DNA of 20,000 bases from an uncultured virus (IMG/VR IMGVR_UViG_3300013119_000619). Taxonomy: Duplodnaviria; Heunggongvirae; Uroviricota; Caudoviricetes. The notes beneath the pieces were generated by a model, which made no database searches, was not told the DNA's origin, and saw only the letters and a program-made list of their open reading frames with translations. Positions within the stretch are counted from its first letter, which is position 1. Each line of letters begins with the position of its first letter. The stretch is from IMG/VR virus record IMGVR_UViG_3300013119_000619. One strand, given 5' to 3'. Made by a program: the position numbers and the translations under genes. Positions 1 through 20,000 of the stretch are shown here, piece after piece.

Positions 1-2740
1 GTTCATTTAAGATTTTCCTCAGTTCATTTTTATCTACATTTCCTGCCTGTACAATTTCAATATCTTTTTTACAACTGTTTAACACCTTGTAAAAAATATC
101 ATTATAATTTTCATGTATGCTATCTGGACCAACTATTGTAATAGGCATATTCAATTTGTGTGCCGCCTGAATAGCAAAATGAAAACCTTTACGATCATCC
201 CCACCGCCTACACAAACAAGTCTGGGTTTATCTTTTCTATTGTTAGTTGGAAAAAAGAAATTAGAATCGACGCCATGATCTAATTTTCTCAATTTTTCAG
301 GAGTGTCATAATATGGTATTAAATGATCACAAGGAATTAATGAAAATAATGAATTTTTTATTGATTTGTTATTGACACGATAATACCATGATTCCTTTCC
401 ATTAATCCAAGGATGCACATCATGAGTTGTAAAGATGTAAGGTATGCACCTATCTACTACTAAATCTGCAAAACCCCCAGTATGTACATGAAACACATCA
501 TATTCATCAAGATCTGCTTGTGTAATATCATCTAACCATTTTAATGATACATCATGTCCATAATGTTCTGTCATTCTTATATAATGATAAATTACTTCTT
601 CTAGTCCACCATATTTCTTAGGTGGTATGTCAAGACCACACCCCACATGCACTTGCATAATTTTTAAGTTATCAGTTTTCTCAACCTTATTTTCTATTTT
701 TTCGATCTTAAAATCTTCTTTTATTTCTATTTTTGTCTCTTCGAAATTCTTTAAAGAAACAATATGATATCGATTCATTTGCTCAAAGAAATTGAACTGA
801 TATCCGTTTCCTAAAATAACATCATATATCGATTGAATATTATCAACACCAGTTCTCAAATTATAATGTAAATTTTTATTCTCACAAAAGAATACTATCT
901 CATAGTTTTGAGCATTACTGTTTTTTATTTGTTGAATTTTATTGTTGACAAAGGCCGGTTCAGTCTCTAATTGAATTTTAAAAAAATAATAGTCGACCGA
1001 TTGATCAAAAAAATCAAACCTTATATCATGATCAAAAAATAATTTTCTCGATTTGTCTTTTTGATTATCTGTATAATCATAATTCACAAATGATAGTGTT
1101 TGTATTTTATCGGCCCAATTTAGAGAAGTTGTATATGTTGACTCTGCAAGTTCATAAATATCATCAAAATATTTGATATTACGGGGATATTCTAAAACAA
1201 ATTCTTTTCTACGTTTTCTAGCATCTATTGCAAGTTGTGCCTCACCTCTTTGATTCCATCTCGTAAAATTTTCAGATGCACCATGCTCTCTGGCAATGTA
1301 TAGTGTTCTAGGGATTGTCATCCATTTTCCACGTTCTTCAAGCATCAACAACCACTGTCCATCATTTGAAGAACAGGCATCACTGTCTTGATGTTCAGGA
1401 AATTCAAGCCCTGGTAGATTTCTAAAAATTCTTAAATATCCAAATATACTACTTCTACAATGCCATAACTTTTCAAAACCTTCTAAAAACGAATCGTTAT
1501 CAGTAGACATATAGACATTATCTTTATAATTTTCAAATGTCTGTTTTGGACCAACAGGCAATTTTTCAGAATATTTGTTTGCATTAAAGTGCATTAAAAC
1601 TACTTCTGGAAAAATTTTGAAATAATAGTTTATCTTTTCAAAGCAATTAGGTAGCAATTTATCATCAGCATCTAAATGACAAACGATATCACCAGTTGCA
1701 AATTTTTGTGGGTTCCACCACATCTGTTTTTTGTGCTTTGGAAATGCTACTCTTATTCTTGGATCACGATTTTGTAACTCCAACAATTTTTGAAATGTAT
1801 TATCATCAGAAAAATCATCTCCAATAACCCATTCCCAATTATCATAATTTTGATGTATTACAGTTTCGGCTAATTCATCTATAAACTTTTCAGCATTAAA
1901 ACATGAAGTAATAAGCGAAAGTTTTAGGCCCTTACTTTTGGTTTCGTGTTTCGGTTTTATAAGATTATATTTTTTCTCTACTTCTATTTCATGTTTAACT
2001 TCATCAAATTCCCACTGCACAGGTTCAACCCAATCACCACGAGATGCGGCTGATCTTTCATAGAACCAATCATGATTATAACTATAAATCTTTGGAAAAT
2101 TATCTTTATATTTTTCTTTCAATCTATCTGTACCTGCATATTCATTATCTCTGAACCCTTCACCTTTGATCTGTAAATCAAGAAGAAATTCACGCTTCCA
2201 CAAAGTTGGTTGATGACTGACTAACCAATCATTTTCGGGACCCCACTGAATAAGTCTTTTATTCCTAATGTATATGTCTGTTTCACGTTTAGGTACAACA
2301 TGATCAAGTCTTATAACTCTATGCAATTTTAAAGCATCAACATCATAAGAATAACAAAAACTAGCAAGATCTGAAAACATTTCTTTATCAATTTTAAATT
2401 TAGGCCATTGATCTTCTTGCATGTAAAAAATGTAATCGGTATCAACATTCTCTAACATGTATATAAGTCTATCACTCCAACCTTCATCTATTTGTTTGGG
2501 CTTTCCATACCAGTCAGGTATCCATTCTCGTTCTTCAACTCCCCAATATTGCTTGCTTTTACCTGTCTTCAATTGTTTTATTCGATCATCTCGATATGGA
2601 AAATCTTTTTCTTCATTACAGAAATATATCTGCCAATCTAAATCAAAGTCCCAAAACCTATTGAACATAACATACCAACCTTCCCAAAAATGAGAATAGT
2701 TATCACAGGTTTGAACTAATACGCTTACTTTAGGTTTCAT
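1..2740 (-). CDS. Large multidomain glycosyltransferase (GT2-like + GT2 + GT4), >=913 aa, runs off the left edge
   Basis: Not in the ORF track, consistent with no stop inside the window. Translated by hand from ATG 2740 (ATGA overlap with the TGA of the upstream gene): MKPKVSVLVQTCDNYSHFW...YIFYMQEDQW. Same frame at ~1930: LKLSLITSCFNAEKFIDELAETVIHQNYDNWEWVIGDDFSDD...GDIVCHLDADD (GT2 signature). Same frame at ~660: LKIMQVHVGCGLDIPPKKYGGLEEVIY...DRKGFHFAIQAA (GT4/GT-B signature). Confidence 0.88.
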   Translation of the reverse strand, partial: MKPKVSVLVQTCDNYSHFWEGWYVMFNRFWDFDLDWQIYFCNEEKDFPYRDDRIKQLKTGKSKQYWGVEEREWIPDWYGKPKQIDEGWSDRLIYMLENVDTDYIFYMQEDQWPKFKIDKEMFSDLASFCYSYDVDALKLHRVIRLDHVVPKRETDIYIRNKRLIQWGPENDWLVSHQPTLWKREFLLDLQIKGEGFRDNEYAGTDRLKEKYKDNFPKIYSYNHDWFYERSAASRGDWVEPVQWEFDEVKHEIEVEKKYNLIKPKHETKSKGLKLSLITSCFNAEKFIDELAETVIHQNYDNWEWVIGDDFSDDNTFQKLLELQNRDPRIRVAFPKHKKQMWWNPQKFATGDIVCHLDADDKLLPNCFEKINYYFKIFPEVVLMHFNANKYSEKLPVGPKQTFENYKDNVYMSTDNDSFLEGFEKLWHCRSSIFGYLRIFRNLPGLEFPEHQDSDACSSNDGQWLLMLEERGKWMTIPRTLYIAREHGASENFTRWNQRGEAQLAIDARKRRKEFVLEYPRNIKYFDDIYELAESTYTTSLNWADKIQTLSFVNYDYTDNQKDKSRKLFFDHDIRFDFFDQSVDYYFFKIQLETEPAFVNNKIQQIKNSNAQNYEIVFFCENKNLHYNLRTGVDNIQSIYDVILGNGYQFNFFEQMNRYHIVSLKNFEETKIEIKEDFKIEKIENKVEKTDNLKIMQVHVGCGLDIPPKKYGGLEEVIYHYIRMTEHYGHDVSLKWLDDITQADLDEYDVFHVHTGGFADLVVDRCIPYIFTTHDVHPWINGKESWYYRVNNKSIKNSLFSLIPCDHLIPYYDTPEKLRKLDHGVDSNFFFPTNNRKDKPRLVCVGGGDDRKGFHFAIQAAHKLNMPITIVGPDSIHENYNDIFYKVLNSCKKDIEIVQAGNVDKNELRKILNE

Positions 2741-3804
2741 GAATTCTTAAAATAAAGGGAGTTGCAAATTTTCAATCGTGTCTTAATTGACTGATCAAAT
2801 AAATCATATGTTCTAAAAAGTTTATCATCACAATATACTTCGATTATAGAATCTCCATATAATTGTAAAAGATGATAATGATATTTACCAGCATTAAATT
2901 CAAAAAAAGGTTTTTCTTGTTTGTTTATGAAAACTTGAAATTTTGTTTCTTTATGGGGGTTCATTAAAAAAAGAAAATTAGGTGCAGGTTCTGCTGGAGA
3001 GTTAACAACTTTTTCCGATAACGTCAATGCGACCCACGAAAAATCTTGATGTGTATGCACTCTATCTTGAATCATACCTATACGTTCAAGATTATCTACA
3101 AAAGGTAAAAGTTCTACATTTCTATTTCTATCATCACCATTATATGCGGTCAAGCCAAAGGCATATGCAAAAAATTCTTCACCAACTAAAAAACTATATT
3201 CATTTAAAATATTTTTTTGATCCTGAACATTTTTTAATTTTTCAAATCTTTCTAAAAGATAATCGACCCTAGCAGATATAAAACGTGTAGTTGTTTGCAT
3301 CTTGGTTGTCACAGATGTATCATATCCTCTACCATCGTCAACAGTTTTTTCATTTTGCCAATAATAAAATACACCATCTAAACCGTTATCTATTTTATTC
3401 TCATTAATAATTAATTCATCTGGTTTTTCTAACAAACCATCATAATCAAACAAATGTATTTTTGATTTACCTAATAATTTTGCATAAGCCGTACCGATAT
3501 GCATTAATCTGTAAACTGCTAAGACTGTATTATATGTACAAAATTCCTTTGAAGTGATATCGTAATTCGGTGCATACCATGTCATCCAACCAAGATACTC
3601 TACATCCGTCAAAACAATATTGTCTTTGTCATAAACAAAATAATCAACTTCTTCTTGAAATTCTTTTGTCGCTTGGGTATGAGATGTTACAATTACCTCA
3701 TAACCAAACGACTTTATTTTTCTAACAAATTCAAGACAGACATTAATTCTTTCTTCATCACTTAAATGTGCATGAATACATACTATCGAATCTTCACAAC
3801 TCAT
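2737..3804 (-). CDS. Hypothetical protein (355 aa), possibly glycosyltransferase-like
   Basis: Long ORF overlapping both neighbours. It has a hydrophobic-strand DxD motif (IHLFDYDG) and lies between two glycosyltransferase fusion genes. Function is not recognisable. Confidence 0.7.
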   Translation of the reverse strand: MSCEDSIVCIHAHLSDEERINVCLEFVRKIKSFGYEVIVTSHTQATKEFQEEVDYFVYDKDNIVLTDVEYLGWMTWYAPNYDITSKEFCTYNTVLAVYRLMHIGTAYAKLLGKSKIHLFDYDGLLEKPDELIINENKIDNGLDGVFYYWQNEKTVDDGRGYDTSVTTKMQTTTRFISARVDYLLERFEKLKNVQDQKNILNEYSFLVGEEFFAYAFGLTAYNGDDRNRNVELLPFVDNLERIGMIQDRVHTHQDFSWVALTLSEKVVNSPAEPAPNFLFLMNPHKETKFQVFINKQEKPFFEFNAGKYHYHLLQLYGDSIIEVYCDDKLFRTYDLFDQSIKTRLKICNSLYFKNS

Positions 3805-6502
3805 AAGTCACATCACCTTCTTTTAATAATGTTGTACCGTCTTTATGAGATTTATCAAGATATGAATCGCCCGAACACTGTATTGATATTGGATCTTTAA
3901 CAATACCACATTTTTTATCAGGAAATACAAACGAATTTAACCATAGATCATATGTGTCCCAACCAGTATTCTCAAACTTTTCAATAAAATATGATTTTTT
4001 ATTTGTTGGTACTAGATAACAGTGTGCTTCTGACATTCTATCTGTAACTCCAAAATCTTCATATTCATCATAATGCCAATCAGGTATGCGTTTACCAAAT
4101 GACATGTAATTCAAATCATTATACATTAAATCATCATAACTGTCAATAATAATTTTGAATACTTCTTCTGGAGGTTTAATAAATATTGCATCACACTCAC
4201 AAAACAAAATAGCATCATAATCATCAGTCATGTGTTCTTCAAATACTCTACGATGAGCCATATAATTACCATAATGGGCACCAGTCAATTTATAATCACC
4301 AGGCTCCATTTGAACAACATCAGGTCTAGCACAAGTATCTACAGGTGGTAAGTCAGTAAATCTTTTATTCATAGATTGTTCATAAACCCAACCAGAGACA
4401 TTTAATAATTCTGTTATATGTTTTATACTCTCAATTTCTCTTGATCCTTCAGTGGTACATAACATGTGAACTACTTTGATCTTTGGATATCTTTTTGCCC
4501 ATAACTGTCCTAAACCGTTCTCGTCTGGTTGAGAACTTTTGATATGTTCACGCTCAACATCAAAACCTAAATTTGTTAGTCTGTTTTCAAGTTCTTGACA
4601 TCGGTGGTAATGATCATCTAAATTACCCGAATTATTAAATTGGTGTAACTCGGCACTAATTTTTCTTACTTTATGTTTTAAAAAATCGTCTGATATGGTC
4701 GGAAATATATCCCACTCAGCACCTTCACAATCTAATTTTATTGCATCTATTCTATTTACGTTATTGTTTTGTATGAAATGATTGAAACTCATCGTATTCA
4801 CTTCAATCTTTTTAGTCTGTCCTAATGATGTTGGATTTTCATTTTGAGTATTATAACTTTCATAAAACGAATTTGTACTACTAGGACCAACAAGCAAAAA
4901 TTCTTTTTCACCAACATCGTTACTCAAAGCACAATTATATTTTTTTACATTATCAAAGTTTTTTAAATTCTTAGAAATTATTTTATAATTTGTGTGTGAA
5001 GGTTCAAGCACATGAACTTCTTTTGCACCTTTATCCAAAGCATATAATGAAAAGAACCCATAATGGCCTCCAACATCTAATACAACATCATCTTTTCGTA
5101 TATCAAGTTTTTTGTAAACTTTTGAAATAAAAACTTCATTCATAGTAAACCAAGATGATGGATCATCATCAATACCCACAACATCTATTTCTTGTCCATT
5201 TACAGTTACGCTTGGTATATCACGATTGAATGAGAAACTTTTTTCATATAACAGATGATGTTTGTCTATTCTATTGAAATTTAAATCTCTTAAATTTGAA
5301 AAATAACTCTCCTTCGCATCAAAAATTTTTACAGTAAAACCGTCTACGAGACTTGCCAGAGGACTTGGTGTACAAAACATGTTTTGCACCATAACCTTAC
5401 TTCTCATCACACAAAGTTTCGTTCTTTTATCGTAAATACAGATCAATTTATTATGCAAAGCATTAAATGCCTTTTCTGAAAAATTGAAATTTATTTTTAC
5501 CTGCTTTGATATATCGCCCTCAAAATCAGTATAGCAATTCACATCTCCTTCGGTTAGACCTAACGCATGTTTAATTTTTAGAAAGTTGAGTTTGGTATCA
5601 ATTGACAAATAAGTTGCTTTTTTGTCATATTTGTCCATATAAGAATCTGTTTTATGCATTAGTATTGGAATGTTCCAACTAACCGCCTCCTTTAAAACAA
5701 GAGGATTTGTCTCTTTATCACCTTCATGACCTCTTGAAGGAAATAAAAATAAATCCATACAGGAATAAAAATTCTCAACGTCTTTACGCTCGCCCCAAAT
5801 AATACAATTCTGAGGTTTATTATTCATCAATGGTTCCCAATAATCTTTAAAGTTTGGTGCCTGATTACCTAAAAAATGAAATTGTATTTTTTCATTCTCA
5901 AGTTGTCTTGCATATTCAAATATTTCACCTTGATTTTTTCTTGATGTAAAAAGACCAACATGTAATACGTGTTTAAAATTAGGATCTAAACCTAGTGTTC
6001 TCAAACCCTGATCTCTATCGTTTCTCTTATAGTTGTATTCAGGATACTCTATAACACATGCTGGTATATCAACTGATCTAAATTTAATGAGTTGATTATC
6101 ACTGCAAAATAAAAATTTGTCTGGAAAAAATCTTTTATTTCCTGGTTCAAAAGATGAATCATGAGAGGTCTCAAAAATTTTATATTTTCTATTTGGATGA
6201 TATATTAAATGTGTTAACTCATCTGATATACTAAACAACTCAGGCATTTCTTCAAAATGTATGATATCAGGTTTTATATTTTTTATATGAGACATTATCT
6301 CATATTTGTCATCACCTAAAGTTATCAATGGTTTTTTGAGAAGTTCTATGATTTGATCTTTTTGTATTCTGAATATTCCAAAATCTTGGAATTCAATTAC
6401 ATGAACATCATATTCGTCTATTAATAATTCTAATTTTCTAAGTAGATATTGGGGAGCCCCACCTGTAGATAAATGGGGTGTCACATATAGAAGTTTTTGC
6501 AT
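3794..6502 (-). CDS. Fusion: GT4 glycosyltransferase + FkbM-family methyltransferase + C-terminal GT25/GT-A-like domain (902 aa)
   Basis: GT4 motifs LYVTPHLSTGGAPQY, HVGLFTSRKNQ, DLFLFPS...ETNPLVLKEA. FkbM motifs VVLDVGGHYGFFS, VLEP, IDAIKLDCEGAE. C-terminal GNYMAHRRVF...AILFCECDAIF resembles GT25. Confidence 0.88.
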   Translation of the reverse strand: MQKLLYVTPHLSTGGAPQYLLRKLELLIDEYDVHVIEFQDFGIFRIQKDQIIELLKKPLITLGDDKYEIMSHIKNIKPDIIHFEEMPELFSISDELTHLIYHPNRKYKIFETSHDSSFEPGNKRFFPDKFLFCSDNQLIKFRSVDIPACVIEYPEYNYKRNDRDQGLRTLGLDPNFKHVLHVGLFTSRKNQGEIFEYARQLENEKIQFHFLGNQAPNFKDYWEPLMNNKPQNCIIWGERKDVENFYSCMDLFLFPSRGHEGDKETNPLVLKEAVSWNIPILMHKTDSYMDKYDKKATYLSIDTKLNFLKIKHALGLTEGDVNCYTDFEGDISKQVKINFNFSEKAFNALHNKLICIYDKRTKLCVMRSKVMVQNMFCTPSPLASLVDGFTVKIFDAKESYFSNLRDLNFNRIDKHHLLYEKSFSFNRDIPSVTVNGQEIDVVGIDDDPSSWFTMNEVFISKVYKKLDIRKDDVVLDVGGHYGFFSLYALDKGAKEVHVLEPSHTNYKIISKNLKNFDNVKKYNCALSNDVGEKEFLLVGPSSTNSFYESYNTQNENPTSLGQTKKIEVNTMSFNHFIQNNNVNRIDAIKLDCEGAEWDIFPTISDDFLKHKVRKISAELHQFNNSGNLDDHYHRCQELENRLTNLGFDVEREHIKSSQPDENGLGQLWAKRYPKIKVVHMLCTTEGSREIESIKHITELLNVSGWVYEQSMNKRFTDLPPVDTCARPDVVQMEPGDYKLTGAHYGNYMAHRRVFEEHMTDDYDAILFCECDAIFIKPPEEVFKIIIDSYDDLMYNDLNYMSFGKRIPDWHYDEYEDFGVTDRMSEAHCYLVPTNKKSYFIEKFENTGWDTYDLWLNSFVFPDKKCGIVKDPISIQCSGDSYLDKSHKDGTTLLKEGDVTYEL

Positions 6503-6568
6503 AATTTTAAATTTTGTATGTTATTGGTTGTTTCTGTTCCCAGGCACAACCAGAAAAGCCCGTAGCAA

Positions 6569-6616
6569 TTAAGCGGCTAAAGCCACTTGTGCTGAGGTAT
6601 AATCGTTATTGTTTGC
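6569..6616 (-). other. tmRNA tag reading frame, (A)ANNNDYTSAQVALAA*
   Basis: GCA AAC AAT AAC GAT TAT ACC TCA GCA CAA GTG GCT TTA GCC GCT TAA. It has the typical GCA resume codon after an AU-rich context and a C-terminal LAA degradation motif. Confidence 0.93.
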
Positions 6617-6620
6617 GATT

Positions 6621-6649
6621 ATTATAGCAGACATTTTTACATCTGTCAA
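6621..6649 (-). promoter_or_regulatory. Consensus sigma70-type promoter (TTGACA-N17-TATAAT with extended -10 TG) inside the tmRNA coding piece
   Basis: Minus strand: TTGACA (6649-6644) GATGTAAAAATGTCTGC (17 nt) TATAAT (6626-6621). Predicted +1 is near 6614. Activity is not demonstrated. Confidence 0.65.
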
Positions 6650-6701
6650 GTGATGTGTCTCCTCTGCATAGTCACAGTCAGTCGAATCCGAACACCCCCA
6701 A

Positions 6702-6794
6702 TTAAATAAGCAGAAAAACTTCTAATAAATAATAAAAACCTAATATAAGTGTTAATATAAATACCCAAAGGAACACATTGCTTGAATCATTCAT
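6702..6794 (-). CDS. Putative 30-aa single-pass membrane peptide in the tmRNA intervening segment
   Basis: ATG 6794 to TAA 6702 gives MNDSSNVFLWVFILTLILGFYYLLEVFLLI. There is a weak GAG 5 nt upstream of the ATG, and the ORF occupies 93 of the 105 nt between CCA and G1. It is below the ORF-track size cutoff. Confidence 0.5.
   Translation of the reverse strand: MNDSSNVFLWVFILTLILGFYYLLEVFLLI
6756..6763 (+). promoter_or_regulatory. Possible T4-type late promoter (TATAAATA) for the plus-strand genes
   Basis: Exact TATAAATA about 135 nt upstream of ATG 6898. The AT-rich background makes a chance match possible. Confidence 0.4.
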
Positions 6795-6869
6795 GTGATC
6801 TCGTTGGTGGAGGTGGTGGGAATTGAACCCACGTCCTGTTCTGATATTCTGCAGAATCATTGACATATA

Positions 6870-6877
6870 TATTTATA
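6870..6877 (-). promoter_or_regulatory. T4-type late promoter (TATAAATA) for the tmRNA precursor
   Basis: Minus strand TTGTATAAATATATATGTC. The exact T4 gp55 consensus sits immediately upstream of the acceptor piece, placing +1 near 6863. Confidence 0.7.
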
Positions 6878-6897
6878 CAACCTTTTTATGGATTATA

Positions 6898-8655
6898 ATG
6901 ACAGTATCTTATACAAATACGGACGCCACAAGTAGAATGCTCAAAGCTATGAGCAACGGTTTAAAAAGAATGACTGATAGTGAATTAGAAGTTGTTGCCC
7001 ATAAACTTCAAGAATGGTTCACTTTGAAACTTACTACTGCTGATTTTCGAAGTTGGCACTCTTCTTGGGTGGGATATTATTCTAATGCACCTTATGGTGC
7101 ACTTATAATGTCCACATTAAATAGAGGTGTTACATCGAGTGTTCAGTCTTTTCAGGTGACTGATACAAGATATAACGCTACGACAACATCCAAAACACAG
7201 AATGCATGGGATAATTATGGAGATGATGATGATACCTTTGATGATCCTGCTGACATTTCAATAGTAAATCAACAACATTATTACCTATCACAACGTCATT
7301 ATGCGAGTTATACTACATCTACTCCTGGATTTTCTGGTCAAACATTAACAACTAATGGTGATTATTACAACACCATAAGAGGTTGGAACGGTACTGATAG
7401 CGTTTCTGTGAATGCTTGGTCACCAGCAGAAATGATAAGAGACTATGGGCATTTAACCGCAACTACTGATGGTACGGTTAAGATAGAAAAAGACGTACAA
7501 AAAATATATGAAGCAATCTTTAAATATGTAAATGCTAGAATTAGGAGCACGGATAATGATAAAAATTTTGGTCAATATAAAATAGCGACAAGTTGGCCAG
7601 GAAATGGATGGTATCCTGTAAGAGAGGTAATGGGACAAGAACAAACTTATTATTATTATGCGTTTTCAGATGTCGTGAGTACAGTTGACGGTCATAATCA
7701 TTTTTATGATTTAAGTGCATACTCAACCAGATATATTTGGAACCTTTGGATAAAAAATATAACTAGGAATTCTGCTAACGTATATGGAGATTTTGTTAAA
7801 TTTTCAGGAGACGGTTTTGGTGATAGTACCTCGGCAAGACCTACCAGATTATCCAGATGGAAAATTACTGCACATTCGGGCTCAGCATTAGAAGGAACTA
7901 ATAGTGGTGACGTAAGAGAATATTTTGCTACTGGTGATTATAATGGTATTGGAAAATATTTTTATTTTAAACCTGCCCACGCAAATGGAGGTTCAATATA
8001 CGTTTCTTCTAATTATAACAATTCGAGTCCAAGCGCCTCATCTTTTGAAGGTAGTGCTAGAACTGTAAATGTATTGACACCTGATGAAGTAACAGATAGA
8101 TGGCAATATCAAACTCGTAATGCCACACTAGCACCTAGTGGTAATTCAGCAGATGGACATATTTATCTTTATGCAAATCAAAAATATACGGCAACGTCAA
8201 GTTTTAATACAAACACTGTTTATAAATGTGAAAGAATGAACCGATTGATCGAGATGGAGTTACCTTATTTAGAGGATTATGATAATAGATGGAATTGGAA
8301 TGTCTATTACGGCACCACATCTTATGAGGATGGTGCAGTATTAGGAAGGAGAAGAGATCACTATCTAAAAAACTATATTCAAAATGTACTATATAGATTA
8401 TACACTTTAGGTAGATATTATCCGATTTATAGTTTAGCCACATCAGTAGGTTCTTCTCAATTTGATCATGGAATATTTTCCAATTCAGTCAGAGGAGGCA
8501 CAAACGTTACGAATAAAGTTTTTGGTCCTGGTCTGTATTTTGAGGATTGGTTTGCACCTGATACATCAGGAACCTATTATAAAGTCAGAGGTGCAGGGGC
8601 CGCCAGTGGTTATGTAACAGATACTTATTACCTAGTCTCAGACGTAGATATATAA
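6898..8655 (+). CDS. Putative phage virion structural protein (585 aa), paralog of 9470-10609
   Basis: Start re-assigned from TTG 6823 (antisense to the tmRNA T arm) to ATG 6898, which has GGA upstream. The protein is S/T/G/N/Y/W-rich. It shares LKxMxDSxLE, NAxDNYGDDDDTF and TSGTYYKxR with the 379-aa protein. The structural role is inferred from composition and context. Confidence 0.7.
   Translation: MTVSYTNTDATSRMLKAMSNGLKRMTDSELEVVAHKLQEWFTLKLTTADFRSWHSSWVGYYSNAPYGALIMSTLNRGVTSSVQSFQVTDTRYNATTTSKTQNAWDNYGDDDDTFDDPADISIVNQQHYYLSQRHYASYTTSTPGFSGQTLTTNGDYYNTIRGWNGTDSVSVNAWSPAEMIRDYGHLTATTDGTVKIEKDVQKIYEAIFKYVNARIRSTDNDKNFGQYKIATSWPGNGWYPVREVMGQEQTYYYYAFSDVVSTVDGHNHFYDLSAYSTRYIWNLWIKNITRNSANVYGDFVKFSGDGFGDSTSARPTRLSRWKITAHSGSALEGTNSGDVREYFATGDYNGIGKYFYFKPAHANGGSIYVSSNYNNSSPSASSFEGSARTVNVLTPDEVTDRWQYQTRNATLAPSGNSADGHIYLYANQKYTATSSFNTNTVYKCERMNRLIEMELPYLEDYDNRWNWNVYYGTTSYEDGAVLGRRRDHYLKNYIQNVLYRLYTLGRYYPIYSLATSVGSSQFDHGIFSNSVRGGTNVTNKVFGPGLYFEDWFAPDTSGTYYKVRGAGAASGYVTDTYYLVSDVDI
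7210..7235 (+). repeat. 26-nt exact direct repeat, copy 1 (GATAATTATGGAGATGATGATGATAC)
   Basis: Identical to 9761-9786; encodes DNYGDDDDT in both paralogs. Confidence 0.9.
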
Positions 8656-8665
8656 AAAAGGATTT

Positions 8666-9466
8666 ATGGAAACAGAACAAACTACAAATATTAATGATGG
8701 TCAAGCATCCACTGATGATCCATCAAAACTTGATCAGACTGAACAAATTAAAGTATTAAATGAGGTATTAGGTTATGAATATGATGCCTCAGCAGTTGGT
8801 AACTTAATAAATGATAATGAATATGCAGACCCTAACAATACAGAATTTGTATGGCCAAAGGATTATATAAGAATAAACACGGCTAGATGGGCTGATTCCG
8901 TATTAGGACCAAATGCGCCCGATCCAATGATACATTTAGAATCGTTTAATGGAACACAATTACATTTAGACCTTATTCAGTATAGAAATTCAAAAGAAGC
9001 ATATGAGAATGATAATATTCACATTTCACCAATAACAGAAGCCTTTCTAAAATCCCCTTTTAATGATGTAGAAATGATTAGTAGAGAGACAGAACGATTT
9101 TTGGTTAAATTAGATGAAGAGAATAAAAGATACGATGCTTTCAAAAAACATTATGATCCTGAAGAACAAAGACTTTTTGAAGAATGGAAAATGAATAAAG
9201 ATCCCGATGAAGAAGTTGAAGATAATTCAAATTTCAATCAAGAAAATGAAAATGTTGAACCAAGGAGTGTTTGGGAACTTCTTTCAGAAGCAACTACCGA
9301 AGATTTATTTAAATTTAAATTAGATATTTTTGAACAAGAAGTGGTGCAAGAATCTGAAAACAGAGAATTAAGATCCAAAATAAGAAAATCAAAATCTATT
9401 TGTGAAGTGTGTGCGACCTATCAAACCCTTCTCGATAATGAACCGAATAAAATTAATGAAGAATAA
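8666..9466 (+). CDS. Acidic hypothetical phage protein (266 aa)
   Basis: AAGGA Shine-Dalgarno before ATG 8666. E/D/N-rich, with a C-terminal helical segment EDLFKFKLDIFEQEVVQESENRELRSKIRKSKS. It sits between the two putative virion paralogs. Confidence 0.75.
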   Translation: METEQTTNINDGQASTDDPSKLDQTEQIKVLNEVLGYEYDASAVGNLINDNEYADPNNTEFVWPKDYIRINTARWADSVLGPNAPDPMIHLESFNGTQLHLDLIQYRNSKEAYENDNIHISPITEAFLKSPFNDVEMISRETERFLVKLDEENKRYDAFKKHYDPEEQRLFEEWKMNKDPDEEVEDNSNFNQENENVEPRSVWELLSEATTEDLFKFKLDIFEQEVVQESENRELRSKIRKSKSICEVCATYQTLLDNEPNKINEE

Positions 9467-9469
9467 AAA

Positions 9470-10609
9470 ATGGCAGTAAATAGACCGATAAGATGGGATT
9501 CATCAGGTTATCTTAAAGAAATGTCGGATAGTGATCTTGAATTATTATCTTATCATTTACGTAAAGCATGGGCATCCGATTTATCCGCTACTTATACAGG
9601 TACCGCCGACAGAGATGGTTCAGCCACTTCAACTAATGGTTTTGGTGCAATGTATAGAGCAGGTAGTGGATCAGCATCTAGTGCAGATTATAATTATATC
9701 CAAACTCTTACAGATAAAAGAAAAAATGCAGTTTATACGTCTAAATCAAATAATGCTCATGATAATTATGGAGATGATGATGATACTTTTACTGGTCCTA
9801 CAGAGGCGGATTTCGATACATCAGAATCCGTCAGACAATCATTTTATTATGAAGAGTGGTTAAATGCAACTCCACCCCCTGAACCGACTCCTACAATTAG
9901 AAATGTAAACACATATGTTAAATGGGATACCGCATCATCTGCTTTACAAATAGAAGGTATTGATGCCAATTTGCTTGATACGATTATTGCTCACGCAAAT
10001 TATAATATGATGAATGATGATGGGGTTGGACTTTTATCAGTCGCTACTTCAAGTCCTGGTGGTGATTATACTGACTTAGGCACGTTTCATCAAAACACCA
10101 TAATGTCATTTGATACAGGTAGTCCTGACACAGGCGGTGGAGGTTCATCAGTTGTTGCAACAAATAAATTATACATCAGAACACAAAATTCATCATTTGA
10201 TGAAGCAACACCAAGAGGTTCTGAAACATCAAAATTCATGCTTTGGAATTCTGGTAATAATTATTTAGAACAAGTAGATATAGCCACAAATGATTATGCA
10301 TATATTATAACTAATATACTTTTACCAGCATGGAAAAGAAGTGCATCTTTTGATGGTGTTTCTGGAGATTATGGGTTTCCAAGATATAAATTTGAAACTT
10401 CTGCGCCAAGCAATACTTATGACAGAAATCAAGGAACTTTATTAGATACTGTTTATACAGATAGTTCTGAACAAGGTGTTTGGGGTGAGGGTATTGGAAC
10501 CACATCTGGAACATATTATAAGGCTCGATATGGATCTGGTGCTATAACAACAAATACAACTCACTATTTTACTGCATATGTTCCATCAGGTGCAATCAGG
10601 ACCGTGTAG
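9470..10609 (+). CDS. Putative phage virion structural protein (379 aa), paralog of 6898-8655
   Basis: N-terminus MAVNRPIRWDSSGYLKEMSDSDLE. S/T/G-rich and Cys-free, with three motifs shared with the 585-aa protein. Confidence 0.7.
   Translation: MAVNRPIRWDSSGYLKEMSDSDLELLSYHLRKAWASDLSATYTGTADRDGSATSTNGFGAMYRAGSGSASSADYNYIQTLTDKRKNAVYTSKSNNAHDNYGDDDDTFTGPTEADFDTSESVRQSFYYEEWLNATPPPEPTPTIRNVNTYVKWDTASSALQIEGIDANLLDTIIAHANYNMMNDDGVGLLSVATSSPGGDYTDLGTFHQNTIMSFDTGSPDTGGGGSSVVATNKLYIRTQNSSFDEATPRGSETSKFMLWNSGNNYLEQVDIATNDYAYIITNILLPAWKRSASFDGVSGDYGFPRYKFETSAPSNTYDRNQGTLLDTVYTDSSEQGVWGEGIGTTSGTYYKARYGSGAITTNTTHYFTAYVPSGAIRTV
9761..9786 (+). repeat. 26-nt exact direct repeat, copy 2
   Basis: Identical to 7210-7235. 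Confidence 0.9.
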
Positions 10610-11252
10610 GTAAATTGATAAATTTTCCACCAAACATTTGATGTATTATTTTTATGTCTGGGTTATAACCATCTAGATATAACCAGTCACCTGGATATAA
10701 TGTATTCATTCTTGCCCACCACTCTTTTGTCGGATTCTTCACACTTTTAGTAAACCAAGTCTCTGGTAAAAATTTTAATTCTAGCCTTTCCTTAACCGAA
10801 TCTTCTACAAAATATTGTTCACCATTTACTGGACCTACAGTAGTGCCATTATCTATATAAAATCTCTGCCAATATAATTTGTCTTTCATGAATTTTTCGT
10901 AAATATATTTACAATCTTTTGGATAATATTTAAAAAATCCACCGTTCACAGAATATGAAAGTCCAGATTTTGCGGTGTCTCTCCACCATGATTTTGCTGA
11001 AAGAAATTGACCTCGTTCTATTGGATAATTTATAGCATCCATATAATCATTTATAAATTCTAAATCAATATCAATCACAACAACCGGTTCATCAATATCC
11101 ATATTCATAACTCGCATTTTATTCCACTGCAATCTCACACCATCTAATTCATCACGTATCCATGTGACATTTGGTAATTTAGAATTGATGTAATTTTCTA
11201 CATCTTGTCCAAATTTCTCACCTATTCTAATAGCAAATACTCTTGTGTCCAT
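10596..11252 (-). CDS. Small GT-A fold nucleotide-diphospho-sugar transferase-like protein (218 aa)
   Basis: VFAIRIGEKFG...QWNKMRVM...VVVIDIDLEF (DxD)...VNGGFF...GEQYFV. Paralogous pattern with the 186-aa and 241-aa ORFs. Confidence 0.72.
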   Translation of the reverse strand: MDTRVFAIRIGEKFGQDVENYINSKLPNVTWIRDELDGVRLQWNKMRVMNMDIDEPVVVIDIDLEFINDYMDAINYPIERGQFLSAKSWWRDTAKSGLSYSVNGGFFKYYPKDCKYIYEKFMKDKLYWQRFYIDNGTTVGPVNGEQYFVEDSVKERLELKFLPETWFTKSVKNPTKEWWARMNTLYPGDWLYLDGYNPDIKIIHQMFGGKFINLPTRS

Positions 11253-11782
11253 GGTATCTTTCTCATCATAGTGTGAAAATTATGATTAAATAAACAAACT
11301 GGATAATGCATTATTTCAGTAGAATACATGAATGACCAACAGGTTCTTTCATACAATTGTACTTCACATTCATTATAAAGATATTCGTCAATACCTCTCC
11401 AGTATTTCACTCTGCTATAATCTTCATCATTATAAAAATCATCGTAAATATAAGAATGATCCCCATACCATGACATAATTGATGAGTTGAAAGGTGTGTG
11501 TAATCTGTCTCTCCACCAAGCATATAAAGTTGTAAAATTATCACGTATAAGATGATTGACATCACCTTTTATAACAACATCCAAATCAAAATAAATATAA
11601 AATTTATTCTCCGTGCAGATATCAAACATTTTTAATTTATCGTATACTGCACCTTCACCCTCTCTTATGGCAATGATATTATCAATTTTTAATTTACCAA
11701 ACTTCTCTGCCATGTAAATTAAATTTTTTTCATACCACTCTTCATATTTGTCGCCTGTTCGCACAAAAACAAAATCTACCAT
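11222..11782 (-). CDS. Small GT-A fold nucleotide-diphospho-sugar transferase-like protein (186 aa)
   Basis: FVFVRTGDKY...YDKLKMF...IYFDLDVVIKG (DxD)...FNSSIMSW...GIDEYL. Confidence 0.75.
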   Translation of the reverse strand: MVDFVFVRTGDKYEEWYEKNLIYMAEKFGKLKIDNIIAIREGEGAVYDKLKMFDICTENKFYIYFDLDVVIKGDVNHLIRDNFTTLYAWWRDRLHTPFNSSIMSWYGDHSYIYDDFYNDEDYSRVKYWRGIDEYLYNECEVQLYERTCWSFMYSTEIMHYPVCLFNHNFHTMMRKIPWTQEYLLLE

Positions 11783-12570
11783 TGCCCTATAACCATGTAT
11801 CTATCGTATAACGGCAACTTTTGAGTGCCTTTATATAATACTCGATTAATATGATTTTTATCAATCAATTCTTCAACATTATTTACGCAATTAATATGAT
11901 CGTCTAACGTAAAATAATTATTTGATTGTATTGCTAAAATAGGAGAATCAGGATAATCTTTATAATATTTTCTCATCGACACAATATCCGACATATGTTC
12001 GGAAGAAGTATTAATGACAATATGCCTTCTACGTAAATCAGTTCTTTCAAAATAATCTCCATATTGAGCAATTTTAAAAGCAGGATCGAAATGATTTATA
12101 TATTGAGCAACCACTTTATGACAATTCTCATCTATGTCATACAAATCAATTTGTTTTATCTTAAAAATACCAGATAACAACTCTATTAATGGAAACCCAA
12201 ACCATGATCCTATAATATCGATGTGTACTTCATCAGTGTATAATTTGATATTTTTTAATTTTTTTATTAGCCAAAGTTTTGAATCATATTGCCCTTGTGA
12301 AACAGAATCCTCAAAACTTTGATAATAAGATGGTATATTATTATTAACCCACTGACTTACCCAATAATATGGTGTCTCTCTATTTTTGTTCTCACAAATT
12401 GAAATATGTTCTTTCTCAACACCTATTTCATCCCTAACTTGACCAATTTTATCACGGATTAATCCGATTTCGATGTTATGTTCACCAATGACCCCATTCA
12501 ATTCTCCTATTTTAATTTTATGATCACTGATTTTATTTTTATTCTGACGCCAATTTTTAATTTGATCCAT
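11776..12570 (-). CDS. Class I SAM-dependent methyltransferase-like protein with N-terminal coiled coil (264 aa)
   Basis: IDIIGSWFG (motif I-like), IDLYDID (motif II-like), IVINTSSEHM. Start re-assigned to ATG 12570 (MDQIK), giving a short overlap with the upstream gene instead of the 68-nt overlap in the track. Confidence 0.7.
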   Translation of the reverse strand: MDQIKNWRQNKNKISDHKIKIGELNGVIGEHNIEIGLIRDKIGQVRDEIGVEKEHISICENKNRETPYYWVSQWVNNNIPSYYQSFEDSVSQGQYDSKLWLIKKLKNIKLYTDEVHIDIIGSWFGFPLIELLSGIFKIKQIDLYDIDENCHKVVAQYINHFDPAFKIAQYGDYFERTDLRRRHIVINTSSEHMSDIVSMRKYYKDYPDSPILAIQSNNYFTLDDHINCVNNVEELIDKNHINRVLYKGTQKLPLYDRYMVIGQW

Positions 12571-12979
12571 AAACGCAATATTGATTATATTTTTTATTTC
12601 TACTCGGAACAATAAACGAGTCAAAAACGTTTGTTATATTATTCTGTTCTATTAATTGTTCAACAGATTTTATTGGATTACAATCTCCATTATGCTCTTT
12701 ATCATCACCTTTTAGAATTAATGTCAAACCTTTTTTCATTTTACCAACAGGGAAAGTTTTTTCACAATTATAATTCACTACACAATCTTTTGAAAATGTC
12801 ACATCATCAAATACAAAGTCTTTACATGTGATTGTAGGTATATCTCTAAAATTTATATCATAATTAATACACTCTACGTCAATACCTAGCCCTCTTATTT
12901 TTTTTAATAACAAAAAACTAGGGCAACAGAGAAGTGTAACCTCATCATGATTTATAATCCATTCGAGTAACTTATCCAT
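12557..12979 (-). CDS. Short, degenerate paralog of the adjacent methyltransferase-like protein (140 aa)
   Basis: CVVNYNCEK...NPIKSVEQLIEQNNITNVF...YNQYCVYG aligns by eye with IVINTSSEH...NCVNNVEELIDKNHINRVL...YDRYMVIG of the downstream gene. Confidence 0.65.
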   Translation of the reverse strand: MDKLLEWIINHDEVTLLCCPSFLLLKKIRGLGIDVECINYDINFRDIPTITCKDFVFDDVTFSKDCVVNYNCEKTFPVGKMKKGLTLILKGDDKEHNGDCNPIKSVEQLIEQNNITNVFDSFIVPSRNKKYNQYCVYGSN

Positions 12980-13677
12980 AGATCCTTTGCTGATGATTCA
13001 TGCAATTCAAAATGTTTAACATCATGCATATTTTTATTATTATACAAATGAGATGTATTAAAAAGAGTTGCCTTATTTCTCAGTTCATATCCCTGCTTGT
13101 TGAAATTTGAGAATATTCCATCTTCCCACAAATTTAATTTGTTTTTTCTAAAATGCTGATAAAACAAATATTTGTCTAAACTTTTATAAGTCCATTCAAT
13201 TTTTTCCCAATGTTTATGAGTATAATCTAAAAGCCATGTTGCAGTGCCTTTATCCCAAGCAACAAACGATGAGTTTGTATGGCAAGATACACCACGACCA
13301 AAATTAAACAAACTCAATCTTTCGTAATCATTCCAATAATTCCATATGAAAGTTATATTATTGTGAGGTCTCGTGATAACTTCGGTCATATCATCATGTA
13401 CTAATAAATCTAAATCTATCCACAAATTTTTATCATATTCATCTTTGTCAATTAACATTAATTTTTCATATGTAAATACTCTTTTTGTATCATAAGGTCT
13501 TAATTCTTGAATATCCCTAACCTCAATATTTGAATTTATACCGTCTGAATTATCCGTGTAACACGTAAAAAGAAATGGTACTCTACAATGACGTAACAAT
13601 CCACCATATGATCTATTCACATATTCGGGCCCATAAAGAGAGCCCCATTTAAGACAATTAATTTTTATTTTACTCAT
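12952..13677 (-). CDS. Small GT-A fold nucleotide-diphospho-sugar transferase-like protein (241 aa)
   Basis: INCLKWGSLYGPEYVNR...FTCYTDN...YEKLMLI...LWIDLDLLV (DxD)...TNSSFVAW...SLDKYL. Confidence 0.78.
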   Translation of the reverse strand: MSKIKINCLKWGSLYGPEYVNRSYGGLLRHCRVPFLFTCYTDNSDGINSNIEVRDIQELRPYDTKRVFTYEKLMLIDKDEYDKNLWIDLDLLVHDDMTEVITRPHNNITFIWNYWNDYERLSLFNFGRGVSCHTNSSFVAWDKGTATWLLDYTHKHWEKIEWTYKSLDKYLFYQHFRKNKLNLWEDGIFSNFNKQGYELRNKATLFNTSHLYNNKNMHDVKHFELHESSAKDLWISYSNGL

Positions 13678-14428
13678 AGATAAACTGTTCTTTTGATTTT
13701 TGTTTTTTAAAAATATTTTTATGAAATTCTTCCAAAAGAGATCTATTACTAAAAAAATTTAAAATAATATTCGACAATATTTTATGATTACAATACGATA
13801 AATGATTTGCTCTTTGATTATTCATTGTATCCGAATTATGCCTCAACTCATTTTCACATAAAGATACATTCCATAAAATATTTGAATTGAGATTGAAATA
13901 ATCATCATTAAGACTCGATAATTCATAATGATCATATTTTTTATATTCGAAACAACGAAAACAAATTGTTTTTATTTTTTTTAAATTTGAAAATGTTTTT
14001 AAAAAATATAAGTTTTTTATATTTGCCCTATCTATTTCCTCTTTGAGGGTGTCATATGTTGATATGATATCGTAAGAAAAATTCTCAATATACAATTCTA
14101 TTTCTTTTGGAAATATCAATTCATTATTCAAAAAATAATCTATATAATCATATCCTAAATCTTTATCATCCAAGAATTTAAACGGTAATCTATATTGAGA
14201 AGATAACATAAAAATAATTTTATCACCCTCTTTTATATTATTTTGTTCAACATGTTCATAAAAAAATTTAAATGATGAATATGGGCCTTTTCCGCCTTCT
14301 GATGTATTGACAACATTTTCTCTCATCTCTCTCATTACAATATCATACCACAAATCATCTATCTCACCATCATAATAACAATCGTCATATCGACATGAAA
14401 AACTATCTCCAAAAATAAAAATTGTCAT
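13670..14428 (-). CDS. SGNH/GDSL hydrolase-like protein (252 aa)
   Basis: N-terminal IFIFGDSFS (block I), NTSEGGKG (block II), C-terminal ANHLS (catalytic His region). Ends in FIYE. Confidence 0.7.
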   Translation of the reverse strand: MTIFIFGDSFSCRYDDCYYDGEIDDLWYDIVMREMRENVVNTSEGGKGPYSSFKFFYEHVEQNNIKEGDKIIFMLSSQYRLPFKFLDDKDLGYDYIDYFLNNELIFPKEIELYIENFSYDIISTYDTLKEEIDRANIKNLYFLKTFSNLKKIKTICFRCFEYKKYDHYELSSLNDDYFNLNSNILWNVSLCENELRHNSDTMNNQRANHLSYCNHKILSNIILNFFSNRSLLEEFHKNIFKKQKSKEQFIYE

Positions 14429-14434
14429 TTAATT

Positions 14435-15337
14435 TTACTCATAGATAAAAGTAGGAGGAGGCGGTTCATCACCAAAATCTTCAGCAAAAGGATCATCATA
14501 ATATTCATATGCAAACCAACTTGTGTCTGGATCATCATTATTTAAAATATCATTACAAAATTTAGCAAAATTTATATTTTGTTTTTCGGTCATATGATTA
14601 TATAATGCTGCCTTCGTCCTTATTATTCCTACCATAAAAGATATTGGAGTTCTCACATAATAAAAATTAGGCGAATTCAAATTTTCAAAATCCAGTTTAT
14701 CTAATAATCCTGTAGATTCTATATTGAAATTTTTACACTTTGACGTATAATGATTTAAACTAAAACAGGTAAATACAAGAAATTTTATTTTTTTATTTTG
14801 TTTAGACAATAAGTGTAAAAATGTTATATTTTTTACGTTTTCATAAAGAAACATTGGACCGAGAGTATTTGCGACTGTTTTTATTTCATTCTCATGTTTA
14901 AAAAATCTTGTTTTATCGTAGATGACTACTTGAACTATGTTGTTAAAGAGTGGATGCAAGAGATTGAAATGTTCTTGTATTTCTTCATCAGAAGAGTCTT
15001 TGGTTATTTCTCCGCCTTTTAACTGGATGTGTAATTGCGAATCTTTTCGTATTTCTTCTGCTAATAGAAACATACCATCTGCCGATACACCCTCGTGTTC
15101 TAACCATGGAAATTCCATTCTTTTTTGATCGGAAAGCAATACAATAACAGTATCAAACTTTCTTATTTTGTTGCTCTCGTAGTCACGAATTAATTTTTTT
15201 AAACTCCAATTAGGTCCTGTTCCACCTGCACCATTACTAAGCAATTTTTGTTTTTGCATTTTTGCTAATTCAAATGGCCAATGACCTTTTTCCCAAGTGC
15301 ATTCACCAAAACTATCTGAATATAAATGTATTGACAT
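14435..15337 (-). CDS. SGNH/GDSL hydrolase-like protein (300 aa), paralog of 13670-14428
   Basis: Start re-assigned to ATG 15337, 1 nt after the TAA of the radical SAM gene: MSIHLYSDSFG...NGAGGTGP...YNHMT. Ends in FIYE. Confidence 0.65.
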   Translation of the reverse strand: MSIHLYSDSFGECTWEKGHWPFELAKMQKQKLLSNGAGGTGPNWSLKKLIRDYESNKIRKFDTVIVLLSDQKRMEFPWLEHEGVSADGMFLLAEEIRKDSQLHIQLKGGEITKDSSDEEIQEHFNLLHPLFNNIVQVVIYDKTRFFKHENEIKTVANTLGPMFLYENVKNITFLHLLSKQNKKIKFLVFTCFSLNHYTSKCKNFNIESTGLLDKLDFENLNSPNFYYVRTPISFMVGIIRTKAALYNHMTEKQNINFAKFCNDILNNDDPDTSWFAYEYYDDPFAEDFGDEPPPPTFIYE

Positions 15338-15338
15338 T

Positions 15339-16382
15339 TTATCTCCATTGATCACCAAATGCATCAAATCCTGTTCCACATTTTTCTGCACAAACTTTTG
15401 ATTTACCATTCGAACAACTTGAAATATTCCATGATTTTTCTATATTTTGAAAAAAACTTCCCTCTATAATTTTTCGCAAAGGATTATGTAAGGCATTAAT
15501 AGTTTGTAACTCATTATTGAGATATGACCACATTTGATTTTGTCCCAAACGTTCATAAGATTTGTAAAGTTTACCAGCCGTCCAACAACAAGGAGTTACT
15601 AATCCTTCTGCTGAAATATATATTTCTCTCGTTTGTAAGGATTTACATACTATTTCTGTAGCATCAAGATATGAATTAAAATCTCCATGGTTGTTTATTA
15701 ACTTTTCGTAATCATTTACACTCTTGTTCTGATATTCTTTTTTGCTCGGTGGTTTAATCTCATTACCTTTAGATGTTTCCTTTTTGTCTATTTTATTTCC
15801 TTTGTATGATTGTACCCATCTGCCTGTTTTTTTCTTTATAAATTCAAGACCAAATAGTTTTGCCATACGTTCTGCTTCTTCTACTTGATGTTCATTATGT
15901 TCGAATATTAAAAAAACCCAAAGACCTTTTCCTCCTGCTTGTGTATAAACGTCCATTGAATTTTCAACTCTTTTCCAATCAACATTAACTCTATATAGAT
16001 GATTTGTATCTTCAAGTCCATCAACTGAAAAAGTAACCTTACCGTTTTTTCCAAAAATTTTTGCAAGATTTTTCCACCAATCATTTGATCGACCACCTCC
16101 ATTTGTTGTCATATGTAGATAGAGATCAGAATTATTATATCTTAACCATTCATACATGTCAAGCGTATCTTTTGCAACCATAGGATCACCATGATTTCCG
16201 CACATGAGAAAACTATTTAATTGCTTTGCAAAATCAGAATCTATTATTTGCTTGAATTGATCTAAGGAAAGTTCAGCATTTTTGATGTGAGGATTATTTG
16301 TTCTATCACACATCGGACATAATGCTTGACACCTCTGAGTTGGTTCAAAATGAACGTGAGTTATTTCAGTAGATTTATACAT
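15339..16382 (-). CDS. Radical SAM protein with C-terminal SPASM/twitch-like Cys cluster (347 aa)
   Basis: CQALCPMC (CxxxCxxC), MCGNHGDP, MTTNGG, FSVDG; C-terminal VCK...PCC...CAEKC. Start is probably ATG 16382 (MYKSTEIT). Confidence 0.9.
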   Translation of the reverse strand: MYKSTEITHVHFEPTQRCQALCPMCDRTNNPHIKNAELSLDQFKQIIDSDFAKQLNSFLMCGNHGDPMVAKDTLDMYEWLRYNNSDLYLHMTTNGGGRSNDWWKNLAKIFGKNGKVTFSVDGLEDTNHLYRVNVDWKRVENSMDVYTQAGGKGLWVFLIFEHNEHQVEEAERMAKLFGLEFIKKKTGRWVQSYKGNKIDKKETSKGNEIKPPSKKEYQNKSVNDYEKLINNHGDFNSYLDATEIVCKSLQTREIYISAEGLVTPCCWTAGKLYKSYERLGQNQMWSYLNNELQTINALHNPLRKIIEGSFFQNIEKSWNISSCSNGKSKVCAEKCGTGFDAFGDQWR

Positions 16383-17320
16383 TTTGTTTTTAAGACATTT
16401 AAACAATCATCAAAATTACCAGAGCAAAAATGTCCTTGATTATTAAATTCATTTTTGAATTCTTCTAGTTTTGTAAATGCTATCGTATCAATTTTCATTG
16501 CTCTTGATAGGTGTGTCCACATACCTTCCGATGATATAAAAAAATGACTTCTTGATAATAACTCAACATTTCTTTCATAATTTACATCCTCCAATCTTAC
16601 AAAAGTTAGGTTTGAAAATTTACTTTTAGCCTTTTCAAACTTTTTCAGCATTTCAAAAGTTATTGATGTGTATTCATCAGCATTATGTTCAACAAAAGAC
16701 CCATCATCATTAATCATATAGAACATAAATGTAATTATCGTTTTAGTTTTTGGTTCAAAATTTATCGGCCAATATTTACCATCTTCCCAAAATTGATCAT
16801 GAGATTTTAAATAGATTTTATTTTTATAAAAATTATTTCTATCACATTCTTCAAACCGTTTATAATTATTTTTTTTGTTAGTTATTATTTTATGTTTGAT
16901 TGGTTTACAATTAAAAAATTCGATAACGTCATAAAAATTATTGGCAGATAATATTAACTCTTTTTTTACCTGCGAGTTTGGATTTGGTTTAGTATATAAA
17001 TTAATTTGAACATCTATTGCATGTCCAAAAGAATTAATGGTGTACAAAAGAATAGTAGTCATAATAAATCTATCCCCCAAACCACCATCATTTAAAGGAA
17101 AATCAAATGTCAAAATATTTTCTGGAAAGGCATTATATTTTTTTATATACCAAAAAATGACATTTTTATAAAACTGGAGACTGTTATGATCTGCTTTAAA
17201 TTGTTTAATAAAATTATTTGTAGCATCAAAATTAAATAGTATTAAAGATGAATATTGCTGTAACTCTCTTAAAGTATAATCTTCTATAATTTTTTTAATT
17301 GATCGTTCGTCCATAATCAT
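16361..17320 (-). CDS. Hypothetical protein with GT-B / GT9 (heptosyltransferase)-like motifs (319 aa)
   Basis: GGLGDRFI and C-terminal LLSRSHFFISSEGMWTHLSRAMKIDTIAF, resembling the GT9 pattern FIGxDSGxxHLAxA. Confidence 0.55.
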   Translation of the reverse strand: MIMDERSIKKIIEDYTLRELQQYSSLILFNFDATNNFIKQFKADHNSLQFYKNVIFWYIKKYNAFPENILTFDFPLNDGGLGDRFIMTTILLYTINSFGHAIDVQINLYTKPNPNSQVKKELILSANNFYDVIEFFNCKPIKHKIITNKKNNYKRFEECDRNNFYKNKIYLKSHDQFWEDGKYWPINFEPKTKTIITFMFYMINDDGSFVEHNADEYTSITFEMLKKFEKAKSKFSNLTFVRLEDVNYERNVELLSRSHFFISSEGMWTHLSRAMKIDTIAFTKLEEFKNEFNNQGHFCSGNFDDCLNVLKTKCINLLK

Positions 17321-18623
17321 CTAAAATATCTATCAAATCTGAATTCAAAAAATCTTTATAAGTTTGATTTCTGGTTTCATCCAAAAGTGCTATTTCATTA
17401 TATAAGTTTTTTATATTTTTATTTTTATAATTGAGGGAATGGTCTATTAATGAAATCACTTTGTCAATTTCATAATGAAAATAATTACCTTTATGCATAT
17501 AATCATATTTTTTAGTTCTGAATGTTTCAAATTTAGTTTGAAACTCTGTAATATCTTTTTTGACTTTCATTAAATAATCATTTGGTAGGTTTGCAATATC
17601 TATACCTCTACCATGAGGTCTCACTTCCGACATAAAAATATTACAACGTATCTTATCATGAAACATCAAAGATGTCCATTCTAAAAAATCAACAACATTA
17701 CCGATATTTAAGGCGGATAATACAAGATTAATATTTAAAGCATAAACATTAGTAGATTTCTTAAACCATTTTTTTATGTTTTTTTCCAACATAGTAAAAT
17801 TTGCGTTATGTCTTATATAATCATATATCGAATCAACCCCATCAATACTAAAAGAATGTCTTTGTATTCTAAATTGATTCATCAAATCTATTATTTCATC
17901 TGTAATTAACATTGCATTTGTATGCAAAACCAACTCTGTGTCTTTACTATTACCGTCTTTTACAAATTTTCTTAAAAGATTTAGAATATTATTATCATAT
18001 AAGGGTTCACCTCCTGATGCTTTAAATACTTTAATTTTATCCGTATTATTATAAATCCATTTTATAAGGTGGTTGTTTTTTACATTTTGAGGTAAATTGT
18101 GAGATTTAATTGAATTATTTGAAGCATCATCAAATAAAGACATTTTATTATTTTTTTTAAGTTTGTCTACATCTTCCCATATTTGATGTGAAGATCCTGT
18201 ATTGCACATTCTACATGCTAAATTGCATTTATTGGATAAAGATATGTCAACTTCTTTTAAATCTGTATTAAATTTTTCAGGGAATTGCCATCTAGTATAA
18301 AGTCTATGAGACATTATACCTTTGTCTTCTAAATTCCAACAAGTTGAACATCTTTCATCTCTTATATTATTCAACAAATTGCTACGCAATTTGTTGAATT
18401 TTTCATGATGAAATATTTCTTGTGGAGACAACCCTTTTAATTCGTTCTTTGTTAAGATTGAATGAAACTCCTCTGTTTGCTTATCACGAGTGTCATGCAT
18501 CATACAACAAGGAGCAACCGCTTTTAAATCATTTTTGTCATACAATTTAAAAACTATAGCATAAAATGGATAATAACAAAACGTATTGTCTTTCGAAGGT
18601 TCAATCATTATAGTATCTTTCAA
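17295..18623 (-). CDS. Radical SAM protein with N-terminal twitch-like domain (442 aa)
   Basis: N-terminal FCYYPF...APCC...RCSTCW, then CNLACRMC, ASGGEP, LHTNA, FSIDG. Confidence 0.9.
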   Translation of the reverse strand: MKDTIMIEPSKDNTFCYYPFYAIVFKLYDKNDLKAVAPCCMMHDTRDKQTEEFHSILTKNELKGLSPQEIFHHEKFNKLRSNLLNNIRDERCSTCWNLEDKGIMSHRLYTRWQFPEKFNTDLKEVDISLSNKCNLACRMCNTGSSHQIWEDVDKLKKNNKMSLFDDASNNSIKSHNLPQNVKNNHLIKWIYNNTDKIKVFKASGGEPLYDNNILNLLRKFVKDGNSKDTELVLHTNAMLITDEIIDLMNQFRIQRHSFSIDGVDSIYDYIRHNANFTMLEKNIKKWFKKSTNVYALNINLVLSALNIGNVVDFLEWTSLMFHDKIRCNIFMSEVRPHGRGIDIANLPNDYLMKVKKDITEFQTKFETFRTKKYDYMHKGNYFHYEIDKVISLIDHSLNYKNKNIKNLYNEIALLDETRNQTYKDFLNSDLIDILDDYGRTIN

Positions 18624-19803
18624 ATTCTGGCCACTCTTCTAATAAATTTGTATTGTGAATAATATCATATTTTTTTAAGTATTTTATACCTAATTTGAAA
18701 TGTTCATGTTCTTTTAAACTTGAATCGAACAATCTATGAGTTTCATTTCTTTCTTTATAAATTTCTACAATATCATTTGGTAAATTATTTATTTGAAGAT
18801 AAAATGGCTCAACTAAAACATTAAAAAAACTAGGTTTCTTTCTATATTTTAGACAAAAATTTGTTATTTCAGATTGATATCCGACGTTTAAAATAGACAT
18901 TGTTGAACAAAATTCAAGATTAAAAAACGAAATTAATTGCTCGATATTTTTTGTTTTTTCTACAAAATTAGTTCCTCTTCGTATATACTCATCTTTTTTA
19001 AAAACACCATCTAAAGATACATTGATAGTAAAAGACTGAAATTTGTCATAAATTGCTCTAAAATTTTTCACAAGTTTTGACATATTAGAAAAAACGACAA
19101 GATGTATACGTTCAGCAAATCTATTTTTTATTATCCATTGAATAAACTCATAAAATTCATCATTGATAAAAGGTTCTCCACCAGAAATAATTATGCGCCT
19201 TATATTAGGAATTAATGTTATTAACTCCTTATAAAATTTTTCATTAAAATTATATGTAATCGAATTCATATCCAGTACAAATTCATAATCGAATGATTCT
19301 TGATATAATTTACCATATTTCTCAAAACTTGCTTTACTAATACTATCTTTCAATTCTTTAAAAACCGTCATTTCTTTTTTGTCATTTCTTTCTTGTGCCC
19401 ATCTAGAAGATGAATAAGGACCACATGTCAAACATTTCAAATTACAAAGATTGCCAAATTTCAATTTTATTGTATCAGAAGTTGGTCTTAAAAATTTATT
19501 ATTTTTAAATTGTTTAATAATGTTTTTATTTATTTTTGTTTCTCTTCTCGACCAAGAATTTAGTTCTTCACGTTCTATACAATGAATACATGTGCCTCGT
19601 ATTTTTTCTGTTAATTCACCTCTTATCATATCAAATCTAATTTCATTTAGATATTCCGAATTAAAATATTCTAAAATAGATTTATCATTTGTATTGATTT
19701 TTGAACTTAATCTCGCATCACTACATAACTTATATTCGTTGAGAGAATCAACATAGACATATGTAAAAGGAAGGGCACAAAAAACTTTGTTGTCTATTTC
19801 CAT
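18601..19803 (-). CDS. Radical SAM protein with N-terminal twitch-like domain (400 aa)
   Basis: N-terminal FCALPF...KLCS...TCIHC, then CNLKCLTC, ISGGEPF, VFSNM, VSLDG. Confidence 0.9.
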   Translation of the reverse strand: MEIDNKVFCALPFTYVYVDSLNEYKLCSDARLSSKINTNDKSILEYFNSEYLNEIRFDMIRGELTEKIRGTCIHCIEREELNSWSRRETKINKNIIKQFKNNKFLRPTSDTIKLKFGNLCNLKCLTCGPYSSSRWAQERNDKKEMTVFKELKDSISKASFEKYGKLYQESFDYEFVLDMNSITYNFNEKFYKELITLIPNIRRIIISGGEPFINDEFYEFIQWIIKNRFAERIHLVVFSNMSKLVKNFRAIYDKFQSFTINVSLDGVFKKDEYIRRGTNFVEKTKNIEQLISFFNLEFCSTMSILNVGYQSEITNFCLKYRKKPSFFNVLVEPFYLQINNLPNDIVEIYKERNETHRLFDSSLKEHEHFKLGIKYLKKYDIIHNTNLLEEWPEFERYYND

Positions 19804-20000
19804 AATGGTAATTTACAATTTGATTTTCTCTTAGGTATTTTACTATCAGCAGAACTTACACATGCATCTGTAATGCATACTTTTGGCTCATCGAATAGTT
19901 TGAATCCTGTCTCAATATTTCCTAAAGGACTATCTCCGCAAGAATAAGACCGCTTAATGCTCCCATCAGGCTCGCGGATAATGCAACTGCGATAGCCAGT
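19794..20000 (-). CDS. C-terminal end of a probable radical SAM (SPASM/twitch-type) protein, truncated by the right edge
   Basis: Hand translation TGYRSCIIREPDGSIKRSYSCGDSPLGNIETGFKLFDEPKVCITDACVSSADSKIPKRKSNCKLPLWK*. The I-x-x-x-D-G...C...LGNI...C-x4-C pattern is SPASM-like, and the TAG at 19794 overlaps the next ATG region by 10 nt. Confidence 0.72.
   Translation of the reverse strand, partial: TGYRSCIIREPDGSIKRSYSCGDSPLGNIETGFKLFDEPKVCITDACVSSADSKIPKRKSNCKLPLWK

What the first reader, a model, noticed from the sequence alone, without database searches (positions are those of the whole stretch)
6700..6804. A 30-aa hydrophobic ORF fills the excised spacer of the two-piece tmRNA
Seen: the 105-nt spacer between CCA and G1 contains ATG (10 nt after CCA) to TAA (2 nt before G1), encoding MNDSSNVFLWVFILTLILGFYYLLEVFLLI, a short polar head plus a transmembrane-length hydrophobic run. 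Known: this spacer is normally a short non-coding segment removed during maturation. Inference: the pre-tmRNA may double as an mRNA, or processing may release a mini-mRNA for a small membrane protein (toxin-, holin-regulator- or exclusion-like), coupling its expression to tmRNA maturation. The spacer may also act as a cargo slot. Caveat: U-rich sequence encodes hydrophobic residues by chance and the Shine-Dalgarno is weak.
Basis: partly seen in the sequence, partly recalled or inferred. Interest (0 to 1): 0.82.

Follow-up and report, generated by a model that had tools for sequence, protein, structure and literature searches.

The report
Membrane-peptide gene inside phage tmRNA spacer
The stretch that is cut out when this marine phage's two-piece ribosome-rescue RNA (tmRNA) matures carries a real, evolutionarily maintained gene for a 30-residue membrane peptide, so one transcript probably serves both as a messenger and as a stable-RNA precursor.

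Summary
A circularly permuted tmRNA (Rfam RF04321, 100.5 bits) lies on the minus strand at 6867..6569. Its 105-nt intervening sequence (6804..6700) holds an ATG-to-TAA ORF of 30 codons (6794..6702).

The ORF is not a chance product of U-rich sequence. Scans anchored on the tmRNA T-arm found 18 same-clade loci with complete spacers:
- All 15 spacers of 104-107 nt (11 distinct sequences) keep an intact 28-30-codon ORF.
- This includes an in-frame two-codon deletion.
- pN/pS is 0.41, against 0.70 and 1.47 in the shifted frames.
- Third codon positions vary most (25 of 29).
- The probability of keeping the frame under random substitution is about 5e-6.

Ten of the 11 distinct sequences carry AGGAG, GGGAG or GGAAG before the ATG. 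The window's ACGAG is a degraded copy.

Three sister loci have the same tmRNA but a 52-nt spacer without the gene. Other phage tmRNAs carry an SNase nuclease gene or a Cys-rich ORF in the same slot.

Translation, the coupling to processing and the peptide's function remain untested. Earlier reports of this scan noted protein genes in phage tmRNA spacers on other DNA, but this peptide family was not among them.

The parts
6870..6877 (-). Conserved TATAAATA box directly upstream of the first conserved tmRNA base; candidate -10-type promoter element of the pre-tmRNA transcript
   Evidence: One search places it at 6877..6870 on the minus strand. In the locus alignment sequence conservation begins abruptly at this box. 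It is exact in 9 of 11 aligned relatives and has 7 of 8 matches in L175 and L198. Promoter function is inferred only; the motif is not enriched in the window (2 found, 5.2 expected).
6805..6867 (-). Acceptor (5') piece of the permuted tmRNA: 5' strand of the long helix, T-arm, 3' strand of the acceptor stem and the encoded CCA (6807-6805)
   Evidence: Rfam RF04321 alignment, model positions 1-65; sequence; 87-99% identical among lineage representatives.
6700..6804 (-). Intervening sequence (IVS, spacer) between CCA and G1, 105 nt; absent from the mature two-piece tmRNA
   Evidence: It appears as an insertion in the RF04321 alignment. Its length is 104-107 nt in all 11 distinct ORF-bearing relatives.
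6795..6804 (-). 10-nt leader with a degraded Shine-Dalgarno (ACGAG)
   Evidence: the 10 other distinct sequences have AGGAG (7), GGGAG (1) or GGAAG (2) at this place.
6702..6794 (-). 30-codon ORF plus TAA stop: short acidic head, one transmembrane-length helix, no basic residue
   Evidence: Coding constraint is shown.
6765..6807 (-). Predicted hairpin in which the CCA end and the SD region pair with codons 8-10 of the ORF, occluding the initiation region
   Evidence: -9.7 kcal/mol in the window, -10.3 to -14.0 in 8 relatives, and kept with different arm sequences in L175 and L198 (-7.2). It is absent from the ORF-less L166. Removing CCA costs 2.4-4.9 kcal/mol. This is a prediction only.
6569..6699 (-). 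Coding (3') piece of the tmRNA from G1 (6699) to the stop of the tag reading frame; tag frame 6616..6569 (15 codons plus stop)
   Evidence: RF04321 alignment, model positions 87-213; sequence; 80-93% identical among lineage representatives.
6523..6568 (-). Conserved 3' tail of the tmRNA coding piece, ending about 20 nt before the ATG (6502) of the downstream glycosyltransferase/methyltransferase gene
   Evidence: Locus alignment; downstream ORF.

Best explanation
The intervening sequence of this phage-borne, circularly permuted tmRNA gene contains a real accessory micro-gene. It encodes a 30-residue (28-30 in relatives), single-pass, acidic membrane peptide with no lysine or arginine.

The gene has no room for a promoter of its own: the start is 9-16 nt after CCA. 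It must therefore be transcribed as part of the pre-tmRNA. I take translation to occur on that primary transcript, on the nascent or not-yet-processed precursor.

Ribosome loading next to CCA and termination 1-4 nt before G1 both need the acceptor stem unpaired. Translation and folding or processing into tmRNA should therefore be mutually exclusive on any one molecule. A hairpin that pairs CCA plus the SD with codons 8-10 probably keeps translation low or gated.

RNase P-type cleavage at G1 and 3' maturation at CCA then release the two tmRNA pieces and remove the message.

Shown: the anatomy, purifying selection on the peptide, and the fact that the gene is dispensable. Inferred: translation, its timing and its competition with processing.

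The peptide's role is unknown. My best guess (about 45%) is a small inner-membrane modulator of a host membrane protein, of the kind of the bacterial membrane proteins under 50 residues. A membrane-perturbing role in lysis timing, exclusion or toxicity is less likely (about 25%).
For: - Anatomy: RF04321 at 100.5 bits, with the ORF exactly bracketed by CCA and G1.
- Sampling: relatives were collected with an anchor in the T-arm/acceptor, which is blind to spacer content.
- ORF retention: 18 same-clade loci have complete spacers, and 15 of the 15 spacers of 104-107 nt (11 distinct sequences) hold an intact ORF with a conserved ATG and a stop 1-4 nt before G1.
- In-frame indel: L175 and L198 have a 6-nt shift of the start that is compensated in frame, and the peptide still begins with Met-Asn-Asp.
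- Selection: summed pN/pS is 0.41 in the ORF frame against 0.70 and 1.47 in the shifted frames. L148 against L217 gives 0.07. Both halves carry the signal: 0.32 and 0.47, against 0.55-1.89 when shifted.
- Periodicity: variable columns by codon position are 17, 12 and 25 of 29 each. Position 3 against position 2 gives Fisher p 0.0008.
- Divergence: the ORF is 55-85% identical between lineages while the mature pieces are 80-99% identical.
- Simulation: under random substitution the ORF would stay intact in five lineages with a product probability of 4.7e-6.
- Conserved residues: ten columns are invariant, an acidic residue sits at position 25 in 10 of 10 sequences, and no K, R or H occurs in any.
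- SD: 10 of 11 distinct sequences have AGGAG, GGGAG or GGAAG 5-11 nt before the ATG.
- Context: a profile search of 1.84 billion representatives found only one further variant, again fused to the translated T-arm, so it lies in the same context.
- RNA libraries: contigs from two metatranscriptome libraries of one study carry the whole spacer joined to tmRNA on both sides with 0-1 mismatches. These are X10 record 1 (6666-6816) and X11 record 3 (6670-6845).
Against: - No direct evidence of translation exists.
- The RNA-library contigs may be DNA carry-over. They come from the same study as runs that may be the source of this DNA, and contigs show neither ends nor strand.
- In this window the SD is degraded to ACGAG.
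- Only 2 of 17 neighbouring ORFs have any SD-like motif. AGGAG is therefore atypical for this phage and may be conserved partly as a hairpin arm.
- The predicted hairpin buries the SD and the start codon, which argues for low translation.
- A pN/pS of 0.41 is moderate. The pairwise sums count shared branches repeatedly. The retention simulation uses a consensus ancestor and a star tree.
- All relatives share an exact 26-nt anchor, so only a narrow clade was sampled. The viral and metagenome collections also overlap; L153, for example, repeats L008.
- The gene is absent from three sister loci, so it is not needed for tmRNA function.
Confidence: 0.72

Rival explanations
1. The excised spacer itself is the functional message. 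Cleavage at CCA and at G1 releases a minimal mRNA of 104-107 nt (SD, ORF, stop). Removing CCA loosens the SD hairpin, so the peptide is made only after, and in proportion to, tmRNA maturation.
For: - The stop codon lies 1-4 nt before G1 in 11 of 11 distinct sequences and never overlaps the mature RNA.
- The SD begins 1-2 nt after CCA.
- Removing CCA lowers the predicted hairpin stability by 2.4-4.9 kcal/mol in 6 of 6 representatives.
Against: - The released fragment would have no protective 3' structure. By general knowledge of tRNA leader and trailer fragments (recalled), it should be short-lived.
- In two other phage tmRNAs (L005, L118 type) the spacer ORF runs past G1, so it can be read completely only on the uncut precursor.
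- No free IVS RNA could be shown, because only contigs were available.
Confidence: 0.2
2. The spacer is conserved as RNA, for example as a processing guide or a hairpin that protects the CCA end. On this view the open frame is incidental and not translated to any useful extent.
For: - A hairpin involving CCA and the SD region is predicted in all 11 ORF-bearing sequences. Mononucleotide-shuffle z-scores run from -1.0 to -3.8, and it is kept with changed arms in L175 and L198.
- Codons 1-14 are the most conserved at nucleotide level.
- SD motifs are rare in this phage (2 of 17).
- Most other phage spacers are non-coding hairpins.
Against: - RNA structure does not explain three-base periodicity (17, 12, 25).
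- It does not explain frame-specific pN/pS in the half outside the hairpin (0.47 against 0.89 and 1.89).
- It does not explain the retained ATG and stop in 11 of 11 sequences, the in-frame indel with a re-created N-terminal motif, or the conservative E/D, I/L/V and F/W/Y exchanges.
- The hairpin z-scores are weak in 7 of 11 sequences (weaker than -2).
Confidence: 0.06
3. The ORF is a chance frame in U-rich, AT-rich sequence.
For: The spacer is 25% G+C. Hydrophobic codons are U-rich. The single-sequence probability is not extreme: 123 of 20,000 shuffles.
Against: Retention in five diverged lineages has a product probability of 4.7e-6 under random substitution. No full-length spacer is disrupted (0 of 15 loci). 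A coding signature is present.
Confidence: 0.02

Closest known systems
Circularly permuted (two-piece) tmRNA genes: Alphaproteobacteria, Betaproteobacteria, Cyanobacteria and marine/aquatic phages such as OM43 phage Melnitz and the pelagimyophages (Rfam RF04321, RF01849-51; PMC9004378 and PMC11915505, passages read)
   Same: The gene order is the same: acceptor piece with encoded CCA, then an intervening sequence, then G1 and the coding piece with the tag frame. It scores 100.5 bits on RF04321. Phage-borne two-piece tmRNAs are already reported as mainly marine or aquatic: 53 of 133 unique phage tmRNAs, 50 of them aquatic (PMC9004378, passage read).
   Different: In the described genes the intervening sequence is treated as a discarded, non-coding linker. 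Here it is filled by a selected protein-coding gene with its own SD. It also lacks the end-to-end complementarity that extends the acceptor stem in most other phage spacers I examined.
Unusual contents of tmRNA intervening sequences listed in the 2025 tmRNA database paper (PMC11915505, passages read)
   Same: That paper shows the IVS can tolerate inserts: an intact tRNA-Ala gene, called a unique feature, and a repetitive element in the longest gene (1152 bp).
   Different: Those inserts are an RNA gene and a repeat. The passages I read mention no protein-coding IVS. I did not read the supplementary tables.
Dual-function RNAs that are both regulator or stable RNA and mRNA, such as SgrS/SgrT and RNAIII/delta-haemolysin (recalled; not checked in any call)
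   Same: One transcript yields both a functional RNA and a small peptide. In RNAIII the peptide is membrane-active.
   Different: In those cases the same mature RNA does both jobs. Here the coding part is the segment removed from the stable RNA, so the two products are physically separated by processing.
ORF-bearing intervening sequences of 23S rRNA (S23p ORFs of Leptospira and Coxiella) and ORFs between phage T4 tRNA genes
   Same: A protein gene sits in a segment that is excised from, or lies between, stable-RNA precursors made by tRNA/rRNA processing enzymes.
   Different: The host RNA and the processing enzymes differ. Here the ORF is bracketed within a few nucleotides by the two ends of a single acceptor stem.
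Bacterial small membrane proteins under 50 residues (YncL, YoaK, PmrR clusters in the ESM Atlas)
   Same: Same length class, with a single hydrophobic helix. They are the nearest clusters by language-model features (scores 0.76-0.82).
   Different: The scores are in the range that shuffled sequences reach a third of the time. No sequence homology was found. This is a resemblance of class, not membership.

Membership tests
Permuted two-piece tmRNA (Rfam RF04321) | Covariance-model score above the curated gathering score | tested here: met
   100.5 bits against 47, E 6.8e-19, full model 1-213. Relatives score 85.5-100.5 bits.
Permuted two-piece tmRNA (Rfam RF04321) | Permuted order: T-arm and CCA upstream of G1, with a 7-bp acceptor stem containing the G3:U pair formed between the two pieces | tested here: met
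   Read and the CM alignment. The seven bases from G1 (6699-6693) pair with the seven bases that precede ACCA, and the third pair is G:U.
Permuted two-piece tmRNA (Rfam RF04321) | Tag reading frame after a resume codon, ending in a hydrophobic Ala-rich tail and a stop | tested here: met
   Frame 6616..6569: 15 codons ending Ala-Leu-Ala-Ala plus stop. It is conserved in relatives.
Permuted two-piece tmRNA (Rfam RF04321) | Precursor actually cut into two base-paired RNAs, with loss of the spacer | not testable with these tools
   Only assembled contigs of RNA libraries were available, and they cannot show RNA ends.
Protein-coding gene (small membrane protein) | Open frame, start and stop kept across diverged relatives, with indels in multiples of three | tested here: met
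   15 of 15 full-length spacer loci (11 of 11 distinct sequences), and one in-frame 6-nt change.
Protein-coding gene (small membrane protein) | Purifying selection specific to the reading frame | tested here: met
   pN/pS 0.41 against 0.70 and 1.47 in shifted frames; the signal is present in both halves; periodicity p about 0.001.
Protein-coding gene (small membrane protein) | Ribosome binding site at the proper distance | tested here: inconclusive
   Strong in 10 of 11 distinct sequences but ACGAG in the window. It is predicted to be paired in a hairpin. SD motifs are rare in this phage (2 of 17).
Protein-coding gene (small membrane protein) | Demonstrated translation or peptide detection | not testable with these tools
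   No Ribo-seq or proteome data were accessible. The peptide has no K or R, so tryptic proteomics would not see it as fragments.
Phage holin | Transmembrane domain(s) followed by a highly charged, basic C-terminal tail | tested here: not met
   No K, R or H in any of 10 aligned sequences, and the peptide ends within or right after the hydrophobic helix.
Phage holin | Lies in a lysis cassette next to an endolysin or spanin | tested here: not met
   The neighbours are glycosyltransferase, FkbM methyltransferase, radical-SAM and unknown proteins. Pfam recognised families in 5 of 17 ORFs and PHROGs in 3 of 17; none is a lysis gene. Only 20 kb of a genome estimated at about 200 kb is visible.
Type I toxin-antitoxin toxin (Hok, TisB, Fst kind) | Small hydrophobic peptide whose mRNA is held translationally inert by an SD-occluding fold until processed | tested here: inconclusive
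   The peptide class fits, and an SD-occluding hairpin that weakens on CCA removal is predicted, but only by folding.
Type I toxin-antitoxin toxin (Hok, TisB, Fst kind) | Cognate antisense RNA antitoxin, and toxicity on expression | not tested
   I ran no test for an antisense transcript. The promoter scan of 6350-7050 listed three plus-strand promoter-like sites (at 6478-6505, 6872-6899 and 6910-6938), none inside the spacer. Toxicity needs an experiment.

The most novel reading that the evidence does not exclude
Phage two-piece tmRNA genes use their excised intervening sequence as a general cargo slot for small genes. Examples seen here are this membrane peptide, an SNase-type nuclease and a Cys-rich protein.

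In this clade, the excised 104-107-nt spacer would be a self-contained mini-mRNA. Its ribosome binding site would be unmasked by the same cut that creates the tmRNA's CCA end. The peptide would then be produced only when, and as often as, a tmRNA molecule matures. That would be a processing-gated message nested in a stable-RNA precursor.
Probability: 0.25. Interest if true: 0.8.

Novelty: new variant of a known kind. Interest (0 to 1): 0.62.

Why it matters
tmRNA is already the textbook hybrid of a tRNA and an mRNA. A second, conventional message nested in the part of the precursor that is thrown away would add a new layer to its gene. It would also give a natural case in which translation and stable-RNA folding compete on one transcript.

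There are practical consequences:
- ARAGORN missed this tmRNA.
- A gene caller produced a false 54-residue fusion with the translated T-arm.
- Genes of this kind are therefore invisible or mis-called in phage annotation.
- The peptide has no lysine or arginine, so standard proteomics would miss it as well.

If the spacer is a general slot for small phage genes, it is a defined, easily searched place to look for new phage-host effectors.

Tried and rejected
- ARAGORN found no tRNA or tmRNA in the window. blastn of the tmRNA against 50,697 phage records found nothing.
- **Clade-specific scans.** Scans of viral contigs with a coding-piece motif and an ORF motif returned only the same four contigs.
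- **Homologue searches.** The search for homologous proteins does not accept queries under 40 residues. The profile search of representatives gave a single hit in the same context. The Atlas was unreachable twice; when it answered, all scores were 0.82 or below and not usable. Pfam gave nothing significant for the peptide (FixP_N, E 0.15) or for the L118 Cys-rich ORF.
- **A 54-codon version of the ORF.** It would start at an ATG inside the acceptor piece. I rejected it because L217, L175 and L198 have no in-frame upstream start and L148 reads the T-arm in another frame.
- **A T4-type late promoter.** The TATAAATA box is conserved, but the motif occurs only twice in the window against 5.2 expected. 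I make no claim about a late-promoter class or timing.
- In one search the coordinates given for L175 and L217 folded the acceptor piece instead of the spacer. I redid this.
- **Read laying.** Parts without cover, and the contig ends near 6665-6670, are not interpretable; that spot is variable among strains. The hits in X18 and X20 are T-arm matches from other tmRNAs or diverged relatives.
- **False candidates in the census.** L024 and L038 are tRNA clusters. L119 and L188 are standard tmRNAs.
- **Host and phage family.** The best phage match of the neighbouring 902-residue protein is an uncultured 735-kb phage at 38.5% identity, so host and phage family stay open.
- **Holin and type I toxin membership.** See Membership tests.
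- **Not run.** A script to tabulate peptide charge did not run, so composition was read by eye. No structure or complex prediction was run, because a 30-residue helix would not discriminate between the readings.
- **Papers not held.** The two founding papers on two-piece tmRNA (PMC16621, PMC516066) are not held. Statements about their content are recalled.

Full report
**Observation.** On the minus strand the window carries a circularly permuted tmRNA gene. Rfam RF04321 matches 6867..6569 over the whole model at 100.5 bits (gathering score 47, E 6.8e-19). The sequence read gives these positions:
- encoded CCA at 6807-6805
- a 105-nt spacer at 6804..6700
- an ATG at 6794, 10 nt after CCA
- a TAA at 6704-6702
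- two further bases, then G1 at 6699

ARAGORN reports nothing here.

Taken alone the ORF is only moderately improbable. It appears in 123 of 20,000 dinucleotide shuffles of the spacer and in 28 of 5,686 real 105-nt windows of this sequence.

**Setting.** The window is 20 kb of a 22,338-base IMG/VR virus record estimated at 11% complete, so the genome is probably about 200 kb. G+C is 24-36%.

Pfam recognised families in 5 of 17 large ORFs: glycosyltransferases, an FkbM methyltransferase and three radical-SAM proteins. PHROGs recognised 3 of 17. The tmRNA gene sits at the head of the minus-strand glycosyltransferase block, and its conserved 3' tail ends about 20 nt before that gene's ATG at 6502.

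The nearest catalogued phage for that neighbour is an uncultured 735-kb phage at 38.5% identity. Host and phage family remain open.

**Relatives.** I anchored the searches on the tmRNA T-arm/acceptor, which says nothing about the spacer.
- The exact 26-mer gave 8 viral loci and 82 metagenome loci.
- Rfam confirmed permuted tmRNAs in 6 of 8, 18 of 20 and 10 of 12 loci submitted.

Eighteen loci of the window's own clade, the window included, have a complete spacer. Fifteen have spacers of 104-107 nt, giving 11 distinct sequences. Three (L166, L173, L210) have a 52-nt spacer. Three further loci are cut off by contig ends: L152 just after the ORF start, and L185 and L220 at or a few bases past CCA.

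**Is it coding?** All 15 full-length spacers keep an intact ORF of 28-30 codons with a conserved ATG and a stop 1-4 nt before G1. None has a frameshift or an internal stop.
- In L175 and L198 the leader is 6 nt longer and the ORF two codons shorter. The frame is kept, the peptide still begins Met-Asn-Asp, and the spacer length is unchanged.
- Summed over all pairs, pN/pS is 0.41 in the ORF frame against 0.70 and 1.47 in the two shifted frames. The pair L148/L217 gives 0.07.
- The signal holds both in codons 2-14 (0.32) and in codons 15-30 (0.47), where shifted frames give 0.55-1.89.
- Variable columns number 17, 12 and 25 of 29 at codon positions 1, 2 and 3. Position 3 against position 2 gives Fisher p 0.0008.
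- The ORF is 55-85% identical between lineages while the mature tmRNA pieces are 80-99% identical. The spacer therefore evolves fast yet stays open.
- Placing the observed number of substitutions at random keeps the ORF intact with probability 0.16, 0.14, 0.075, 0.14 and 0.02 in five lineages, a product of 4.7e-6. That simulation uses a star tree and a consensus ancestor, so it is approximate.
- The peptide alignment has ten invariant columns, an acidic residue at position 25 in 10 of 10 sequences, and no K, R or H anywhere.
- Its maximum 19-residue hydropathy is 2.39.

I conclude that the peptide is under purifying selection.

**Start site and initiation region.** Ten of the 11 distinct sequences carry AGGAG (7), GGGAG (1) or GGAAG (2) before the ATG. 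The window's ACGAG is one substitution away from AGGAG.

The longer 54-codon frame that a gene caller used for the only database hit is not conserved.

Folding predicts a hairpin in which CCA and the SD pair with codons 8-10. Its free energy is -9.7 kcal/mol in the window and -10.3 to -14.0 in eight relatives. L175 and L198 form it with different arm sequences (-7.2), and the ORF-less L166 has none. Removing CCA costs 2.4-4.9 kcal/mol.

Two points count against efficient translation. The hairpin buries the initiation region. Only 2 of 17 neighbouring ORFs have an SD-like motif, so AGGAG may be kept partly as a hairpin arm.

**Dispensable, and a slot.** L166, L173 and L210 have the same tmRNA pieces. 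In L166, the only one of the three whose contig reaches that far, the downstream gene start is also the same. Their 52-nt spacer lacks the gene.

In my census of 41 distinct spacers of permuted tmRNAs, 25 from other clades are 4-96 nt long (three false candidates were removed). By inspection none of these holds a comparable SD-led ORF. Many have complementary ends and TGAT before G1.

Two other clades do carry genes:
- L005 (and the identical L190) has a 453-nt spacer with a 155-codon SNase-family ORF. Pfam PF00565 scores 33.7 bits against a cut-off of 21. Its stop lies 27 nt inside the mature tmRNA.
- L118-type loci (8 of 9 contigs found with its G1 29-mer) have a 134-nt spacer with an SD-led, 58-codon Cys-rich ORF. 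It occurs in two variants that differ at three sites, two of them synonymous. The ninth contig (L225) has the identical tmRNA 5' end but an unrelated 86-nt non-coding hairpin spacer. That ORF has no Pfam match.

**Expression.** Twenty public runs hold part of the stretch, five of them on record as RNA. I laid four RNA runs.
- X10 record 1 (6666-6816, one mismatch) and X11 record 3 (6670-6845, none) carry the whole spacer joined to tmRNA sequence on both sides.
- X10 record 2 runs 6800-6950.

This fits an unprocessed precursor. However, both runs belong to one study, the same study as DNA runs that may be the source of this contig. DNA carry-over cannot be excluded, and contigs show neither ends nor strand.

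**The peptide.** A profile of ten variants searched against 1.84 billion representatives found one protein (E 2.3e-12). Its first 24 residues are the translated T-arm, so it is a twelfth variant in the same context. No free-standing homologue was found, though 30-codon genes are rarely called.

Pfam gives nothing significant. The Atlas gives only sub-threshold likeness to small single-pass membrane proteins.

**Mechanism.** There is no space for a promoter between CCA and the ATG, so the gene must ride on the pre-tmRNA transcript. A conserved TATAAATA box marks where conservation begins and may be that transcript's promoter element.

A ribosome initiating 9-16 nt after CCA and terminating 1-4 nt before G1 would need both strands of the acceptor stem single-stranded. 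Translation and folding into a processable tRNA-like domain should therefore exclude each other on one molecule.

I take translation of the nascent or uncut precursor as most likely. My reasons are that the L005 and L118 ORFs can only be read that way, and that a released fragment without 3' structure should be unstable (recalled general knowledge).

The alternative is that the excised spacer is a mini-mRNA unmasked by the CCA cut. It fits the strict placement of the stop before G1 and the CCA-dependent hairpin, and I rate it at 0.2-0.25.

Function is inferred only. I favour a small membrane modulator over a holin or toxin, because the peptide lacks any basic residue or charged tail and no lysis genes are nearby.

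**Known or new.** Two-piece tmRNAs in marine and aquatic phages are published (PMC9004378, passages read). The 2025 tmRNA database paper lists a tRNA-Ala gene and a repetitive element as unusual IVS contents (PMC11915505, passages read; supplements not read).

Four full-text searches found no paper describing a protein-coding IVS. For the four papers listed I saw only the search listing. The founding papers are not held.

Earlier reports of this scan describe protein genes in phage tmRNA spacers on other genomes. Those are unchecked AI notes, not independent evidence.

I class this as a new variant of a known kind.

Noticed in passing
window 6621-6649, minus strand: A perfect sigma-70 consensus (TTGACA, 17 nt, TATAAT, with TG before the -10; 12 of 12) lies inside the tmRNA coding piece, just upstream of the resume codon. 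It is conserved in all aligned relatives, with a 3-nt insertion in L175 and L198. It could be an internal promoter for the downstream glycosyltransferase block, or merely a consequence of tmRNA sequence constraints.
   Followed up: partly
L005 627-1106 (identical spacer in L190): A 453-nt tmRNA spacer holds a 155-codon SNase-family nuclease gene (Pfam 33.7 bits). It starts 12 nt after CCA behind AGGA, and its stop lies 27 nt inside the mature tmRNA, so RNase P cleavage would make the message non-stop. A scan with its G1 motif found only the same contig.
   Followed up: partly
L118 327-514 and L221-L229: A 134-nt tmRNA spacer carries an SD-led 58-codon Cys-rich ORF (paired Cys motifs) that runs 54 nt past G1. 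It is present in 8 of 9 contigs, as two variants that differ at 3 sites, 2 of them synonymous. L225 has the same tmRNA 5' end but an unrelated 86-nt hairpin spacer. There is no Pfam match.
   Followed up: partly
L166 and L210, spacer and tmRNA coding piece: In the ORF-less sister group an ATG in the 52-nt spacer opens a 54-codon frame. It runs through G1 and the whole 5' part of the tmRNA, in phase with the tag reading frame, and ends at the tag's own stop. There is no SD and it may be coincidence.
   Followed up: no
Spacers of L012, L017, L057, L058, L066, L083, L095, L106 and the window clade: Many phage permuted-tmRNA spacers end in TGAT immediately before G1. In the window clade the 4-nt trailers are TGGT, TGTT or TGAT. 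This may be a preferred RNase P leader context.
   Followed up: no
L024 2616-2756: A partial OLE RNA match (RF01071, 105 bits, model positions 445-586 of 616) sits amid a cluster of at least 12 tRNA genes on a 118-kb viral contig.
   Followed up: no
window 6569-6867: ARAGORN does not detect this permuted tmRNA although Rfam scores it at 100.5 bits. In a relative, a gene caller produced a 54-residue protein that fuses the translated T-arm to the peptide. Standard annotation would therefore miss both the RNA and the true small gene.
   Followed up: yes
window 15339-19803, minus strand: Three consecutive or near-consecutive radical-SAM proteins lie among ORFs of unknown family, next to a large glycosyltransferase/methyltransferase block. 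This may be a phage-encoded modification or glycan pathway.
   Followed up: no
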